Sequence record: KY295893.1 | Origin: Escherichia phage vB_EcoP_D | Length of the DNA: 44,931 bases | Reading direction: 5' to 3' (one strand) | Part shown: positions 1-44,931 of the stretch, piece after piece | Layout of the letters: each line of letters starts with the position of its first letter | Position numbering within the stretch: the stretch's first letter is position 1 | Translations under genes and position numbers: made by a program | The notes under the pieces: model-generated | Told to the model about the DNA's origin: nothing | The model's database searches: none | The model's input: the letters and a program-made list of their open reading frames with translations, nothing else

Positions 1-917
1 AGTCCACGAGCCATACCAGCGCGGCGGCGAGCATCCAGTCTAGCCTGATACTCAGCAGCAGCTTTCTTGTCTGTGCCGAAGCGAGAGCTAAGGGTCATCA
101 TCTCACGCAGGTACTGCTCACGCGAGAGTGGGCCGTTGTCTTCTGATGCGGCAGCAGGTGCAGATGGTTCAATCAGGCTTGGCTTGTCATCACCTTGTGC
201 AGCCTTACGGCGGCTCTCCAGTTCACGCACAGCGTATTGCTGAAGGTACTGGTTGCCAGATCCCATCACCGCATTGAATGCCATTAGTTCGTCATCAGAC
301 AGCGCTTCAAGTGCCCACGCCTCAAGACGGGACCACCCTTCTTCACCACCAATTTCCTTAGAAACATCAGAGAAGCGTTGGGTATTAGCTGCTTCCAACT
401 CTTTAGCTGCGTTGGCTTCTTTTAGGAAGAAGGCTTCATTTTGAGCCTTAAGGCCTGACAGGTAAGCATCTACCGCAAACTTGCCAAAAGCATCATACAG
501 TTTCTGCTTGGTTGCATCAGACAGCTCAAACTTGCCATCTTTGGCATAGAGTTCCTTGGCAACCTGCTTAGCATCAATACCTTTCTCTTTAAGGCTATCA
601 GTAACATCCTGTGGTATATCTACTGTTACTTCATAGTCTCCGAAGAAGTATTGCACTTCCTCAGTGTCGGTCGTGGTATCATCTGGCTTAGATTCACCAT
701 TCTCTCCGTCATTGTCTCTCGCTTCTGAAGGTTGTCCAGAAGTTTCTCCTCTGGTGTCTTCAGCAGATTGTGTACTAGCATTGTCATCTTGTACATTAGT
801 GCTAGTATCAGCATGAACATCATTAGTAGTAGCATCAGTTGATACCTCCTTGGTTTCTACCGGATTGTCTTCAGCAATAGGATGAGTGGTTGACGGTTCA
901 GTAAATGAGAAAGACAT
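1..917 (-). CDS. scaffolding protein, 3' end truncated by window start
   Basis: Open minus-strand frame from ATG 917..915 (RBS AAGGAGG, overlaps portal stop as TAATG) to the window edge; acidic ~305-aa product; sits between portal and capsid as T7 gene 9 does. Absent from the ORF track because no stop lies inside the window. Confidence 0.6.
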   Translation of the reverse strand, partial: MSFSFTEPSTTHPIAEDNPVETKEVSTDATTNDVHADTSTNVQDDNASTQSAEDTRGETSGQPSEARDNDGENGESKPDDTTTDTEEVQYFFGDYEVTVDIPQDVTDSLKEKGIDAKQVAKELYAKDGKFELSDATKQKLYDAFGKFAVDAYLSGLKAQNEAFFLKEANAAKELEAANTQRFSDVSKEIGGEEGWSRLEAWALEALSDDELMAFNAVMGSGNQYLQQYAVRELESRRKAAQGDDKPSLIEPSAPAAASEDNGPLSREQYLREMMTLSSRFGTDKKAAAEYQARLDARRRAGMARG

Positions 918-2467
918 TACGCCTCCTTAAGTTCTTGTTGAATTACACCCGGAATGGCCTTAGCCACACCCTCTTCAAGCATCTGTGCTTGCTGTGCTTG
1001 CATCTGCGCTTCCTGTTCTTGCTCCATCTCTTCAGTCGATTTAAGGAATGGCAGTTCAGCAGAGATTTGACCACGTACCCAATCCATGTAATCAGGCCAC
1101 TTCACAGCAGCTAGGACAGGCTCAGGCCATTGCAAAGGCAGTGACATGTACTGAGCGAAGTTTGCCAGCTTATCCAGTTCAGCCATGCGCCCTAATGCTT
1201 CAATGCCTGTGATAATCACAGGGTCAACTAGGTCACTAGTGAATGAATCACCTGCCTCCAGCAGACCCCACATCGCTACTGGCGATTGCATAGTAGTAGC
1301 AAAGAGGGAATATACACCGCCCATGTTCTGCTCAATCTCTAACGCATCTCGCTGGATTTCTACAGCAGTAACACGTTCGGCATCACGGCGTGTCATCGTC
1401 TCCATCATGAATACGACACCGATACGGCGAGTGTACACCTCTAGAACCGCACTAATAGGTGTGAGGTCTGCATACTTACCTAACTGTACAATATGGATGT
1501 CTTCTTCTACACCAGTAACAACCTCACCAGTGCCAGAGTTAACAAAGTGGTCAACATCAGTCTGAGCACCCGGACGAATCAAGTACTTAATATCTGCCAT
1601 CAGTGCAGCACCACGGGCAACTGCTTCAGACAGGAATTGGATAACGAATAAATCACCGGAGTAATCCTCTGCTAAAGGACGACCCCAATCCTCACCATAG
1701 CTTCGCTTCCAAGTTAGCGGGATAAATGGTAGCTTTTCTGATTTGATTTTACTTACCTTACCAACAGGGATATCATCAGCAGATTGCTTGAGTTCCCAAA
1801 AACCCTCACCAAGATACTTAGCATGTGTGTACAGCTTAATGCTGTCATCTTCCTTGCATTTCTTACCTTTCAAGCCCACCTCTACCACAGCACGGGTAGC
1901 GGGGTCAAATGTACGCAAGGACTTTTCTTGCAGTAAGATAATGTCTAACAGGTCGCCATTGGTATCACGGTTAACTACGTAGTGATGCATTGGTATTGCA
2001 CTGATTGCACCTTTGCTCGGCTTGTATAGCATACAGCTGCCAGCAACAATAAGATGCTTGAATGCTTCTACTACAGCAGGCCGGAATTGACGTTGCTCTA
2101 ACTCTTTCATTGCCCGTGTTTCCACTTGAGCAAAGATAGTAGCTAGCTCTGTCTTCTTCAGGCCACGCTGATTAAGAATCTTCTCACCTTGTGCAGTTAG
2201 GTCTACACGGAAGAAGGAGCGCTGTGCAGGGAATAGCACTTGCGCTAGCTTGTTGGCTAGGTGGTTAGTTGCCTGAGCACCTACACCTTGCCATCCGTTC
2301 TGCGAAGTCTCGTTATCACCTTTGTCATTCATCAGATAGGGCAAGGTTAATTTGGAGTAATGCTTCGCCCTATCAAGGAAAGAGCTACGTTTAGTGGAGA
2401 ACTTCTCCCATAGCTTAGGTATCTTAGACCGCTTACCTCCATACTCCAAATCTGTGCTCTGTTTCAT
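917..2467 (-). CDS. portal (head-to-tail connector) protein
   Basis: 516-aa ORF, size and position match T7 gp8-like portals; RBS AAGGTG before ATG; followed directly by the scaffold gene. Confidence 0.85.
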   Translation of the reverse strand: MKQSTDLEYGGKRSKIPKLWEKFSTKRSSFLDRAKHYSKLTLPYLMNDKGDNETSQNGWQGVGAQATNHLANKLAQVLFPAQRSFFRVDLTAQGEKILNQRGLKKTELATIFAQVETRAMKELEQRQFRPAVVEAFKHLIVAGSCMLYKPSKGAISAIPMHHYVVNRDTNGDLLDIILLQEKSLRTFDPATRAVVEVGLKGKKCKEDDSIKLYTHAKYLGEGFWELKQSADDIPVGKVSKIKSEKLPFIPLTWKRSYGEDWGRPLAEDYSGDLFVIQFLSEAVARGAALMADIKYLIRPGAQTDVDHFVNSGTGEVVTGVEEDIHIVQLGKYADLTPISAVLEVYTRRIGVVFMMETMTRRDAERVTAVEIQRDALEIEQNMGGVYSLFATTMQSPVAMWGLLEAGDSFTSDLVDPVIITGIEALGRMAELDKLANFAQYMSLPLQWPEPVLAAVKWPDYMDWVRGQISAELPFLKSTEEMEQEQEAQMQAQQAQMLEEGVAKAIPGVIQQELKEA

Positions 2468-2468
2468 A

Positions 2469-2678
2469 TTACACCTTCAAGCTAGAAGCTACCGGACGGA
2501 CAAGCCCGCGCTTACCTTTTGCAGATGCAGTCGCATCATCACCACCTGCACCAATCTGTATATCTTCAGCTTCAGTCTCAGGCTTACGCTCAAGCTGCTG
2601 AGCAGGAACCTTGGCTTCAATACGCGGTGCATCTTGAGCAAGACCGACAGCCTTAAATGCTTTCTTTACAATACCCAT
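2469..2678 (-). CDS. hypothetical small protein, possibly a virion-associated protein (position of T7 gene 6.7/7.3)
   Basis: 69-aa ORF with RBS AAGGAG; lies immediately upstream of portal. Function is a guess from position only. Confidence 0.35.
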   Translation of the reverse strand: MGIVKKAFKAVGLAQDAPRIEAKVPAQQLERKPETEAEDIQIGAGGDDATASAKGKRGLVRPVASSLKV

Positions 2679-2687
2679 GTGATCTCC

Positions 2688-3149
2688 TTAGAACTTCAGG
2701 TTATACACAGTGCCAAACTGTTCAAAGCCAAGTCGCTTATACATACGTCCGACACGTTCTTCATTAATACCAGAAGCGATAGACAGGCGAACCTCGGAAC
2801 ACCCACTATCGTTAGCCCATTGCTTCAAGGCTTTGATGAGGCGCATACCGAGCAGTGTCCCTCGCTTCTCTGGTACAATATAAAAGAGAATGTCAGATGC
2901 AACTCTTACAGGTGTCCAAGGGGCTAACTCGTGATAGCCAGCCCACAGAAAACCTACAATCTGCCCTTCATCTACAGCAACCCATAGGAATAAATCTTCT
3001 CTACTAAGAGATGCACAAAGGTTATGTGCGCTTTGTTCTGCATTCCATGAGGCTGAGTGGTGGGCTACAACCTTGACTTCCTCTTCCACATATTTATTCC
3101 CAAGGTTTATAATCTCAGGAATATCTAGGAATGAAGCTGGACGTATCAT
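2688..3149 (-). CDS. GNAT-family N-acetyltransferase
   Basis: 153-aa ORF containing an acetyl-CoA-binding-like segment (IVPEKRGTLLGMRLIKAL) typical of GNAT motif A. Confidence 0.6.
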   Translation of the reverse strand: MIRPASFLDIPEIINLGNKYVEEEVKVVAHHSASWNAEQSAHNLCASLSREDLFLWVAVDEGQIVGFLWAGYHELAPWTPVRVASDILFYIVPEKRGTLLGMRLIKALKQWANDSGCSEVRLSIASGINEERVGRMYKRLGFEQFGTVYNLKF

Positions 3150-3316
3150 TGGACCACCAGTTGTGCTCTAACACAATCCATAATGTAACGCTTCACTTCA
3201 TCTACGATTAATTCTTCGTGAGTCTTAGTCACCTTCGGAGAAGAAGGCTTGAGAATCATCTCAAGCATCTCCATACCCTCAAATGAAATCGTCGGTTTCT
3301 TCTTCGTCTGTACCAT
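3146..3316 (-). CDS. hypothetical small protein (start uncertain)
   Basis: Track ORF 3146..3328 begins at an apparent TTG; first ATG at 3316 lies inside the upstream gene. Weak RBS. Confidence 0.25.
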   Translation of the reverse strand: MVQTKKKPTISFEGMEMLEMILKPSSPKVTKTHEELIVDEVKRYIMDCVRAQLVVQ

Positions 3317-3494
3317 AGAGTTCTTCAACCTTCTCTTGGATAGCTTCTACAGAAAGACCAAGCTCTTCTGCATCAGCTAGTAAGGTATATGGCACTTCCA
3401 TGCCACAGGATAAAGTTTCAAAGATAGCTTCTGCTACCTCAACTGCACGAGTTGCCTTCATGCTATCAAAAGAAATCTGGTTCATCTTTGTCAT
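3279..3494 (-). CDS. hypothetical acidic protein
   Basis: 71-aa ORF with acidic C-terminus (EEETDDFI), packed between ligase and GNAT genes. Confidence 0.4.
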   Translation of the reverse strand: MTKMNQISFDSMKATRAVEVAEAIFETLSCGMEVPYTLLADAEELGLSVEAIQEKVEELYGTDEEETDDFI

Positions 3495-4413
3495 GTCTTA
3501 ATTCTCCAGCTTTGGGCAGACGAATGTTGCCCTTGCTTGAATCCTGAAGACCTTTTACTTCAAAGATTTTACCAATGACATTCAATCGTCCACCGTGTTT
3601 AATATCGTGGAACATCTGTTCTGCATCTGCATGAGTCCACCCTTTACCTAACATAGCTTTGATTGTCTTTCCTCCTTTCCATTTGAAAATGAGGTTAGCT
3701 ACCTTACCTTTGTACTTACCTTTGCCTTCTTCAAAGCCAATACAAGTAAGGTCATAAGTTACCTTACGGACTTCTTTAGTCTGACGATAACCTTTGTGGC
3801 CTGCTTCATAATCACAGTCCAGTTTAAACACAGCACCCTCTCGGCCTGCGTCTATTTGCTCTTGCGCAAACGCTTCAACTTCTCGCTCATTATGGCAAGG
3901 AGTAATAGGAAGGATAGCGTTGTACCCGCTAAGATGAGCGCCGATGCGACGATGTAAAGCATCGTAACGTTTGAGATAAGAAACATCAGTGAATCCATCA
4001 TGGAATGCCTTAATAGTTAACATATCGAAGAAGTCAATATACAGGTTGTCTTTAATCTGCTGGCCTATGAAATCAAGTGGCTCTGTGCGATTAGGGTTAA
4101 CTACTCCAGAAAGTGCTTCAAGGTAGACATCAACAGCCATAGATTGCAACTCACCGAGATAAATGCCAGTAGGGAAAGCTGAATAAGATTCTTCCAAGGT
4201 TTCCGTGTTAGCCAGTTTCTTTCCAGTGCGTCCAAAGACACCAACGACACCATCGTTGCGAACAACCACAGCACTAAATATCCCATCTCGTTTTACCTGT
4301 GCATAACATGGAAAAGTTAATTTCTTCTCAGGTACTTCACCGCGATGTTTCACCAGCATGAATGGGTGATTGCGGTGGTCTTCTGGAAGACCTAGGAATT
4401 GGAAGATATTCAT
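3466..4413 (-). CDS. ATP-dependent DNA ligase
   Basis: 315-aa ORF with the adenylation motif KxDG (KRDGIF); strong RBS GAAGGAGGTGAA before ATG 4413; size matches T7 gp1.3-class ligases. Confidence 0.8.
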   Translation of the reverse strand: MNIFQFLGLPEDHRNHPFMLVKHRGEVPEKKLTFPCYAQVKRDGIFSAVVVRNDGVVGVFGRTGKKLANTETLEESYSAFPTGIYLGELQSMAVDVYLEALSGVVNPNRTEPLDFIGQQIKDNLYIDFFDMLTIKAFHDGFTDVSYLKRYDALHRRIGAHLSGYNAILPITPCHNEREVEAFAQEQIDAGREGAVFKLDCDYEAGHKGYRQTKEVRKVTYDLTCIGFEEGKGKYKGKVANLIFKWKGGKTIKAMLGKGWTHADAEQMFHDIKHGGRLNVIGKIFEVKGLQDSSKGNIRLPKAGELRHDKDEPDFF

Positions 4414-4601
4414 TTCACCTCCTTCATCACACCTTTAACTATTGCCTCTTTAAAGTATGCTAAGTCAGAACCATAGGCACTTAGGAACCACATTGCACCT
4501 TCATCATTGGAGGTCAATACAAAACCAAGAGGGCTTACTCTATATAAGTTACCGAAGTACCCTCTATATAGTTTACCTTCCATATTAAATATCCTCATCA
4601 A
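4410..4601 (-). CDS. hypothetical protein
   Basis: 63-aa ORF; its TGA stop overlaps the ligase ATG. Confidence 0.4.
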   Translation of the reverse strand: MMRIFNMEGKLYRGYFGNLYRVSPLGFVLTSNDEGAMWFLSAYGSDLAYFKEAIVKGVMKEVK

Positions 4602-5055
4602 TACATTCGTGACGATGCTTCTGGAATAGCTCTTTGTAGTAGTCTGCTTTCTTCAGATCTTCTTCCGTGTTGAATTTCTTCCCTGCACGCAGACGATACT
4701 TCAAAGCATTACCCATGCAATATCCAGCAAATTGCTTCTCGGTCATACTACGAGCAATGATAGTGATTGCCTCTACCCCATCGAAGAACTCGTAGTGCTT
4801 AGGCTTAGTAACCATATTGTTGTCCAACGTGCTAGGATCTTCACCTTGCAATGAGTCAACAACCTTGAAGTAAGGTGCATACCATTCGCGCTTCTCAACA
4901 CCTTCTAACATGATAGAGTTATAATTAGGTTCTGCACGGGATACTTTGAATACCCCATCTGGTTTCTTGTCTAGGCTTTCACACAGTTTATTCCAGATGG
5001 CATCTCGGTAAGCTGCACGGCGTACGACGTATTCGCCAATATAAATCTTTGACAT
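4585..5055 (-). CDS. hypothetical conserved phage protein
   Basis: Track ORF 4585..5070; ATG at 5055 (MSKIYIGEY) has RBS GGAGGAA. No family recognised with confidence. Confidence 0.5.
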   Translation of the reverse strand: MSKIYIGEYVVRRAAYRDAIWNKLCESLDKKPDGVFKVSRAEPNYNSIMLEGVEKREWYAPYFKVVDSLQGEDPSTLDNNMVTKPKHYEFFDGVEAITIIARSMTEKQFAGYCMGNALKYRLRAGKKFNTEEDLKKADYYKELFQKHRHECIDEDI

Positions 5056-5106
5056 AATTAATTCCTCCATTCACTATACAATCAAGGGCAAGCTAATACC
5101 TACCCT

Positions 5107-5129
5107 TTGTTCTATAGTGTCAACTAAAT
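5107..5129 (-). promoter_or_regulatory. phage RNAP promoter, SP6-type subclass (ATTTAGTTGACACTATAGAACAA)
   Basis: Minus-strand 23-mer matching the SP6 consensus ATTTAGGTGACACTATAGAAGAG at 17 of 18 positions from -17 to +1; predicted +1 G at 5112; intergenic, upstream of 4585..5055. Confidence 0.6.
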
Positions 5130-6131
5130 CTTACCAATCCAGCGATTGTCATTATTGGTCTGCATCGGGACAATGTGCGGCACACCCTCCAGAATAACCA
5201 CACAACCTAATGCTGGCTTGTATTTGGACTCACGACCATAGGCAAATGCACGAGATGACTCATCAATCAAACAGCCTCCCTGCACAGCCCAATACTGTTC
5301 ATGGGTGTTACGTGCATACTCCACCGACATCTTCCCATGCAAGTGACCACACACTAAGTTCATGCGCTCATGTGCTGCATCTGCTAGGACAGCGCCAGCA
5401 GGTTGATGCTTGAACGCCACCTGCTCACCATTAGGTAGCTCAAGTACATGCGTATGCTGCCAGTCCCACTGGTCGCCACCTCCCTGCGGGAAGAAGACTT
5501 CACGGTATGTGCGCAGGTATTGCACAGGGATGCCATGAGCACTGGCCTTACGGAAATGTAAGGAGCCATGATTAGAGTGGCAGATGCGCATTACAGGGAA
5601 CATCTTATGTAATTTACGCATGAAGATACGAGCCTTCTCTAACTCCATACCAGCCGAATCCAGATTAGGATCTGACGTATGGAATGAAAGTGCGTGCTTG
5701 TCCGCCTCATCACCAAGATGAACTACAGTGTCTGGACGGTAACGTGCTGCCACCGCTGCCAGAAACTCTAATGTATCTGGATGCTCATAAGGTGCATGGG
5801 TGTCAGGTATTACCAGTACACTTCGATGAGGCGAGTCAGGCAATGGTACAATAGCCAAATCCTCGTAGCGGTCAGGAGTCCTGAGCTTACGTTCTTCTTT
5901 GATAGCACGGTTCGCAATAGCCAAGGTTTCATACGCCTCGCCATTCTTCTTCCGCTTTTCAAATTGTTTGGCCCAATACTTTGCAAGCTGCCTTGTAACT
6001 GTAGTCCCGTGTGTGTTATCTGAGAGAATAGACGCCATTAGGCGATAGTTGATAGTGCCATCATCCCGCTTTGCACTTTCAACTGCTTCTTCTACCTCCT
6101 TATTAGTAAACAAGTTTCTAATCTTACCCAT
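5124..6131 (-). CDS. calcineurin-like metallophosphoesterase
   Basis: Metallophosphatase signature pieces VIPDTHAPY, HLGDE and GHLH; ATG at 6131 (MGKIRNLF) overlaps the HNH stop by 1 nt; track start at 6143 is TTG. Confidence 0.7.
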   Translation of the reverse strand: MGKIRNLFTNKEVEEAVESAKRDDGTINYRLMASILSDNTHGTTVTRQLAKYWAKQFEKRKKNGEAYETLAIANRAIKEERKLRTPDRYEDLAIVPLPDSPHRSVLVIPDTHAPYEHPDTLEFLAAVAARYRPDTVVHLGDEADKHALSFHTSDPNLDSAGMELEKARIFMRKLHKMFPVMRICHSNHGSLHFRKASAHGIPVQYLRTYREVFFPQGGGDQWDWQHTHVLELPNGEQVAFKHQPAGAVLADAAHERMNLVCGHLHGKMSVEYARNTHEQYWAVQGGCLIDESSRAFAYGRESKYKPALGCVVILEGVPHIVPMQTNNDNRWIGKI

Positions 6132-6562
6132 TATTCTTTCCAAACCCTCCCGCTTACAATATCACTAATGGTAGCAGGTGAGACATTATATAGCTTAGCT
6201 AGTCGTAACCTCTCACCTTTCTTATTAGCAACATATGTTGCCCTGATAGCACGTACAACATCCCAAGTTAGTTTAGCACGATTATTATTTTCTCCTGCAA
6301 AGCTAGCACGTCTGCCTCGATCTATCATATCTTGTATGTTGTCCTGCTGTGTACCAGATATTAAGTGTGCAGGGTTTATACACCTTGCATTATCACAAGT
6401 GTGTCTAATCACTACATCCTTTATATCCTCTATAGAAAGGCCGTGGTGCTCTGCATAGACCACGCGATGAAGTAATTGTAACCTCTTACTAGGTTTATGC
6501 CACGACCTGTAGTAACCTAATTGATTTAAGCATTTATAATGCCCGTGGTCTATACAGTCCAT
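6131..6562 (-). CDS. HNH homing endonuclease, free-standing
   Basis: Contains the HNH core VIRHTCDNARCINPAHLISGTQQDN; ATG at 6562 (MDCIDHGHYK) with RBS AAGGAG right after the upstream gene's stop. The track's N-terminal extension overlaps the upstream gene and is not believed. Confidence 0.8.
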   Translation of the reverse strand: MDCIDHGHYKCLNQLGYYRSWHKPSKRLQLLHRVVYAEHHGLSIEDIKDVVIRHTCDNARCINPAHLISGTQQDNIQDMIDRGRRASFAGENNNRAKLTWDVVRAIRATYVANKKGERLRLAKLYNVSPATISDIVSGRVWKE

Positions 6563-6563
6563 A

Positions 6564-6965
6564 TCATACTCCTTTCTTTCTTGCATAAGCAAGGCGTGCC
6601 TTACGGTTCTTAGCCTCGCGCTTCTCTGCCTCCGTTTGATGTTTGTGATATAACTTATCTGTCTGAGGCGTACTATGTAACTTCCAGTATTCATACAGTC
6701 GTTCTAACCATTGAAGCTGGAAGTAACGGTTATTACCTGCCTTGCCATAACCAGAGATAACACCCTTAATCTTCCCTTCCGCACCATTGCAGCCTCGGCA
6801 TACAACAGCGCGGCAGAATCCTGTCTCATGGTCATGGTCAAGTACACGGTTTACAGGTGTGACAGCTTTGAGACTGCCGCCACACAGAGGGCATTTCCAG
6901 CCTTGCTTATCCAGCAATTCCTTCTTATAAGCTGCCACCTCCGATGCTTTTAATTTGCTAACCAT
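6564..6965 (-). CDS. endonuclease VII-like Holliday-junction resolvase
   Basis: 133-aa ORF with CPLCGG...LDHDHETGFCRAVVCRGCN, resembling the T4 endonuclease VII zinc/HxH region. Confidence 0.7.
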   Translation of the reverse strand: MVSKLKASEVAAYKKELLDKQGWKCPLCGGSLKAVTPVNRVLDHDHETGFCRAVVCRGCNGAEGKIKGVISGYGKAGNNRYFQLQWLERLYEYWKLHSTPQTDKLYHKHQTEAEKREAKNRKARLAYARKKGV

Positions 6966-7978
6966 TCCGCATCATCTCCCCACAAGATTGGGTTCTTATC
7001 GGCTCGCCATATATCACCTTTGAATCTAGCCATGTGAGCTAGGCGACCACATTCAAGCATCAGGTCAAAGGCTTTGCCGATACGATAACCACCTCGGTAA
7101 TTCTTAATCTTAACTTGTCCATGCCCGAACTTAGCCTTGTAAGCACCCAGCACTGCCATGTACAACTCTTTCTCTGTCTTACAATCTTTGAGAAGATCAT
7201 AGGCATATTTAGCACCACGACCTGGTATGCCAGCATAGTTATCAATATCATCACCGATAATCATCTGTGCATAGTGGAACATGAGGCCAGCACCTTTTAG
7301 ATCTTTGACTTGCCCATTAGCCTTACGGCGTAGCTCAAGCCAGCCCATAGGCTCTACCCACTTCTTCTCTTGACCCGGCTGTAGATGCCAACCGGGAACA
7401 ATCATCAAATCCTTATCCAAGGAAACGATGCAAGTATCAGAGAATGCTTTATGCTCTGGACTACCGATAGGGAACTCGTTACCTGTATCTTGCTGGAAGC
7501 GGCGGTGGCTGTCCCATTGTGCGATACTCATGAGGTCGTCTGCTTCCTCTCCATCTGCCAAGATTGCACCGTGAACCTCTAAGAGATGCTCTCGCAATTC
7601 ATAGAAGAATGGAGGCTTCTCGGTCTTACGTTGGCCTTTATAAGGCTTGGTGAATGCTAGGCGGACACGGAAGTTAGCTTCTGATTTCGTCATGAATAAC
7701 TTAGCTGCATCACATTCTGCTGCATACACCCAAGAGTTAAGCAAGGAGTTCACACGGTCACACGCTTGCTTACACTCAGGCGTATCTTTGATTGATGGGA
7801 CTTGTCCTGACTTAACACGAGTTGTGGCTCGTACATAAGTCATGTCGCTGATTGTATACGCGACGATGTAAGGCAACATATCGGCATCTATTAAAGCGAT
7901 TCGATTACCTTCAGTCGGCCACAGGATGAGATTATTGTCTTCCGATACTGTAGCTCCGAAGTCGAAGTTTGGTCGCAT
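6950..7978 (-). CDS. 5'-3' exonuclease (T7 gene 6-like, FEN family)
   Basis: N-terminal ALIDADMLPY and GEEADDLM motifs; ATG at 7978 with RBS AAGGAG; track start 7987 is GTG. Confidence 0.8.
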   Translation of the reverse strand: MRPNFDFGATVSEDNNLILWPTEGNRIALIDADMLPYIVAYTISDMTYVRATTRVKSGQVPSIKDTPECKQACDRVNSLLNSWVYAAECDAAKLFMTKSEANFRVRLAFTKPYKGQRKTEKPPFFYELREHLLEVHGAILADGEEADDLMSIAQWDSHRRFQQDTGNEFPIGSPEHKAFSDTCIVSLDKDLMIVPGWHLQPGQEKKWVEPMGWLELRRKANGQVKDLKGAGLMFHYAQMIIGDDIDNYAGIPGRGAKYAYDLLKDCKTEKELYMAVLGAYKAKFGHGQVKIKNYRGGYRIGKAFDLMLECGRLAHMARFKGDIWRADKNPILWGDDAEWLAN

Positions 7979-8163
7979 GTAGGCCACTCCTTCAAGAAGG
8001 AGGACACCGCATCATGGAGGTTCTGTCTTAACCAATAGTCATCCCATTGTCTCACCTCCACTAGCTTCTCACCAGTTTTGTAATCATAGGCAACCCCAAT
8101 ATACTGTCTGGTGATTGCATTGTAGCTAATGTCCAGTTCAATTCGAGATTCAATAGTCGGCAT
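7891..8163 (-). CDS. hypothetical protein
   Basis: 90-aa ORF with ATG 8163 and RBS GGAG; its last 88 nt overlap the exonuclease start in another frame. Confidence 0.4.
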   Translation of the reverse strand: MPTIESRIELDISYNAITRQYIGVAYDYKTGEKLVEVRQWDDYWLRQNLHDAVSSFLKEWPTCDQTSTSELQYRKTIISSCGRLKVIESL

Positions 8164-8280
8164 AATTCATTCTCCAATAACTATTACGCAAAAGACCCTG
8201 CCTACACTAAGGCAGACAGGGCATTAGATGAGGTGAGCGTGATAGTCAACTAGGACTAAAAGAGGCTACACCTGCTATTA

Positions 8281-8652
8281 TCAAAACTCTTCCTCTTCGC
8301 TAACCGGAGCTTCCGGTGCAGACACTTCTACTGCCGGAGCTTCAGCTTCTTCAGCAGCTTTAACTTCTTTCACTGGTTTACCAGCAGCAATCCAATCCAG
8401 ATATTCAGCTACGATGTTAGCCTTACCGATCTGGGCTTTGTCAGCCTGCTCAGGGAAGCAAGCACGAGCGAACTCCAGACCATCAGCGAAGTTACCCATG
8501 CTGTCAATCTTAGCCTGAGCTTCTTCACGGGTATCGTAAGCCTTAGTACCAGCTACCAGTTGATCAGCTTCATCAACGATAATGAAAGACTCAACGGATA
8601 CCAGAGCAGCACCTTTAACAACACGGTTTACGATAGTTTCAATCTTGAACAT
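8281..8652 (-). CDS. hypothetical protein with acidic C-terminal tail (ends SEEEEF)
   Basis: 123-aa ORF, RBS AAGGAG; Ala/Glu-rich C-terminus ending in Phe. Confidence 0.5.
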   Translation of the reverse strand: MFKIETIVNRVVKGAALVSVESFIIVDEADQLVAGTKAYDTREEAQAKIDSMGNFADGLEFARACFPEQADKAQIGKANIVAEYLDWIAAGKPVKEVKAAEEAEAPAVEVSAPEAPVSEEEEF

Positions 8653-8702
8653 ATTAAATTCTCCTTTTGTTGGTTATGGCATTATCGCCGATTAAAATTC
8701 TT

Positions 8703-8725
8703 CTCTTCTATAGTGTCCAGTAAAT
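8703..8725 (-). promoter_or_regulatory. phage RNAP promoter, main subclass (ATTTACTGGACACTATAGAAGAG)
   Basis: Minus-strand match to the repeated consensus; +1 G at 8708; intergenic, upstream of 8281..8652. Confidence 0.6.
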
Positions 8726-8740
8726 ACCGGACACCGATTT

Positions 8741-8756
8741 GTCTCACACGTGAGAC
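8741..8756. repeat. 16-bp palindrome GTCTCACACGTGAGAC
   Basis: Perfect-arm palindrome GTCTCAC-NN-GTGAGAC, intergenic, ~15 bp upstream (transcript sense) of promoter 8703..8725. Confidence 0.7.
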
Positions 8757-8757
8757 T

Positions 8758-8976
8758 TTATAAAACTGTGTTCACCTGAGCAATGTCATGCGCCGGAAGC
8801 GATACGCCGTGGCGTTTCCCCGTAGCTGGGTCGCTGTAGTTCACCACGTGCTGTCCGTCGCGCCAGATGTAGTGCAGGTCGGCATATGTGTCCCCTTCAG
8901 AGAAGGAGTGAAAAGTGTTGCCGCCAAGAGTTGTAATTCCTTTCTTGCAGTGCAGGGTTACGATTTGTACTTTCAT
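8758..8976 (-). CDS. hypothetical protein
   Basis: 72-aa ORF with RBS AAGGAG. Confidence 0.5.
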   Translation of the reverse strand: MKVQIVTLHCKKGITTLGGNTFHSFSEGDTYADLHYIWRDGQHVVNYSDPATGKRHGVSLPAHDIAQVNTVL

Positions 8977-8985
8977 CCTTTCTCC

Positions 8986-9792
8986 TTAATATTCCGCGTC
9001 CTCATCCATCTCCGGTGCAGGAGTATCTTCTGCTTCAGGTACTTCCTGTGGAACAGACTCACCAGTATCCAGAGATTTACGATTAGCTGGGGTAGCATCT
9101 TCCTCGTCTTTCTTCTTAGCCTTCTTCCATTCAGGGTCTTCTTCACGAGCAGCTTTGATAATAGCTTCTACGTGAGAGCCAGCAACAGACAGGTTCTTAC
9201 CACGAGGTGTCTCGTTCAGGAAGTATTGACGTACCAAGTTAGCTGGGATGTCATCAAGGATTTCTTTGGTCAGCTTGTCGAAGGTGATATGACCTGTCAT
9301 AGACAGACCTTCCTCTTCTACCTGAGCCAGTACAAGCTTCTTCAACTTATCAGGCATACCGCCAAAGCCTTTCCAGTTAACATACTTGAAAGTACCATCA
9401 TCATTCTTGTCGCCAGAGCCAACCATAGTTGCAGTCAGACATTCACCGATAAAATCATCGAAGCCACCCAGCAACTCTTTAGGGTCAACTGCATTCAGGA
9501 ACTTAGTCAGTGTTGCCTTATCACCAGACTTCAGAGGCACAGCCATCCATTGTTCCATGCGAGAATCATCTTCATTCTTATCGTCGTCACCCATCAGGAT
9601 AATCTTAACAAGAACAAAGTTTGCTGGCTTCTTAACTTCAGTGGTATTACCTTTCTTAAAGATATCTTGGAAGGAACCAACATGAATGATGCCAGAGATT
9701 ACTGCTTCATGATCACCAACTTCAGGGTTCTTAAATACTTTACCTTCAGCTTTAGTAACCTGAGCACCAAAATCAAAATCACCACGTGCCAT
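8986..9792 (-). CDS. hypothetical protein, possible ssDNA-binding protein (acidic C-terminal tail ending DEDAEY)
   Basis: 268-aa ORF, RBS AGGAG; the acidic tail ending in an aromatic residue is shared with T7 gp2.5, but no sequence similarity was recognised, so the function is a guess. Confidence 0.4.
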   Translation of the reverse strand: MARGDFDFGAQVTKAEGKVFKNPEVGDHEAVISGIIHVGSFQDIFKKGNTTEVKKPANFVLVKIILMGDDDKNEDDSRMEQWMAVPLKSGDKATLTKFLNAVDPKELLGGFDDFIGECLTATMVGSGDKNDDGTFKYVNWKGFGGMPDKLKKLVLAQVEEEGLSMTGHITFDKLTKEILDDIPANLVRQYFLNETPRGKNLSVAGSHVEAIIKAAREEDPEWKKAKKKDEEDATPANRKSLDTGESVPQEVPEAEDTPAPEMDEDAEY

Positions 9793-9848
9793 TTATTTAG
9801 TCTCCTATTGTTACACTACACAATCATAGGCCGAACTAAGCCGACCTA

Positions 9849-9871
9849 TTGTTCTATAGTGTCCAGTAATT
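9849..9871 (-). promoter_or_regulatory. phage RNAP promoter, main subclass (AATTACTGGACACTATAGAACAA)
   Basis: Core identical to the other main-class promoters, one change in the upstream AT-rich part; +1 G at 9854; overlaps the stop of 9870..10169. Confidence 0.55.
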
Positions 9872-10169
9872 ACTTATGAACTACCTTAATACGTGCAATA
9901 GTATCGAGAGGGTAGACATAACTAACACATTCACCATCTTCAACCTCTTGTACATTTACACTAGCCATAGTGTCACAAAGTGAAAGGCTCAATTGATGAC
10001 AAGTTTCACCTTGAGTAAACTCTGGACCACGATAGGCATCTGCTTGTTCCACAGTAGTGATTGCTGTATCGTCTTCTTTAGCCAGACGAGTGTGACCTGC
10101 AACTTTACGCTGCTCTAGATCACGAAAGATGATACCTACATGTTTAGCTTGAATCACTTCTTCCATCAT
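9870..10169 (-). CDS. hypothetical protein
   Basis: 99-aa ORF, RBS AAGGAG, tandem ATG ATG start. Confidence 0.5.
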   Translation of the reverse strand: MMEEVIQAKHVGIIFRDLEQRKVAGHTRLAKEDDTAITTVEQADAYRGPEFTQGETCHQLSLSLCDTMASVNVQEVEDGECVSYVYPLDTIARIKVVHK

Positions 10170-10175
10170 AACTCC

Positions 10176-10553
10176 TTATTTAGTCAAGTTGTCCAGTTCT
10201 ATTTCCAGCATAACAATCTCTTTCTTCAGGCTGTCAGATGCAGCTTGATTTACAAGAGCAATTGATGCCTTGTTCTCTTCAAATTCAGCTTTCAGGCTGT
10301 CACGCTCTTGCTGGTGACGTGCCAGCATATCTTCTACCTCTTTGACTTGACGTGCATTTAGTTCATCACGAGATGCATAGTAGCGGTTATGACAGTCAAT
10401 CATTTGAGAACTACGATGTTCTTCAACTTTAACTTGCTCTGCCTGTACTGCTTCGATGCGAGCCTCAATAGCTTTGATAGCCTTGGACTTGAACTTATTA
10501 GCAAGACCACGAAAGTATTGAGCCACGAATACCAGAGTAGTTACCATAGACAT
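10176..10553 (-). CDS. hypothetical coiled-coil protein
   Basis: 125-aa ORF, RBS AGGAG; charged heptad-like sequence. Confidence 0.5.
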   Translation of the reverse strand: MSMVTTLVFVAQYFRGLANKFKSKAIKAIEARIEAVQAEQVKVEEHRSSQMIDCHNRYYASRDELNARQVKEVEDMLARHQQERDSLKAEFEENKASIALVNQAASDSLKKEIVMLEIELDNLTK

Positions 10554-10617
10554 ATTTATATCTCCTATATTTATTTAATTACCTATACTACCTTATAAAC
10601 CTAGATTACCTAGGCTT

Positions 10618-10640
10618 TCCTTCTATAGTGTCCAGTAAAT
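10618..10640 (-). promoter_or_regulatory. phage RNAP promoter, main subclass (ATTTACTGGACACTATAGAAGGA)
   Basis: Minus-strand consensus match; +1 G at 10623; lies in the 370-bp intergenic region downstream of DNA polymerase. Confidence 0.6.
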
Positions 10641-10922
10641 CATGTTAGACTAAATAAGTAGGAATAAGTTATTCATAAAGGCCACTCGTAAGTGACCTTG
10701 AGTATAACTCAGTCGTAGTTACCATCACAATCTGGGTCAATGCCAGAGAAAGCCCAGAATACTACCATAAATAATATGACTCCAAGAATAATAAAAGATG
10801 CCTGCATCAATCGTAACCCTCCTCTTCATCAGGTATATCTAATCGCATACTTCCATAGCAAGCAAGCATAAGGAATATAAGAAAGAAAGTGGAGAATAGG
10901 CAAACAATATCAAACCTGTCCA

Positions 10923-13469
10923 TCAGTGTGTTTCCTTCCAACTTGCACCAATCTTATACTCACCTGCCATCGGACAACGCATCTTCAGGTACTGACCCGC
11001 CCAAGTCATTGCGTCGGCAATGATATGCCCTGCACGGTGATAGCGACGCTGGCAATGAAGTACACCAGCATCAGCATCAACGCTAACGAGATTTGCAGCA
11101 GACCACATACGTCCTTCAGAATCCACATGAACACGTTTCTCCTCTGCATCGAACACTGCTTTCACAGCAGCCTTCTCTGTTTCGAACCCTTCTAAGGTGA
11201 AAGGCAAGTCGTAGTTGAGATACAAGACCTCATCTTCAGGGACTTCCATCTGGATTTCATCGTGCACGTTAGCTATACCGCAAGGGTTTCCCATGCTATC
11301 TAAGGCCACACCTTCCTTGCGCATCACTGCAAACGCCCTGACCAATGCGTATTTCATACACAGAGAACCAGTCATCTGGAGTAGTACGTTAAGCATAGTG
11401 TGCTCTTTAAGTTCACCACCAGACATACGGATGCGACCCCAATGACCATCAGGTGCTTGTAGGTAGCCAAACTTGTTACCTTGTGCGATAACATTCTCAC
11501 GAAGACGTGCAAGAGATGGTAGTTCAACCTCAAATCTTGCCACAACTTCCTCCATTTCTTCCTCAGTAACACCACATACTGCTGCAAGGTTAGCTATACC
11601 AGACCCATATAGGAAGGCATATATAAATGTCTTCGCCATGTCACGCTTAGGAAGACCAGCCTTCATTTGATTATGGGTGTGAATGTCACCATGCAGTACA
11701 ATATCTTGATATTCAGGGTCATTCATGAAGTGAGACAGTACACGTAGTTCAAGACCAGCACCATCACAACCAAGGATTAGCTTACCTTTACCGGCTATGA
11801 ATAAATCACGTAAAGGATACAAACCACGGGCAGGAATATTAACCACGTTACGATGACGCATACGGAACGTAGAAGTTCCAATACTAATAGCAATAGCTGG
11901 CACACGCCATTCTCCGTCATCCTTGTCTGACGTAGGCCAGCATCCGTACCTTTCGTAGTATTGCTGCGCATTGATTCCTAACTCCTTGTTAAATGCTACA
12001 GGTACAAGGCCGCGACACTTTCGTATACCAGCTTGCGAAGGCCACACCCCCTTCTGGTCGAAGGCTTCAACGTCACCACGGTTGAGGATCTGACCACGAC
12101 GGGATACGAGTATGTACCATGCAGCGATACCCAAGCACCAATCAGGGACTGTTTTACCTTCACGTGCGGCTCTCTCTTGCCATAAAGTAAGGGACTTTTC
12201 ATTTATCTTCCCACTCCAAGGCTTGGGTAATACGCCATGCTCATCGAGATGCGCTTGCTCGGTATCGTTAAATTCAACACCTTTCCATCCATAATCATAG
12301 AGCACTTGCTTAACTGTATCCCTGTTACCCAAGGGAATCTCTTCGAAAGTAACAGGCGAGTAAGCGCCAATCCACTTGATGCTTGGCGTGTCATTACGGT
12401 TTCCTCTAAGGTGAGGAAAGTCTTTCTTGACGCTAGCCGACCAATCACCAGACTTAGTAGTGACACTCCATACTGTCTTGCGATCTCCTCGTCTCTCGGC
12501 ATGAAGAAAGTGTGAGGGGTCAAGGACAGTAGGTATATTGTTGCTAGCTCCATACTCATTTGCGCGTTGGCATACTTCATTCTTTTCTTCCGGTTTAAAA
12601 GGTTTAGACTTGATACGCATAGGCATGTGCGGACGGAACGCTGCGACTGTCTCATCAATCTTAGCGTCCAATTCCTCGCATCGTGCTAATGCTTTATCTA
12701 TATCCAGACGGAATCCACGCTCGGCCTGACGGCTCATCTCCAGCGCCACAATGGACTCCATGTGGAAGGCTGTCTCAATACCTAGGCCAGTGCGTTTATT
12801 CACGCCACGGCGTTTGTGCTCCGTCCATTCTCCGTTAAATAGCCAGAGGAATAGGTCACGGCCTATCGCCACGTCCTCGCGTACACGATGTACCATGTGG
12901 TCAGTTAGTTTAGACCAATCCTCGTTCTCCGGCTTATAACGGCCTATACGAATGCCGTGCGCCTCAATTGAGTGAGGGGCTACGTTACCCATGCCTTTGG
13001 CGTATGCTTGCGGAGGGAGGCGTCTATCGGGGTTTAACAGGCGACTCATGACCAGCGTATCCATGACGCGTACCGGACACAGGTCAGCGCGGAGTCTGCC
13101 CTTGCCGCGTCTCTCGGTATAGTTAAAGCCTTTCCAGATATCAGGGAATGCTTTCTCAAATAGAAGGCCGTCGTACCCTAGGAAGTTCTGTGAGACGATG
13201 GCTTCGCAGTGCTTAAGGAAGTTAACACCGTCAACCAATGTTCCATCTTGATGGCCTTCCCATTCTTTTAGGCGTTCTCTTGCTTCAGGGTCACGCATCT
13301 CGTATGGGTCAAAGAAGAGGAACTCCTCTGTAGTAAGCAAATCCATGCAGCAAATGATGTGCACATCTTCGCGGTGGCCATATCGGATAGCATCCAGCAG
13401 GCCTTTAGCCTCAGAATCCATCACTAAGATGCGGCCTTCTGCTTCCTTCTTCCAATCAATTGATTTCAT
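10923..13469 (-). CDS. DNA polymerase, family A (T7 gene 5-like)
   Basis: 848-aa ORF from ATG 13469 (MKSIDWKK, RBS GGAG); track start 13502 is TTG. Size and polymerase-domain composition fit a T7-type DNA polymerase with proofreading domain. Confidence 0.9.
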   Translation of the reverse strand: MKSIDWKKEAEGRILVMDSEAKGLLDAIRYGHREDVHIICCMDLLTTEEFLFFDPYEMRDPEARERLKEWEGHQDGTLVDGVNFLKHCEAIVSQNFLGYDGLLFEKAFPDIWKGFNYTERRGKGRLRADLCPVRVMDTLVMSRLLNPDRRLPPQAYAKGMGNVAPHSIEAHGIRIGRYKPENEDWSKLTDHMVHRVREDVAIGRDLFLWLFNGEWTEHKRRGVNKRTGLGIETAFHMESIVALEMSRQAERGFRLDIDKALARCEELDAKIDETVAAFRPHMPMRIKSKPFKPEEKNEVCQRANEYGASNNIPTVLDPSHFLHAERRGDRKTVWSVTTKSGDWSASVKKDFPHLRGNRNDTPSIKWIGAYSPVTFEEIPLGNRDTVKQVLYDYGWKGVEFNDTEQAHLDEHGVLPKPWSGKINEKSLTLWQERAAREGKTVPDWCLGIAAWYILVSRRGQILNRGDVEAFDQKGVWPSQAGIRKCRGLVPVAFNKELGINAQQYYERYGCWPTSDKDDGEWRVPAIAISIGTSTFRMRHRNVVNIPARGLYPLRDLFIAGKGKLILGCDGAGLELRVLSHFMNDPEYQDIVLHGDIHTHNQMKAGLPKRDMAKTFIYAFLYGSGIANLAAVCGVTEEEMEEVVARFEVELPSLARLRENVIAQGNKFGYLQAPDGHWGRIRMSGGELKEHTMLNVLLQMTGSLCMKYALVRAFAVMRKEGVALDSMGNPCGIANVHDEIQMEVPEDEVLYLNYDLPFTLEGFETEKAAVKAVFDAEEKRVHVDSEGRMWSAANLVSVDADAGVLHCQRRYHRAGHIIADAMTWAGQYLKMRCPMAGEYKIGASWKETH

Positions 13470-13674
13470 AGATTGCTCCAAAGTATTTAACCCTATAACC
13501 AAGTCCTAATAAAGAATTAGGTGTTAGATGAGGATAGTTATATGCTAATTCATTGTGGTACTTATCAAACAAAGCAGCCTCTTTCTTAGACCTGCAATGC
13601 CCACACTTACCATCAATACGACTGCGATAACCTTTACCGCAAGAGCAAACCTTACTGACTTTAATAGCTTTCAT
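13456..13674 (-). CDS. small Cys-rich (zinc-ribbon-like) protein
   Basis: 72 aa from ATG 13674; CSCGKGY...CGHC cysteine pairs; overlaps the DNA polymerase start by 14 nt. Confidence 0.45.
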   Translation of the reverse strand: MKAIKVSKVCSCGKGYRSRIDGKCGHCRSKKEAALFDKYHNELAYNYPHLTPNSLLGLGYRVKYFGAIYEIN

Positions 13675-13799
13675 ACATTGCCTCTGTTTCGTAGTAGTCA
13701 TCTGAACGTTCAGGTTTTGAGTTCATTGAATCTTGGAAATCCCAATCAGAATCATAATCACGTGGCATAATGCACCTCCAATCAATATGATGAAAGGCT

Positions 13800-13815
13800 G
13801 TCTCACGTGTGAGAC
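13800..13815. repeat. 16-bp palindrome GTCTCACGTGTGAGAC
   Basis: Same arms as the other copies; intergenic; no promoter nearby. Confidence 0.7.
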
Positions 13816-13825
13816 AACCCTTTAC

Positions 13826-14035
13826 TTATCGACTGCGTGTTACAGTTAATTTCTGGCCCATGTATTTGCCTTGGTGTGGCTCCCAAGTTGCCTCTTTGAT
13901 AACTTGCTCGCGCGTCAGGCTATTCTTCTTGGCCTCAGCCATAGTTAACTGTGCGAACAGGAAGGCTTGGTTAGTAATCTTGGCTTGCAGGTCTTCATGA
14001 CCATCGAACATTTTAAGACTATGTTTATTCTGCAT
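13826..14035 (-). CDS. hypothetical protein
   Basis: 69-aa minus-strand ORF in the block between primase/helicase and DNA polymerase. Confidence 0.45.
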   Translation of the reverse strand: MQNKHSLKMFDGHEDLQAKITNQAFLFAQLTMAEAKKNSLTREQVIKEATWEPHQGKYMGQKLTVTRSR

Positions 14036-14243
14036 GTTTCACCATAAAGCTGCCGATTACATTAAACTCCTCACGGAACTCTTTTTCAGTCAAATGACCG
14101 AAAAGTTCCATCTGAAAACTTGCACTAAGACTGGCACCTATTAATGCAAACCCCTTTGAAGTACCATAGGGCTTAACACCATCTGGTGCTACAACTGCAT
14201 AGCATTTATGAGGTCCACGCATATAAATTAATACCTTAGTCAT
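14025..14243 (-). CDS. hypothetical protein
   Basis: 72-aa minus-strand ORF, tightly packed with neighbours. Confidence 0.45.
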   Translation of the reverse strand: MTKVLIYMRGPHKCYAVVAPDGVKPYGTSKGFALIGASLSASFQMELFGHLTEKEFREEFNVIGSFMVKHAE

Positions 14244-14253
14244 GATTAACTCC

Positions 14254-14943
14254 TTAGATATTCACGTATGTTTCTTCAGTAACGATAGGTAGGTACAGTA
14301 ATTCTTCACCATTTAAGATGTGAAGACCTTTCAACCCTTGCTTACGAATAATGCCTTCTATAGTGTCGGCAAAATGCTTATTAATTACACGTCGTTGCGT
14401 ACCTTGTTCTGTGATTGCATGGTCAACATCCATGATTCGCACAGGTACATTTGGATGCATCATGGCTTCTCCAATCTTTACCATAGCTTGTCCTGTGGAT
14501 TTACCCAATGCACGAGTATTAAACTGTGTAACACCTAATGCAGTGCCACATTGCTTAATCATCTCACTTTGAGTCTTACCAGTGATTACATTGCGACGCT
14601 CTTTCTTGAGTGTGGTTTTCTTTTCTGCCATGTACTCTGCTAGTGTTTGAGGACCAGCACCATAATAAAGAGGAGCTAGGAAATTCTTAAGCATCTGGCG
14701 AGCACATTTATCGCAAACCTCATCATGTATGCACTTACATTGATTGTTTATCTCTACAATCTTTTCAAGATATTTATGTGCTGTCTTCTTGTGGTAATAT
14801 TGCTTAACACCACTGCGATATTCTACATAATACAGGTTCTCACCTACAAAGGTTACAACACCACGGCAAAGATAGCGACTTGAAACTTTCTTGATGTTGC
14901 GTACAAAGTCACCTACATTCAACACTAAGTTATACATAATCAA
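14254..14943 (-). CDS. hypothetical protein with CxxC...CxxC cluster
   Basis: 229-aa ORF (start could be 14943 or 14937); contains NNQCKCIHDEVCDKCARQ. No family recognised. Confidence 0.5.
   Translation of the reverse strand: MIMYNLVLNVGDFVRNIKKVSSRYLCRGVVTFVGENLYYVEYRSGVKQYYHKKTAHKYLEKIVEINNQCKCIHDEVCDKCARQMLKNFLAPLYYGAGPQTLAEYMAEKKTTLKKERRNVITGKTQSEMIKQCGTALGVTQFNTRALGKSTGQAMVKIGEAMMHPNVPVRIMDVDHAITEQGTQRRVINKHFADTIEGIIRKQGLKGLHILNGEELLYLPIVTEETYVNI
14353..14375 (-). promoter_or_regulatory. promoter-like sequence inside a gene (ATTTTGCCGACACTATAGAAGGC)
   Basis: Core GACACTATAGAAG conserved, upstream part divergent; lies within ORF 14254..14943, so function is uncertain. Confidence 0.35.
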
Positions 14944-14976
14944 TCTCCAGTTATTTAATGTACTTAATAAGAGCCT

Positions 14977-14992
14977 GTCTCACAGGTGAGAC
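14977..14992. repeat. 16-bp palindrome GTCTCACAGGTGAGAC
   Basis: Intergenic; flanked by CCT...AAGCC exactly as the copy at 36882. Confidence 0.7.
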
Positions 14993-15009
14993 AAGCCCTG
15001 ATAAATACA

Positions 15010-15171
15010 CTAGATAAGGCGTGTTACAATAAAGAACATTGACATAAGAAAACCAGATGCAACGATAAGTTTCACAGCTTTCTTGAATCCATATCGTGCA
15101 GCATAATCTGCGATCACAAGCATGAATAGGATCTCAATACCGATATTCAATACTGGTTTAATAATTTCCAT
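15010..15171 (-). CDS. hypothetical small membrane protein
   Basis: 53-aa hydrophobic ORF (MEIIKPVLNIGIEILFMLVIADYAARYGFKKAVKLIVASGFLMSMFFIVTRLI), RBS AGGAG; ATG overlaps the primase/helicase stop (TAATG). Below the track's 60-aa cutoff. Confidence 0.3.
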   Translation of the reverse strand: MEIIKPVLNIGIEILFMLVIADYAARYGFKKAVKLIVASGFLMSMFFIVTRLI

Positions 15172-17159
15172 TAAAACTCCTGTTCATCGTCAAAGGTTGT
15201 CTCTTCTATAGTGTCCGGTAAATCAGGTACTTCTTGTTGCCTTGCTTCACCTGTATCAAATGACTTAGTACGGGCTTGTGGTTCTAGCAGTCGGCCCGTA
15301 GCGATGTCACCCTTAAGCATAATCTTAGTACCAGAGTAAATCCCTTGATCCCTATCTTTAACACAGGAAATATAGGTAGTAGTTCGCTCATCTAGTGTCT
15401 CTGCCCTCGTGTTCCTTTCGATGCCCAAGGCATATGATGCCCAAAAGCCGATAGCGCCTGAGCCTCGGAAGTCAGAAAGGATAACCTCGCCACCTTCTTC
15501 GTGTTGGGTACGGTTTGCCGGAGGACGTGTAAGGTGAGAGACAAGGAATATAGTAACTGGGTGTCGGTCTTTGATAGTACCAATCCGCTTGACGCATTCA
15601 TCAAGTGCACCAACCTTCCCACCAAAAGCACGCTCATCTAATTTAATCCCCGTTAAGTTATCAATGATGATATTAGAAATGCCCATAGCCTCAAACTCTA
15701 GGCAAGTTTGCTCTACCTTCTCCATAGAATAGTCGCCTTCTAGGTCAGCCACAAATAGCTTTCCTGTATCAGCCACATAATCAATGGCAGCGTTAGCTTC
15801 TTCCTCGGTGTAGTCGAACACCTCACGGTATCCGTCTTCTTTCGGGTCGTTGGTTGGCGGTAACTCAATACGCTTATCAATCCACTTGCCGATAAAAGCA
15901 CGGGACACCTTGACCATTGGGTCTTCTGTAGAAATGATGCCTACAGATTCACCGTGTTCTTCAATGAGGTGCTTAACCACTTCGCGAAGGAACTCAGTCT
16001 TACCTACACCAGAGCCTGCACCTACAATGATAAGCTGGTTCTTACGAATACCTAGCGTTACCTTGTTCAGCTTAGGCCAAGGCCATGATAACCCTTGCTC
16101 TGGACGTGCAGCCTTGAGCTTATCCCTTTGAGATGCGATAGATTTAATCTGGCTACCAAAGACTTCATCAGATGACTTGGCATTAAACCAAGCATCAACA
16201 AACTCTTTAGCCTTGCCAGCCATCAATGCCTTGTTAGCATCTTTGCAACCAGAGGGATATTCGAGGATGTAGGATTTGCCAGGAAACAGGCGAGCAGCTT
16301 GTTGGTTCTGCTTCTGCCCTACCTCATCCCCATCAAAACCCCATATAATCTTCTTGAATTGGGCGATATGCTCACGGTTCTGCACTATCTCTTCAAGGCA
16401 AGACTCGCCTTTGTTGACAGACCATACATGGTATGGCTGGCCTTCCCACTTAGTACCCTTGGCAGAATCAAGGAGCATCTGCTGCGCTGCTAGTGCATCA
16501 AGTTCACCACCTACAATAAGCAAGCAATCCTTTCGTCTCCCCTTGTCTAACACGTGAGACAAAGTATTCATACCGAAAAGATCTTGCATACCAAAGAGTT
16601 TACCTAAATGACCAAACTTAAAATCTTTAGGTAATGTGCGACACTTAGCGCCTACTAGCTCACCTTTTTCGAAGCGTGGATAGTAATGCCGTGAGACTCT
16701 ACCCTCTTCATCGTGCCCAACACGTACATCATACAATGCGCAAATGTCGCCGCGAATGTGTCTGGAAACAAGGTTCTTACGCTTAAGCGTGAGGAACCAT
16801 TCAACATCAAGTTTCCACTCTGCTTCTTGCTCTGCCCTTTCTTGTTCATTCATGACCTCCCAACGGTCTTTCATACGCATACCACCAAGTGCGATGGCGC
16901 GTAGCTTAGGGTCGCTAATCTTCCCTTCCTTCTCCATCTCTTTAAACTGAGAAGGTGTATATTTGATGTTTCCAGTGATAGGTAACTCTGTTATCTCGAT
17001 GCCACCTTCCGGCTTATGGTAGTAGGGTCTGCCATTATCATGGAAGTGACCACGGTTACAGTATCCTGCCCCGTCGTCAAAGATCATTAAATGATTGCCA
17101 GTAATATCATGTCCGTTCTTTTGGCAAGCAGGACACGGTACATTCTGAATAATAGCCAT
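15171..17159 (-). CDS. DNA primase/helicase (T7 gene 4-like)
   Basis: 662 aa; N-terminal Cys4 zinc motif (CPACQ...C..GH), central primase region, C-terminal Walker A GAGSGVGKTEF; acidic C-terminus ending DDEQEF; RBS GGGAG. Confidence 0.9.
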   Translation of the reverse strand: MAIIQNVPCPACQKNGHDITGNHLMIFDDGAGYCNRGHFHDNGRPYYHKPEGGIEITELPITGNIKYTPSQFKEMEKEGKISDPKLRAIALGGMRMKDRWEVMNEQERAEQEAEWKLDVEWFLTLKRKNLVSRHIRGDICALYDVRVGHDEEGRVSRHYYPRFEKGELVGAKCRTLPKDFKFGHLGKLFGMQDLFGMNTLSHVLDKGRRKDCLLIVGGELDALAAQQMLLDSAKGTKWEGQPYHVWSVNKGESCLEEIVQNREHIAQFKKIIWGFDGDEVGQKQNQQAARLFPGKSYILEYPSGCKDANKALMAGKAKEFVDAWFNAKSSDEVFGSQIKSIASQRDKLKAARPEQGLSWPWPKLNKVTLGIRKNQLIIVGAGSGVGKTEFLREVVKHLIEEHGESVGIISTEDPMVKVSRAFIGKWIDKRIELPPTNDPKEDGYREVFDYTEEEANAAIDYVADTGKLFVADLEGDYSMEKVEQTCLEFEAMGISNIIIDNLTGIKLDERAFGGKVGALDECVKRIGTIKDRHPVTIFLVSHLTRPPANRTQHEEGGEVILSDFRGSGAIGFWASYALGIERNTRAETLDERTTTYISCVKDRDQGIYSGTKIMLKGDIATGRLLEPQARTKSFDTGEARQQEVPDLPDTIEETTFDDEQEF
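15201..15223 (-). promoter_or_regulatory. phage RNAP promoter inside the 3' end of the primase/helicase gene (ATTTACCGGACACTATAGAAGAG)
   Basis: Perfect main-class consensus; +1 G at 15206; 35 nt upstream of the primase/helicase stop. Confidence 0.5.
16545..16560. repeat. palindrome-like element GTCTAACACGTGAGAC inside the primase/helicase gene
   Basis: One mismatch from the intergenic palindrome family; encodes SHVLDKG in-frame. Confidence 0.5.
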
Positions 17160-17162
17160 AAC

Positions 17163-17291
17163 TTAGAACTCCCACGCTGCGCGTTTAGATGCACGGTCAC
17201 GGACAGGTTTATTCAGCTTCTTGCCTTTCTTCTGCCCTTCTTCCATGTCAAAACGGTTAGCTTTACGGGTCATCTTCTCAAAGTTACGCAT
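17163..17291 (-). CDS. small basic protein, T7 gene 1.1-like
   Basis: 42-aa ORF MRNFEKMTRKANRFDMEEGQKKGKKLNKPVRDRASKRAAWEF, RBS GGAG; resembles T7 gp1.1 as I recall it (MRNFEKMT...LNK...RDR). Below track cutoff. Confidence 0.55.
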   Translation of the reverse strand: MRNFEKMTRKANRFDMEEGQKKGKKLNKPVRDRASKRAAWEF

Positions 17292-17316
17292 GGTTAAATC
17301 TCCAAAGTGAGTTAAT

Positions 17317-17339
17317 CTTATCTATACTGTCCGGTAAAT
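17317..17339 (-). promoter_or_regulatory. phage RNAP promoter, variant (ATTTACCGGACAGTATAGATAAG)
   Basis: One core mismatch (G for C at -5); +1 G at 17322; directly upstream of the gene 1.1-like ORF. Confidence 0.55.
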
Positions 17340-17344
17340 ACGAA

Positions 17345-17360
17345 GTCTCACATGTGAGAC
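17345..17360. repeat. 16-bp perfect palindrome GTCTCACATGTGAGAC
   Basis: Intergenic; ends 6 bp from the -17 position of promoter 17317..17339. Confidence 0.7.
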
Positions 17361-17500
17361 AACCTAGGTCTGCCCTTCCTCTGAGTGGTAATAAGAGGAA
17401 GGAAGAAGGTAATAGGTATTCCTAGATAACCTATATAACCTTTAATACCTATTACTTCCTTTATATCCTTTATCTTCCCTTTCTTTCCCGTCTCCGACGG

Positions 17501-17523
17501 CTATCCTATAGTGTCCGGTAAAT
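17501..17523 (-). promoter_or_regulatory. phage RNAP promoter, main subclass (ATTTACCGGACACTATAGGATAG)
   Basis: First promoter downstream of the RNAP gene; +1 G at 17506. Confidence 0.6.
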
Positions 17524-17526
17524 AAA

Positions 17527-17542
17527 GTCTCACATGTGAGAC
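17527..17542. repeat. 16-bp perfect palindrome GTCTCACATGTGAGAC
   Basis: Identical to the copy at 17345; ends 4 bp from promoter 17501..17523. Confidence 0.7.
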
Positions 17543-17615
17543 ACGTTTATGTTAATGAAATGTTACAGGTAGTAGGTAAAAGAAAGGCCACTCCCGAAGG
17601 AATGGCCTATTAATA

Positions 17616-20243
17616 TTATGCGAAGCAATAGTCTGAAACTAAGATTTCGTTAAGGTCAAACTCCCCTTGCTCTGGTACTTGTATTCCGGTGTCTACTAAC
17701 CAACGCTCTTCGTGCACATCTAGCAGGTTTTGCAGGGCATTATGGTTTTGATACATCTTAACCATTTCTTCCCTTAAGCTATCCCGCAGGTCTGCGGTAC
17801 GTCCTGCATGAGTACCGAAAGAATCATGGATGACTGCAATGGATGTAATACCTTTATCCACTAGGTCACATACAGTCAGAATCAGGTGGCTAGCATCGTG
17901 ACCATGGACGAAGTTAGGAGCAGCCGCACCCATCATTGCCGTTTCATCAACTACATCTGTTTCAATCTGGAGACTCATCTTGATTTCACCCATCAAGCAA
18001 GTGGATACGCGGAGCATATCGGTAGCCATTATCTTTTGTTGCAAGATGAAGCCAGTTGGTAAGGGATATTCTAAGCCTTCGTTTCTTTTAGCTGCGAAAC
18101 GTGCAAGCTGACGAATCATTTTCATTGCCACTATAGGAGCTTTAACCACTTCCGAAATAGAAGGCCAGATTAAAGCTGTCATATAGTTATAAGCTGCGCT
18201 AGGTGTCAGGCTGTCTTTGCGGTCATTATCAAAAGGATGTACAGGATTGGCGGTACGCCCTTCCGCAATAGCCCGTTGGGCCTCTTTTTCTTCCAAATCA
18301 ACGATATAATCAATCACTGATTCACGGCAGGTTAGACGTGTGCTGCCATAAGGTAGTGTCATTACAGGCTTTTTGGTCAGGCCGCGAGTGATTCCTATCA
18401 TATCCCACGCACTAGCCATGCTACGAAGTTCTGCACCTGTTAAAGTCACGCTGCCAGAAGTGAAGGTTTCCGCATCCTCTGCATTCATGTATGCATAATT
18501 CTTCTGAATTACTACCTGCGCAACGGCACCATAAATATCTTGAGGGGAGTCAGAGGGCTTAAGGTTTACCGCTTTCGCACCTACTGCATCGCGTAGCATA
18601 GTACTGTAGTGCTGGATACCAGAACAACTACCATCTTGATGGACTGGGAGGTGCGTCATGAATTGGTCTTGCGTGCCTTCATCCAGTGCATCCAGATAAC
18701 GCGCATATTCAAAGCACCATGCAAGGAAGCCGTAAGGGGAGTCGGCATTTACCCATTGAGTGAAGGTCAGCGGATCCGCTGCAATGTCGCGGCACATGTC
18801 TTGAAATTCACTATCCAGCACGTTAGCGGTGCGCACGTCAAAAGTTTTCTTATCCCAACCCCAGTTATTAGCCCCGTTCACCAAAAACCACTTAAGCGCC
18901 TCAGCGCTATCAAGACGCTGCCCTTCGGTAAAACGGAGCAATGCCTTGCCTAAGTCGTTTGATTGCGGAGAGAGCGTGCTAGATTGCGCGTAGACGCGGC
19001 TGCGGCTGTCCAGAGCATACACGAAGTATATTGCGTCAAATTGGCTGTATTTACGGGCCTGCCCTACCATGCGGACGGTCGCCGCCGATTTGCTGCCGCG
19101 CTTAGTCTCAGCGGTATACAGCTTGGTGCATTCACCTTTCCAGTTGATGAAGGCTTGCCATTGTTCCGGTGTTAACATTTCTTTCAGTTCACGGCCTCGC
19201 AGGTGCTGGAACTCTAACGGCACCGGATTAGCTGGCTTGTTCTCACGGTCGATGAGTGGTTTAAAGGAAGGTACACCATAGCCGAGGTCTAGACGTATAA
19301 CGTCCTCCACAACCTGTAAAACCTCTTTATTAACCTGCCACTTAGTTGCCTGCAAAGCGTTAACAGCCTTATAAACGGCTGGCATTTGCTTTTTGGTCAG
19401 CTTGCGGACGTGCTCACGATTGCCTTTTACCAGACGAATACGGCTTGCTACTTTCTCAGTATGAAACCCACCGTTAAAAGGTGATACCCAAGGGCGGGGA
19501 GGTATAACGCAAGGTGCATAGGCAGGGCTGAGCTGCGCTACATGTTCCTTAAATGCAGTTATCCACTCGCCAACATGTTCACTGGTCTGTAAATAGTAAA
19601 CACCATGCTTTCCGCCGTTAGTGCGCAAGGTACGAAGGAAAACAGGTTGACCATTGAAGAATACACTATTCTCCAATATTTCGAGCAAGGTCATACCGAT
19701 TTGCAGCAAGGTGTCTTTAGGCCATGCCTCCCAACGGGAGAAATCCGCGTCACGGTCAGCAACAGATTTCTCAGCTACTACCGCTACGTTGTGCGCATGA
19801 CGATAAGATTTAGTCTTGCTAGCCTTAAGCGACTTCTTCACTTTCTCAAAGTACTTAGCTGCGTGACCTTCCAGCTTGCTAAAACGTACTTGGTCCTCGA
19901 TGCGGTCTGCTACATTCATAGCGATAGCTTGTAAGGTAACGTCTGTATTCAGCATATCCATAACGATTTTCATGGTGATATATGCTGCCACTTCGTTTCC
20001 TACGCAGTTAATGAAAGCTAATGCACGTGGTGCACGACCTCTCTTGCCTTCGTATTCTTCCTTGTAAGCCTGAATACCTTCCGCCATAGGTGCGATTAGT
20101 TCGGACAATAAGCGTCGATTCCATGCCGTGTCTGATTCATTACCGGATGCAATCTGGCGTTGTTGGTCCGCTTCAAAGCGACGGATACCGCCGTTAAACA
20201 TTTCTTCTTCAAGTTGAAGTTGAATAGCGTGTAGGTCTTGCAT
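17616..20243 (-). CDS. single-subunit DNA-directed RNA polymerase (SP6-type)
   Basis: 875-aa ORF; N-terminus [32 protein letters not shown] and C-terminus ...[14 protein letters not shown] match my recollection of SP6 RNA polymerase closely; ATG at 20243. Confidence 0.95.
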
Positions 20244-20306
20244 CTTGTTTACTCCTAGTGAAAGAAACCTTAATAGGTGACACCTAAGAAGATGCCACCG
20301 ATAAGG

Positions 20307-21191
20307 TTACTTAGTCAACTCTTCTACTGCCTCAGAGATTAAGGGCCATGCTTCATGGCCTTCACCGTAGCCTAGCTTAACCAGTTCGCGGCGTGCCTTG
20401 TTAACTGCTGTTTTCTTCGTTGCCTCCTCAGCGCTTAAACCTAAGCGAGCATAGAAGCAGGAAGATTTGAATTGCGGCAGCATAGGCGCGGCTGCCTTCT
20501 TGCTTTCGCGTGCGCTACTTAAGGAGGCGATGCGGTCATTGGCTGCCTGTAATTGCTCAGTCAGTGCTTTAATTTGTGCCAGCAGACCAGCAATAGCGGC
20601 ATTCTCAGTATTAGCCGTGTTATCCAGCGGCGCGGCCTTCGGTGCCTCCGGCTTGCTTTCCTCTTCCCATGGTGCTGATTCGTCGGCCTCCTGCTCGCTC
20701 GCGGGTGGCACTACCTGCGGCGCTTGCATTTCCTGTGATTCTGCGGCCTCAGTCGCGTTCTCCTGCGGTTTTACCGCCTCAGCCTTAGATTGTACCGTTT
20801 CAGTCTTTATCTCTTTCTTAGGTTCAATCAGGGCGTTTACGGCATTAGTGTCCAGCTTGCCAGCTGCGGCGAGTTCTGCGGCCTTCTCCATGATTATATT
20901 TTCATCAGCGAAAGGAACAAGCGCCAGCATTACACGCATAGCCACACCTTTAAAGCGTTCGTCTCCTTCAAAGACACGGGCTACACTCATCAGCTTGTAG
21001 CATTGTGCCTTCTTGATGCCGAACTCTGATTCTACATAAGCTAAAAAGTCTTTTTGACCTTCGAAATCACCGCGTAATTCATTCAGACAAGCGCCAACTT
21101 TGATGTAAGAAGTGCCGATATTGTCTAAGTGCTGCTTGATTTCAGCGGTTGCAGCTTCACGAACAGACAGAAGGGTGTTTTCAGTAGTCAT
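20307..21191 (-). CDS. hypothetical early protein with acidic low-complexity middle and coiled coil
   Basis: 294 aa from ATG 21191 (RBS AAGGTG); track start 21200 is GTG. No family recognised. Confidence 0.55.
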   Translation of the reverse strand: MTTENTLLSVREAATAEIKQHLDNIGTSYIKVGACLNELRGDFEGQKDFLAYVESEFGIKKAQCYKLMSVARVFEGDERFKGVAMRVMLALVPFADENIIMEKAAELAAAGKLDTNAVNALIEPKKEIKTETVQSKAEAVKPQENATEAAESQEMQAPQVVPPASEQEADESAPWEEESKPEAPKAAPLDNTANTENAAIAGLLAQIKALTEQLQAANDRIASLSSARESKKAAAPMLPQFKSSCFYARLGLSAEEATKKTAVNKARRELVKLGYGEGHEAWPLISEAVEELTK

Positions 21192-21254
21192 AATAGTCAC
21201 CTTATATAGTGTAAGTAAATATCACATAGCCCACACAGGCAGGCTATAGGCTAG

Positions 21255-21482
21255 TTACTTGATGTAATGCCACGTTTCTATAAATGCATCTTTGTTAATG
21301 GCGCATTCCGTGCCGTTAGGTGCAATGTATTCGACTAAACCACCTCTTACACAGAGGTAGTTACCGCCTTCCTTTCTTAGTTTGCGTTTAGCTTTATCGA
21401 ATAAAAACTCACGGTAAAGGTGATAGGAGCACCAGCTTAAGCCAATAAGAGCAAATGCCATAATGATGCTATCTAAATCCAT
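21255..21482 (-). CDS. hypothetical protein with N-terminal hydrophobic segment
   Basis: 75-aa ORF, RBS AGGAG; AFALIGLSWCSYHLY looks membrane-embedded. Confidence 0.5.
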   Translation of the reverse strand: MDLDSIIMAFALIGLSWCSYHLYREFLFDKAKRKLRKEGGNYLCVRGGLVEYIAPNGTECAINKDAFIETWHYIK

Positions 21483-21545
21483 AGTCTTAACTCCTAGTAA
21501 GTGAAAGTTTAATCAGGCGCTACCGTAGCAACGCCTTGTTAAGCC

Positions 21546-21568
21546 TTCTCTTATAGTGTCAGCTAAAT
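21546..21568 (-). promoter_or_regulatory. phage RNAP promoter-like, SP6-type subclass with A at +1 (ATTTAGCTGACACTATAAGAGAA)
   Basis: -17 to -1 differs from the SP6 consensus only at -11, but +1 is A; located in the early region upstream of the RNAP gene. Confidence 0.45.
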
Positions 21569-21676
21569 AGTTTGTATGTAGTACCTAGCACTTCCTCACG
21601 AATCTGCGCAAATCGTAAGGAACATTTCAGGGTTACACCGTCTGAGAAGATGAAGTTATATTGCCTTTCCATCTTA

Positions 21677-22006
21677 TTATTCCTCTTCTCCGCCTTCATA
21701 CCAAACTACATCGCTGTCATTTGGTACATCATTATAAAGAGCTTCATAGATGCGAGCTTGTAGAATCTTGGTTACATCCTTCGTATCAGGAATCAAACCA
21801 GCATCTTCAAAATCAACATCAATGCCATCAGCAGCCATCACAGTAAAGATTTCGCTGTAATAAACTGGCACCATGCTATCTACAACCTCATGCAGTGCAT
21901 CAGAGTAATCATCATCTTCACGAATCTCATCGTACTTGATGCGCTCGTTGAATGCTTCAACAGTTGCAGCCAGAAGGTTGTAGTAAGCGTTAGCGTTGCG
22001 TTCCAT
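21677..22006 (-). CDS. ocr: Ocr-like DNA-mimic anti-restriction protein (T7 gene 0.3 homolog)
   Basis: 109-aa highly acidic ORF; IKYDEIREDDDYSDALHEVVDSMVPVYYSEIFTVMAADGIDVDFEDAGLIPDTKDVTKILQARIYE aligns with T7 Ocr as I recall it; RBS GAGGA. Confidence 0.8.
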   Translation of the reverse strand: MERNANAYYNLLAATVEAFNERIKYDEIREDDDYSDALHEVVDSMVPVYYSEIFTVMAADGIDVDFEDAGLIPDTKDVTKILQARIYEALYNDVPNDSDVVWYEGGEEE

Positions 22007-22080
22007 GATTTAATCCTCATTAGTTAGTTAGGTTACATTATAGGGCACTCAAAAGAATACCCTAGGTTTAACCTATCCAG

Positions 22081-22114
22081 ACTAAGAAGCGACTACCCAT
22101 ATTGTTAAAGAGCG
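22081..22114. repeat. 34-bp inverted repeat, left copy
   Basis: ACTAAGAAGCGACTACCCATATTGTTAAAGAGCG is the exact reverse complement of 22362..22395. Confidence 0.8.
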
Positions 22115-22181
22115 TGGCTTGTGCCTTGATAGGCTGGCTAGTGCCAGCAACTATCTTATAAGATACTATTCACAAGTTTAT

Positions 22182-22319
22182 CTATTTAGCATTAATTGCA
22201 ACCACTTTACTATAAAGTTTATCGTGTTTGCTCTTATCTGTGTTAGCTTGCCAAGCGGCATAAGCAACAGCAAGTTTCTCTTGCAATGCATCATAGCGTT
22301 TACGTTGTGCGTTAGTCAT
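22182..22319 (-). CDS. hypothetical small protein (45 aa)
   Basis: MTNAQRKRYDALQEKLAVAYAAWQANTDKSKHDKLYSKVVAINAK with RBS AAGGTG; its RBS, ATG and first codons lie inside the 66-bp direct repeat. Confidence 0.3.
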   Translation of the reverse strand: MTNAQRKRYDALQEKLAVAYAAWQANTDKSKHDKLYSKVVAINAK

Positions 22320-22361
22320 GATAGTTCACCTTTGTTAGTAAGCCTATCAAGACACAAACCA
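22296..22361. repeat. 66-bp direct repeat, copy 1
   Basis: Identical to 22396..22461, exactly 100 bp apart. Confidence 0.85.
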
Positions 22362-22395
22362 CGCTCTTTAACAATATGGGTAGTCGCTTCTTAGT
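22362..22395. repeat. 34-bp inverted repeat, right copy
   Basis: Reverse complement of 22081..22114; sits between the two 66-bp direct repeats. Confidence 0.8.
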
Positions 22396-22461
22396 GCGTT
22401 TACGTTGTGCGTTAGTCATGATAGTTCACCTTTGTTAGTAAGCCTATCAAGACACAAACCA
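22396..22461. repeat. 66-bp direct repeat, copy 2
   Basis: Identical to 22296..22361; carries a second copy of the RBS and ATG, giving an alternative 35-aa ORF. Confidence 0.85.
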
Positions 22462-22518
22462 GATTGTTAAAGAGCTAGGTTAGTGCCTTGATAGGCCAGC
22501 TATTAAGCTGGCTTATTG

Positions 22519-22731
22519 CTACAATTCTCCATCATTCAGTGCTTTAAGCCATCTGTAACCAGTGGCCTTACTCACATTAAGATACATGTTACAGAAGTCC
22601 ACGAACTCATCATGTGTTGGCTGTTTGTCTGCCTTATAGTGTGCAAGCAGTACAGCCATCTTCTTGATAATCCGCTTCTCTTGTTTCTCACGTTCCATGC
22701 GTAATTCGTGAGCGATGTCGCAGTAGTTCAT
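22519..22731 (-). CDS. hypothetical early protein with helix-turn-helix-like segment
   Basis: 70-aa ORF, RBS AAGGTG; C-terminal VSKATGYRWLKALNDGE resembles a DNA-binding HTH. Confidence 0.5.
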   Translation of the reverse strand: MNYCDIAHELRMEREKQEKRIIKKMAVLLAHYKADKQPTHDEFVDFCNMYLNVSKATGYRWLKALNDGEL

Positions 22732-22857
22732 AGTTCACCTTAGTAAGTAGTTAGCCTACCAAGGCACTAGCCAGATTGTTAAAGAGCGGGATGTTTAAAG
22801 ACGTCGCCGTCTTGATGCTTAATGTAGCCTTGTATGCCGTGGTTGTCAATAGTTAAT

Positions 22858-23082
22858 TTAGAGATTTGTCGTGATTACTTCATCGTAATCATAATCTTCA
22901 CTACCTAGATACTCAGTAATGACTTGGTTGTCATACTCAGATACTAAGGTAACTCGGTGATATTCAGTGTCGTAATCTATCAAATAGTGATACACATCAA
23001 CACCTACGCCAGCTTGCATCATATCATCGTGGAAGCGAATAGCTTCGCTAGCTGATTCAAAGAATACCTCATGTTGATACAT
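22858..23082 (-). CDS. hypothetical early protein
   Basis: 74-aa acidic ORF, strong RBS GAGGGAGGG; ATG overlaps the upstream stop (TAATG). Confidence 0.5.
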   Translation of the reverse strand: MYQHEVFFESASEAIRFHDDMMQAGVGVDVYHYLIDYDTEYHRVTLVSEYDNQVITEYLGSEDYDYDEVITTNL

Positions 23083-23261
23083 TATTTACCCTCCCTCAAC
23101 TCATCTATCATGTTACGGTATTGATTAACCGTATCGGTCCAACCTTCGTTAAGAAAGCGGTGATACAAGGCTAACTCATCATCTGTAAGTAATTCGTTGT
23201 TACGAATCATGTAACATAACAGGGTGAAGAGAACGGACAGTTCACGGTTATTTAATGTCAT
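23082..23261 (-). CDS. hypothetical early protein
   Basis: 59 aa from ATG 23261 (MTLNNRE, RBS AAAGAGGG); track start 23270 is GTG. Confidence 0.45.
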   Translation of the reverse strand: MTLNNRELSVLFTLLCYMIRNNELLTDDELALYHRFLNEGWTDTVNQYRNMIDELREGK

Positions 23262-23475
23262 GATTAGCACCCTCTTTAAGAGTTTTGATAATGCGGTTAT
23301 ATGCTGTACCAGTTATAACTAATTTATTACCCATCTTAAGATCAATATAGTGCAGATACTTAGGCGAATAATCATAGTTATCTGGTGTGCGCATCTTACA
23401 TAAGTCATAACCTTTATCGAGGACGTGCTGAATCTCATCAACTGGCATGTTGTACGCTTTTACTTGTACTTTCAT
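23248..23475 (-). CDS. hypothetical early protein, first gene after the early promoter
   Basis: 75 aa from ATG 23475 (MKVQVKAY, RBS GAGGGA); track start 23517 is GTG. Confidence 0.45.
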   Translation of the reverse strand: MKVQVKAYNMPVDEIQHVLDKGYDLCKMRTPDNYDYSPKYLHYIDLKMGNKLVITGTAYNRIIKTLKEGANHDIK

Positions 23476-23698
23476 AGTTAATCCCTCATTCAATAAGTAA
23501 TTAACCACGGCATACACAGGTTACACTAAGCAAATTGTTAAAGAGCATTGCGCTAACCTTGGTTTATCGTGGTAGGTTATGCTTGCGCCATCTTCCACTA
23601 TCTAACATTGTTTAACGGCTTCAGTAGCTAGGCCGGATAGTTAAGGACGCTCTCTATCATTCACCCTGAGTGTTTAATGTCGCTCCCGACTGATTGCT

Positions 23699-23727
23699 AA
23701 TGTATACCTGTTAACTGCCTATGTCAA
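23699..23727 (-). promoter_or_regulatory. candidate host sigma70 early promoter (-35 TTGACA, 17-bp spacer, -10 TACATT)
   Basis: Minus strand reads TTGACA-taggcagttaacaggta-TACATT, with an AT-rich stretch upstream; lies between the short-repeat array and the first early gene. Confidence 0.5.
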
Positions 23728-23794
23728 CACTAAATCGCACTAAGATAGATTATTTATGTGATACCTGTCACAACTGCTAAGGTAAACCTAGGTT

Positions 23795-23810
23795 GTCTAA
23801 CGTGTGAGAC
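23795..23810. repeat. palindrome-like element GTCTAACGTGTGAGAC
   Basis: One arm mismatch relative to the GTCTCAC-NN-GTGAGAC family; upstream of the early promoter. Confidence 0.5.
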
Positions 23811-23949
23811 TAAGGAAAGCAATAGATACAGAGCTAGGATAGGCTAGGACGGCTAGGTTTCTGGTGTTCCTCCTACTGCATCTTATCACTATTACCTACT
23901 CTCAGCGGTCTACCGACCGCGACCTAATTGCATCTTATAGCTTTAGCTA

Positions 23950-24300
23950 TGCAATCACTAAGGTCTGGCACTAAGACTAACTAAGGTACACTACTAAGTT
24001 GATACTAAGCTAAGCACTAAGGCTTTAACTAAGGCAGCCCACTAAGGCTAACCTAAGCCATCCATCAAGGAACAACCTAAGGTACACGTGAGCGAGTGAA
24101 CGGAGCGCAAGCGGAGTGAACGAAACGAACAGATAGCCCACACCCTCACACCTTGTCAAACACTCAGGAATTGCCCTAAAACGGCCTGTGTAAGCCCTAA
24201 GCGGTTGCACTAAGGCAATCACCTTGTCCAACACTAAGGCGTGCCCTAGCGCTTCCTAGGCGTTCTACTTGTGCAGCCACTAAGAGCAGACCTCGGCAAA
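23950..24300. repeat. array of short CTAAG(G) repeats (CCTTAGT on the coding strand)
   Basis: At least 14 copies of (C)ACTAAG(G) in ~350 bp, plus longer near-repeats CACCTTGTC(A/C)AACACT(C/A)AGG at ~24145 and ~24214; non-coding. Resembles in layout the 7-bp CCTAAAG arrays next to the T7 terminal repeat. Confidence 0.6.
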
Positions 24301-24384
24301 CCTCAGCCAACCCGTCGAGCTTCCTGCTGCCGCAGGTTGAAGACGGCCCAGCCTAGCCCAATTCCCAAGCCAACCGCAGCGCGG

Positions 24385-24426
24385 CCCCATATGGGGGAAA
24401 TCCGGCGAGGGCGAGGGCGAGAGAGC
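24385..24426. other. candidate genome-terminus region: CCCCATATGGGGG palindrome plus GGCGAGGGCGAGGGCGAGAGAGC
   Basis: Coding-strand reading TCTCTCGCCCTCGCCCTCGCCGGATTTCCCCCATATGGGGCC parallels the T7 left end as I recall it (TCTCACAG...TTCCCCCATAGGGGG); non-coding and GC-rich. Confidence 0.4.
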
Positions 24427-24483
24427 TGACACACGCCTACATCAAAATTTTTTTGACTTTGGTTACTTTGTGACCACCTTTGG

Positions 24484-24639
24484 TTACACTAAGTCGAAAC
24501 CTTGTGGCTTCTTCATGTAGCACTGGATAGTTCCACCAAGTACCTTCTGGCTGGCTAAGGCCGACTCCTCGGACTCATGAATCTTCCTGAGTACATTCTT
24601 CTGGAATGGACCTACACCATACGTATGAATCCAAATCAT
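24484..24639 (-). CDS. hypothetical small protein downstream of the tailspike
   Basis: 51 aa from ATG 24639 with strong RBS AGGAGG; track ORF 24484..24693 extends upstream without RBS. Confidence 0.4.
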   Translation of the reverse strand: MIWIHTYGVGPFQKNVLRKIHESEESALASQKVLGGTIQCYMKKPQGFDLV

Positions 24640-24836
24640 GTTACCTCCTTTGGAATACACTAAGAGCAGACCTAAGCCTGCCCTTGTGTACACTAAGATA
24701 TTAACCTGCTTACGCAGAAGATGCAGAAGGTTTCTTCATGGTACGACGTTGAACATCCTTGGCAATGGCATAAGCCTGCTTAGGGTCACGTCCTGATTGA
24801 ATAAGTTCTTCTGTGTTCTGGAGTACAGCAGCTTGC

Positions 24837-27272
24837 TTAACTGATTTTATTAGTGGCATACATATCCTCTAACTTGTCTAAACGATAACGAGTATAAGCA
24901 GCCTCCAAGATTAAGATTTCACTATATCTAACACCAAACTGACCTTCTTCGAAGGAGACAATGCCGAAGTCGATTGCATCTAACCCTTCGGATGCAAAAG
25001 CAGCTACAATGTCTTGTGCCAATACACCAAAGTGAGTGTGGTGCACACCACGAGACATCTCACCAATCAACTTGTACTGCTTGAAGCTAACCTTACCCCA
25101 TGCCTTTAGTACACTCTCATCAATACCTTGTGATCCATACTTATGAGTGGCATCAGACGTAATAATAGGGTCACTTGTAAGATGGATAGTAGTGAATCTA
25201 TTACGAGGGCCTCCAGCAGGATACACGTTATCATTGTATGGCATGATAGCCCCACTTTTGAACAAGTGCTCATTGGCATTATATACTGCGCGTCTAGAAG
25301 TACTAGAACCTGCTCCATGTAAGGTAATTTGCGCACCGGTATCTGCTGCTGTACCCTCTCCCCCAGAGATGATAACACGTTGTGCGGTTGGGTTATCCGT
25401 TGGTATAGTCTTACCAATGAACCCATATTCACCTTCCATCAGCATCTCTGAGCGAATATTAGCACTTGTACTTGCCTTCAGGGTAAGGTGTTCGACAGTC
25501 ATATCTGCGGCAACTACCTCTCCTGATAAGTGAAGTGGAGCAGGAATAGTACGAATACCATCAGTACCCATGAAGGTAGGTATAGCCTGACCCGGAGTTG
25601 CACCATATGTAAACTTACGAGATACACGATTGTCATTTGCAATCTGCATCTTATAGCAGTATATATCAGTGGGGTGTCCATGACCTTTAAATGGGTCTTT
25701 ATCTTTGTTGTCACCATAAGTCATTGGGTTGAAATGGTTTTCTCCACCAAAGATATAGTAAATGTAGCTGTCTTTAACTACTACCGAACCTACACCTACA
25801 CTAGAGTTCACAATGTCACCCTGATAGATTTGGTCTGTGATGTTAACCCATTCAATGTCATCTGCATTCCACTTGTTTACATTCAATCGTGCATAGAAGG
25901 TACGAGGATAAGATGCCTTGTAACGATCATCTGGTGCACCTGCTTCCCATTCATTTTCTGCACGTTCTGAACCAAACATAATAAGGTCATCTCCTACTTT
26001 AGCAAAAGGTAAGGTAGTATGATGAACATTATGTGGAAATCTTAGTGACTCCCAAGTTTGACCTATATCTCTACTACGATGCAGAGAGCTTCCTAGTCGA
26101 TCGCCACGAGTACCACGAGTGATAAGGTACAATACACCGTCATAGTACTTGATGCATGGCTCTGCCGCATCTGGTTCATACTCAGATGGTATCTGACGAC
26201 GAACATAATTAGATGGGCTATTGAAAGCATCAGGGAAGTAGAAAAGCCCAACTTCTCGTGGAGCTACATCACCTTGATGATAGCCCATAACAAAGCCATT
26301 GTTATCAATAGTAGCAAAGCTATGCACCTCTGTGACACGAGGGATTAGACCAAGATCTGTCTTACGCCAAGGAGATTTATGGAAAGAAGTACCCATGTGC
26401 CAACTCTTTCCAGCGTTATTCAAATCTGAAGTCTGCTGGTTAGGTGTAAGAACCGTGAAGTTGTCCTTATCTATTACTGTTGCAACCTTCATATCACCAG
26501 ATACACCTGTTACCGCAGAGTTAGAGAAGTTAACAAAATCACCAACGAAGAGTCCGTGATCAGGTACATGGATTGTTGCATATCTCTGATTTGCAGCCTT
26601 AGTGATACCACCAGTAAGATGCAGACTACGAGACATAGGGCGATCCCACAATGCACAATTGGTTAGTGCGTTCTTGGCTAAAGTACGTGTTTCAATCATG
26701 GCAAACAGACGGTTGCGACATACACCCATACTCATACAATGATAGTTCACTGTAGGGTAATCTGGATGCAGATCAGTTAACCACTCTGGAGTAGACCATG
26801 TTTGACCATCGTCACCAGACTTAACCCATGATACATGCAGACGACTAACACCATGACGGTCGCTACCCATGTAAGGTGCATATATCACGTTCTCATATAC
26901 AAACGCTTTGTCTTGAGGCCAAGCATTGTAATAAGGGTTATCCGTGATTTTATAGAGTTCACCATTGATAAAACCTTTACTCACATAGTAAAGAGGTTGA
27001 CCTGCTAAACGTTCCCATACGAAGCGGGTGTTATAGAATCGCTCCATATCAGGTAAAGATGATACTTTGTAAGTAGCACCAGCACCGTCAATTCTCTTAC
27101 CTGAAGCCATCGCTGCATTTACTGCATCTTGGTCGTTTGTCTTACCATCACCTTTGGCTCCAAAATCTTTAAGCGATACAACCTCGGTGAGCTTGTCATC
27201 CAAGTTACGCCAGATTGCACCTGCTATTTTACTCTTGAATTTAACTAATGAAGAACCTAGTCTTTGAATCAT
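24837..27272 (-). CDS. tailspike endosialidase (endo-N-acetylneuraminidase) with C-terminal intramolecular chaperone domain
   Basis: 811-aa ORF with two Asp-box sialidase motifs (SGDDGQTW, SRDIGQTW) and a large beta-propeller-sized body; length matches the 811-aa endosialidases I recall for K1E/K1-5; RBS AAGGAGG. Confidence 0.85.
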   Translation of the reverse strand: MIQRLGSSLVKFKSKIAGAIWRNLDDKLTEVVSLKDFGAKGDGKTNDQDAVNAAMASGKRIDGAGATYKVSSLPDMERFYNTRFVWERLAGQPLYYVSKGFINGELYKITDNPYYNAWPQDKAFVYENVIYAPYMGSDRHGVSRLHVSWVKSGDDGQTWSTPEWLTDLHPDYPTVNYHCMSMGVCRNRLFAMIETRTLAKNALTNCALWDRPMSRSLHLTGGITKAANQRYATIHVPDHGLFVGDFVNFSNSAVTGVSGDMKVATVIDKDNFTVLTPNQQTSDLNNAGKSWHMGTSFHKSPWRKTDLGLIPRVTEVHSFATIDNNGFVMGYHQGDVAPREVGLFYFPDAFNSPSNYVRRQIPSEYEPDAAEPCIKYYDGVLYLITRGTRGDRLGSSLHRSRDIGQTWESLRFPHNVHHTTLPFAKVGDDLIMFGSERAENEWEAGAPDDRYKASYPRTFYARLNVNKWNADDIEWVNITDQIYQGDIVNSSVGVGSVVVKDSYIYYIFGGENHFNPMTYGDNKDKDPFKGHGHPTDIYCYKMQIANDNRVSRKFTYGATPGQAIPTFMGTDGIRTIPAPLHLSGEVVAADMTVEHLTLKASTSANIRSEMLMEGEYGFIGKTIPTDNPTAQRVIISGGEGTAADTGAQITLHGAGSSTSRRAVYNANEHLFKSGAIMPYNDNVYPAGGPRNRFTTIHLTSDPIITSDATHKYGSQGIDESVLKAWGKVSFKQYKLIGEMSRGVHHTHFGVLAQDIVAAFASEGLDAIDFGIVSFEEGQFGVRYSEILILEAAYTRYRLDKLEDMYATNKIS

Positions 27273-27339
27273 GTAACCTCCTTTTCTGAAAGGCTACCAT
27301 CATGATAACCTTTAAGAAAAGTTGCGCGAAAAGCAGTGC

Positions 27340-27675
27340 TTACGCACTGACAATGTGTTTACCTAGAATGTAAACATCTACATCTATGTCTATTTCAACT
27401 TGTGCTGTATGGAATACATGTACTTCTAATCTAGTATCTGACACTTTAGTAATCCAAGCTGTACAAAGTGTAGGTGTACTTAATGATACAAGTGATGCCC
27501 ACGAAGAATCTAAATCTCCTGTTGCAGGTACTTCTATCTCAATTTTAGTATCTTCACTTGGGACTACACCTTCAAATGTAACACGCCTTTTAGATAGTAA
27601 ATTATCCAATAATGTAGCTAGTACAGTATCTCTATGTAGTAAGCCAGTTGTCTTGGGTTTAGTTAACTTAGCCAT
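27340..27675 (-). CDS. 111-aa ORF upstream of the endosialidase (possible remnant of a second tail protein)
   Basis: ATG 27675 (MAKLTKPK) with RBS AGGAGAG, directly downstream of promoter 27755..27777. A 111-aa ORF in this position is what I recall for K1E. Confidence 0.55.
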   Translation of the reverse strand: MAKLTKPKTTGLLHRDTVLATLLDNLLSKRRVTFEGVVPSEDTKIEIEVPATGDLDSSWASLVSLSTPTLCTAWITKVSDTRLEVHVFHTAQVEIDIDVDVYILGKHIVSA

Positions 27676-27754
27676 ATACTCTCCTATTACTTCCCAACCC
27701 TCCCTATGAAGATTGGCTAGTAATAGGCCGCTCAAAAGAACGGCACTATCTTAT

Positions 27755-27777
27755 CTCTTCTATAGTGTCAGTAAATC
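27755..27777 (-). promoter_or_regulatory. phage RNAP promoter upstream of the tailspike module (GATTTACTGACACTATAGAAGAG)
   Basis: -10 to +6 (TGACACTATAGAAGAG) identical to the SP6 consensus; upstream part shifted relative to the main class; +1 G at 27760. Confidence 0.6.
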
Positions 27778-27805
27778 GTAAGACACTGATACATAAAACT
27801 ATGTA

Positions 27806-28003
27806 TTAATTATACCCGTGTTCTAGCGAGAGAATGTACATACCTAATTTTGTAGCGTCAGGTTTACTGAAGCAGACTTTATCGTCCACCTCGTAGACTG
27901 CCGTAAGCGTCGGCTTCAGAGGCTTCACCTTTGGATTCTCTGGTAACGCCGTCTGACACCCTGAAGTGATCAGCGAACCAATCAGCAGGATTGTCGCTAG
28001 CAT
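27806..28003 (-). CDS. candidate outer-membrane spanin (Rz1-like lipoprotein)
   Basis: 65 aa from ATG 28003 (RBS GAGG): MLATILLIGSLITSGC followed by Pro-rich QTALPENPKVKPLKP; lipobox is imperfect; embedded in another frame of the ORF below. Confidence 0.4.
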   Translation of the reverse strand: MLATILLIGSLITSGCQTALPENPKVKPLKPTLTAVYEVDDKVCFSKPDATKLGMYILSLEHGYN

Positions 28004-28100
28004 GATTCGCCTCACTTTGTGCCTCCTTCTCTTCCTTCTTCTTCTTAGCGGCAAGCAGCAGGCCAATAAGACCTGCTACCACCTCTAGCACCTTATTCAC
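27879..28100 (-). CDS. candidate inner-membrane spanin-like protein (GTG start, no RBS)
   Basis: 73-aa ORF with N-terminal TM-like VLEVVAGLIGLLLAA then charged region; starts at GTG overlapping the upstream stop; short for an Rz. Confidence 0.3.
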   Translation of the reverse strand: MNKVLEVVAGLIGLLLAAKKKKEEKEAQSEANHASDNPADWFADHFRVSDGVTRESKGEASEADAYGSLRGGR

Positions 28101-28242
28101 AGGTGATTACTTGGCATACCACGTCAGTGACGGAACCTTCAGTACCTTCACCTAGGTCTACGCCAAGACCTACAGAAACAAGAGCAATCACCAGTGCAAC
28201 CAGTGCACCTACCACTTTCTTAGACTTAAACAGCTTTTTCAT
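28093..28242 (-). CDS. hypothetical small membrane protein (49 aa)
   Basis: MKKLFKSKKVVGALVALVIALVSVGLGVDLGEGTEGSVTDVVCQVITCE, RBS GGGAG; single TM; below track cutoff. Could be a holin or antiholin. Confidence 0.35.
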   Translation of the reverse strand: MKKLFKSKKVVGALVALVIALVSVGLGVDLGEGTEGSVTDVVCQVITCE

Positions 28243-28350
28243 TACATCTCCCTTTCCATTGAGCTAATAAGTCCGAGTAGTTCTTCCAGTCATCATAGTT
28301 GCCATCCTCGGCAGCTTGAGCAACCATGCGCTCGCACCATTCAATACATC

Positions 28351-28695
28351 TTACCATCGTGCACATCCCTCTCTTACATCAATGTGGGTGAAATTAGGAT
28401 AAGACCCAATGCCATATTTATTGGGGTAGCGTGCTGTTAGATAGGACCATACACGGTAAGGTGTAATACCTTGTACCTTAATGTCAGCAGCCTTACCAGT
28501 AAGATGCATGGAGTTCTTAGCACCTCCCACATTAGCATTGTGCTTAGCACAGCGGTGTCCAGAAGTAATAACTACAGGAGCACCAAAGTGCTCACGTACA
28601 TCTGTGACTACCTGTAGTAACTCAGCATCTACTGTGGATGTACCGCACCCACAACGGCAAGCGAACTCACGGCGCTTGAAGTGTTTGTTAAGCAT
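28351..28695 (-). CDS. endolysin, peptidase M15 family (L-alanyl-D-glutamate peptidase-like)
   Basis: 114 aa from ATG 28695 (MLNKHF, RBS GAGG); SGHRC...D...H zinc-peptidase signature (VVITSGHRCAKHN, HLTGKAADI, FTHIDV); track start 28764 is GTG. Confidence 0.75.
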   Translation of the reverse strand: MLNKHFKRREFACRCGCGTSTVDAELLQVVTDVREHFGAPVVITSGHRCAKHNANVGGAKNSMHLTGKAADIKVQGITPYRVWSYLTARYPNKYGIGSYPNFTHIDVREGCARW

Positions 28696-28715
28696 TATTG
28701 ACCTCGTCTTTACAA

Positions 28716-29003
28716 TTAAGCCGCAGGTGTTACAGGGTCCGACTCCATAGTAGTTGCATCCCACTTGTCGGTGGGTTCACTCCCACGTGCAATAGCGATG
28801 TACAAGGATTGGTTTGTTTTCTCTACAGCAACCATGGCGCCTTTCTGTTTACCAGAGAGGTGTTTAATGTTGATAGGATGATCTTTCTTCTTAAGGTCTG
28901 CTTCAGCAACAATAGGCAAAGGGATTGCCGTTGCAGTGGTTTGTCCAGTTTTTACTCGAAAAGCCTGACCAGTAACAGTACCTGCGGTTCCATATTTAGA
29001 CAT
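28716..29003 (-). CDS. hypothetical protein, paralog of 29016..29294
   Basis: 95-aa ORF, RBS AGGAGAG; shares SGKQKGAMV...IAIA block with the adjacent gene. Confidence 0.5.
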   Translation of the reverse strand: MSKYGTAGTVTGQAFRVKTGQTTATAIPLPIVAEADLKKKDHPINIKHLSGKQKGAMVAVEKTNQSLYIAIARGSEPTDKWDATTMESDPVTPAA

Positions 29004-29015
29004 GTAACTCTCCTC

Positions 29016-29294
29016 TTAAGCTGGGTAAATAGTAGTGACCGCTTTATTAGCTGTCAACCAATTGGAATCTTCTTTGCCATCAACTGCGATAGCAATAACC
29101 AGGTTATCATGTGTATCAAGACACACCATGGCCCCTTTCTGCTTACCTGATTTGGTGGCATCATTAATAACATCACCTTTCTTCTCAACAGTGTCCTCGT
29201 AAACTACAGGAAGCATCAGGGCTTCACTCACAGGTTGTATCTGCTTACGAGCAGACTTACCTGTAAGGGGTTGTGTACTATAACTATTAGACAT
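29016..29294 (-). CDS. hypothetical protein, paralog of 28716..29003
   Basis: 92 aa from ATG 29294 (MSNSYSTQ, RBS AGGAGAGAGA); track start 29354 is GTG. Confidence 0.5.
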   Translation of the reverse strand: MSNSYSTQPLTGKSARKQIQPVSEALMLPVVYEDTVEKKGDVINDATKSGKQKGAMVCLDTHDNLVIAIAVDGKEDSNWLTANKAVTTIYPA

Positions 29295-29427
29295 TCTCTC
29301 TCCTATTATGTAAGTATAGTAAGGAAGTAAGGAATAGGGTGTACAGGAGTACACCCATACTAAGGAATACCTATATAACCTAGGTTAACCTATATTATCC
29401 TTGTTATTTCTCTTATTATCTGGGCCT

Positions 29428-29450
29428 TCCTTCTATAGTGTCCGGTAATT
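29428..29450 (-). promoter_or_regulatory. phage RNAP promoter, main subclass (AATTACCGGACACTATAGAAGGA)
   Basis: +1 G at 29433; overlaps the terminase stop codon; upstream of the paralog pair and lysis genes. Confidence 0.55.
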
Positions 29451-30180
29451 AATAAGTCCTTGAAATCCTTGCAGAAAGTGTATTTCTGCTTGCCGATTTA
29501 CTCCTGTAATTCTGACCGTATACTCTTTGCTGCATAGCCACGGAAGTGTTGGTTACTCTTCGCTCAGTGCCATAATCTCCATAGAGCATTGCCCTACGGA
29601 GGTGAGGTGTGTTCATAGCTTGGATATAATCGCGCATCTCCTGCGCTCTGAGGCGATTAATCCGTGTAACCTCGTCATAGTCTATCTGAGAAGTTAATTG
29701 CCGTATAGCGCCATACAGCGCGTCTAAGCGGTCATCGTGCCGGAGGCTGTTCTTCTCAATCGTGATGTTCGACATTTGATTGAAAAGGCTGTATGACATG
29801 CGTAGTTCAAGCGGATAGTGCTGTACCGACTCAAAATCAGACTTGACCATCTCTGCGTTGAAGATGAGCCTGTGGGCCGCCATTAGTGGCTCTAGTGTTT
29901 CAATGATACGCAACTCTTTCTGTCCGGTGGCGTAATCTTCCTCCAGAGTCACAGGCCACTCTCGTTCAAAGTATGGCTTTATAACGGCCTCAAACGCGCC
30001 ATGACCAAAGTTCTTTTCAATGAATACCTCTTTAACACCTGCCTGCTTTGCGGCCTGCACAATGCGATTCAGGGACGATTCGCGGTATCCTCCCGGCACA
30101 CCAAAGCACTGATACACATAAATGAATGTGCCGTGCAGGAAGACGATAGCCACACCCGTTTCATCCCCATTCTTACCTCC
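29449..30180 (-). CDS. terminase large subunit, exon 2 (nuclease domain)
   Basis: Encodes GGKNGDETGVAIVFLHG... and a downstream HDDRLDAL acidic motif; in frame with exon 1 after removal of 30181..30926; spliced product ~633 aa. Confidence 0.75.
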   Translation of the reverse strand, partial: GGKNGDETGVAIVFLHGTFIYVYQCFGVPGGYRESSLNRIVQAAKQAGVKEVFIEKNFGHGAFEAVIKPYFEREWPVTLEEDYATGQKELRIIETLEPLMAAHRLIFNAEMVKSDFESVQHYPLELRMSYSLFNQMSNITIEKNSLRHDDRLDALYGAIRQLTSQIDYDEVTRINRLRAQEMRDYIQAMNTPHLRRAMLYGDYGTERRVTNTSVAMQQRVYGQNYRSKSASRNTLSARISRTY

Positions 30181-30706
30181 CGGTTTGAACGTGACGTGCG
30201 AGCCAACCCTTGTGGTGTTTACGTAAACCATGTGCCACCTTACGCATATTCTGAGGTGTTAGGTTGTGCTCTTTACAGAAGTCAGTAATGCAAGTTACAA
30301 GAAACTCTTCACCATCTGGAGAAGTGAATATGTAATCTTTGCCAGTACCTTTGTTGTAAGGTGTCATGCCTTTCTTGAACTCAGTGGCAACAGACAAGTG
30401 CTGTCCTTTCTTGATTTCAGTGGCAATACTTATGCGTTCACCTTTCTCGATGTTACCTGCTTTGCGATAACCACCTTTACCCTTATTCCAACCCATGTTG
30501 TCATGTGGGCGTAGCTTCTCTTCTAGTGCATAACACTCTTCTTTGCTACCAGTGAATAAGATAACGTACTCGCGGCCATCACAAAGACGGCCTGCACACT
30601 TGTGCTCTCTCATACGCTTCTTAATATCGGAGGTTACACCAATATAACCTTGCATTACATCAGTTTCACCAACAACACGAATATGATAAACTTTATGCTC
30701 TGTCAT
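30173..30706 (-). CDS. GIY-YIG homing endonuclease, intron-encoded
   Basis: 177 aa, RBS AAGGGAG; N-terminal KVYHIRVVGETDVMQGYIGVTSDIKKRMREH fits the GIY...YIG...R...E pattern, followed by repeated basic GxxxxxxxIATExKKG segments; stop codon lies 6-8 nt past the predicted 3' splice site. Confidence 0.85.
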   Translation of the reverse strand: MTEHKVYHIRVVGETDVMQGYIGVTSDIKKRMREHKCAGRLCDGREYVILFTGSKEECYALEEKLRPHDNMGWNKGKGGYRKAGNIEKGERISIATEIKKGQHLSVATEFKKGMTPYNKGTGKDYIFTSPDGEEFLVTCITDFCKEHNLTPQNMRKVAHGLRKHHKGWLARHVQTGR

Positions 30707-30926
30707 ATTTAACTCCCTTCAATTGTTACGTTAATTCGCTACTTTAACTTCTACTAGTCACCTAGTAGGTCGGACTATATCTTAGGCTTGCGCCTCCCTC
30801 TGTTTCAGACCGCTTGGCCTTACAGTTAGTCTCTACACGTTCCTGTTATTGCAACAGGCTTCGCTCGGTATTGTCTCAGTGAGAGTTCCACCGAATTAAG
30901 AGGGTTTTACGCTGGCAGAGGTGTTT
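30181..30926 (-). mobile_element. group I intron in the terminase large-subunit gene
   Basis: Intron RNA contains matches to the group I core elements: P-like AAUUCGGUGGAA (30886..30897), Q-like AAUACCGAGC (30863..30872), R-like GUGUAGAGACUAAC (30825..30838), S AAGAUAUAGUCCG (30771..30783). Predicted P1 pairs exon GCUGGU with GCCAGC (30911..30916) with a U.G at the splice site; predicted P10 pairs exon 2 GGAGGU with ACCUCU; last intron base is G. Confidence 0.75.
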
Positions 30927-32096
30927 ACCAGCGGGGTCAATGTACATAATTTTACGGGTGACAGCGCCCCATTCATACGGTCGGGCCACAGGGCGATACA
31001 TAAAGTCTGTAGGCTTATTGCCATACTTCGGTGCATCGCCAATGATGTTAATAGAGTCGTTGCTCCATGTAGGCATCACAGGGACTTCCTCTGTACCGAA
31101 TGAAGTGAAGATGAGGTTGTTCAGGCGTAGCGGATAGCGGTCAGCATCCATCATGCGAGTGTTAAGCATAAACTGAAGCTGGAACTTAGCCGCACCCTGC
31201 GAGATTTCCTTCTCAATCAGCACATCATCATCATACATTTCAGGTGCACAAGGGGCACCACTATTGCCATCCAAGCCATACCCTGAGCGAAGTGCTGGGT
31301 TGTCCTTCATATCCTGCACAATCATAGGTGCAAGGAAGTCGCCATAGCATTGCTCCTGCTCCACTGAGGGATAACGTGCAGTCCAGATACGAACAGAGTA
31401 ACCACGAGCAGGTAGGTTATTGTAGATAGAGTTTACGTTCTGAGGAGTACCAAGGTAGATAATATCACCAAACTGGTTAATAGATTCAAACTCCTTGGTC
31501 AGTTCCTCAAGCAAGGCACGTCCTGCCGCTGTACGAGCATTCTGCATTGACTCAACGTCATCTGCTAGGATGATATCTGCACGCGCACCCTGCATACCTG
31601 CTTCGATTGAGTAACAAGACACAGAAGGCGACTTGTCACTGCCACGTAGGGTGTAATGAATCTCAAATGCCTTAACTGAGGCACGGTCCCCTGCGTAGAT
31701 GTCCGGTAGCATAAACTCAAGAAAGTCTAGGCCACGGAAGATTTTAACTACCCAACCTGCGATTTCCTCTGCTCGCTTGGCGTTTTGGGATACAACCATG
31801 ATACGCTTATGCGGTTCATGAATGATACGGAATACTGTATAGATTGCTGATAGTGTTGTCTTAGCGATACCACGAGGCGCTTCGATGAGGCGATACTTGT
31901 GTCCGTAGAATAGGAACTTCAAGATATCAGCCTGCATACGAATCAGATGAGGGTTGCCTGCAATTAAGTTATGAATAACTGTGTCTGCAAAGAGAAGCAA
32001 ACCTTCCGCTGTGTAAGGAAAGGTCTGCTGTAACTCCTGTAGCATCTCCCATCTGGCAAGAGCCTCCGCTTGTGATTCTCTTGCCTTAGCCATCAA
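30927..32096 (-). CDS. terminase large subunit, exon 1 (ATPase domain)
   Basis: Encodes 390 aa up to ...KIMYIDPAG; track ORF continues 16 codons into the intron to a stop (...KHLCQRKTLLIRWNSH). ATG at 32093 follows an in-frame TTG at 32096. Confidence 0.8.
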
Positions 32097-32392
32097 TCCT
32101 CCTTAGTGAATTGAATAATCTTGCCACTTGATGCCTCTCGGATAGCCTTGAGGCGCTTAGATAGCTTGGACTCCTCCTGCTGTGCAGCGGGTGTAGCGGT
32201 AATACCATTATCAAGAACCCACTTACACATAGCTCCAATGTCTTTACCAGAGACTAAATGCAGTGCTGCATCTGGGTCTTCTTCTATAGTGTCCAGTATT
32301 GCCTGTGCTTTCTTATTAAAGATTTTGGTAATAGCACCATGTAGAATGCCAACCTCGTCTTCCGTAGCTGCATGTTTATTGTGTACGCTCAT
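32093..32392 (-). CDS. candidate terminase small subunit
   Basis: 99 aa from ATG 32392 (MSVHNKHA, strong RBS GGAGGAGGAG); assigned by position immediately upstream of the large subunit (T7 gene 18 position); no sequence motif recognised. Confidence 0.5.
   Translation of the reverse strand: MSVHNKHAATEDEVGILHGAITKIFNKKAQAILDTIEEDPDAALHLVSGKDIGAMCKWVLDNGITATPAAQQEESKLSKRLKAIREASSGKIIQFTKED
32279..32301 (-). promoter_or_regulatory. promoter-like sequence inside the small-terminase gene (CAATACTGGACACTATAGAAGAA)
   Basis: Core identical to main-class promoters, upstream AT-rich part weaker; +1 G at 32284. Confidence 0.4.
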
Positions 32393-32570
32393 GGCTCCTC
32401 CTCCATAGTTTAATCTTGGTATAAAACCAGTCTCCAATTTGCAACACGGTATAAATGAATGTTGCTATTAACACCCAATTATCCCAACTGATACCGAGGA
32501 AGTACCCACCTGATACTAATGCAGGTGGCGCCAGCTTCACACCACTATCTACCAGTTCGGAGTTAATCAT
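32376..32570 (-). CDS. candidate holin (T7 gene 17.5 position)
   Basis: 64-aa ORF with hydrophobic core WVLIATFIYTVLQIGDWFY and basic C-terminus KLWRRSHERTQ; sits between tail-fibre adaptor and terminase. Confidence 0.5.
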   Translation of the reverse strand: MINSELVDSGVKLAPPALVSGGYFLGISWDNWVLIATFIYTVLQIGDWFYTKIKLWRRSHERTQ

Positions 32571-32579
32571 CTCACCTCC

Positions 32580-33542
32580 TTACACTAGTTGTAGCTTCAC
32601 ACTTACGACACACTCAGGTAATGGCTCACTGAAAGTGATAGTAGACCCTACGATTTCATAAGCATTATTAGGTTGATACAGGCCATCCAAGTATACATCA
32701 AGACGTTGGAAAGCCGTTACAATGTCGATAGATTGTGTACCTTCACTCACTGCTTGTGTAAAGAGGATAGTATCCGCACTTGTAGGTGGGGTTAAGCGAC
32801 TACCGATAAGCACATAAACTTCATCCCCAGCCTGTAATGGCTCGGACAGGGTTATAACATCATACCCCACTGATACTGCACCTGCTAGTTCATGCTGGAA
32901 TACACCGTTTATAAACACCATAGCATCATCAAATGAGTAAGGTGGTCGAATGATTTGCTCTCCACCGGAGGCGACCATATACCAAGGAATCGTGCGATGA
33001 GATACACCAGACACCATTCCTCTCTTAATACCAGCAATCTCTATATCTTGTGCAGAGTTCCAATCAGTATGCTTCTTGTCGATAGCATCTAGCTGTGATT
33101 TATTTACTGCATCTTTTGGATTCTCACCATCAGCTAGGTCAGTAATCTTATTGCCGCCCCAGCTTACATTCTGCTTAATGAAGTATCCTTCTGGATAAAA
33201 CCCATCAAGTAACTCCTGTGTAATCTCCAGTATATGAATGAAAGAGCCATTTAAAGACTTCATATCCAAGGTAACACCACGGTCAAACTCAGCGTATGGA
33301 TATTCCTTTTGTACTTCCCTTCGAATACGGAACTTCAAACCTGCAACAGGTGCTACATCAAAAGTGATTTGATGCGTACCAGTTAATTGCCAGCCAGATG
33401 TAACCTCAATCCAAGTGTTACCTTGAAGAGATTCCACTATCACATCTGAGGCACGAAGATAGCCTTTATCCCTGCCAGCAAAGCTAAAGGGATAGGTTAC
33501 TTGCGTACCGTTGGCTATATGTTCTGTGAAAGTATAACTCAT
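32580..33542 (-). CDS. tail-fibre/tailspike adaptor protein (T7 gp17 N-terminal-domain-like)
   Basis: 320 aa from ATG 33542 (overlaps upstream stop as ATGA); N-terminus MSYTFTEHIANGTQVTYPFSFAGRDKGYLRASDVIV follows the pattern of T7 tail-fibre N-termini; too short to be a full fibre. Confidence 0.65.
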   Translation of the reverse strand: MSYTFTEHIANGTQVTYPFSFAGRDKGYLRASDVIVESLQGNTWIEVTSGWQLTGTHQITFDVAPVAGLKFRIRREVQKEYPYAEFDRGVTLDMKSLNGSFIHILEITQELLDGFYPEGYFIKQNVSWGGNKITDLADGENPKDAVNKSQLDAIDKKHTDWNSAQDIEIAGIKRGMVSGVSHRTIPWYMVASGGEQIIRPPYSFDDAMVFINGVFQHELAGAVSVGYDVITLSEPLQAGDEVYVLIGSRLTPPTSADTILFTQAVSEGTQSIDIVTAFQRLDVYLDGLYQPNNAYEIVGSTITFSEPLPECVVSVKLQLV

Positions 33543-36500
33543 CAATCCTCCAGTTCATCTAAGCCATAACGCAATGCGTTCTGGATTCCTATTACATTAG
33601 TTAGAGGCACTAAGCGTAAAGCCCTACGTGCCACATCTACACCTTCTGTATCACCCTCTGCATATTTAGTTATAGAATCTGCTAAACGATATGCATCTTG
33701 ACCAACACCTACTAGTGGTATTTGGTCTATCAAACCTTTAGTCTGAAAGCCAGCCTCATAACGGGATTGTACTAACTCAGAAGGTAGAACACCTAGGCCA
33801 CCTAAGAAATCTCCACCTAGACTAAATACAGCAGTTGTACTCATCATACCCATTGCACCAAAGGCCAACCCTTTAGGCGATAACTTCTCTTCCAAATATT
33901 CATCTTGGTCTTCTCGCCCAATAGAGTTCACATAGGCTTTTGCCGCATACACTATTGAACCCAAAGCAAACCCGTAAGCTGTCTTCTTAGCAAGACCAAT
34001 TTTATCGTGGCGAATCCCTCGACCAAATTGCTTCTCACCAGATACAAGAGAGAATGACTTAAGCTGTGCAAATGTCTTACCTAGTGCTTTGTTCATCCAG
34101 ATACCTTCATCACCAATGAAGTTACGTTGGATAATTAGACCTGACTTACGACGAATAGCATTAGCTAAAGTTTCACCCATGGCATAAGGCATTGTATCAA
34201 AGCCAAGCAAGCCAGAACCTTTAGAGTTAGCATCATAGTGCTTCTGTAGGTTAGTCATGAACTCCTGAGTAAGACCAAGTTCCTCCAGTTTCTTCTGAGG
34301 AATAATCTTCTTGCCTTCAAGGTGGTCAATGAAAGACAAAGCTATTTGCCTATTGGTCATTCGCTCCAGAGAACCCTGTGCCATGCGGAAGAGTGATAGG
34401 TTGGTTTGAGCACGACGTATTGAGTTCATGGATTGGTCAAAGTGAGCCATCATTCCTTTTACTGTGGTTACATCACCAAACTCATCTGGACGTGCACCCT
34501 TGGTTGTTAGCCAGTTATCCTCACCAATGTAACCTACCATCCTCTCTACTTCTGCCAAGTTCTTATCTCGGAAGAAGCCATCACCGCTCCGCAAAGCCTT
34601 AGATGTAAAGCGGAATTGCTTACCTAAAGCTATAGTGGTTGCAGCAATACCAAACTCACCCATGAAGTTAGCAAGTTCACCCAGCTGTGCGAAGCCCATC
34701 TGACCTAAGCGAAGTACACCTGTAATGTCACGACCACGACGCAGCATTTTAGTAGACAAAGCCTGTGGGTCTGCATCGATAGATTTACCCATAATCAAGC
34801 GAAGCCCTTCTCGCATCTGACGGATTTCTTCATCAATAGCCAGACCTGCTGCTTCATCTTTCTCTTTCAATTTAAGTCGCTTCTTTAGCTCTTCAATCTT
34901 CTCTTGTGCCTTCTTGTAATCAGGCTCTGATTGACGAATCTTAGCAGACTCCGCTTCAAATTGTGCGTGTGCTTTTGTATCTTTAGCTGCATTTCGTGCA
35001 TTTCGCTCTACAAGGTCAATTGCATTAAGTGCAGCCTGATAGGTAGAGAAACCTTGACGAGCCAAGGCAGCACCACCTGCCGCTTCCTTCATGTAGTTAT
35101 CTGTTAACTCTTCCACGTTAGTATTCATAAAGTCACGCATACGAATGCCATTGTACTCTTGAGTAACATCTAAGCCTAAACTCATCTTAGCTCGGTTAGA
35201 GATATTATCTTTGGTTTCTTTATTATCCAGAGCTTCTACCATCTTTTCAATTTCTTCATCACTGAAGCCTGCCTTGCGCATTATTGCTTCATACTCTGCT
35301 TTAGTCTGACCAGACATAGCCTTTTCGAAACTCATACGTCCTGTCAGAGTGGCATCCACAACACGGTTTACTTGTGCTCGTGCAATTTCATCCGCTACTT
35401 CTTTTGGAATTTTACGAGCGCCGTTCTGATAAGCACGAGAGAATAACTCAATGATATCTTCTTTATCGTGCATACCGAATTGACGACGAGCCTTCATACT
35501 GTCAAAAATATCAGGCATGTACTTATCATCTGCTTTAACCTTTTCAAACCCAGCTTCACCAGAGCGTTGACGTAATGCTAATGCTTCACGATACATAGCT
35601 TGCTGCCCCTCTGCTGCCATACGGATAGACTTAGGCGTAGCCTCATCCATACCGATGCGTACAGCTTCCCATACCTTCTCATTATATTGCTGCACATAGT
35701 GAGAGTTAGTATGGCCTGCAACTGGATTGATATTATTTTCTTTGAGCCATAAGTCAAACCCGTCATTGAAACGGTTCATATCAGCAGACTTCAGTCGATT
35801 CAAGTTGGTATTCTGCATAAGACTGGCAGATGCCTTTTGCATACCTAAACCTTGCGGAGACTCAAACAGGCGAGCACCGAGGCCACGAACACTAGCATCC
35901 TGAGAGGAGTGCACGACAGTCCCAAGGGCAGACATAGTTCCGGCCCAGCGGCGAGGTGTCATATCAATTGCATTACCTTCCCGCTGTAGGGTTTTCAGCA
36001 AATCTTCACCTTTGCTAGAGATATCAAATGCACCCTCAGTGAGTACCTCTTCGCCCTTAACACGCATCGCACCGATACTGTCATCAGCAACAGCACGCAC
36101 ATAGCGGTCCCCTGCGTCTGCACTGCGCACAATGCTCGCAGCCCTGTCATCCCCTTGCTCACTGAGCTTAGTGGCCCTACCACGCGCTACAGCTCCAATA
36201 ACGCCACCCATAGCCATACCGGAACCTAGTGCTACCATAATGTCATCTAAATCACGAGTCATGTCACCTTGGACCAATACGGATTCAATAGCGGCATTAC
36301 TCACGCCAGCGGCGATAGCGCCACGCACAGCACGGCCTACGAGTCCAACTTTAGCTGCACCACCGGTTGGAATAGAGGCAACCCAACCCACTGGGTCAAG
36401 CACAGCAGCGCCAATCGTTGCCACAGAGCCGGCCCATCCAGCCTGAGCAATGCGCTTATTGCGCTCAAGGTCTTCATCAGCATTCTGAATACGGAAGTTC

Positions 36501-36850
36501 AATTCATCCTCAGAACGAACACCCTCAGTGATTGTCTGCATCATATCCGTACCATATTTGAAACGTAGTGCTTCACGTTGCTCTGGTTGGATTTCAAAGT
36601 CAGGTTGGGGTGTGAAATCAGCAGTGGCACGGTCATACCATCGCTTACCTCCGAATGCCAACCATTCATTCTGGAAGGCAGCACCTACAGCACCTAAGAT
36701 GTCCGCATCAGCTTTGGCTTCAAGAACTTGCTCTTGTAACTCATTACGCTGGCGTATCGTAGGAGCCGATACCGGAGCCGCCTCAATAGAAAACGGCTCA
36801 GGAGTAGACTGGACATATCCAGCCCAATTAGTCTTAATATCTTGTTCCAT
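33542..36850 (-). CDS. internal virion protein, large (T7 gp16 position)
   Basis: 1102-aa ORF, RBS GGAGGAA; last of three large genes after tail tube B. Confidence 0.7.
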   Translation of the reverse strand: MEQDIKTNWAGYVQSTPEPFSIEAAPVSAPTIRQRNELQEQVLEAKADADILGAVGAAFQNEWLAFGGKRWYDRATADFTPQPDFEIQPEQREALRFKYGTDMMQTITEGVRSEDELNFRIQNADEDLERNKRIAQAGWAGSVATIGAAVLDPVGWVASIPTGGAAKVGLVGRAVRGAIAAGVSNAAIESVLVQGDMTRDLDDIMVALGSGMAMGGVIGAVARGRATKLSEQGDDRAASIVRSADAGDRYVRAVADDSIGAMRVKGEEVLTEGAFDISSKGEDLLKTLQREGNAIDMTPRRWAGTMSALGTVVHSSQDASVRGLGARLFESPQGLGMQKASASLMQNTNLNRLKSADMNRFNDGFDLWLKENNINPVAGHTNSHYVQQYNEKVWEAVRIGMDEATPKSIRMAAEGQQAMYREALALRQRSGEAGFEKVKADDKYMPDIFDSMKARRQFGMHDKEDIIELFSRAYQNGARKIPKEVADEIARAQVNRVVDATLTGRMSFEKAMSGQTKAEYEAIMRKAGFSDEEIEKMVEALDNKETKDNISNRAKMSLGLDVTQEYNGIRMRDFMNTNVEELTDNYMKEAAGGAALARQGFSTYQAALNAIDLVERNARNAAKDTKAHAQFEAESAKIRQSEPDYKKAQEKIEELKKRLKLKEKDEAAGLAIDEEIRQMREGLRLIMGKSIDADPQALSTKMLRRGRDITGVLRLGQMGFAQLGELANFMGEFGIAATTIALGKQFRFTSKALRSGDGFFRDKNLAEVERMVGYIGEDNWLTTKGARPDEFGDVTTVKGMMAHFDQSMNSIRRAQTNLSLFRMAQGSLERMTNRQIALSFIDHLEGKKIIPQKKLEELGLTQEFMTNLQKHYDANSKGSGLLGFDTMPYAMGETLANAIRRKSGLIIQRNFIGDEGIWMNKALGKTFAQLKSFSLVSGEKQFGRGIRHDKIGLAKKTAYGFALGSIVYAAKAYVNSIGREDQDEYLEEKLSPKGLAFGAMGMMSTTAVFSLGGDFLGGLGVLPSELVQSRYEAGFQTKGLIDQIPLVGVGQDAYRLADSITKYAEGDTEGVDVARRALRLVPLTNVIGIQNALRYGLDELED

Positions 36851-36881
36851 AGTTCCTCCATAGTGCCTATCATAAAGACCT

Positions 36882-36897
36882 GTCTCACATGTGAGAC
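36882..36897. repeat. 16-bp perfect palindrome GTCTCACATGTGAGAC
   Basis: Intergenic between the two largest internal virion protein genes; flanked by CCT...AAGCC as at 14977. Confidence 0.7.
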
Positions 36898-36914
36898 AAG
36901 CCTTGAGTTAGGTA

Positions 36915-39863
36915 CTACAATTTAACTTTACCTACCTTAGAGTCTTTAGCTAACTTGGTAGGTGCAGCCTCATAAACCTGATACCAGCCATCGGCTCCAA
37001 TACGTTTATGCGTCCACGCAGAAACAGAGCCTGCTGGCATAGGTCCACCAAACTTAACCCACATAGAGCCATCTTCCCTCGTCTCCACTTCTGTGATCTT
37101 AGGTACACCACCAGCAGCTGCCATATTGTATGCCTCAGCGCGTCGCTTCAGTAGGCCCGGAATACGTTTACCTTCACTTGATGCAGTACCCAGCATTTCG
37201 ATAAAGCCTTCCGTAAGCTTACCAGCTTTGAATGCAGCAAGAGCACGCGGTGAGTTCTGGATTCCACCTTTACCTAAATTGTAGGTTAAATCCATCAAGC
37301 CACGTTGCTGTGCAGGATGCATCTGGTCAAACGGAATCTTCCAGTCACGAGTAGGAGGCACATGCTTCTTAGCATCTTGCTCCATAAGAGCGCGAGCCTT
37401 ACTCTCTGTAAGCTGAGACATAGACCCTCGATAGGGAACTAGTTCATCGCCAATCTTAATATACCCGTTTCGCTTCTCTTCTTCCGTTAAGAAATGACCG
37501 TAACCGATAGACTCACCGTGAGCGTCTTTATATGGAGTAAAGGTTCCAGTTGCCTTATTAAAGCCAACTTTATCTTTATTCTCATCCATAGCTAGCTTGT
37601 CATAGAATTGTTGCATATTACCTCGATAGTTAATCTCGAAGTTAGAAGGCAGATTCTCACCAGAAGCAAAAGCAGAAGACATGAGGAAGTTAGCTAGTCC
37701 AAATTTACCAATATCTTTGGCAGTTGGTTTAGCTGGCATAGGCTCTTGTGCACCAATATCTGTACGATACGGGTGAACATACTCGCCTTTATCTCGTTCC
37801 TCTACTTTCTTCTGATAGGCAGAATCTAGTAGTGAAGTGGTATCTAAAGAGGTTACAGGGATTACTCCAGAAAGAGGGCGACCTGCTGCACCAGCACGAA
37901 TCACAAAAGTTCCTTTCTGCTCATTGTAGTCAATGTACACATCATCCTTAGTTTCCCACTCTTGAAGCTCCTTTTTCAATTCTGGCATCTGTGTTTCTAC
38001 ATACCTACCAAGCGCCAGAGGGACATCGGTAGGGTTTACACCTTTCCCAACTGACATAAGCATATCAGATGCAGAAGTGTAATCACCTTTAATGAAATAG
38101 CCACCGGAAGTCTTTGCATCCTCTGATTGAGTGTAGCGTTTATTGCCCCAAGTAATTAAAGCCTTCTTGATAGAATCCATGTTACGCATACCGCTAGACC
38201 ACAACATATTGGCCTTAGCTCGTAACTCTTCTTCCGCAATAGCTTTACCTAAGTCTGACACTTCGGTTTTACCATCAAACCAGCCAGCACCAGATACCTC
38301 ATCCAGTGCATCTCCAATAGCTGAGTTGAACTTCTTGTTTTCCTTCTCAGTACGAGAGAATTTCTGCTGTGCTTCACGCGCAAACCTTGCAGCCTGCAAA
38401 GGTGTCTCTCCCATTTGTAGTGCAGTGTTGTAGTTATCCATGTAGCCATTCACCGTGTCACCAAAGACACCTCGGCTCTCTTCTGGCAACTGTTCCCACA
38501 ACTGACGAATAGTCATCAACTCCTGTGGTTCGCCCTTGGCAAAGTGCTCAGGCGATAGCATAGATTCCATGGCTTTGATACGAGACTCAAAGGTATCATC
38601 CACTAAGCCTTTGGAGTTCATGAATTGCAGGCGCTGCACTTCCACTGCACCACGAATAGCTTCAGCCTCTTGACTGTAAGGGTCCAAGCCACGTTGCTTG
38701 ATTTGCTGGTCTGCATAAAGTTGGCTATCCTGTTTGATAACATCAATGTAAGCCTTCTTCTCTTTATCAGTCTTACCTTGGAAGCCAGTCAGGCGGTCGG
38801 AGTAAAGCTCACGTCGCATATCCTGCATTGCACCTAGCTCTGCATTCTGCTTAGCCCGTTGGCGCATCAGTGCCTCTAGCTCTGGATTAGAGAAGACATA
38901 GTTACCTGTCAGATTATTAATGTGCTGTGCTCGTTCCAACAATTCTTCATCAGTTAAATCACCTGCAAGGTATGATTCTTTAACTTCGAAAGACATACGA
39001 GTTACATCAGCTACATTATTCCTAGCCCAAACTGCATTACCACTAGTGATGGCTGTGATAAGCTGTGGATTCTTAGCATAAACAGAAACACCCTTATCGT
39101 CCTTCACATACTTCAGGGCTTCAGCCATGCTAACATCACCGCCTTGTGCAAGTGAAATTGCTCGCTGGACTAACTTCTTGTGCATCTGTTCAGGTAGTAA
39201 TCCTTGAGTAAGACCTTCGCGGATTCGTTCCTGTAAAGCATAGCCAGAAGCTTCAGGGTCAATATTAGAATCCCAAGTAGAAGCCACTCGCCCGTCAAAG
39301 GTATCCTCACGGTCTGCTTGTTCACGGTCAAGTTTATGCTGGGTCCGTGTAGCCCAAATCTGAGGCTGCTGTTCTTGGAAGACATTAGTGACCATACGCA
39401 TAGTATCTTTGTCACCTTGCAACTCAGGGTATTGCTGGAACAGCTTATTCTGCATCTCATTACGAGAGTCAACCATAAGTTGTGTCCACTCGTCATCCGT
39501 CCCTTGGAAACGAGTAGCCATGTCTTTCATTCGTGCTGCTTCATCATTAGCTAGCAGTTGAGCTTTGACAAGCATGTTAGCACGAGCGCCACCACGAGTT
39601 GCATCCTCAGAAGGCATTAATCCGTTATATGCCCGTTCCATTTGAACAACCTTATCTTCCTCAATCTTCTGATTAAGGATACCAGTGGTAACATCAGCCA
39701 CGCTGCTTGCTGCACGAATAAGGTCTTCGATAAATCTACTACCGGAGGTAGAAGCCACGCCAGCCTCCACACCTCCCACTTGTTGAGGTGCAAAGGTCAT
39801 GACATTAGGAGAAGTGGCCTGCACTTGTGGCAGACCTTGTACTGCTTGTCGCTCAATTGCCAT
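36915..39863 (-). CDS. internal virion protein with C-terminal lysozyme-like (muramidase) domain
   Basis: 982 aa; residues near the C-terminus (YKDAHGESIGYGH...LTYNLGKGG...GLLKRRAEAYNM) resemble T4/P22-type lysozymes as I recall them; ATG overlaps upstream stop (TAATG). Confidence 0.7.
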   Translation of the reverse strand: MAIERQAVQGLPQVQATSPNVMTFAPQQVGGVEAGVASTSGSRFIEDLIRAASSVADVTTGILNQKIEEDKVVQMERAYNGLMPSEDATRGGARANMLVKAQLLANDEAARMKDMATRFQGTDDEWTQLMVDSRNEMQNKLFQQYPELQGDKDTMRMVTNVFQEQQPQIWATRTQHKLDREQADREDTFDGRVASTWDSNIDPEASGYALQERIREGLTQGLLPEQMHKKLVQRAISLAQGGDVSMAEALKYVKDDKGVSVYAKNPQLITAITSGNAVWARNNVADVTRMSFEVKESYLAGDLTDEELLERAQHINNLTGNYVFSNPELEALMRQRAKQNAELGAMQDMRRELYSDRLTGFQGKTDKEKKAYIDVIKQDSQLYADQQIKQRGLDPYSQEAEAIRGAVEVQRLQFMNSKGLVDDTFESRIKAMESMLSPEHFAKGEPQELMTIRQLWEQLPEESRGVFGDTVNGYMDNYNTALQMGETPLQAARFAREAQQKFSRTEKENKKFNSAIGDALDEVSGAGWFDGKTEVSDLGKAIAEEELRAKANMLWSSGMRNMDSIKKALITWGNKRYTQSEDAKTSGGYFIKGDYTSASDMLMSVGKGVNPTDVPLALGRYVETQMPELKKELQEWETKDDVYIDYNEQKGTFVIRAGAAGRPLSGVIPVTSLDTTSLLDSAYQKKVEERDKGEYVHPYRTDIGAQEPMPAKPTAKDIGKFGLANFLMSSAFASGENLPSNFEINYRGNMQQFYDKLAMDENKDKVGFNKATGTFTPYKDAHGESIGYGHFLTEEEKRNGYIKIGDELVPYRGSMSQLTESKARALMEQDAKKHVPPTRDWKIPFDQMHPAQQRGLMDLTYNLGKGGIQNSPRALAAFKAGKLTEGFIEMLGTASSEGKRIPGLLKRRAEAYNMAAAGGVPKITEVETREDGSMWVKFGGPMPAGSVSAWTHKRIGADGWYQVYEAAPTKLAKDSKVGKVKL

Positions 39864-40585
39864 TAAATACCTCTTGTTCCAGATGAATATGTGCGAGAAT
39901 CAGTTAAGGCTTTACCCAATGCCTTGCCAGACTTACTACCAGTTACATAGGCAGATGCCAGACTTGGAATACCTTTAACCAAGGTATTCATAGCAGAAGG
40001 CTTCTTAAACTCACGCATCTGCATCTGACCACCACGTTGGATAGACTTAAGCTGGTTGGTGAAATTAATCTTCTGATTCTCATAGTTATCAATGATAGTA
40101 CTCTGGTTTCTGCCGCCATCTGCTGCTAAGTCATTAAGCATAGAGGACACAGAATTACCACCAGTACCAGTAGCCCCAGCAAGTAATGCAACCTGTGCTC
40201 GCTGCTGTAGCAGTGAAGCCTGATTACTGATTGCATCTGCATGATATTGTTTAGCAGCAGAACGTTCTGCGTCTGCCACTGTCTTGTACGCCTCTTGTGT
40301 AGCAATAAGCTGCTGCCGCCATTGCTCTTCTTGTGCTTTCTTCATCGCCTTGGCTTCATCACTTCCACCAAAGAGATCACCAATCAAGCCTAACCCTTGA
40401 AGGCCAGCACCAAGAAGGCCAGCATTAGAGAAACCAGCAGTGGAGCCACTTAGGAATCCACCTAGTGAACCTAGCAAACCTCCGCCACCTGCGGCAGCAC
40501 CTCCAGCAGCGGCTGCTGCACCGCTGCCTGCAAACATACTACCAATAGAAGACATACCAGACATAACGGCTGAACCTATAGCCAT
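39863..40585 (-). CDS. internal virion protein, Gly/Ala-rich
   Basis: 240 aa from ATG 40585 (MAIGSAV, RBS AGGAGGG); long Gly/Ala-rich N-terminal region then coiled coil; overlaps tail tube B stop. Confidence 0.6.
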   Translation of the reverse strand: MAIGSAVMSGMSSIGSMFAGSGAAAAAGGAAAGGGGLLGSLGGFLSGSTAGFSNAGLLGAGLQGLGLIGDLFGGSDEAKAMKKAQEEQWRQQLIATQEAYKTVADAERSAAKQYHADAISNQASLLQQRAQVALLAGATGTGGNSVSSMLNDLAADGGRNQSTIIDNYENQKINFTNQLKSIQRGGQMQMREFKKPSAMNTLVKGIPSLASAYVTGSKSGKALGKALTDSRTYSSGTRGI

Positions 40586-42987
40586 TAGACCCTCCTTTTG
40601 GTTGGATTGTAGCTCCCTTCCCACTCAATATCGCGGAGCTGGAATGTGTGAGGTGATTCTACAATAATACGATAAACAGCATCCGTACTCTTAGCTCTCA
40701 GTGGGAATCTGAAGACACCTTCTCTTGGTTCAACATAACCTACTGTATTGTTGAGAGCACCACCTATACGGTTTGACGCTAGCACCCTGCGTACTTTACC
40801 ACTCTTCACATTCTTAACCTCCACGGAGAAATCAGGATACATATCAAGATTAAGGTGAACCAACCCCACAACAGGTACATCAATATAGGATACACGGTCT
40901 TGCCTATCTCTGATAACTACAGGTGTTGGTTCAAACTCTTGAGGGTAAATCTGACCAACAATAACCTTCGCTTTTACGTGGCTATCATCATGCATATCAA
41001 AGGTTGTAGACAAGGTGTTATCACCGGGATTATATTTGAATAGGAAAGAACCACCAATATATGAATCCCACCCGTCTATTAAGATGCAATCCAAAAGCTC
41101 TGGGTTAGTAGGAGTCCAAGGAAGCGGTTCAGACACCCATTCATCTTCTGCTTTAAAATGCTTGAAGACTAACTCTGCTTGCCTATCCATCCTAATGCGG
41201 TCATTCAAACCATAGGTTAATGCATCACCCATGTCCATCTTCTCCAGATATACGCCATCCCCTCGCTCAAGGAGTAGGTAAAGTAATTCACCAGAATAAA
41301 ATAGACCTCGCACCTTTGTACCTACAGGCCACTTCCATACATGCCATGCTGATTGTACACGGTCTGTTCCTTGCCATAACCAATCATAGCAGTAGATTAT
41401 GTTACGGTACTTATCGGTAGTGACAAGTAACCTGTTGACATTGGTGCTTGCTGCCATGTTGGTAATGTTACCTTCGATGAGTTTATTCACATGACTTGTG
41501 ATTGCTTGTGCCTTCTTAGTGTCACTATAAGAGTCTGTATAGAACTCTCGTACACCAGAGTAATAACCATCATTAGTGGCAAACATTACCGATTCACCAG
41601 TTACTACTGGCTTCACTTTATTGTTCACTTCAAATGTTGTAACAGGCTTAAGCAATGCATTTGACTTCTCTAAAGGCTTATCGCCTGGCAGTATGAATTG
41701 TGACTTATCAGAGAACAATACGGTAGCTCCATCTAAGGTCACTGCATGTTTTAGCTGGTAAACTTCACTCGCATCTGAGAAAATATCAAATGGGTCAGTT
41801 GCCAATGCAGAGATAACCGTATAACGAAAGAAATCGAAGAAATATGATGTACGAGAAGCAATAACCGCTTCACCTGCTGTAAAGCATAGGCGGTTCTGCA
41901 CCATGAACATTCCACCTATTGTCTGGGGTACTTCCTCATCAATAAAAGAGGGCATAGGGTTAGTCAAGTCATCCCCTACTTTACGGTCTTCCCAATCACC
42001 TTGTCTTATCTTGAATTGAGCTATGCCGTCAATGATACCTGTACGTTCAATAATGTAAGGCATTGTGCCTTTATCAAACCCAAGTAATACATCAGCAGCT
42101 ATTGTTTCTTTCCAAGACACAAGGTTTCCCTCTTTAGGCTCAGCTTGCAGCCAGTAACGAGACTCAGGTTTGCTGCCAGTAGGCCACACTTGTACTTTAT
42201 AACCAGCAGGCGCACGAGAAGGGAGTAGGTCAGTAGAGCTAACTTTATTCTTGATAGCCACTAAGTCCTTACCTTTTGCACCATCGGTAGTTGTTACTGT
42301 GAAACTTTTACCATCGCGTCTCTCTATAAATATGCTCGTACCATCTCTTTGTATTTCATAGTCATTCACACCACTCCATTGCTGCAACTTGGAGTACAAT
42401 TCAGAAGTGATACGTTCCGTTCGTATTTGTTCAACATGTTCTGCACTTCCCCCATCTGGTGTTTTAAAACTAGCAGCTGTAGTTCCATTAATTATGATAG
42501 AATAAGATGTACCGTATTGACCATATGCACAAAACACAATGGCTTTATCTCCAACTTTAGGTGACTTCCTATTACTAACTTTAACCACTTTCCTACGGTT
42601 AAGCATAAAAGTAACATCAGCTATAGTCATGAATTGCACATCTTCCCTAGGGTTAACAACTTCAGAAAGGTAGGTCATAGGTGCATCTTGAGAGGTGACA
42701 TTGCACTTGCGTCCATGCTTATCAAATATCTCTGGCACTTGCCCCTTCTTTAAGGTGAAGAAATACTCTTCATCCCCCTCACCCCTGCGATAATGGTGCG
42801 TTGCCATATTATCTGTACCTTCATCCAAGAGCTTAGCAATGTGAGTTGTACCCATGCGGGATTGAGTCCCATTCACTACATCAGGGACCATGTTCACCAT
42901 AGTCGTACATTGGCCATCAAGACGTACCGCTGGTGGTTGCTGGCTAATCCCTTGGATTTGCCTCCCTAATGAACCTTGTACTTCCAT
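40585..42987 (-). CDS. tail tubular protein B (T7 gp12-like)
   Basis: ~800 aa from ATG 42987 (MEVQGSLGRQIQGISQQP, RBS GGGAGGA); N-terminus resembles T7 gp12 (…GGISQQP…). Confidence 0.85.
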   Translation of the reverse strand: MEVQGSLGRQIQGISQQPPAVRLDGQCTTMVNMVPDVVNGTQSRMGTTHIAKLLDEGTDNMATHHYRRGEGDEEYFFTLKKGQVPEIFDKHGRKCNVTSQDAPMTYLSEVVNPREDVQFMTIADVTFMLNRRKVVKVSNRKSPKVGDKAIVFCAYGQYGTSYSIIINGTTAASFKTPDGGSAEHVEQIRTERITSELYSKLQQWSGVNDYEIQRDGTSIFIERRDGKSFTVTTTDGAKGKDLVAIKNKVSSTDLLPSRAPAGYKVQVWPTGSKPESRYWLQAEPKEGNLVSWKETIAADVLLGFDKGTMPYIIERTGIIDGIAQFKIRQGDWEDRKVGDDLTNPMPSFIDEEVPQTIGGMFMVQNRLCFTAGEAVIASRTSYFFDFFRYTVISALATDPFDIFSDASEVYQLKHAVTLDGATVLFSDKSQFILPGDKPLEKSNALLKPVTTFEVNNKVKPVVTGESVMFATNDGYYSGVREFYTDSYSDTKKAQAITSHVNKLIEGNITNMAASTNVNRLLVTTDKYRNIIYCYDWLWQGTDRVQSAWHVWKWPVGTKVRGLFYSGELLYLLLERGDGVYLEKMDMGDALTYGLNDRIRMDRQAELVFKHFKAEDEWVSEPLPWTPTNPELLDCILIDGWDSYIGGSFLFKYNPGDNTLSTTFDMHDDSHVKAKVIVGQIYPQEFEPTPVVIRDRQDRVSYIDVPVVGLVHLNLDMYPDFSVEVKNVKSGKVRRVLASNRIGGALNNTVGYVEPREGVFRFPLRAKSTDAVYRIIVESPHTFQLRDIEWEGSYNPTKRRV

Positions 42988-43724
42988 TAACGATCCTCCC
43001 ACGGACGAAGTGCCCAACTGTCATATGGTGAATGAGAGTAAGCAGGTACATTCTGAGAACCACCTGCCATAATACCGAACTGACGCTGCGTAGGATTATG
43101 CACAAGCATATTCAATCGCTTTTGTGACATTTGTTCTGATTGCACATCCATTAGAAGCTGAGTGGCAATCTGCTGTGCAGTGGCTAGCTTAGTCTGATCT
43201 GCATCCTTAGACACAATAAACTCTACAGCAGCTTGATAGGCAATAGCCTGCATTACACTAGTAGGTAGATGCTCATATGGAAGTAAGGTAAGTAAGGTAA
43301 GACGAATCATACCATTAGCATTCACATGCTTACGCATATCAAAGGTATGACTCCATGTAGAGTAGAGCTTACCTGCTCGCATAGTCATGGGTACTTTCTT
43401 CTCACCCAAAGCATAACACTGCAATACTGCTAGGCAGTTGTTAGGTAGATTGACTTCACCATTGGTATCAGGTGCAATCTGCCAGTTTGGTTCACGATTG
43501 AACCACCAGCCACCTCCTTTGTTGTACTGGAATCGCTGGGATACGATGTCGATCATCTTGCTTGCATCTTCTGCGTCCAAGTCACCTGAGTCGAGAGAAT
43601 CCACACCCTCACGACCAATAGCTCGCATACACAAGTTTACCGCTTCCAGCTTACTATCAATAATCTGGAAGGCCACATCTTCCATCATATGACCTACTTT
43701 ACTGGTTTGTCTAATTACAGGCAT
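42987..43724 (-). CDS. tail tubular protein A (T7 gp11-like)
   Basis: 245 aa from ATG 43724 (MPVIRQ, RBS AGGAGGG). The track's N-terminal extension (to 43781) is a translation of the terminator hairpin and U-tract and is not believed. Confidence 0.8.
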   Translation of the reverse strand: MPVIRQTSKVGHMMEDVAFQIIDSKLEAVNLCMRAIGREGVDSLDSGDLDAEDASKMIDIVSQRFQYNKGGGWWFNREPNWQIAPDTNGEVNLPNNCLAVLQCYALGEKKVPMTMRAGKLYSTWSHTFDMRKHVNANGMIRLTLLTLLPYEHLPTSVMQAIAYQAAVEFIVSKDADQTKLATAQQIATQLLMDVQSEQMSQKRLNMLVHNPTQRQFGIMAGGSQNVPAYSHSPYDSWALRPWEDR

Positions 43725-43737
43725 GAACCCTCCTAAC

Positions 43738-43778
43738 AAAAAAAAAAAAAGAACCCTACCTACGCAAGGTAGATAGGG
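43738..43778 (-). terminator. transcription terminator after the capsid gene (T7 T-phi position)
   Basis: On the transcript: 10-bp stem CCCUAUCUAC/GUAGGUAGGG (one G.U), 5-nt loop CUUGC, then UUC plus 13 U; located 9 nt after the capsid stop. Confidence 0.7.
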
Positions 43779-43786
43779 CATAGGTA

Positions 43787-44872
43787 TTACTCAGTAGGTT
43801 TCATTGCAGTCGGCTTAATGTCATTAGCCATCACTGCACGAACAGCAGCAACCAAATCTTCAGCAGACAAGCTAGCAGCGGCAGCAGCACCTGCCGGGGC
43901 AGCATTCTTGACGTATACAGCTTTACGCTGTGCACGGTTCAGAACCTGAGTGTGCTGTGCTCCACCAGTACCCTCAGCCTCCCCAGTAGATGTGCTACGC
44001 TTAGTTGTCACAACAGACACTGCTTCCCATCGATCAGGGATTGCACCTTCAGACATGAAAGTATCAATGTAGTAGGTCTTCTCTTTCTTCTCATAGAAGA
44101 TATCACCGGTTACATCAATAGAACGACCCACAAGCAGAGCGTCAGATGTGAACAGTACAGCGATAGCACCATTCATCTCTGCGGTCGGGTCATAACGATA
44201 ACCGTTGTCTTCATTGGACAGCAGGTGATGTTTCTGACCCTGAGAGAATTTAGGGAAGCGGTTAGACGGGATAACAGGACAGTTGTAAGAAGACAGAACA
44301 AAACCATGAATGGTTGCACCGGACTGGCTGATGGTGTAGCTCTTGTCAACGATACGGTCTGCATCACGCAGTACGTTGAAGTAGCGCCACGGCATCAGGA
44401 TAGCTACATCAGAGATGTCTACTTCCTGCTCAAGCTGCTGCTCCAGAGCAAACTCTACAGCCGCCATTACATACTGCGGGTTAACCAGTGCTTCGCTTTC
44501 ATTGACCTCCACGTTGACAGAGAAGCCATGACCTTTCACACGAGGGTTAGTACGCTTAGCCTGAGTGTTAGCAATACCACCCAGCAGCATCTGCTGAATC
44601 AGCATTTCATCTTCCATCTTCTTAAGCTGCTTAGCTTGGTTGGTAGCCAGCTTAGGTTTCAGGCTGTCAATATCACCCTGTACATCATGCAGGTGTGCAA
44701 CGGTGTTACGAGCAATAACAGTGGCATCAATTACCAGCTGGTTTTTATCGGCCTGAGTAGAGGTTGCAGCCGGAGACTGACCCGGTGCCAGAACCTGCAA
44801 CTCTGTTTCACCCAAGTATTTGTTGCTTACCGTGTTAGTACCAGTAACAGTCTGAACATCGAAGTAGGACAT
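43787..44872 (-). CDS. major capsid protein
   Basis: 361-aa ORF from ATG 44872 (MSYFDV, RBS AGGTGAG); contains a GQKH...F..N segment resembling the T7 gp10 region TTGQKHVFPAN; followed by the terminator, as T7 gene 10 is. Confidence 0.75.
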   Translation of the reverse strand: MSYFDVQTVTGTNTVSNKYLGETELQVLAPGQSPAATSTQADKNQLVIDATVIARNTVAHLHDVQGDIDSLKPKLATNQAKQLKKMEDEMLIQQMLLGGIANTQAKRTNPRVKGHGFSVNVEVNESEALVNPQYVMAAVEFALEQQLEQEVDISDVAILMPWRYFNVLRDADRIVDKSYTISQSGATIHGFVLSSYNCPVIPSNRFPKFSQGQKHHLLSNEDNGYRYDPTAEMNGAIAVLFTSDALLVGRSIDVTGDIFYEKKEKTYYIDTFMSEGAIPDRWEAVSVVTTKRSTSTGEAEGTGGAQHTQVLNRAQRKAVYVKNAAPAGAAAAASLSAEDLVAAVRAVMANDIKPTAMKPTE

Positions 44873-44931
44873 GATGTTCTCACCTTTCAGGTACTGCTCA
44901 TTTACCTTACCATTGAATTTCTCAATGAGCA

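Follow-up and report, generated by a model that had tools for sequence, protein, structure and literature searches.

Whether the DNA between the tailspike gene and the early promoters of Escherichia phage vB_EcoP_D holds the physical ends of the genome, and what the many copies of a short motif do there, are questions raised by a record that looks circular. The window analyzed here is the whole of sequence record KY295893.1 (44,931 nucleotides). Its genes lie on the minus strand, which is the genome strand, and the plus-strand motif CTAAG accordingly reads CTTAG in the direction of the genes. A reading made from the sequence alone (the sequence-only reading) had proposed that positions 23950 to 24700 contain short-repeat arrays, a T7-like palindrome, and the genome termini. 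In T7, concatemers share one copy of the terminal repeat, the repeat is duplicated at maturation, and a pause of the polymerase aids processing. Comparison with related genomes indicates that the stretch is very probably the concatemer junction of a K1E-like podophage (Vectrevirus, T7 supergroup) as seen in a circularized short-read assembly. It is real and well conserved, yet ordinary: the expected concatemer junction of a K1E-like phage and no new kind of element.

The provenance of the record agrees with this assignment. The region from 23500 to 24900 is 100% identical to vB_EcoP_C and vB_EcoP_R and 88 to 95% identical to K1E by blastn. Phages vB_EcoP_R, -C, -D, -B, and -K are the anti-K1 phages of Smith and Huggins, which were sequenced by Baig et al. 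(2017; PMC5582158). In that study, each SPAdes contig was circularized, and terminal repeats of 250 to 289 bp, 92 to 96% identical to that of K1E, were reported for R, B, C, D, and K. Published sizes of the genomes exceed the lengths of the deposited records by 289 (45230 versus 44941 for R and 45259 versus 44970 for C; PMC5582158). Because the contigs were circularized and the records are short by 289, the window represents the permuted, single-repeat form of a linear genome. A single repeat copy in such a permuted record had been anticipated by the sequence-only reading, and the 16- to 20-mers at both boundaries each occur only once in the window, as expected for the circularized assemblies (PMC5582158). 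The existence and length of the repeat are already known, having been published for these isolates (Baig et al. 2017; PMC5582158); that paper gives them without coordinates, and the pause core, palindrome, and arrays are absent from its account. For annotation, the circular-looking record is to be opened on the minus strand, with 24422 as the left end and 24134 as the right, and the full genome exceeds the record by 289 bp (about 45,220 bp in all). ORFs called across 24134 to 24422 in relatives, such as K1E gp48, enter the repeat and are therefore doubtful.

The ends were placed by alignment to K1E, K1-5, SP6, mutPK1A2, and phD2B, each of which was deposited with both ends. In these records, the left and right copies of the repeat are identical, with lengths of 288 bp in K1E, 286 bp in mutPK1A2, 234 bp in K1-5, 174 bp in SP6, and 262 bp in phD2B; it is annotated in mutPK1A2 (286 nt, "redundant repeat") and in phD2B (262 bp), and the T7 terminal repeat is 160 bp. 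The K1E record (AM084415) is linear, and its first 288 nt recur exactly at its right end. The 289-bp repeat of the window aligns base for base with that of K1E, from which it differs by about 5% substitutions, with the K1E left end TCTCGCCCTCGCCCTCGCC at 24422 and the right end ...GGGTGTGGGCTA at 24134, whereas the repeats of K1-5 and SP6 are shorter. In addition, seven independent linear records stop at the equivalent of 24134, and others start at 24422 (blastn). All 17 relatives compared have unaltered boundary sequences, CAGC-TCTCTCG and GGGCTA-TCTGTT (hyphens mark the boundary), although the two are separated by anything from 174 to 307 nt. On the strength of these alignments, the left terminus would lie at 24422 and read TCTCGCC..., give or take a few nucleotides, and the right terminus is predicted at 24134, reading ...GGGCTA. 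The exact terminal nucleotides are less certain, since SP6, K1E, mutPK1A2/phD2B, and K1-5 were deposited with left ends that differ by 0 to 4 nt in identical local sequence, and the run-off and Bal31 ends published for UAB_Phi78 are displaced by 15 and 10 nt despite identical local sequence. The Pm5460 record starts with TCTCGCC and ends with ...CAGCTC. An artifact of run-off sequencing could explain the last A of the right end, since the next genomic base is likewise A; T7 ends at ...CCCT-ATCTGTT, one base before this A, whereas the deposited ends of the phages compared here include it. Alignment to the ends of SP6, K1-5, and K1E, which the sequence-only reading had suggested as a check, thus places the genome ends within 23950 to 24700. 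Its narrower bracket of 24300 to 24480 for both termini holds for the left one, but the right one lies 166 bp outside it. The repeat does not fit in this bracket, with only about 123 of its 289 bp inside, and is more than twice as long as had been guessed.

The packaging machinery encoded in the window is of the T7 type. The terminase small subunit (32437->32093) matches PF11123 (E value of 5e-16), the large subunit matches PF22530 (E value of 3e-33) and PDB entry 4bij, "DNA maturase B" (E value of 2e-49), and the single-subunit RNA polymerase matches PF00940 and PF14700. Both terminase subunits and the polymerase are therefore those of the T7 supergroup, as are the repeat boundaries, which are homologous to the mapped ends of relatives. 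These matches bear on the possibility that the phage has no fixed ends here, being packaged by the headful or cut elsewhere, with the likeness to K1E reflecting conserved noncoding DNA. The circular look of the assembly would suit such a phage, but its terminase is of the T7 short-repeat type by domain matches and in the terminase tree (PMC5582158), and both invariant boundaries coincide with the ends of at least seven independent linear records, which makes this possibility very remote. The relatives used were taken from a phage record collection; a scan of viral contigs with the conserved cut-site block returned eight loci, mostly from the same isolates. The features of the junction are listed in Table 1.

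Table 1. Features of the predicted concatemer junction of vB_EcoP_D, in the order of the genome (minus) strand
Feature	Positions	Strand	Sequence or basis
49-aa small gene, homolog of gene 48 of K1-5/SP6	24710..24859	-	Overlaps end of tailspike gene
Gene-junction motif copies	24645..24697	-	CTTAGTGTACACAAGGGCAGGCTTAGGTCTGCTCTTAGTGTATTCCAAAGGAGGTAAC-ATG; comparison with relatives
51-aa small gene	24484..24639	-	Ribosome site AAGGAGGT; stop codon inside CTTAGTGTAA motif
Conserved pre-repeat block, 58 nt	24423..24480	-	GGTGGTCACAAAGTAACCAAAGTCAAAAAAATTTTGATGTAGGCGTGTGTCAGCTC; blastn conservation
Left-terminus cut zone (predicted)	24418..24426	-	Within GTGTGTCAGC.TC.T.C.TCGCC; K1E-type call, base 1 = 24422
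Direct terminal repeat, single collapsed copy, 289 bp	24134..24422	-	TCTCGCCCTCGCCCTCGCC ... GGGTGTGGGCTA; alignment to relatives
Palindrome, CCCCATA(T)GGG type	24385..24397		CCCCATATGGGGG, also CCCCATATGGGG(G); starts at nt 27 from TCTC left end
16-bp repeat	24278..24293 (in terminal repeat); 24658-24673 (second copy)	+	CACTAAGAGCAGACCT; exact match
Four CTTAG copies inside repeat	24197..24284	-	Motif count
T plus 7-nt class II pause core ATCTGTT	24128..24135 (core 24134->24128)	-	TATCTGTT; straddles right boundary
Indel-rich, CGCT/CACT-rich variable spacer, pause core to array	24085..24127	-	Alignment
Post-repeat array, 11 copies of CTTAG(T/G)	23958..24081	-	53-176 nt past right end of repeat
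Two sigma-70 promoter-like sites	23699..23771	-	TTGACA-17-TACATT and GTGACA-18-TATCTT; consensus scan, downstream of array

At the left end, conservation as far as SP6 and phages of Proteus, Klebsiella, and Lelliottia is confined, within this region, to the pre-repeat block and the first ~40 nt of the repeat (blastn). K1E, K1-5 (AY370674), and SP6 (AY370673) share with the window the left end TCTCGCCCTCGCC and the palindrome at nt 27, and T7 likewise has a left end TCTC and a palindrome, CCCCATAGGGG, from nt 27. The palindrome starts at nt 27 in all seven phages compared (the window phage, K1E, SP6, K1-5, phD2B, Pm5460, and T7). The palindrome had been read from the sequence as part of a GC-rich segment, and this is confirmed, with 59% G+C in the segment versus 45% in the window. 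As a single-strand hairpin, it folds no better than shuffled sequences (z score of -0.33), so that a role as a hairpin was rejected and recognition as duplex DNA is more likely. The pre-repeat block with the palindrome at nt 27 to 38 is likely the region recognized by the terminase for the left-end cut, a candidate role suggested by this pattern of conservation. Before the repeat, K1E has a 7-codon ORF, whereas the window has the 51-aa gene.

At the right end, the boundary reads ...GGGCTA-TCTGTTCGTTTCG, and K1E, K1-5, and SP6 have the same end, ...GGGCTA, followed by TCTGTTCGTTT. All 17 relatives have the motif TATCTGTT at this boundary, among them phD2B with its different flanks, and T7 has ATCTGTT at its right boundary as well. 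On the coding strand of the whole 44.9-kb window, ATCTGTT occurs twice, and the boundary copy is one of the two. ATCTGTT on the nontemplate strand is the strictly conserved core of class II pause and termination signals of T7 RNA polymerase, of which the sole natural example is the T7 concatemer junction (bioRxiv 10.1101/2021.01.11.426313; 10.64898/2026.02.12.705533; PMC11617373). The window copy lies on the nontemplate strand, read in the direction of transcription, with a T directly before it (TATCTGTT), in agreement with the rule of He et al. (1998), quoted in bioRxiv 10.64898/2026.02.12.705533, that A, C, or T directly precedes the core. A downstream U-run is needed for release rather than mere pausing (PMC11617373). 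No run of four or more T residues directly follows the core in the window, where the downstream sequence is ATCTGTTCGTTTCGTT, and the T7 junction site also has no T-run (ATCTGTTACAG). A pause is therefore predicted, not efficient termination, as at the T7 junction. The region of the pause core is unstructured (z score of +1.28), and an Rfam search of 23300 to 24900 found no known RNA family. In a literature search, no documented pausing of an SP6- or K1E-type polymerase at ATCTGTT was found. The repeats of T7 and the SP6-like phages are otherwise dissimilar, and it is of modest interest that the pause core and the palindrome at nt 27 do not vary between them.

The promoters around the junction are arranged differently from those of T7. 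The window contains 13 phage promoters with the core GACACTATAGAAG, all on the minus strand. No promoter core was found between the tailspike gene and the repeat or within 600 bp upstream of the repeat; the closest promoter directed toward the junction lies 3.3 kb upstream, at 27769, and is not placed like T7 phiOR. In T7, promoters flank the repeat closely (phiOL at 405 and phiOR ~550 bp before the right repeat), whereas the window has none within 2.8 kb. Chung and Hinkle reportedly found in 1990 that phiOR upstream of the right repeat is required for the packaging of junction plasmids. A host promoter at the right end of the repeat was considered, with a conserved TTGACA 17 nt upstream of CTATCT, and was rejected, as it fails the -10 criteria and lacks a TGnTA motif. 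The T7 junction has been reported as a sigma-70 promoter with a TGnTA motif (2026 preprint). The two sigma-70-like sites downstream of the array are a positional annotation only, as their count does not exceed that in shuffled sequences.

Beyond the right boundary lies the array. Between 23950 and 24700, CTAAG occurs 20 times on the plus strand and not once on the minus strand; the lower copies are at 23958, 23971, 23981, 23994, 24005, 24010, 24017, 24029, 24042, 24053, and 24077, and the upper ones are at 24197, 24210, 24234, 24280, 24489, 24555, 24660, 24672, and 24693. The sequence-only reading had counted at least 17 copies of CTAAG(G), which is thus exceeded, on a single strand. A first-order Markov model predicts 0.86 copies per strand in these 751 nt and 0.14 in the 124-nt core array, where 11 are observed. 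In addition, 12 of the 20 copies of CTTAGTG (genome strand) in the window fall within 23400 to 24900, with none on the other strand there. The CTAAG copies fall into three classes, namely, the post-repeat array, those within the repeat, and those at gene junctions. The idea that arrays flank the repeat on both sides therefore stands in part: the 11-copy array follows the repeat, but four copies lie inside it and the tailspike side is sparse, with five copies, three of them at gene junctions. A short-repeat array adjoining the repeat is a trait of the T7 supergroup, but the flanking here is asymmetric. The successive spacings in the array are 24, 11, 13, 12, 7, 5, 11, 13, 10, and 13 nt, mostly 10 to 13 nt. 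The CACTAAG copies were also considered as antisense fragments of phage promoters, an explanation that was discarded, as every promoter with the phage core lies on the minus strand and outside this region.

Alignment with 15 relatives shows that the CTTAGT copies are under selection as a motif. The motif columns are 94.9% identical to the window, versus 77.7% for the spacers, and in a rotation test of the motif mask along the array, 0 of 123 rotations were as extreme. Nine of the 11 copies are kept in at least 13 of the 15 relatives, and the conserved unit is CTTAGT. In K1E, K1-5, and SP6, the array aligns copy for copy. Equivalent arrays with spacings of 11 to 13 nt are present in SP6 and Proteus phage Pm5460 (the same motif, 11 to 12 nt), Lelliottia phage phD2B (CATGAT), and T7 (C/ATAAAG, 13 nt). 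By group, the motif is CTTAGT in Vectrevirus, Zindervirus, and Acadevirus, CATGAT in Tuodvirus, and CTAAAG in T7. T7 has 11 short repeats just after its repeat, on a single strand as in the window and with a spacing of ~13 nt, starting 16 nt after the repeat versus 53 nt in the window; the motifs differ (C/ATAAAG versus CTTAGT), and there is no other detectable sequence similarity. The parallel with T7 that the sequence-only reading had drawn thus holds for the array adjoining the repeat and for the palindrome, which is equally far from the left end. The position, polarity, and phasing of the array are conserved across these genomes, and the motif changes between genera. An array as a functionless by-product of replication slippage or unequal recombination in noncoding end DNA would account for a copy number that varies among relatives (7 to 12 within 330 nt), for the copies at offsets 97 and 164 that are kept in only 9 and 7 of the 15 relatives, and for the indel-rich spacer next to it (24085 to 24127), which has indels of 4 to 26 nt and little conservation in the 15 relatives and is shorter in the window than in K1E. 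We consider this origin improbable, since it does not predict the higher identity of motif columns, their retention at aligned positions, or an orientation so absolute that no reverse copy occurs in the region. The conserved position, polarity, and phasing argue against neutral slippage and fit a row of putative sites for a phage-encoded protein, and the difference in motif between genera (CTTAG, CATGAT, and CTAAAG) argues against a shared host factor.

The copies on the tailspike side are of another kind. The tailspike gene (an 811-aa endosialidase) ends at 24837 and is followed by two small genes. The 49-aa gene is 83 to 98% identical in 14 relatives (tblastn) and is annotated as gene 48 in K1-5 and SP6. 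The 51-aa gene is 76 to 96% identical over 51 aa in CrRp3, CC1, vB_EcoP_B, mutPK1A2, and an IMG/VR contig (tblastn) and is annotated as a CDS in several of these five. The stretch had been taken for noncoding DNA, a description that has to be withdrawn in part, as the 51-aa ORF (24639->24484) is conserved as a protein in five relatives. Three of the five motif copies on this side lie in a ~27-nt junction, CTTAGTGTAA-yCAAAGGAGGTAAC-ATG, which holds both the stop codon of one small gene and the ribosome site for the gene after it. K1E, K1-5, SP6, vB_EcoP_B, and mutPK1A2 have this junction, as CTTAGTGTAAyCAAAGGAGGTAAC-ATG, in front of different small ORFs; finding one junction around different ORFs suggests cassette exchange at the small-gene junctions.

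These observations raise the alternative that the CTTAGT copies are unrelated elements, gene junctions on the tailspike side and regulatory or structural DNA in the early region, whose closeness to the termini is incidental. It draws on the three copies in CTTAGTGTAA(stop)-CCAAAGGAGGTAAC-ATG junctions, one copy inside the 51-aa gene, and further copies beside the host-type promoters at 23744 and 23814 and upstream of gene 1 at 23530. However, no conserved ORF is present in the 11-copy core array, which is located upstream of the predicted early promoters, and arrays 45 to 175 nt past the repeat with a spacing of 11 to 13 nt recur with another motif in phD2B and T7. An array in the same place with different motifs in phD2B and T7 ties its position to the repeat boundary and not to a gene, and we lean against the alternative, although it has a real share of plausibility.

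Returning to the concatemer junction as the preferred reading, the course of events can be outlined by analogy with T7. The virion DNA of the relatives carries the same sequence at both ends, and the assembler would have merged the two copies into one at 24134 to 24422. Replication would yield head-to-tail concatemers sharing one copy of the repeat, and the T7-type terminase would cut two related sites, GCTC-TCTC and GCTA-TCTG, with the pre-repeat block and the palindrome at nt 27 to 38 likely being recognized for the left-end cut and the repeat being duplicated during maturation. The phage polymerase may enter from the late promoter at 27769, meet TATCTGTT at the right boundary, and pause, in the manner of T7 polymerase at its own junction, so that the site is marked for processing. 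The left short-repeat array of T7 would have its counterpart in the 11 phased CTTAGT copies of the left unique DNA. Being strand specific and spaced by about one helical turn, they might, speculatively, form a row of binding sites for a protein of the end that is ejected first and packaged last.

A literature search found no function for such short-repeat arrays in this phage group, and the only matches to the motifs CCTAAAG and CCTTAGT in it were unrelated primers. As a tentative proposal, which we hold to be rather doubtful in its present form, the array would offer a row of binding sites, specific to the genus, to a phage protein in charge of the first-ejected, last-packaged end, and the motif would coevolve with this protein; separately, the CTTAGTGTAA-CCAAAGGAGGTAAC-ATG junctions before the right repeat may be recombination joints of small genes. 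The small terminase and an ejected core protein are candidates for the protein binding the array. That the motif is selected yet has changed between genera gives the array a modest interest, and the well-sampled phage group is suited to tests of its function.

Inside the terminal repeat, one to four CTTAG copies are present in all relatives except phD2B. A ~20-nt unit, CCTTAGTGTTGGACAAGGTG (24239->24220), takes in two of the within-repeat copies in the window and recurs in degenerate form as CCTGAGTGTTTGACAAGGTG (24168->24149), at 90% identity. The sequence-only reading had also pointed out a 16-bp direct repeat at 24278 and 24658, and CACTAAGAGCAGACCT is indeed exact in both places, the second copy lying directly upstream of the ribosome site of the 51-aa gene. 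The exact pair occurs only in the window, and most relatives have one to three mismatches or a single copy; as a separate conserved element it was rejected, not being kept among relatives. The 16-bp repeat is probably a local consequence of two motif copies that share flanks, one at the gene junction and one within the terminal repeat.

Two neighbouring hairpins, ATTGCATAGCTAAAGCTATAAGATGCAAT and GGTCGCGGTCGGTAGACCGC, lie directly past the array of 11 CTTAG(T/G) copies that follows the right end of the collapsed terminal repeat, and the segment that holds them folds much more strongly than its shuffled versions (z of -4.2; 0 of 200 shuffles). Among the 15 relatives aligned across the right boundary and the array, GGTCGCGGTCGGTAGACCGC is unchanged in 14, the exception being Proteus phage Pm5460, and ATTGCATAGCTAAAGCTATAAGATGCAAT is represented in K1-5-type phages by the compensatory variant CACATGCAAGCATGT. 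The motif ATAAGATGCA is present twice in this region. Away from the end region, CTTAGTGTA has a single copy, which serves as the loop of another hairpin; this hairpin is followed by a T-run (CCCTGTCTGC-CTTAGTGTA-GGCAGGG-TCTTTT) and lies upstream of a gene starting near 8163, making it a terminator-like site.

At the right end of the repeat, TTGACA lies 17 nt upstream of CTATCT and is kept in all 15 aligned sequences, a set from which phD2B, which lacks TTGACA, was excluded. The arrangement is reminiscent of T7, in which the concatemer junction signal is reported to act also as a sigma-70 promoter (2026 preprint). As a candidate sigma-70 promoter, the window site falls short of the criteria for a -10 element, and TGnTA is absent. 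Relative to the repeat boundaries deposited for SP6, the terminal repeat of UAB_Phi78 (GU595417.2, 1-180), both annotated and published, starts 15 nt earlier and ends 10 nt earlier, despite identical sequence in the two phages at these boundaries; the UAB_Phi78 record carries no right-hand repeat copy.

In the stretch from the tailspike gene to the right repeat, small genes are flanked by a junction of about 27 nt, CTTAGTGTAA-yCAAAGGAGGTAAC-ATG, in the window and in five of the relatives' loci (L002, which is K1E, L004, L006, L008, and L032), and several of the small ORFs end in ...Leu-Val-stop inside this motif. The enclosed ORFs are not alike across K1E, K1-5, SP6, vB_EcoP_B, mutPK1A2, and the window, and by sequence comparison these differences look like cassette exchange at the repeated joints. 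The annotated K1E gp48 coding sequence (44868-45083) extends 120 nt past position 44964, where the right terminal repeat begins, and no counterpart ORF was found in the window; this annotation is probably spurious.

On vB_EcoP_C, the two terminal 2.5-kb segments of the window, its last and its first, are placed 140 nt apart (23661 and 23802), and no overlap was found between window ends 1 and 44931. Either about 140 nt are missing from the window at its junction, or vB_EcoP_C has extra sequence there. Elsewhere in the window, the large terminase gene is split, with a full-length match to a group I intron and a GIY-YIG/NUMOD-like ORF among the listed features.

Coordinates of the features in the window
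Feature	Position	Strand	Remark
Hairpin with T-run	8180-8215	minus	
Hairpins ATTGCATAGCTAAAGCTATAAGATGCAAT and GGTCGCGGTCGGTAGACCGC	23895-23955	minus	
ATAAGATGCA copies	23877-86; 23929-38		
TTGACA-17-CTATCT	24136-24162	minus	
Small genes with ~27-nt junctions	24475-24700		
Split large terminase gene	29449-32096	minus	
Large terminase, N-terminal ATPase part	32096->30876	minus	
Group I intron match	30999->30751	minus	Rfam RF00028; 61 bits vs gathering score 50, E 2e-14
GIY-YIG/NUMOD-like ORF	30706->30173	minus	weak Pfam matches
Large terminase, C-terminal T7-type nuclease domain	30231->29449	minus

Follow-up and report, generated by a model that had tools for sequence, protein, structure and literature searches.

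The module at positions 24,837-27,777 of the window (the whole 44,931-nt genome of Escherichia phage vB_EcoP_D, sequence record KY295893.1) is almost certainly the tailspike operon at the right end of the genome of a K1E-like Vectrevirus, working by the mechanism proposed below. The identification is correct but ordinary, the module being a well-known capsule-degrading tailspike cassette: the K1E endosialidase module has been in sequence databases since the 1990s (X78310), and the phage group of the window has been deposited, annotated and published (PMC5582158). The K1 specificity was rightly predicted in the initial annotation, but it is textbook material. The main value of the present analysis is corrective, in that the SP6-like promoter of these phages is no sign of horizontal acquisition, and the true exchange boundaries lie inside genes 46 and 47, adjoining conserved structured RNA segments. 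Two small additions are purifying selection on gp46 and the description of the operon leader and the 46-47 spacer as conserved structured RNAs. The exchange boundaries and the selected gp46 could aid host-range engineering via tailspike swaps in SP6-like and K1E-like phages.

Table 1. Features of the tailspike operon and associated genes in the window (aa, residues of gp47)
Feature	Position	Strand	Evidence or remark
Tailspike operon promoter GATTTACTGACACTATAGAAGAG, -17..+6, +1 G at 27760	27777..27755	-	promoter scan
Operon 5' leader; transcript from +1 27760, inside promoter 23-mer	27676..27754	-	two conserved hairpins
Leader hairpin 1	27744..27727	-	
Leader hairpin 2, ~17 bp with internal loop; 3' arm abuts gene 46 ribosome-binding site	27726..27684	-	
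Gene 46, 111 aa, 12.2 kDa, cassette slot 1	27340..27675	-	ATG ORF, ribosome-binding site TAATAGGAGAGTATATG
46-47 spacer	27273..27339	-	conserved, two hairpins
Hairpin A, overlaps gene 46 end; stop codon in loop, then CUUUUC	27349..27334	-	
Hairpin B, ~19 bp; 3' arm overlaps gene 47 ribosome-binding site	27321..27281	-	
Gene 47, endosialidase tailspike, 811 aa, 90.3 kDa	24837..27272	-	ATG ORF, Pfam, PDB, catalytic residues
gp47 docking peptide	aa 1-38		
gp47 N-terminal extension	aa 39-102		
gp47 beta-propeller	aa 103-545		PF12217 End_beta_propel, E = 1.9e-222
gp47 beta-barrel inserted in propeller	aa 214-296		PF12195, E = 1.7e-46
gp47 stalk (triple-beta-helix)	aa 546-705		PF12219, E = 9.7e-85
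gp47 Peptidase_S74 chaperone domain	aa 706-763		PF13884
gp47 released chaperone	aa 707-811; 25154..24840	-	predicted cleavage after Ser706
PK1A-type segment of gene 47, stalk and chaperone	aa 551-811; 24840..25622	-	diverges from K1E, K1-5
Small downstream gene, 49 aa, K1-5 gp48-like; overlaps last 23 nt of gene 47	24710..24859	-	phrog_2423, E = 1.2e-23
Small downstream gene, 51 aa from ATG, last before genome right end	24484..24639	-	phrog_3955, E = 1.7e-24
Gene 37, adapter attaching gp46 and gp47 to tail	32583..33542	-	tblastn, 99% to K1E gp37 over 320 aa

The window genome, which is rotated and reverse-oriented, is ~99.9% identical to Escherichia phage vB_EcoP_R. The tailspike module is 100% identical to those of vB_EcoP_C and vB_EcoP_R, which are K1E-like Vectrevirus phages with E. 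coli O18:K1:H7 as the isolation strain (host field of their records, O18ac:K1:H7). The phage as such is near-identical to the therapeutic phages R and C of Smith and Huggins. A host range on K1-encapsulated E. coli, proposed beforehand from the DNA, was already documented for these phages in the host field of the records and in the source study, in which an endosialidase was found in nine of nine K1 phages and the resistant mutants were mostly K1-negative (PMC5582158). None of the comparisons run gave counter-evidence to a K1E-type identification.

Gene 47 had been read as an 811-aa endosialidase of the K1E/K1-5 type with two Asp-boxes and a C-terminal chaperone domain, and all of these features were recovered. 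The similarity to endosialidases on which this reading hinges is extensive: gp47 contains all Pfam endosialidase domains (End_N_terminal, End_beta_propel, End_beta_barrel, End_tail_spike, and Peptidase_S74), with the End_beta_propel match (E = 1.9e-222) far exceeding the chance level, and it matches the endoNF structures 1v0e and 3gvl (E = 0, aligned over aa 38-705) and the chaperone-domain structure 3gw6 (E = 8.6e-58). Its identity is 90% to K1E gp47 and 90% to K1-5 gp47, both also of 811 aa, and ~98% to the enzyme of PK1A. In the MAFFT alignment with K1F, the Asp-boxes SGDDGQTW (aa 152-159) and SRDIGQTW (aa 400-407) both fall on K1F Asp-boxes, residues H140, E371, R386, and R437 correspond to K1F H350, E581, R596, and R647, and the self-cleavage pair S706 and K711 corresponds to S911 and K916. 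K1F Glu581, Arg596, Arg647, and His350, as numbered in the endoNF literature, are catalytic residues. From work on K1E, K1F, and PK1A we infer, by analogy, the cleavage, trimerisation, docking, and enzymatic activity of gp47. A catalytically active endosialidase has been described for PK1A, and gp47 has H417 and N489, as does wild-type PK1A, whereas mutPK1A2 has Y417 and D489 (PMC5715158).

Among the known systems, K1E (X78310, “12kDa ORF” and gp90 endosialidase; AM084415, gp46 and gp47) has the same gene order and ORF lengths (111 and 811 aa) as the window, a leader and spacer that are alike, and identities of 97% in gp46, 90% in gp47, and 99% in the gp37 adapter. It differs in the stalk and chaperone (aa 551-811), which are just 56-84% identical in 50-residue windows to residue 800, and its promoter has one G more than that of the window. 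The closest endosialidase type over the whole length is PK1A (EF507428; gp47 differs from the K1A enzyme at 13 of 811 residues), which shares with the window residues H417 and N489 as well as the stalk and chaperone; in these, the 50-residue windows over aa 551-800 are 94-100% identical to PK1A and K1A. The last 11 residues show 91% identity to both K1E and K1A. At the DNA level, identity to K1E drops to 58-79% over nt 1651-2400 of gene 47. K1A and mutPK1A2 (MG004687) differ from the window in having a canonical promoter and a gene 46 frameshifted to 46 aa.

More distant systems share separate parts of the module. The propeller, barrel, and active-site residues of K1F endoNF (gene 17; PDB 1v0e, 3gvl, and 3gw6) are 92-100% identical to gp47 over aa 101-500, the DNA of the catalytic core shows 86.8% identity along 1,644 nt, and gp47 is predicted to share the chaperone cleavage chemistry of the K1F enzyme. 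K1F, however, is a T7-like Kayfunavirus, its 1,064-aa enzyme binds to the tail by an N-terminal domain of the T7 gp17 type, with no need for an adapter, and the N-terminus, stalk, and chaperone are divergent from those of gp47. K1-5 shares with the window the leader, the spacer, the slot 2 enzyme (90%), and, in slot 1, the N-terminal MAKLTKP.T.G.LH peptide of gp46, but this slot is occupied by a 632-aa K5 lyase instead of a 111-aa protein and the promoter has the genus form with one G more. SP6 shares the promoter position, the leader and spacer hairpins, the downstream small gene, and the first ~10 codons (MIQRLGSS) of the slot 2 gene, while its tailspikes (gp46/gp47 in the literature, SP6p49/SP6p50 in RefSeq) have different enzyme bodies and target the Salmonella O-antigen, and its promoter at this site, unlike that of the window, follows the SP6 consensus.

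The alignments display the hallmark of an SP6/K1E-type two-slot cassette, i.e., a conserved promoter, leader, and inter-slot spacer around variable enzyme bodies, with docking peptides on both slot proteins: MIQRLGSS in gp47, as in SP6 slot 2, and MAKLTKPKTTGLLH in gp46, as in K5 lyase. Sharp DNA breakpoints around the two slots were mapped against K1-5, SP6, and K1F; relative to K1-5, DNA homology is lost between 27650 and 27349. Outside the exchanged part lie the promoter and the leader, both of them conserved backbone sequence in common with SP6. As judged from these alignments, horizontal exchange is visible within genes 46 and 47, in the slot breakpoints, the K1F-like core, and the PK1A-type stalk and chaperone.

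In the proposed mechanism, the phage RNA polymerase would initiate at the operon promoter, with read-through from the promoter at 29450 also probable (no convincing terminator was found between the latter and gene 46), and the transcript would comprise the structured leader, gene 46, the structured spacer, gene 47, and the two small genes. The C-terminal chaperone domain of the 90-kDa gp47 precursor would drive trimer folding and would then be cut off after Ser706 to give a ~79-kDa endosialidase. The N-terminal peptide of gp47 would dock on the gp37 adapter of the tail, and the K1 capsule of alpha-2,8-polysialic acid would be cleaved by the six-bladed propeller through its residues Glu371, Arg386, and Arg437, letting the virion reach the cell surface. 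The gp46 protein, which retains a docking peptide and is without an enzyme domain, would be the short occupant of the second adapter site, where K1-5 has the K5 lyase. The identity of the module, the domain architecture, the conserved residues, the cassette boundaries, the promoter sequence, the conservation of RNA structure, and the presence of gp37 were established directly. Gene 37 lies outside the module, yet it is required by the proposed mechanism; K1E gp37 is annotated as an endosialidase adaptor protein.

The promoter scan revealed no second phage-type promoter from the operon promoter to the end of gene 47. In 100 shuffles, the 23-mer pattern of SP6 had 0 matches when as many as 3 mismatches were allowed. 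The initial annotation ranked the module promoter above most others of the genome in likeness to the SP6 consensus, and considered this consistent with separate acquisition of the module. The resemblance depends on how the promoter is aligned: without gaps it has 5 mismatches to the 23-nt consensus, which is mid-range for a genome whose eleven other promoters show 3-7, four being closer to SP6, whereas with one gap allowed it comes first among the 12, at an edit distance of 2. Its -10..+6 part matches SP6 in 16/16 positions, the best in the genome (12-15/16 in the other promoters), and its upstream part, -17..-11, has lost the register, with 2/7 matches. The conclusion that the promoter, gene 46, and gene 47 were acquired as a unit from an SP6-like source finds no support at the orthologous site, which in eight related phages (K1E, K1-5, K5, K1A, mutPK1A2, vB_EcoP_B, vB_EcoP_K, and UTI89UKE3) holds the genus promoter ATTTACTGGACACTATAGAAGAG. 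The module promoter is this promoter minus one G (GG to G, missing at -10/-9); the missing base shifts the upstream element by 1 nt, and the SP6-like look is due to the one-base deletion. Canonical promoters of the SP6/K1E type have a 23-bp consensus in which an AT-rich element (-17..-13) and a specificity element (-12..-8) keep a fixed register; in the module promoter, the core from -9 to +6 is perfect and the shift affects the upstream side. SP6 itself has a different sequence at this site, its own consensus ATTTAGGTGACACTATAGAATAG, and the backbone, to which the promoter, the leader, and the spacer all belong, is collinear with that of SP6 and K1-5, with homology breaking only inside genes 46 and 47. 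A plain genus promoter minus one G thus gives no support to separate acquisition, an origin that we regard as scarcely credible; the case for it would be stronger if SP6-like phages had exactly ATTTACTGACACTATAG there and flanks closer than those of K1E. By position-weight scoring against the genome's own promoters, the module promoter reaches 22.0 bits as is, and putting back the G raises this to 36.1 bits; even as is, it ranks 12 among the 89,816 23-mers in the genome, and each of its -11..-8 bases occurs in other promoters of the window genome. The deletion, seen solely in the window, vB_EcoP_C, and vB_EcoP_R, probably weakens the operon promoter. Its confinement to genomes of one collection and laboratory would also suit an assembly or sequencing artefact common to one study, with a canonical promoter in reality, but this is quite unlikely given that the site is a GG dinucleotide and no long homopolymer, that two other phages of this study, vB_EcoP_B and vB_EcoP_K, retain the full GG, and that vB_EcoP_C and vB_EcoP_R are separate assemblies of 44,970 and 44,941 bp.

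The positions of the ORFs and the promoter agree with the earlier description of the 111-aa ORF as the sole gene between promoter and endosialidase, and its assignment to K1E also holds: gp46 corresponds to the published “12 kDa ORF” and stands at the position of the K5 lyase in K1-5. The suggested alignment with the N-terminus of K5 lyase gave 18/46 identities, with the resemblance confined to that end; likewise, the sole PDB match of gp46 is K5 lyase 2x3h, confined to aa 1-45, and DNA homology stops at about codon 9. Membership of gp46 in the K5 lyase (KflA) family, which is marked by a beta-helix lyase domain, was rejected, as the protein has 111 aa, its similarity is gone by residue ~45, and only the docking peptide is common. 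A 131-aa version of the gene with a TTG start was rejected as well, the TTG lying within the conserved leader hairpins; the ATG start is preferred because of the ribosome-binding site and an N-terminus matching K1E gp46 and K5 lyase. The protein (phrog_15083) occurs only in 27 K1 Vectrevirus records, and its homologues in a database of 5.8 billion proteins form just 3 clusters, all at least 84% identical, so that distant relatives are out of reach. One explanation of gp46 is that it is a decaying, functionless remnant of K5-lyase type, i.e., a pseudogene with its frame still open. This would fit a resemblance to K5 lyase over the first ~14-45 residues only, the lack of a match in the Pfam search, the frameshift in K1A and mutPK1A2, which are still viable, and a review in which gp46 is described as small, truncated, without enzymatic activity, and attached via gp37 (PMC6966330). 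However, gp46 is kept at exactly 111 aa in every sampled lineage other than K1A/mutPK1A2 although dS reaches 0.38, each of 15 pairwise comparisons gives a dN/dS within 0.10-0.44, and the ribosome-binding site is strong and conserved. The protein is under purifying selection, and it is not a simple truncation of K5 lyase, since residues 46-111 have no similarity to that enzyme; the pseudogene explanation is accordingly doubtful. Beyond the docking peptide, gp46 is predicted to be a small all-beta body by an AlphaFold model of low confidence (pLDDT 58, pTM 0.45; 4-sequence alignment). In a Foldseek search of this model against PDB, no match reached E <= 0.001; the weak matches, which include a few beta-domains of phage tailspikes and fibres, are unusable as evidence.

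Both the operon leader and the 46-47 spacer form RNA structures that are conserved and show covariation. The leader has a minimum free energy of -33.9 kcal/mol (z = -5.7), and its pairing is kept in 99.2% of cells vs. 36-52% in slid controls, with 5 pairs changed on both sides across 11 phages; it is conserved in 109 phage records. For the spacer, conserved in 107 records, the folding z-score is -5.3 and pairing is kept in 96.4% of cells vs. 39-57% in slid controls. Three of the six pairs of hairpin A, which is annotated as a terminator in the LL11 record, covary. An Rfam scan of 24000..28200 returned nothing relevant. Protein-anchored and DNA-pattern scans of viral contigs yielded 6 and 7 loci, respectively, mostly from the same phages, and because of this little diversity the covariation tests drew on the phage record collection. 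A tailspike-like gene beside a spacer relic in the myovirus alia was set aside as not K5-lyase-like.

Both RNAs could act in processing, as sites of the RNase III or terminator type, and at the same time hide the ribosome-binding sites; in this way they could set the ratio of the two tailspikes and double as homology arms for cassette exchange. We would tentatively suggest, as one possible joint reading, that the leader and spacer have RNA-level functions kept across Molineuxvirinae, that the vacant adapter site is filled by gp46 as a structural “plug” under selection and not by a dead remnant, and that the promoter deletion of the R/C phages retunes tailspike expression.

Two small genes follow gene 47. 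A Pfam search of gp48 and the spanin gave no matches. For the gene nearest the right end of the genome, the phrog_3955 match begins at residue 19 of a longer 69-aa ORF with a GTG start, and an AGGAGG ribosome-binding site lies ahead of the ATG of the 51-aa gene. The stretch encoding the gp48-like protein is homologous to SP6 too, and K1-5 is annotated with a matching gp48 overlap arrangement.

The product of gene 47 (gp47) has the complete domain architecture of an endosialidase in Pfam (see table). Residues 38-705 align with the K1F endoNF structures 1v0e and 3gvl (E = 0), and the chaperone-domain structure 3gw6 is matched with E = 9e-58. In the alignment with K1F, H140, E371, R386 and R437 correspond to H350, E581, R596 and R647, the two Asp-boxes (aa 152-159 and 400-407) match those of K1F, and Ser706/Lys711 correspond to the self-cleavage pair S911/K916; a predicted cut after Ser706 would give a mature enzyme of 78.6 kDa and free a chaperone of 11.8 kDa. 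At positions 417 and 489 gp47 has the H and N of wild-type PK1A, whereas mutPK1A2 has Y417 and D489; two substitutions abolishing catalysis with binding kept were reported for PK1A2 (PMC5715158). The K1E-type endosialidase tailspike module proposed in the initial annotation is real, and its main interpretation was correct; it is already known and annotated in public records.

Features of the tailspike module and its adapter gene (window coordinates, or residues of gp47)
Feature	Position	Strand	Remarks
Gene 37 (adapter)	33542..32583	-	99% identical to K1E gp37
Module promoter	27777..27755	-	GATTTACTGACACTATAGAAGAG
Gene 46	27340..27675	-	ATG start, AGGAG just upstream
Gene 47	24837..27272	-	811 aa, 90.3 kDa
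N-terminal extension	gp47 aa 39-102		Pfam
Beta-propeller	gp47 aa 103-545		Pfam, E = 1.9e-222
Beta-barrel, inserted	gp47 aa 214-296		Pfam
Stalk	gp47 aa 546-705		Pfam
Peptidase_S74 chaperone	gp47 aa 706-763		Pfam
K1E-like part	gp47 aa 1-550		98-100% identical to K1E, 96-100% to K1-5
Stalk and chaperone part	gp47 aa 551-811; 24840..25622	-	PK1A-type
Catalytic core	27032..25390		86.8% DNA identity to K1F gene 17

Because the first 550 residues are K1E-like but the remainder is PK1A-type, the alignments indicate an intragenic recombination junction close to nt 1650 of gene 47. In 50-residue windows over aa 551-800, identity is 56-84% to K1E versus 94-100% to PK1A, and over nt 1651-2400 the DNA identity to K1E falls to 58-79%. 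Residues 101-500 are 92-100% identical to the K1F protein; K1F is a T7-like Kayfunavirus. Mosaicism of this type was described earlier (Stummeyer 2006, as cited in the review PMC6966330). The genuine trace of horizontal exchange is this mosaic gene and not the promoter.

The promoter had been taken, for its likeness to the SP6 consensus, as consistent with separate acquisition, an argument that proved wrong. The likeness holds for -10..+6, where every position agrees with SP6, whereas at -17..-11 only 2 of 7 do, and the 5 ungapped mismatches to the SP6 23-mer lie within the range (3-7) of the other eleven phage-type promoters found by a promoter scan of the window (consensus ATTTACCGGACACTATAGAAGAA). 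At the orthologous site, ATTTACTGGACACTATAGAAGAG is aligned in K1E, K1-5, K5, K1A, mutPK1A2, vB_EcoP_B, vB_EcoP_K, UTI89UKE3 and ACG-C91, while SP6 has its own sequence, ATTTAGGTGACACTATAGAATAG. Relative to the genus promoter, the module promoter has lost one G (GG to G at -10/-9), a deletion found among the compared phages only in the window, vB_EcoP_C and vB_EcoP_R, and its partial SP6 resemblance arises from this loss. With a matrix built from the eleven other promoters it scores 22.0 bits, the second lowest of twelve; with the G restored it scores 36.1 bits, the highest. Judged by the orthologous sites and these scores, it is therefore a slightly damaged copy of an orthologous backbone element, which in each phage matches the specificity of that phage's own polymerase, and is not foreign. 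Since no convincing terminator was found on the way from the preceding promoter, at 29450, to gene 46, read-through from that promoter could feed the tailspike operon. Directly downstream of this promoter (29450..29428), an 8-bp G+C-rich hairpin (GGGTGTAC...GTACACCC, 29337..29356 on the minus strand) overlaps the GTG start (29354) of the next ORF and may be another structured leader.

The product of the 111-aa ORF (gp46) matches its K1E counterpart, as initially annotated, with 97% identity to K1E gp46 ("12kDa ORF" of X78310). Its likeness to K5 lyase is confined to the N-terminus (BLASTP, 18/46 identities, E = 7e-7); the sole PDB sequence match is K5 lyase 2x3h, residues 38-83, and at the DNA level the homology with the lyase gene of K1-5 ends at about codon 9. 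The family is very narrow: its 27 phage records all come from K1-type Vectrevirus (phrog_15083; three clusters in a large protein database). According to a review citing Leiman 2007, K1E gp46 is a small, truncated protein with no enzymatic activity that attaches via the gp37 adapter (PMC6966330). In the proposed arrangement, gp37 on the tail would carry the trimers of gp47 by which the K1 capsule is degraded, with the short gp46 in the gp37 site that K5 lyase uses in K1-5; this is the K1E model already published, which the same review summarises. The present analysis adds two observations. Across six lineages gene 46 has exactly 111 codons, with dN/dS of 0.10-0.44 and dS up to 0.38, and by these estimates it is under purifying selection. 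In K1A and mutPK1A2 (positions 426..566 of the latter's comparison record, L040), a one-base deletion in an A-run cuts it to 46 aa, so the C-terminal body is dispensable in culture. The AlphaFold model of gp46 (a disordered N-terminus, a short helix and six strands) is of low confidence, and a fold search with it was uninformative.

DNA homology to K1-5 (28100..27650 and 27349..24637) and to SP6 (28100..27656, 27349..27241, 24876..24718 and 24481..24402) delimits variable bodies at about 27649..27350 for slot 1 (gene 46) and 27240..24877 for slot 2 (gene 47). The conserved flanking segments are strongly structured. The leader upstream of gene 46 (27676..27760) folds into two hairpins (z = -5.7), with a stem of about 19 bp overlapping the gene 46 ribosome-binding site. 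The spacer between the genes folds (27273..27349, z = -5.3) into hairpin A, with the gene 46 stop codon inside its GUAA loop and CUUUUC next, and hairpin B (~19 bp), overlapping the gene 47 ribosome-binding site. In 15 phages of Escherichia, Salmonella, Proteus, Pectobacterium, Lelliottia and Citrobacter, 96.4% of spacer cells are paired versus 39-57% in slid controls, and five pairs are changed on both sides, including three in the six-pair hairpin A; for the leader (11 phages) the values are 99.2% versus 36-52%, again with five such pairs. On this covariation, both elements are structured RNAs that are conserved, with compensatory changes, in several genera of the Molineuxvirinae. The LL11 record labels hairpin A a terminator, and Rfam has no family matching leader or spacer. 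The elements themselves are not new, since in 2001 Scholl and colleagues reportedly noted regions of symmetry between genes 46 and 47; what may be new is the covariation support. A 70-nt spacer relic follows a tailspike-like gene in Escherichia phage alia (MN850632; 1501..1570 of comparison record L035), a 147-kb Justusliebigvirus myovirus, with hairpin A identical, the changes in hairpin B compensated and no MIQRLG-type gene after it. This relic points to an earlier exchange of cassettes between phages of unrelated types.

Every long ORF near the module is on the minus strand. The module (24400..28100, 3.7 kb) is 100% identical to vB_EcoP_C and vB_EcoP_R, 96-98% to vB_EcoP_B, vB_EcoP_K, mutPK1A2 and K1A, and about 92% to K1E; the other half of the window shares 99.9% identity with vB_EcoP_R. 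Since this half is also collinear with K1E, but reversed, and has K1E position 1 at ~24422, by alignment the window is a rotated and reverse-complemented K1E-like Vectrevirus assembly with the module at the genome right end. Phages R, C and relatives are Smith and Huggins' therapeutic, K1-specific phages; PMC5582158, which characterised them again, already reports an endosialidase gene for each and found resistant bacteria to be mostly K1-negative. The physical ends of the genome lie at ~24160..24480, where 24422 aligns with K1E position 1; this stretch is G+C-rich and yields spurious ORFs on either strand. Of the direct terminal repeat (250-289 bp), one copy appears to be collapsed, since phage R has 45,230 bp in the paper versus 44,941 bp as deposited. 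In K1E (AM084415; 11778..12301 of comparison record L039), the large terminase gene is split into 40A and 40B by the putative homing endonuclease gene 40.5.

What the first reader, a model, noticed from the sequence alone, without database searches (positions are those of the whole stretch)
27806..28695. Lysis cassette with M15 peptidase endolysin, a small membrane protein and overlapping spanin-like ORFs; holin candidate is elsewhere
Downstream of the terminase lie an M15-family peptidase endolysin, a 49-aa single-TM protein, and two overlapping ORFs in a purine-rich stretch: a TM-plus-charged 73-aa frame starting at GTG and an embedded 65-aa Pro-rich frame with an imperfect lipobox. The best holin candidate (32376..32570) is ~4 kb away next to the terminase, as in T7. 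The spanin assignment is weak because the inner-membrane candidate is short and lacks an ATG and RBS.
Basis: partly seen in the sequence, partly recalled or inferred. Interest (0 to 1): 0.45.

Follow-up and report, generated by a model that had tools for sequence, protein, structure and literature searches.

The report
K1E-type phage lysis cassette, hidden gene
This is the known late lysis cassette of a K1E-like coliphage, but the doubtful 73-codon GTG frame is a real, widely conserved gene that always overlaps the outer-membrane lipoprotein gene and lacks the membrane anchor expected of a classical inner-membrane spanin.

Summary
The window is Escherichia phage vB_EcoP_C/R (Vectrevirus, K1E-like), with these genes on the minus strand.

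Five translationally coupled genes fill 27806..28695:
- an M15_3 endolysin;
- A, a 49-aa membrane protein;
- B, the 73-aa GTG frame;
- C, a lipoprotein.

A T7-family holin sits at 32376..32570, next to the terminase genes.

Corrections:
- C starts at GTG 28015 (69 aa), not ATG 28003.
- C overlaps B and runs past its end; it is not embedded.

B is certainly coding:
- pN/pS is 0.30 in its frame, against 1.7 and 2.3 in the other two.
- It is open in every relative examined.
- A profile of it finds 71 clusters (at 50% identity) in metagenomes.
- In about 50 distinct loci it always overlaps a C-like lipoprotein gene in the +1 frame, inside lysis cassettes.

B is not a canonical i-spanin. Its N-terminal helix is a short leucine-rich, often charged segment followed by a basic cluster, not a transmembrane domain. 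A is a truncated relative of two-TMD holin-like proteins.

Published annotations disagree: A is called holin or i-spanin, and B is usually ignored. How B reaches or cooperates with C is unresolved.

The parts
28351..28695 (-). Endolysin, 114 aa, Peptidase_M15_3. No signal or SAR sequence, so it depends on a holin.
   Evidence: Pfam PF08291, E 5.5e-33; phrog_894 endolysin, E 3e-45. RefSeq vB_EcoP_C gp15 / K1E gp43 'endolysin'.
28226..28357 (-). 43-aa soluble protein of unknown function (MVRCIEWCERMV...). It overlaps the endolysin stop (ATGGTAA) and the start of gene A.
   Evidence: phrog_1312, E 2.3e-18. Annotated in RefSeq vB_EcoP_C but not in K1E. Conserved, with a W-C motif, in Pantoea, Pseudomonas, Aeromonas and Klebsiella relatives.
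28093..28242 (-). A: 49-aa bitopic inner-membrane protein. It has a basic N-terminus (MKKLFKSKK), one TMD of 19 residues, and a 21-residue acidic periplasmic tail ending in C-x4-C-E. It is a truncated relative of two-TMD holin-like proteins. It has been annotated elsewhere either as holin or as i-spanin.
   Evidence: Summed Hessa dG -1.6 kcal/mol. phrog_4712 'holin', E 3.2e-27. hhalign against the two-TMD family: probability 90.7%, E 1.3e-6. The Vibrio ICP3 homologue (phrog_4712, E 7e-23) sits at the T7 18.5/18.7 position. Kongari 2018 supplement: 'i-spanin, too small?'.
27879..28100 (-). B: 73-aa protein with a GTG start coupled to the stop of A. In order it has a leucine-rich N-terminal helix (residues 4-18), KKKK, a charged helix, the invariant motif SDNPADWFADHFRV, and a variable disordered tail. 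It is not annotated in RefSeq for this phage or for K1E.
   Evidence: pN/pS 0.30 in this frame against 1.73 and 2.25 in the others. Open in 37 of 37 distinct relatives. phrog_9219, E 1.8e-35. 71 clusters in the profile search. AF2: helices 2-34 and 38-45, the rest disordered. Hydrophobicity analysis.
27806..28015 (-). C: 69-aa outer-membrane lipoprotein of o-spanin type, in the +1 frame of B. The signal peptide is MRRIMLATILLIGSLITSG|C. The mature part is 50 aa, with a Pro-rich linker, a conserved Cys and a conserved C-terminal helix KLGxYILxLExGY.
   Evidence: phrog_8971 'Rz-like spanin', E 3.6e-39. K1E gp45. Kongari 2018 o-spanin family K1-5/K1E/SP6/UAB_Phi78. Lipobox regex, K/R in the n-region, SD upstream and no Asp at +2 in 37 of 37. 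The only convincing lipoprotein candidate in the window.
28022..28027 (-). AGGAGG Shine-Dalgarno sequence for C, 6 nt upstream of GTG 28015. It lies inside the coding sequence of B.
   Evidence: Sequence read. An SD-like motif is present upstream of C in 37 of 37 relatives. The same RBS is listed in the Kongari supplement.
32376..32570 (-). T7-family holin (gp17.5-like), 64 aa, between a gene whose N-terminus matches the Pfam T7 tail fibre domain and the small terminase gene.
   Evidence: Pfam PF10746 Phage_holin_2_2, E 5.5e-27 (cut-off 25.4 bits, score 93.7); phrog_920 holin. Neighbours identified.
27755..27776 (-). Sequence ATTTACTGACACTATAGAAGAG, which I recognise as an SP6/K1E-type phage promoter. 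It lies 30 nt downstream of the stop of C and marks the 3' boundary of the cassette.
   Evidence: Single match at up to 3 mismatches, 0 expected by chance. The identification as a promoter rests on my knowledge of the SP6 promoter consensus, not on a test here.

Best explanation
The region is the late lysis cassette of a K1E/SP6-type podophage. Five genes are packed with no intergenic space and are translationally coupled: endolysin, a 43-aa protein, A, B and C.

Proposed sequence of events:
1. The T7-family holin at 32376..32570 opens the inner membrane.
2. The signal-less M15 peptidase escapes and cuts the peptidoglycan.
3. The outer membrane is then breached by the B/C module.

The components:
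- C is an outer-membrane lipoprotein of the o-spanin kind.
- B is its obligate, co-inherited partner, encoded in the i-spanin slot with C in its +1 frame.
- B is a non-canonical inner component. It has no stable transmembrane anchor. It has a short leucine-rich amphipathic helix plus a basic cluster, which I take to be a membrane-binding element. It also has a conserved DNPxDWFxxHF motif, which I take to be the contact with the conserved C-terminal helix of C.
- A is a truncated holin-family membrane protein, always co-translated with B. It acts either as a second holin or antiholin, or as the membrane tether for B.

Shown here:
- the gene structures and the coding status of B;
- the lipoprotein signal of C;
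- the family-wide B/C overlap inside lysis cassettes;
- the absence of a conserved TMD in B;
- the homology of A to two-TMD holin-like proteins.

Inferred, not shown:
- that B and C contact each other;
- the cell compartment of B;
- that the pair disrupts the outer membrane;
- the role of A.
For: Identity and annotation:
- The region is 100% identical to phage vB_EcoP_C/R and 98.8% identical to K1E.

Family matches:
- endolysin, Peptidase_M15_3, E 5.5e-33;
- T7-type holin, E 5.5e-27;
- C, phrog_8971 'Rz-like spanin'; B, phrog_9219; A, phrog_4712.

B is coding:
- pN/pS is 0.30 in its frame against 1.73 and 2.25 in the others, over the 84 nt that overlap no other gene.
- pN/pS is 0.19 against 0.65 where B overlaps the signal peptide of C.
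- Entropy peaks at B's third codon position.
- The GTG start is present in 23 of 23 loci.
(all)

B/C is a conserved pair:
- The same A-B-C triad occurs in Pantoea, Pseudomonas, Aeromonas, Proteus and Klebsiella phages, with ATG starts for B in some lineages.
- B-like and C-like genes overlap in Salicola phage CGphi29, which has no A-like gene.
- The profile search gives 71 clusters, nearly all of 58-95 aa.
- All 8 metagenome loci reached by protein look-up carry a +1-frame C-like lipoprotein ORF over B. So do all 12 B-like loci found by the motif scan.
- These loci lie beside Phage_lysozyme, Peptidase_M15_3, VanY or DUF5675 genes and holin genes.

C is a lipoprotein and the only one:
- 37 of 37 distinct C sequences pass the lipobox rules, and none has Asp at +2.
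- C is the only credible lipoprotein in the genome.
- There is no room for an Rz/Rz1 pair between the terminase genes.

Others have called B homologues i-spanins:
- Kongari et al. 2018 list the B homologue of UAB_Phi78 as an overlapped i-spanin.
- The Nufs112 record labels it 'Rz-like protein'.
Against: - B fails the defining i-spanin feature. In the window the uncharged run is only 12 residues, and KKKK immediately follows it.
- Across 61 family representatives, the longest run free of D, E, K and R before the motif has a median of 9 residues. Only 3 of 61 have a run of 18 or more. Mean Eisenberg hydrophobicity is 0.47, against 0.80-0.85 for true TMDs, and the hydrophobic moment is 0.39.
- B has no signal peptide, so there is no evident route to the periplasm, where C resides.
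- B's C-terminal tail varies from 61 to 73 aa and is predicted disordered. In Rz, by contrast, the C-terminus contacts Rz1.
- Pfam, NCBIfam and PDB searches find no similarity between B and any spanin family.
- The Young-lab catalogue and the LL11 genome announcement call A, not B, the i-spanin of K1E, K1-5, SP6 and LL11 ('separated pair').
- Vibrio phage ICP3 has an A-like gene plus a lipoprotein gene at the T7 Rz/Rz1 position, with no B.
- There is no experimental evidence for any of A, B or C.
Confidence: 0.55

Rival explanations
1. This is a separated two-component spanin, as in SpaninDB. A (49 aa) is a minimal i-spanin and C is the o-spanin. B is an accessory or regulatory protein that happens to overlap C.
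For: - A has the only unambiguous N-in/C-out TMD.
- A has a conserved periplasmic C-x4-C tail.
- The A homologue of Vibrio phage ICP3, together with a lipoprotein, occupies exactly the T7 18.5/18.7 slot, with no B.
- This is the call made by Kongari et al. 2018 and by the LL11 announcement.
Against: - The periplasmic part of A is only 21 residues. The curators themselves flagged the pair as 'too small' and 'too short' (71 residues in total).
- A is homologous to the first two thirds of two-TMD holin-like proteins.
- A is replaced by unrelated small membrane proteins, or by none, in other B/C cassettes (Salicola, L065, L067, L074). B never is.
- The ICP3 lipoprotein is unrelated to C, yet the tail of A hardly changes. 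That argues against a specific A-C contact.
Confidence: 0.2
2. A and B form a holin-type or holin/antiholin pair. A supplies TMD1, and B supplies a second, weak helix plus a basic cytoplasmic cluster and a cytoplasmic domain. C works without a dedicated inner-membrane partner.
For: - A aligns to TMD1 plus the loop of two-TMD holin-like proteins, and lacks their TMD2 and basic C-terminus.
- B begins with a hydrophobic helix followed by KKKK, as the positive-inside rule would predict for an N-out/C-in segment.
- B is always translationally coupled to the preceding small membrane protein.
- The PHROG label of A is 'holin'.
Against: - B keeps its own N-terminal helix even where the upstream protein is a complete two-TMD protein (L060, and the marine clade P0146/P0144).
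- In many members the helix is too charged to span a membrane.
- This reading leaves the strict B/C co-occurrence unexplained.
- The phage already has a T7-family holin.
Confidence: 0.13
3. The 73-aa frame is a chance open frame over the start of the lipoprotein gene and is not expressed.
For: - It has a GTG start and no Shine-Dalgarno sequence.
- It is absent from the RefSeq annotation of K1E, vB_EcoP_C and Mt1B1_P10.
Against: - Purifying selection is specific to this frame.
- The protein sequence is conserved down to about 25-30% identity in 71 clusters.
- Other lineages have ATG starts.
- The start is always coupled to the upstream stop.
Confidence: 0.02

Closest known systems
Two-component spanins of overlapped architecture (P2 LysB/LysC; lambda Rz/Rz1 for the principle)
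   Same: - The pair is the last genes of a lysis cassette.
- The second gene starts inside the first, in the +1 frame, and runs beyond it.
- The second gene encodes a small Pro-rich outer-membrane lipoprotein with a periplasmic Cys.
- The first gene encodes a small, highly charged, largely helical protein.
   Different: - The first protein (B) has no conserved transmembrane domain.
- B carries a basic cluster directly after its N-terminal helix.
- B is only 58-95 aa.
- Its conserved element is an internal aromatic-acidic motif, not the C-terminus.
- No sequence similarity to any Rz or LysB family was detectable.
SpaninDB entries K1-5/K1E/SP6 ('separated', i-spanin = gp44) and UAB_Phi78 ('overlapped', i-spanin = 69-aa frame) in Kongari et al. 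2018 (PMC6139136)
   Same: These are the same genes. A is gp44, C is gp45, and B is the homologue of the UAB_Phi78 i-spanin.
   Different: - The catalogue treats orthologous cassettes in two incompatible ways.
- It did not record B in K1E, K1-5 or SP6.
- Here both candidates are shown to be conserved genes present together.
Vibrio phage ICP3/VP4 minimal pair at the T7 18.5/18.7 position
   Same: A 47-aa protein of the same PHROG family as A (basic N-terminus, TMD, GVDL, C-x4-C) is directly followed by a 65-aa lipoprotein.
   Different: - There is no B-like frame.
- The lipoprotein is unrelated to C: it is acidic and has no second Cys.
Disruptin gp28 of phage phiKT (cationic amphipathic peptide that replaces spanins; bioRxiv 10.1101/515445)
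   Same: - It is a small helical protein with no TMD or signal sequence, encoded in a podophage lysis cassette.
- The first 25 residues of B are an amphipathic helix plus a Lys cluster, with net charge +3.
   Different: - B as a whole is acidic (net charge -2).
- B is always paired with a lipoprotein gene.
- No sequence relationship was tested or claimed. I saw only the abstract of the phiKT paper, in a search listing.
T7 lysis gene layout (17.5 holin, 18, 18.5/18.7, 19)
   Same: The T7-family holin lies between the gene with the T7 tail fibre N-terminal domain and the small terminase gene.
   Different: - The endolysin is an M15 peptidase at the right-hand end of the genome, not a gp3.5-type amidase.
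- The spanin slot between the terminase genes is empty.
- The B/C module follows the endolysin.

Membership tests
o-spanin (Rz1-like outer-membrane lipoprotein): protein C | Signal peptidase II signal with a lipobox Cys | tested here: met
   MRRIMLATILLIGSLITSG|C fits a regex I wrote from my recollection of PROSITE PS51257 and its side rules. Cys is at position 20 and there is K/R in the first 7 residues. All 37 distinct relatives pass. LipoP and SignalP were not available.
o-spanin (Rz1-like outer-membrane lipoprotein): protein C | Sorted to the outer membrane (no Lol-avoidance Asp at +2) | tested here: met
   The +2 residue is Q, A, S, G, V or T in 37 of 37 sequences, never D.
o-spanin (Rz1-like outer-membrane lipoprotein): protein C | Short mature periplasmic domain, Pro-rich, with a Cys for intermolecular disulfides | tested here: met
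   The mature part is 50 aa, with 5 Pro in its linker region and Cys48 invariant in alignment A2. Two distant members instead carry a Cys in the linker.
o-spanin (Rz1-like outer-membrane lipoprotein): protein C | Encoded in a lysis cassette, overlapping or next to its partner gene | tested here: met
   True in the window and in every related locus examined.
o-spanin (Rz1-like outer-membrane lipoprotein): protein C | Required for outer-membrane disruption (spherical-cell arrest when absent); complements Rz1 mutants together with its partner | not testable with these tools
   Needs phage genetics.
i-spanin (Rz-like): protein B | N-terminal transmembrane domain with N-in/C-out topology | tested here: not met
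   In the window the uncharged run is 12 aa (15 counting E6) and is followed by KKKK. Across the family the median charge-free run is 9 aa, and 3 of 61 members reach 18 or more. Mean hydrophobicity is 0.47 against 0.80-0.85 for real TMDs. TMHMM and DeepTMHMM were not available, and the K1E-like subgroup is the most hydrophobic, so a weak anchor in this particular phage is not excluded.
i-spanin (Rz-like): protein B | Charged, mainly helical soluble domain | tested here: inconclusive
   AF2 predicts helices 2-34 and 38-45 and disorder for residues 46-73, with mean pLDDT 61. The domain is much shorter than typical Rz periplasmic domains.
i-spanin (Rz-like): protein B | The gene contains or overlaps the o-spanin gene | tested here: met
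   C starts 85 nt into B, in the +1 frame, in 23 of 23 K1E/SP6-like loci. The offset is also 85 nt in the distant locus L060. Overlap is found in all loci examined.
i-spanin (Rz-like): protein B | Physical complex with the o-spanin across the periplasm | not testable with these tools
i-spanin (Rz-like): protein A | N-terminal TMD, N-in/C-out | tested here: met
   The TMD has 19 residues with summed Hessa dG -1.6. There are 5 Lys before it, and 4 acidic residues and no basic residue after it.
i-spanin (Rz-like): protein A | Periplasmic domain able, with the o-spanin, to span the periplasm | tested here: not met
   A has only 21 periplasmic residues. These plus the 50 of C give 71, which the SpaninDB curators flagged as 'too small' and 'too short'. 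A is also homologous to two-TMD holin-like proteins.
T7-family holin (Pfam PF10746): 32376..32570 | Match to the family model above the gathering score, in the position of T7 gene 17.5 | tested here: met
   93.7 bits against a cut-off of 25.4. It lies between the gene with the T7 tail fibre N-terminal domain and the small terminase gene.
Peptidase_M15_3 endolysin: 28351..28695 | Match above the gathering score, with the Zn-ligand motifs H-x6-D and a C-terminal H | tested here: met
   113.8 bits against a cut-off of 23.2. SMHLTGKAAD and FTHID are visible in the translation. Reading these as the Zn-ligand motifs rests on established knowledge of the family.
Unimolecular spanin (T1 gp11-like): protein C | Lipoprotein signal plus a C-terminal TMD | tested here: not met
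   The C-terminus ...KLGMYILSLEHGYN has no hydrophobic stretch long enough to span a membrane.

The most novel reading that the evidence does not exclude
B/C is a third kind of outer-membrane disruption system. B accumulates in the cytoplasm, like the endolysin, and reaches the periplasm only through holin lesions. There its DPxxWFxxHF motif docks onto the conserved C-terminal helix of the outer-membrane lipoprotein C. Its N-terminal segment, an amphipathic helix followed by a Lys/Arg cluster, then attacks a membrane. In effect it would be a lipoprotein-targeted disruptin, or a spanin whose inner arm is delivered by the holin. The small membrane protein always co-translated with B would be its chaperone or tether.
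Probability: 0.2. Interest if true: 0.8.

Novelty: new variant of a known kind. Interest (0 to 1): 0.5.

Why it matters
Spanins are defined by an inner-membrane-anchored subunit and an outer-membrane lipoprotein. SP6-, K1E- and K1-5-type phages are widely used as therapeutic and capsule-depolymerase phages. They have sat uneasily in that scheme: their catalogued pair is flagged 'too small', and orthologous cassettes are annotated in three incompatible ways.

Three results here change the picture:
- A conserved, mostly unannotated overlapping gene is the constant partner of the lipoprotein.
- The pair forms a large family in uncultivated phages.
- The partner has no conserved transmembrane anchor.

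This gives a concrete, testable exception to the spanin model. It also explains why automated pipelines call either B or C but rarely both. Practically, it corrects the annotation (start of C, existence of B, nature of A) for more than 100 sequenced phages.

Tried and rejected
1. BLASTP of A against the ICP3 47-aa protein gave no alignment. The link was made instead through PHROG profiles.

2. A 95-aa 'A-B fusion' (P0104) at first looked like a canonical i-spanin, with a TMD followed by the B domain. It is a singleton. Its two halves are 100% identical to separate proteins of 64 aa (P0146, seen on 99 contigs) and 69 aa (P0144). It is therefore a deletion or assembly chimera, and I discarded it as evidence.

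4. The search for related loci with the broad B alignment failed because no stretch was conserved enough. I replaced it with a degenerate DNA motif scan of viral contigs: 14 hits, 12 real.

5. The same motif scan in 185,579 species-representative bacterial genomes gave 37 hits, none of them B-like. No prophage copies were found with this strict motif.

6. tblastn of a distant B (L060) against cultured phages found nothing. tblastn of another (L065) hit only SP6-like phages.

7. Pfam, NCBIfam and PDB profile searches of A, B and C found nothing significant.

8. The KBNP1315 lysis paper concerns a different endolysin and holin and was not informative.

9. The additive Hessa scale on 19-residue windows is crude. 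The argument against a TMD in B therefore rests mainly on the charged residues inside the helix across the family.

10. The +1 frame is not diagnostic by itself, because Kongari et al. report 116 cases in the -1 frame.
Full report
**Identity of the window.** The region 27740..28800 is 100% identical to Escherichia phages vB_EcoP_C and vB_EcoP_R and 98.8% identical to K1E (Vectrevirus, Autographiviridae). 112 phage records match at megablast level. All the genes discussed lie on the minus strand.

RefSeq annotates, in order: endolysin; a hypothetical protein (only in vB_EcoP_C); 'holin' (49 aa, K1E gp44); 'Rz-like spanin' (K1E gp45); a hypothetical protein; and the endosialidase tail spike. The 73-aa GTG frame is not annotated in either record, nor in Mt1B1_P10.

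**The observation.**
- The endolysin, 28351..28695, is Peptidase_M15_3 (E 5.5e-33). It has no signal or SAR sequence.
- The 49-aa protein, 28093..28242 (A), has a basic N-terminus, a 19-residue TMD and a 21-residue acidic tail ending in C-x4-C-E.
- The 73-aa frame, 27879..28100 (B), starts at a GTG that overlaps the stop of A by 8 nt (TGTGAATAA). It cannot be extended, because its frame opens only two codons upstream.
- The lipoprotein frame (C) ends at 27806.
- The holin candidate, 32376..32570, is a T7-family holin (PF10746, 93.7 bits). It lies between a gene whose N-terminus matches the Pfam T7 tail fibre domain and the small terminase gene, as in T7.

**Corrections to the observation.**
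- C begins at GTG 28015, with AGGAGG 6 nt upstream. This gives MRRIMLATILLIGSLITSGC, a signal with the basic n-region that the 65-aa version lacks.
- The ATG at 28003 is GTG, ACG or TGG in three relatives, so it cannot be the conserved start.
- C runs 73 nt past the end of B, so the pair is overlapped, not embedded.
- A conserved 43-aa ORF, 28226..28357 (phrog_1312), bridges the endolysin and A.
- Five genes therefore occupy 890 nt with no intergenic space, each start overlapping or abutting the previous stop.

**Is B a gene?** Yes. I compared 21 distinct K1E/SP6-like sequences.

| Segment | B frame | Frame +1 (C's frame) | Frame +2 |
|---|---|---|---|
| 84 nt between the stop of A and the start of C, pN/pS | 0.30 | 1.73 | 2.25 |
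| Overlap with the signal peptide of C, pN/pS | 0.19 | 0.65 | 0.93 |

- Positional entropy in the 84-nt segment peaks at B's third codon position (0.72, against 0.37 and 0.14).
- Even in the overlap B's frame is the more constrained. This explains the unusual invariance of that signal peptide.
- The GTG start is present in 23 of 23 loci.
- The frame is open in all 37 distinct loci recovered from IMG/VR and GenBank.
- Orthologues in Pantoea phage Nufs112, in the L059 viral contig and in two Pseudomonas MR4-type viral contigs (L057, L058) start with ATG.

**How wide is the family?** A profile of B finds 71 clusters (at 50% identity) among 1.84 billion proteins. Nearly all are 58-95 aa. All 66 that I aligned match phrog_9219 (function unknown), and none matches any Pfam spanin family.

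Conserved features of the family, in order:
- a leucine-rich N-terminal helix;
- a basic cluster;
- E-A-Q-x-E-A-[DN];
- [DN]-P-x-x-W-F-x-x-H-F-x-G;
- a polar, disordered tail.

AlphaFold2 on the K1E-like alignment gives helices 2-34 and 38-45 and disorder beyond, with mean pLDDT 61.

**The B/C pair is the invariant unit.** A lipoprotein ORF homologous to C (lipobox, Pro-rich linker...LGxYIxxLExxY) overlaps B in the +1 frame in all 8 metagenomic loci reached through protein look-ups. The same holds for all 12 B-like loci found by a degenerate motif scan. The offset is 85 nt both in the window and in the distant locus L060.

These loci are lysis cassettes. They lie beside Phage_lysozyme, Peptidase_M15_3, VanY or DUF5675 genes and beside holin genes.

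All 37 distinct C sequences pass a lipobox regex written from my recollection of PROSITE PS51257, have K/R in the n-region and an SD upstream, and never have Asp at +2. C is the only convincing lipoprotein candidate in the whole window. The terminase genes abut, which leaves no T7-like 18.5/18.7 slot.

**Why B is not a canonical i-spanin.**
- The defining feature is an N-in/C-out TMD. In the window the uncharged run is 12 residues (15 counting E6), and KKKK follows it directly.
- In Proteus, Pseudomonas and Salicola orthologues, R, D, E or N sit inside the helix.
- Across 61 representatives, the longest run free of D, E, K and R before the motif has a median of 9 residues. Only 3 reach 18.
- The best 18-residue window has mean Eisenberg hydrophobicity 0.47 and hydrophobic moment 0.39. 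The TMD of A scores 0.85 and 0.14.
- The basic cluster after the helix is a family constant (K19 is invariant within the K1E/SP6-like alignments). By the positive-inside rule it would place the rest of B in the cytoplasm.
- The tail is dispensable in length, ranging from 61 to 73 aa.

A 95-aa protein that looked like a TMD fused to a B domain turned out to be a singleton chimera of two separate neighbouring genes. It was discarded.

**What A is.**
- A and the 47-aa protein of Vibrio phage ICP3 belong to the same PHROG family (E 7e-23). In ICP3 that protein, followed by an unrelated lipoprotein and with no B-like frame, sits between genes 18 and 19, exactly where T7 has Rz/Rz1. This supports the published view that A is a minimal i-spanin.
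- Against that view, profile-profile comparison aligns residues 1-42 of A with TMD1, the loop and the start of TMD2 of a family of two-TMD, basic-tailed, holin-like proteins (probability 90.7%, E 1.3e-6). Those proteins precede B/C in other cassettes.
- In further cassettes the gene before B is a different small membrane protein (phrog_9685 type), or there is none.

A is therefore a variable companion, and B/C is the constant.

**State of the literature.**
- Kongari et al. 2018 list K1-5, K1E and SP6 as 'separated' pairs (A + C), flagged 'too small?' and 'too short'. They list UAB_Phi78 as 'overlapped', with the B homologue as i-spanin.
- The LL11 announcement speaks of 'a separated spanin pair' and a class II holin.
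- RefSeq and PHROGs call A a holin.
- The Nufs112 record labels B 'Rz-like protein'.
- The Proteus PM 93 RefSeq record annotates B as 'membrane protein' and omits C.
- I found no experimental work on A, B or C.

**Most likely mechanism.**
1. The holin, of T7 type, opens the inner membrane.
2. The M15 endolysin degrades the peptidoglycan.
3. The B/C module breaches the outer membrane, with A either tethering B or modulating the holin.

The gene structures, the coding status of B, the lipoprotein signal, the co-occurrence and the lack of a TMD are shown here. The B-C contact, the compartment of B and the function of the pair are inferred.

The rivals are the separated A/C spanin with B as an accessory protein, and an A/B holin-type pair. 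The most novel reading still allowed is that B is a cytoplasmic, holin-released partner that docks on C and attacks a membrane with its N-terminus, an amphipathic helix followed by a basic cluster.

**Verdict.** The cassette itself is known and ordinary in outline. What goes beyond current annotation is the overlooked gene B, its family-wide pairing with the lipoprotein gene, and its failure to meet the i-spanin definition. Together these amount to a new variant of a known kind.

Noticed in passing
window 30751..30999 (-) and 30173..30706 (-): The large terminase gene is split into 30876..32096 and 29449..30231. The interruption is a group I intron (Rfam RF00028, 61 bits, E 3.5e-13) that carries a GIY-YIG/NUMOD homing endonuclease ORF. 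The split falls at the DPAG|GGKNGDETG junction, just before the RNaseH-like nuclease domain. K1E annotates the same layout as genes 40.5 and 40B.
   Followed up: partly
window 28226..28357 (-): A conserved 43-aa soluble protein (phrog_1312, W-C motif) is wedged between the endolysin and A and overlaps both. It is present in distant relatives with a different endolysin type and is absent from the K1E annotation. Its function is unknown; it may be a lysis regulator.
   Followed up: partly
window 28716..29003 (-) and 29016..29294 (-): Two paralogous genes of 92-95 aa upstream of the endolysin are labelled 'acetyl-CoA acetyltransferase' in RefSeq (phrog_2725). The gene at the same position in Klebsiella phage VLCpiA2a is labelled 'Hoc-like head decoration' (115 aa). 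The enzyme name looks implausible for proteins this small.
   Followed up: no
L029 (Vibrio phage ICP3) 1765..2105: An A-like 47-aa membrane protein, not annotated in the record, and an unrelated acidic 65-aa lipoprotein occupy the T7 18.5/18.7 slot with no B-like frame. It is unexplained how 21 + 49 periplasmic residues could act as a spanin.
   Followed up: partly
L026 (Proteus phage PM 93) 1416..1704, compared with L001 and L002: Overlap-averse gene callers annotate either B or C, rarely both. PM 93 RefSeq has B ('membrane protein') but not C. K1E and vB_EcoP_C RefSeq have C but not B.
   Followed up: yes
window 27755..27776 (-) and 27789..27806 (-): A sequence I recognise as an SP6/K1E-type promoter (ATTTACTGACACTATAGAAGAG) follows the stop of C. 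It is the only copy in the window within 3 mismatches. A weak 7-bp hairpin spans the stop codon of C; it appears in the minimum-free-energy fold but not in the centroid.
   Followed up: partly
window 10807..10923 (-): A 38-aa ORF on the coding strand, MDRFDIVCLFSTFFLIFLMLACYG..., has a lipobox-like LMLAC. It is probably a small membrane protein of the early or middle region. It turned up in the genome-wide lipobox scan.
   Followed up: no
L062 329..616: In a marine metagenome contig, a deletion fuses a two-TMD holin-like gene to the B-like gene in frame, giving a 95-aa product. Close relatives keep two separate genes (P0146, P0144). It may be a natural deletion variant or an assembly artefact.
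   Followed up: yes

Follow-up and report, generated by a model that had tools for sequence, protein, structure and literature searches.

Here, I propose that gp41 and gp42, two small paralogous proteins encoded next to each other in Escherichia phage vB_EcoP_D (sequence record KY295893.1; the window, here and below, is the whole stretch analysed, 44,931 nucleotides), are subunits of a small module on the virion surface, most probably a trimer-like capsid decoration (minor capsid) protein of the T=7 head. The proposal is backed by indirect evidence and has, in my estimate, about an even chance of being right; I infer each of its elements, namely the virion location, the capsid rather than the tail, and the trimer geometry.

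The paralog pair and its apparent transcription unit

Over positions 28300-29500 the window shows 100% identity to Escherichia phages vB_EcoP_C and vB_EcoP_R and 98% to phage K1E; by its sequence it is assigned to a K1E-like Vectrevirus (Autographiviridae, Molineuxvirinae). All genes treated here lie on the minus strand. In transcription order the map runs from the small terminase to the large terminase (40A, intron, 40B), gp41 and gp42, followed by endolysin, holin and spanin, then gp46 and the endosialidase tailspike. The gp41-type paralog (K1E gp41; ORF of 92 aa) occupies 29294..29016, coordinates including the stop codon, and the gp42-type paralog (K1E gp42; ORF of 95 aa) 29003..28716, both on the minus strand; the second exon of the large terminase, ending at 29449, immediately precedes them. 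A first, sequence-only reading of this DNA had pointed to adjacent paralogous genes of 95 and 92 aa after the terminase; both ORFs are indeed present, on a strand that it had left unstated.

The large terminase pieces of the window are 40A (32096..30876, minus strand) and 40B (30231..29449, minus strand). The gene is split by a group I intron (30751-30999, minus strand; Rfam RF00028, 61 bits, E = 3.5e-13), which carries a homing-endonuclease ORF (30173-30706, minus strand); in the K1E record the pieces are annotated as 40A, 40.5 and 40B. At the other end of the pair, the mechanically called ORF of the M15-type endolysin (28351-28764, minus strand) has a GTG start and overlaps the end of gp42; the K1E annotation (345 nt, 114 aa) and the sequence both indicate that translation really begins at the ATG at 28695. 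A plus-strand ORF opposite gp41 and gp42 (28698..29150, 150 aa) was dismissed as a shadow ORF, nothing having been found in its support.

The pair is preceded by an exact match to the core of the SP6/K1E-type phage RNA polymerase promoter, GGACACTATAGAAGGA (29428..29443, minus strand), which lies 5 nt past the stop codon of the large terminase and leaves about 135 nt to the gp41 start codon. Allowing up to 3 mismatches, the window contains 9 matches to the promoter core, every one on the minus strand, where chance would give 0.34; in 19 of the related loci the first paralog likewise has the core upstream of it, at a distance of about 147-187 nt. The matches to the core GACACTATAGAAG are located at 5107, 8703, 9849, 10618, 14353, 15201, 27755, 29428 and 32279 (all minus strand); among these nine sites, the full 16-base query is matched at 10618 and 29428 only. 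Between promoter and gp41, an 8-bp stem closed by a TCCT loop, GGGTGTAC-TCCT-GTACACCC, can be read from the sequence at 29337..29356 (minus strand). A hairpin is kept 60-74 nt upstream of the first-paralog start codon in K1E-like, SP6 and Kp7-like loci, and its stem sequence changes compensatorily between these phages: SP6 has a different self-complementary 8-bp stem (GGGAGGTA/TACCTCCC), and Kp7-like loci have the stem GGGTACTC/GAGTACCC. Such a hairpin in the 5'-UTR could affect mRNA stability or processing. Given a consensus promoter and a hairpin ahead of it, the gp41-gp42 pair appears to have its own late transcription unit. Each gene is also provided with a strong ribosome-binding site, as had been noted before: the Shine-Dalgarno sequence AGGAGA at 29304..29299 for gp41 and GAGGAG at 29015..29010 for gp42 (both minus strand, read from the sequence).

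When one protein is compared with the other by BLASTP, gp41 and gp42 share 32 identities over 81 positions (40%; 57% positives; E = 6e-13), and their global identity is 37%. The central block SGKQKGAMV, followed by IAIA, on which the claim of paralogy had been founded, is real, and the pairwise alignment carries the homology beyond these motifs to residues 1-81; the similarity is neither below significance nor confined to low-complexity sequence. Across 33 diverse orthologs aligned together, gp41 and gp42 types alike, 16 columns are invariant (M1, T11, G12, R16, K18, P30, N45, S50-G51-K52-Q53, A56, M57, A72, W81 and P93), among them a T-G pair in the N-terminal arm, an N...SGKQ..AM block and a single tryptophan. 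Both proteins are under purifying selection, the median pairwise dN/dS across 21 loci being 0.32 for gp41 and 0.23 for gp42. In the window their isoelectric points are 5.7 (gp41) and 9.3 (gp42); a charge complementarity between the two was considered and rejected, for it is not kept among orthologs.

Copy number, fusions and attached modules

Both proteins match family PHROG 2725 over their full length (gp42, E = 2.8e-46; gp41, E = 3e-40), with 87 cluster representatives for gp41, at 56-97% identity, and 98 for gp42. By tblastn, 186 phage records carry the family, their hosts including Escherichia, Klebsiella, Salmonella, Proteus, Vibrio, Pseudomonas, Erwinia, Pectobacterium and Aeromonas, among others; the records examined are Autographiviridae, and all those listed are 38-47 kb in size. 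The locus is fixed, just after the large terminase gene. Scanned with an HMM, 32 related loci and the window together have one copy in 4 cases, two in 16 (the window and K1E included) and three in 13. The Kp7-like Klebsiella phages have three copies, with a C-terminal Ig domain on the third; in phages like Citrobacter CrRp3 the third copy measures about 236 aa, and the three copies of Pectobacterium phage PP1 are about 95 aa each. SP6 carries, besides genes 41 and 42, a shortened third copy, 42.3 (3298-3543 of locus L003; 81 aa), which matches profile positions 9-62 only and may represent the third, display-domain-bearing gene in decay.

The sequence-only reading had regarded the local duplication as unusual for a compact phage genome. 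This does not hold: the two paralogs have diverged to about 37-40% identity, and across several lineages of Autographiviridae more than 100 phage genomes have them in tandem, so that, judged from sequence comparison, the paralog array is ancient and normal for this lineage. The copy-number comparison with related phages that it had recommended leads to the same answer, as it is usual to find two or three paralogs in tandem, or else a fusion of three repeats, and the two copies of the window are ordinary for K1E-like phages.

A profile search of 1.8 billion representative proteins returned 210 relatives at E <= 1e-3, which fall into three classes: (i) stand-alone proteins of about 85-100 aa, (ii) proteins of 256-319 aa with exactly three tandem domains, and (iii) proteins in which an N-terminal domain is joined to other modules. 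Many of the 210 belong to the second class. The genes of the second class are found at the orthologous locus, directly downstream of a T7-type large terminase, in 44.8-kb podophage contigs. Each fusion protein has three stretches matching the profile (E = 4e-34 for the representative P0185), and the repeats of P0185 are 33-38% identical among themselves, which is near the global identity of gp41 and gp42. When type-specific HMMs (gp41, gp42 and third-paralog) were run on the fusion repeats, the broad type-C model won almost everywhere, and no repeat-by-repeat orthology with the separate genes emerged. On one of the contigs bearing a fused gene, a metagenomic one of 44.8 kb, a Tad2-like gene (PF11195, anti-Thoeris family; L033 10141-10410) lies about 1.3 kb downstream of it.

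The joining of three repeats in one chain at this locus suggests that the products of the separate genes work together. Because the fusions have exclusively three repeats and are predicted with confidence to form a compact fold, a three-subunit unit, and a physical association of the tandem products, can be argued. The AlphaFold2 model of P0185, built with 35 homologs, reaches a pLDDT of 89.5 and a pTM of 0.85, and indicates a single compact body in which the arms between the repeats are also predicted to be well ordered; a three-fold packing is suggested solely by the pTM and by the repeat count of three. The model of gp42 (alignment A1) has a pLDDT of 68.5, with residues 1-19 below 50, and its predicted core, at about residues 30-85, comprises a short strand, two short helices and three beta strands.

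A further variant of the locus is a hybrid gene whose N-terminal half is that of gp41 and whose C-terminal half is that of gp42, the two meeting in the SGKQKGAM block. In the K1E-like phage that carries it, present in two independent metagenome assemblies (L037 1632-1919; L038 1023-1310), no other copy stands between terminase and endolysin, and the make-up of the gene suggests recombination between the paralogs. The replacement of the pair by a hybrid fits interchangeable subunits of an accessory structure. Likewise, the single-copy and hybrid variants imply that homo-oligomers also work, which suits such a structure.

The third class of relatives indicates where the family may act. In 11 of the 11 long single-domain matches listed, the domain starts within the first 20 residues. 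Third paralogs such as Kp7_47 and P0274 have a C-terminal Ig domain (Pfam Ig_3, I-set), which in Kp7_47 is homologous to that of T5 pb10 (8zvi, E = 6e-17; 5lxk, E = 2.8e-16) and matches PHROG families named 'Hoc-like head decoration', as well as Ig-bearing tail-protein families. Other relatives carry the Sf6-type trimeric tail-needle knob PF16532 (E = 1.7e-30 and 5e-43), and P0306 bears a phi29 head-fibre segment, PF11133, at 26.5 bits, just above the cut-off of 24.6. The short C-terminal tails of P0299 and P0301 have a helical look, judged by eye. Going by these domain matches, all the attached modules are of the kind found on the outer surface of phage particles.

A more direct lead comes from Klebsiella phage Kp7 (GenBank ON148527), in which Kp7_45 and Kp7_46 are named 'minor capsid protein' and Kp7_47 'minor capsid protein with Ig-domain'. 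The three match the gp41/gp42 profile (E = 3e-23, 1e-21 and 3e-14, respectively) and lie at the equivalent locus, downstream of the large terminase gene and ahead of the endolysin; Kp7 has three paralogs, the third with an Ig domain, where the window has two bare ones. The capsid label is the depositors' unpublished annotation, and no publication behind it was found in the literature. Other cryo-EM and crystal entries for Kp7 are present in the PDB and are cited there as unpublished. Entry 7y3t, comprising seven chains of a 'phage major capsid protein' from a phage that I could not confirm, matches the major capsid protein of the window (E = 3e-155); no chain homologous to the gp41/gp42 family occurs in the PDB, 7y3t included. 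A literature search for virion proteomics or a density map of gp41/gp42 homologs in K1E/SP6-like phages returned none, and the published accounts of UAB_Phi78, ACG-C91, PP99, KP34, Kp34likevirus, the Pantoea phages and Ar-KM contain no such proteomics or density for the family.

Weighing the alternatives

Concerning the way in which the pair might work, a core of about 60 residues with a conserved N-terminal arm (T-G-[KQ] motif) would form a three-subunit base docking on the capsid lattice. The three-fold sites of a T=7 lattice fall into three classes. For K1E-like phages, the two bare paralogs alone would make up the base, whether by mixing in one trimer or by forming separate homotrimers at different quasi-equivalent sites; in relatives the third paralog would contribute an Ig domain or a knob that serves display or adhesion. 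The role would be an accessory one, in particle stabilisation, surface adhesion or both.

The capsid is, however, not the only part of a particle on which such a base could sit. Ig and knob domains occur on tails too, and in BFVD the proteins whose N-terminus matches the domain by fold carry annotations as pectate lyase (603 aa), SGNH esterase (558 aa) and 'tail fiber' (225 aa), which could equally mean tail attachment. It is conceivable, then, that gp41 and gp42 serve at the tail or neck, forming a trimeric anchor or adaptor to which fibres or spikes attach, the more so as the Sf6 knob is a tail-needle module in its founding member and the Ig domain matches PHROG families annotated as tail proteins. 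Yet the family persists across tail types, from the tailspikes of SP6 and K1E to the T7-type tail fibre genes of the contigs with fused genes (L033, L035), and its persistence despite different tail appendages argues for a partner conserved across lineages. Moreover, the depositors of Kp7 annotate a tail adaptor and tail fibres separately and still name the family genes capsid, and bare paralogs of 92-95 aa have no distal module to anchor. A place on the tail or neck is quite unlikely. That the two are not structural at all, but late proteins helping in assembly or packaging, accessories of the lysis cassette or anti-host factors, is an unlikely reading as well; their position between the terminase and the endolysin-holin-spanin genes and a fairly relaxed dN/dS (0.23-0.32) would fit it, whereas fusions to Ig, trimeric knob and head-fibre modules are typical of extracellular proteins of the particle surface, gp41 and gp42 are devoid of transmembrane or signal features (GRAVY -0.3 to -0.4), and Pfam and NCBIfam recognise no enzymatic domain in either. 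The sequence-only reading had offered virion or anti-host factors as the possible nature of the products; on indirect evidence, the former is the part of that suggestion to be favoured, and nothing supports the latter.

Two further readings originate from database matches. Residues 16-64 of gp41 weakly resemble GroES (PDB 4v4o_O, E = 1.7; NCBIfam NF001539, E = 0.024, 14.7 bits), and the protein is of similar length, which would make the pair co-chaperonins in the manner of T4 gp31; but 14.7 bits compare with a family cut-off of 122 bits, gp42 has no such match, and the fusions are of three repeats while GroES is seven-fold. With a profile match below the family threshold, the GroES/Cpn10 reading is effectively refuted and must be held very improbable. 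The other is the name under which the family circulates. PHROG 2725 and many RefSeq phage records, e.g. genes 41 and 42 of NC_007637, are labelled 'acetyl-CoA acetyltransferase', and the same name appears in the annotation table of UAB_Phi78 (PMC4837284). The database label is the one thing in favour of such an enzyme, the chance of which is next to nil. The label is untenable because the proteins, of 92-95 aa, have no thiolase domain: Pfam and NCBIfam scans of gp41 and gp42 gave nothing usable, with no family at E <= 10 in Pfam and no thiolase in NCBIfam, and searches of the PDB with each protein and with profiles A1 and A2 gave no homolog by sequence. Thiolases are about 390 aa long, with an N- and a C-terminal thiolase domain and a catalytic Cys/His/Cys triad. 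Protein size and the absence of any thiolase domain refute the acetyltransferase reading, and the name is, on the sequences at hand, a propagated misannotation.

Known decoration systems and the place of the family

On the preferred reading, that of a trimer-like capsid decoration protein, the functionally closest systems would be the trimeric decoration proteins lambda gpD, T4 Soc and phage L Dec, together with the phi29 head fibre. The proposed action of gp41 and gp42 is like that of lambda gpD, T4 Soc and phage L Dec, in that they would be small, probably non-essential proteins that trimerise on the capsid lattice with an N-terminal arm ordered on assembly; the phi29 head fibre, gp8.5, enters the comparison through the segment borne by P0306. 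Fold similarity to lambda gpD, T4 Soc, phage L Dec and the beta-tulip decoration folds was looked for and was not found. T5 pb10 and T4 Hoc combine an N-terminal particle-binding part with C-terminal Ig display, as does the third paralog of the relatives; the window proteins are not of this type of anchor plus Ig domain, no Ig domain being found by Pfam in gp41 or gp42. The N-terminal domain of pb10 has no sequence match to the family domain, and pb10 is not among the fold-search matches listed. It binds as a monomer at hexon centres, and compared with the monomeric pb10 the gp41/gp42 family looks trimeric.

The phiKMV-like phage Ar-KM offers another point of comparison. Its gp54 and gp55, a small paralogous pair from the Autographiviridae located on the T=7 capsid by cryo-EM and LC-MS/MS, share a head-binding N-terminal core, and one of them has a variable, outward-facing C-terminal domain (bioRxiv 10.64898/2026.05.18.726046). 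Unlike the gp41/gp42 family, which is predicted to be mainly beta and three-fold, they are helical dimers forming four-helix bundles; they are to be taken as an analogue, not shown to be homologous. The same preprint mentions the decoration proteins gp47 and gp48 of Shigella phage Buco (bioRxiv 10.64898/2026.05.18.726046), for which I draw no link to the family, as no PDB chain matches it. As none of the systems compared is homologous to the anchor domain, the family would be structurally new within a known functional kind.

A broader formulation, which I advance tentatively and as possible rather than probable, is that PHROG 2725 represents an undescribed fold family of capsid decoration proteins of Autographiviridae, able to build a three-fold base from one gene, from two or three tandem genes or from one three-repeat chain, with a single plug-in position for display domains (Ig, TNF-like knob, enzymes). 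One gene would then give a homotrimer, and tandem genes may give a mixed trimer or site-specific trimers, one for each class of three-fold site in the T=7 lattice. If this were true, the family would amount to a natural modular capsid-display system.

To sum up, the gene pair of the window is ordinary for K1E-like phages, and the family to which it belongs is uncharacterised, mislabelled across databases and structurally unmatched, with a clear series from split to fused genes. Giving up the acetyltransferase name, if that conclusion is true, would correct a misannotation that RefSeq and PHROGs have carried to a large share of about 190 matching phage records. If the decoration role is confirmed, a new structural family would be added to the phage decoration proteins, along with an unusually clear series between tandem subunits and a single-chain pseudo-trimer. 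Therapeutic phages of the K1E, SP6 and KP34 types would gain a probably non-essential, high-copy surface site, at which nature already displays Ig and knob domains and which would lend itself to phage display or engineering. The retention of two or three copies of a "hypothetical" gene in such compact genomes would be explained as well.

Follow-up and report, generated by a model that had tools for sequence, protein, structure and literature searches.

The terL locus

[quoted passage not shown] The main features of the locus are as follows.

32279..32294, minus strand: match to an SP6-type phage promoter, upstream of terS/terL
30927..32093, minus strand: terL exon 1 (389 codons), encoding the ATPase domain and linker; its last residues are ...YIDPAG and its final codon is GGU
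30181..30926, minus strand: group I intron of 746 nt, numbered from nt 1 at 30926 to the terminal omega G, nt 746, at 30181
30713..30719, minus strand: AAGGGAG, resembling a Shine-Dalgarno sequence, six bases before the endonuclease ATG and in a conserved purine-rich block
30173..30706, minus strand: ORF for a predicted homing endonuclease of 177 aa, in the intron's 3' part
29449..30180, minus strand: terL exon 2, 243 codons plus stop, RNase H-like nuclease domain, beginning GGKNGDETG

A first, sequence-only reading of this DNA had placed the terL pieces at 30927..32096 and 29449..30180, with about 746 nt between them. The second piece and the end of the first stand. The start was corrected from 32096 to 32093, since the ATG at 32093, as used in K1-5 and vB_EcoP_K, is the more likely start codon than the TTG at 32096. 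Comparison with intron-less alleles fixes the intron boundaries to the single base, and the distance between the pieces is exactly 746 nt (30181..30926). The terL pre-mRNA is probably transcribed from the promoter match at 32279..32294. Nine sites in the window match the consensus of the phage's own promoters; all of them are on the minus strand, and the intron contains none. A candidate SP6-type promoter in the P9 hairpin (CUAGGUGACUAGUAGAAG) was rejected on this ground.

The predicted joined terminase

Joining 30927 to 30180 gives a predicted terminase of 632 aa, and the predicted exon junction (30927|30180) reads ...CCCGCUGGU|GGAGGUAAG.... The joined product is identical at 628/632 positions to the uninterrupted K1-5 gp40, and at the same number (628/632) to the uninterrupted TerL of vB_EcoP_K, with a gap-free junction in both alignments. 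The sequence-only reading had suggested such an alignment to intron-less terminases, and the result agrees with its claim that splicing would fuse ...YIDPAG to a typical nuclease-domain start. The T7 terminase structure 8dgc (8dgc_E) matches residues 48-552 of the joined product in a single stretch (E = 1.9e-82), and phrog_38 spans residues 4-582. Exon 2 matches the profile PF22530 (E = 1.1e-32). The insertion point, DPAG|GG, lies within the first strand of the nuclease domain. The reading frame of exon 1 closes 16 codons inside the intron, and no start codon for exon 2 that is conserved among relatives was found.

Splice sites and their pairings

The exon-intron pairings P1 and P10 were located next to the splice sites.

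30911..30932, minus strand: P1 hairpin, exon GCUGGU (30932..30927) paired with the internal guide sequence GCCAGC (30916..30911)
30917..30922, minus strand: P10 5' strand, ACCUCU, intron nt 5-10, adjoining the guide sequence and pairing with the start of exon 2
30175..30180, minus strand: P10 3' strand, GGAGGU, the first six bases of exon 2

The loop of P1 between the exon strand and the guide sequence is AAACACCUCU. The last U of exon 1 (30927) makes a U.G wobble at the 5' splice site, and this wobble is kept in all 16 introns compared at the DPAG|GG site. In these introns the pairings change in step with the exon, U-A to G-C in P1 and A-U to U-A in P10. The exon sequence GCGGGU is paired with GCCCGC or GCUCGC in four lineages (L132, L133, L134 and L136), and P10, which has 6 bp in the window copy, covaries in L130, where the exon-2 sequence GGUGGU pairs with ACCACU. 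The P1 with its U.G, the P10 and the terminal G named by the sequence-only reading are thus all present, and both helices covary in other lineages. One further contig, L135, with a T7-type DPSGR terminase and a more distant intron, was left out of this comparison because its splice sites could not be placed. The third position of exon 2 is A in 15 of the 16 intron-bearing alleles, compared with 1 of 33 distinct intron-less junctions.

The sequence that follows P7 was searched for a P9.0 or other long-range pairing with the final 22 nt of the intron, and none was convincing. The candidate UUGAA (intron 205-209) with UUCAA (738-742) was rejected; it is present in 3 of 10 lineages, but its bases also belong to conserved endonuclease codons and do not covary.

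The ribozyme core

A covariance-model search for group I introns, also proposed in the sequence-only reading, matched Rfam RF00028 (Intron_gpI) at 30751..30999 on the minus strand over the full model (1-253), with 61 bits and E = 3.5e-13 against a gathering score of 50 bits. The match takes in the core only. The P1 that it implies (30999..30960) was rejected, as it coincides with a hairpin in the exon that relatives do not conserve. A 3' splice site at 30751 was also rejected, since this is merely the end of P9 and would bring stop codons into terL. The structure of the core was drawn by hand, with P7 written as a pseudoknot with P3. Its helices are given below in intron numbering.

30751..30904, minus strand: catalytic core P3-P9, from the covariance model and covariation
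P3: 23-28/126-131
P4: 33-37/58-62
P5: 43-46/50-53
P6: 64-65/88-89
P6a: 69-74/80-85
P7: 94,96-100/150-155, with bulged A95
P7.2: 108-111/116-119
P8: 133-135/140-142, with a GCAA loop
P9: 159-165/170-176, with a GUGA loop

Across 30 related introns, pairing in P3-P9, counted with the P3/P7 pseudoknot, reaches 96.3%, compared with 34-44% when the partners are slid, and both partners have changed in 28 of the 43 core pairs. The covariation score of the core is 0.554, whereas slid controls gave 0.07-0.13 and none of 500 shuffles reached this value. The guanosine-binding pair of P7, G96-C154, just after the bulged A95, is invariant in all 30 sequences, at alignment columns 101/182. Together with the RF00028 score, this covariation confirms the group I core elements that had been recognised by eye. 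The window copy is without P2. P7.1 and P7.2 are both present in most relatives, VEN included; the window copy and phD2B have lost P7.1 and keep a single hairpin, P7.2 (GGCC/GGUC). The intron appears to be of the phage IA type, closest to IA2. A scan of viral contigs found the same core string in 74 of them, with many different insertion sites.

The endonuclease ORF

The ORF in the 3' part of the intron (30706..30173) had been read as a GIY-YIG endonuclease, and fold comparison bears out the GIY-YIG fold (beta-beta-alpha-beta-alpha). The GIY-YIG nuclease domain covers residues ~1-80 and an I-HmuI-like DNA-binding domain residues ~120-177. The window protein misses the cut-off of Pfam PF01541 (21.0 vs 22.6 bits); 15 of 22 endonuclease homologues match this family at E <= 0.01, the best at 5.6e-6. 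V6, Y7, H8, I9, G20, Y21, G23, R31, H35, E62 and N74 are invariant in 22 endonuclease sequences, and the whole predicted catalytic set (GIY Tyr, YIG Tyr, Arg, His, Glu and Asn) is present. The protein is a predicted GIY-YIG homing endonuclease, which would be expected to cleave DNA and support homing. Its Shine-Dalgarno was not sequestered in a fold of 30690..30770 (z = -1.66).

The stop codon of the ORF runs into exon 2, as had been noted earlier: the TAA lies at 30175..30173, and the last 8 nt of the ORF are inside the exon. This arrangement is seen in 15 of 16 endonuclease copies, which read through the terminal G and stop in exon 2. In 14 copies, including that of the window, the stop is formed from the exon-2 codons GGU AAG or GGU AGU. 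As the endonuclease has no stop inside the intron, its message would be non-stop once the intron is excised. Splicing and endonuclease synthesis might exclude each other on any one RNA molecule, forming a built-in switch, although we consider this unlikely. If true, properly terminated endonuclease would be made only from unspliced pre-mRNA, and a ribosome completing the endonuclease would necessarily cover the 3' splice site and P10. Such a switch would split the transcripts between the needs of the phage (terminase) and those of the intron.

Distribution and mobility

The intron is carried by 13 phage records, whereas most Vectrevirus records have none at the identical site; the close relatives vB_EcoP_K, vB_EcoP_B and K1-5 are among those without it. 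The window copy is 99.9% identical to that of K1E, and the phD2B copy at the same site is 77% identical. In cp4, VR702, PST_H2 and ULIP33, which are Klebsiella and Salmonella phages, the intron is 94.5-98.7% identical and the exons 75-80%. Since the identity of the intron lies above that of the exons, the element has spread horizontally, and it has clearly moved between Escherichia, Klebsiella and Salmonella phages.

The intron-bearing vB_EcoP_C and vB_EcoP_R and the intron-less vB_EcoP_B and vB_EcoP_K have the same recorded host strain and neighbouring GenBank accessions. Such pairs of phages with and without the intron are a handy natural system for homing studies.

Proposed mechanism and alternative explanations

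With high confidence, the locus is interpreted as a mobile group I intron of phage IA type in terL, carrying a homing endonuclease gene. The observations behind this interpretation are the anatomy, the covariation, the gap-free joined product, the presence/absence polymorphism and the horizontal spread; splicing itself is a prediction from the sequence. A literature search found no experimental evidence of splicing, self-splicing or endonuclease activity for the terL intron. In the proposed mechanism, terL would be made as a single pre-mRNA by the phage RNA polymerase, and the first 176 nt of the intron would form the ribozyme core. P1 (GCUGGU with GCCAGC, including the U.G wobble) would offer up the 5' splice site. 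After guanosine attack, P10 (ACCUCU with GGAGGU) and the terminal G, which lies ~570 nt downstream of the core, would set the 3' splice site. The ligated exons would then give the 632-aa T7-type terminase, while the 177-aa endonuclease would be translated from its own ribosome-binding site. In a mixed infection the endonuclease may cut an intron-less terL, and repair would copy the intron in.

Insertion of the endonuclease gene could instead have split terL into two separately translated polypeptides that assemble into a working terminase, with the ribozyme-like sequence between them inactive or irrelevant. Genes in pieces have a precedent in Aeromonas phage Aeh1, whose nrdA is split by mobE. 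All database records give two terminase CDSs and no intron, and the two halves belong to separate PHROGs families. The window also has an ATG in the exon-2 frame, 51 nt before exon 2, with AAGGUGG upstream. However, this ATG is GTG in K1E, cp4, VR702, PST_H2 and P433.1, no such start codon is present in ULIP33, phD2B and VEN, and the exon-2 start is annotated differently from record to record. A separate C-terminal piece would miss the first strand of the nuclease domain, because the break lies inside that strand (DPAG|GG). Furthermore, compensatory changes maintain the core, P1 and P10, and an inert spacer would have no reason to show them; separate translation is very improbable. It is hardly conceivable that the intron has decayed and no longer splices, leaving terL a pseudogene; plaque-forming isolates need a terminase, and more than 10 isolates and many metagenomic contigs have the intron conserved and intact, along with both exons and the endonuclease ORF.

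The intron could also splice in vivo and yet not be autocatalytic, so that without P2 and P7.1 it needs a host or phage protein or other conditions of the cell. The absence of P7.1 from the window copy and phD2B, while VEN and most relatives have it, is consistent with this, as is a 3' splice site ~570 nt from the core with no P9.0 pairing found. Some Bastillevirinae introns splice only in infected cells (PMC11878797). On the other side, the core helices, the bulged A and G-C pair of P7 and the GNRA loops of P8 and P9 are all intact in the terL intron. Self-splicing in vitro is seen in compact phage group I introns whose ORF lies 3' of the core, T4 nrdD/sunY for example, and this also argues against a dependence on other factors, which is unlikely here.

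Comparison with known systems

The T4 nrdD (sunY) intron with I-TevII has a compact 5' core, and an ORF fills its 3' part. Its 3' splice site lies hundreds of nt from the core and is picked by P10 and the terminal G. The terL intron is similar in its 5' core, ORF-filled 3' part and distant 3' splice site. It differs in host gene and insertion site, and in that its ORF crosses the 3' splice site to end in exon 2; a search for P9.0 in the terL intron gave no pairing. The T4 td intron with I-TevI, a GIY-YIG enzyme, is a further close known system.

The sequence-only reading did not recall an intron in the terminase gene of SP6-like phages, but one had already been proposed. K1E (AM084415) annotates the locus as genes 40A / 40.5 / 40B. 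Tourasse & Kolstø (2008) listed the K1E large-terminase intron among group I intron matches (PMC2504315), and Nowicki et al. (2014) proposed a terL intron for Lelliottia phage phD2B and K1E on the basis of split ORFs and BLAST matches (PMC4246154). The window intron is the same element as those of K1E and phD2B, with the same site and endonuclease, and nothing substantial differs. The terL intron is real but already known, the same element having been proposed for K1E and relatives, and it raises no new question on introns or terminases. No published account of the splice sites, secondary structure, covariation or horizontal-spread figures was found. The chief value of the analysis is in annotation: in 13 records, among them RefSeq K1E and vB_EcoP_C, the locus is given as two "terminase large subunit" genes without an intron, and the junction 30927|30180 and the structure allow a joined CDS and an intron feature.

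In nucleotide sequence, the K1E terminase intron is similar to TMP-IVS1 and TMP-IVS2 of B. cereus-group prophages, which are classed as IA2, and to the SPbeta nrdE and Twort introns (PMC2504315). Those introns sit in different host genes and have different guide sequences. Group I introns in terL also include term-IVS1/2 of B. cereus prophages (PMC2504315) and the TerL intron of the Bastillevirinae phage SIOphi, whose splicing was shown by experiment (PMC11878797). They share with the present element a group I intron in terL, whereas the phages are unrelated and have Gram-positive hosts, and both the insertion sites and the endonucleases differ.

The interrupted terL gene and its product

Two terL pieces with a 177-aa ORF between them, all three on the minus strand, are present in the ORF list. 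The sequence-only reading was right about the two pieces but probably not about the start at 32096, which is a TTG one codon before ATG 32093, the start of the homologues. With 30927 joined to 30180, 632 codons can be read without interruption from ATG 32093.

Features at and around terL
30927..32093, minus strand: terL exon 1
30181..30926, minus strand: intron (nt 1 = 30926)
30173..30706, minus strand: endonuclease ORF, 177 aa, in the 3' part of the intron
29449..30180, minus strand: terL exon 2
32279..32294, minus strand: promoter match directly upstream of terS/terL
29428..29443, minus strand: promoter match directly 3' of the terL stop
28351..28764, minus strand: 137-aa ORF downstream of terL

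The predicted spliced product aligns gap-free with uninterrupted terminases across ...IMYIDPAG^GGKNGDETGVAIV... (^, junction), the fusion that had been proposed, and 628 of its 632 residues are identical to those of K1-5 and vB_EcoP_K, again with a gap-free junction. The DNA flanks are ...GCTGGT^AAACACC...AAACCG^GGAGGT... in the window and ...GC(A/G)GGT^GG(C/T)GGT... in intron-less phages. This comparison fixes the 746-nt insert (30181..30926), and no 1-base shift is possible. The spliced protein matches the solved T7 terminase 8dgc in one continuous stretch over the junction (residues 48–552, E = 1.9e-82). Exon 2 is the Terminase-T7 RNase H-like domain (E = 1.1e-32). This match starts at exon-2 residue 2, profile position 5, which means that the intron interrupts the nuclease domain within its first strand. 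An intein is excluded, since the insert does not stay open in frame.

The ribozyme core

The Rfam group I covariance model matches 30751..30999 (minus strand) with 61 bits against a gathering score of 50 (E = 3.5e-13). The 3' terminus of this match is the end of P9, which is distinct from the 3' splice site. The P1 placed by Rfam (30960..30999, minus strand) was rejected. It is an unrelated hairpin, CGCCC...GGGCG, formed by the exon codons for YRPVARPYEWGAV, and looks like an alignment artefact because this stretch diverges heavily in cp4, KpnP_VR702 and VEN. The secondary structure was instead drawn by hand, with the exon boundaries as a guide and after alignment with diverged copies, those of phD2B (77% identity) and Vibrio phage VEN (78% identity over the core).

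Helices of the window intron (intron nt unless stated)
P1: exon −6..−1 / 11–16
P10: 5–10 / exon 2 +1..+6
P3: 23–28/126–131
P4: 33–37/58–62
P5: 43–46/50–53
P6: 64–65/88–89
P6a: 69–74/80–85
P7: 94,96–100/150–155, A95 bulged
P7.2: 108–111/116–119
P8: 133–135/140–142, GCAA loop
P9: 159–165/170–176, GUGA loop

The structure has no P2, and a convincing P9.0 pairing was looked for and not found. The P7.1 hairpin is missing in the window copy and phD2B and present in VEN and most relatives. The core elements recognized by eye are borne out by an alignment of 30 family introns, in which P7 was coded as a pseudoknot and 3' partners slid by 1–3 columns served as controls. In this alignment, 96.3% of cells are paired (34–44% in the slid controls), 28 of 43 core pairs change on both sides, and the covariation score is 0.554 versus 0.07–0.13. 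None of 500 shuffles reached the observed values. The P7 G–C pair after the bulged base, the guanosine-binding site, is invariant. Introns related to this one are classed as IA2 by Tourasse & Kolstø (PMC2504315), a class that the window intron may share.

Viral contigs were scanned for exact matches to the 20-nt P5'–P4'–P6 string. Of the 74 loci obtained, seven are at the terL site and 67 have other guide sequences and hence other insertion sites; the same ribozyme family therefore resides in many phage genes. In four comparison loci (L025, L027, L060 and L074), several hundred nt of ORF-like sequence are found in the P6 loop rather than 3' of P9, and another (L022) has a shorter insert of ~70 nt there.

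Splice-site pairings and rival readings

Endonuclease homologues led to eight more metagenomic contigs, in each of which the gene is flanked by two terL pieces, one for the N-terminal part and one for the Terminase-T7 RNase H-like domain. Together with the isolates, they bring the introns at the DPAG^GG site to 16. One of the eight contigs, L135 (ena:ERZ27239148:k141_288102), was left out of this count since its splice sites could not be placed. At 627..1600, it has a T7-type (DPSGR) terminase broken near the same place by an insert whose group I-like core is more distant and whose endonuclease (P0022) is 39% identical.

Both proposed splice-site helices covary. In P1, exon GCUGGU pairs with GCCAGC, and the exon strand GCGGGU is met by GCCCGC or GCUCGC elsewhere among the 16 introns. 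In P10, exon-2 GGAGGU/ACCUCU becomes GGUGGU/ACCACU in the L130 copy. All 16 copies have the U·G wobble at the 5' splice site and the terminal G. In the first exon-2 codon, A occupies the third position in 15 of 16 alleles with the intron but in only one of 33 distinct junctions without it, taken from viral contigs, and the complete exon context seen with the intron occurs in none of these 33. Either a need for pairing or co-conversion of the flanks with the intron would fit this bias.

The database annotation implies that the terL halves are translated as two polypeptides, which we regard as very improbable. In the window, an in-frame ATG precedes exon 2 by 51 nt, but other copies have GTG there or no such codon, exon-2 starts differ between annotators, and the exon-1 frame ends 16 codons into the intron. 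Furthermore, P1, P10 and the core are plainly upheld by selection. By analogy with some Bastillevirinae introns, which provide a precedent (PMC11878797), splicing might depend on a cofactor, although we consider this unlikely. The terL group I intron is real and was correctly read.

The intron-encoded endonuclease

The window copy scores below the Pfam cut-offs for both GIY-YIG (21.0 versus 22.6 bits) and I-HmuI NUMOD-like (20.9 versus 27 bits). However, the GIY-YIG label is right, because the catalytic set (VYHI, GYxG, R31, H35, E62, N74) is invariant in the 22-member family alignment and 15 members match PF01541. PF22083 matches 17 members; an I-HmuI-type module is predicted for DNA binding, a detail beyond the original label.

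The first nt of the ORF is intron nt 221, 3' of an AAGGGAG box. As had been noticed, the ORF reads past the terminal G into exon 2 (30173..30181), where its TAA is made from the codons GGU AAG. The stop is inside exon 2 in 15 of 16 copies at the terL site, the sole exception (L134) stopping 7 nt before it. The excised intron would therefore carry an ORF without a stop codon, a non-stop message. This is the least ordinary of our readings, and its relevance is speculative and doubtful.

Mobility

Intron identity to the window is 98.7% in cp4, 95.8% in KpnP_VR702, 95.0% in PST_H2 and 94.5% in K1-ULIP33, with an exon identity of only 75–80%. PST_H2 is a Salmonella phage and the other three are Klebsiella phages. 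The intron is absent from vB_EcoP_K and vB_EcoP_B, very close relatives with the same recorded host strain and neighbouring accessions. Ten of the 45 exon differences from vB_EcoP_K fall at −52..+12 around the insertion site. This cluster is compatible with a co-conversion tract, although the pattern is mosaic across intron-bearing phages.

Locus annotation and surroundings

The 2.9-kb region is 100% identical in vB_EcoP_C (KY295892) and vB_EcoP_R (KY295899) and 99.1% identical in K1E (AM084415), all three being SP6-like podophages that belong to Vectrevirus (Autographiviridae, Molineuxvirinae). The K1E annotation labels gp40A and gp40B putative large terminase subunit and gp40.5 putative homing endonuclease. 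An intron feature is absent from all records examined for the terL locus. Two PHROGs 'terminase large subunit' families each match only one exon: phrog_17672 exon 1 (residues 1-389, 395-position profile) and phrog_15524 exon 2 (residues 379-632 of the spliced protein, 29449..32093). They seem to be products of split annotation in intron-bearing genes.

In the intron-bearing Escherichia phage PhiNW-E1 (PQ476011.1, 193..3526), the match to the 2901-nt query is in two pieces that together extend over 3334 nt; roughly 430 additional nt therefore lie somewhere in the region. Between terS and terL, the intron-less Escherichia phage mutPK1A2 (MG004687, 2249..2679) carries a small ORF and a putative HNH homing endonuclease gene that is free-standing. 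More than one kind of homing endonuclease seems to be drawn to the terminase region.

The window minus strand has nine matches to an SP6-type promoter core (GGACACTATAGAAGGA, with 3 mismatches allowed; chance expectation, 0.34), at 5107, 8703, 9849, 10618, 14353, 15201, 27755, 29428 and 32279. SGHRCAKHNANVGGAKNSMHLTGKAADI occurs in the 137-aa ORF downstream of terL, which by eye looks like a zinc peptidase-type endolysin.

Comparison with known introns

The possible novelty of the terL intron did not hold. Nowicki et al. (2014) proposed an intron here for phD2B and K1E and found this layout otherwise only in K1E among Autographivirinae (PMC4246154), and Tourasse & Kolstø (2008) listed "Enterobacterial phage K1E (large terminase)" as one of the BLASTN matches to IA2 introns (PMC2504315). 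Our literature search, with the K1E genome paper outside its scope, found no published demonstration of splicing for the K1E-type intron. Terminase genes of other phages are established sites of group I introns, and some of these introns have been proven to splice (PMC11878797). The intron is thus already known, and the present additions are incremental: the exact junctions, a structure backed by covariation, covarying splice-site helices, a two-module endonuclease and figures for cross-genus spread.
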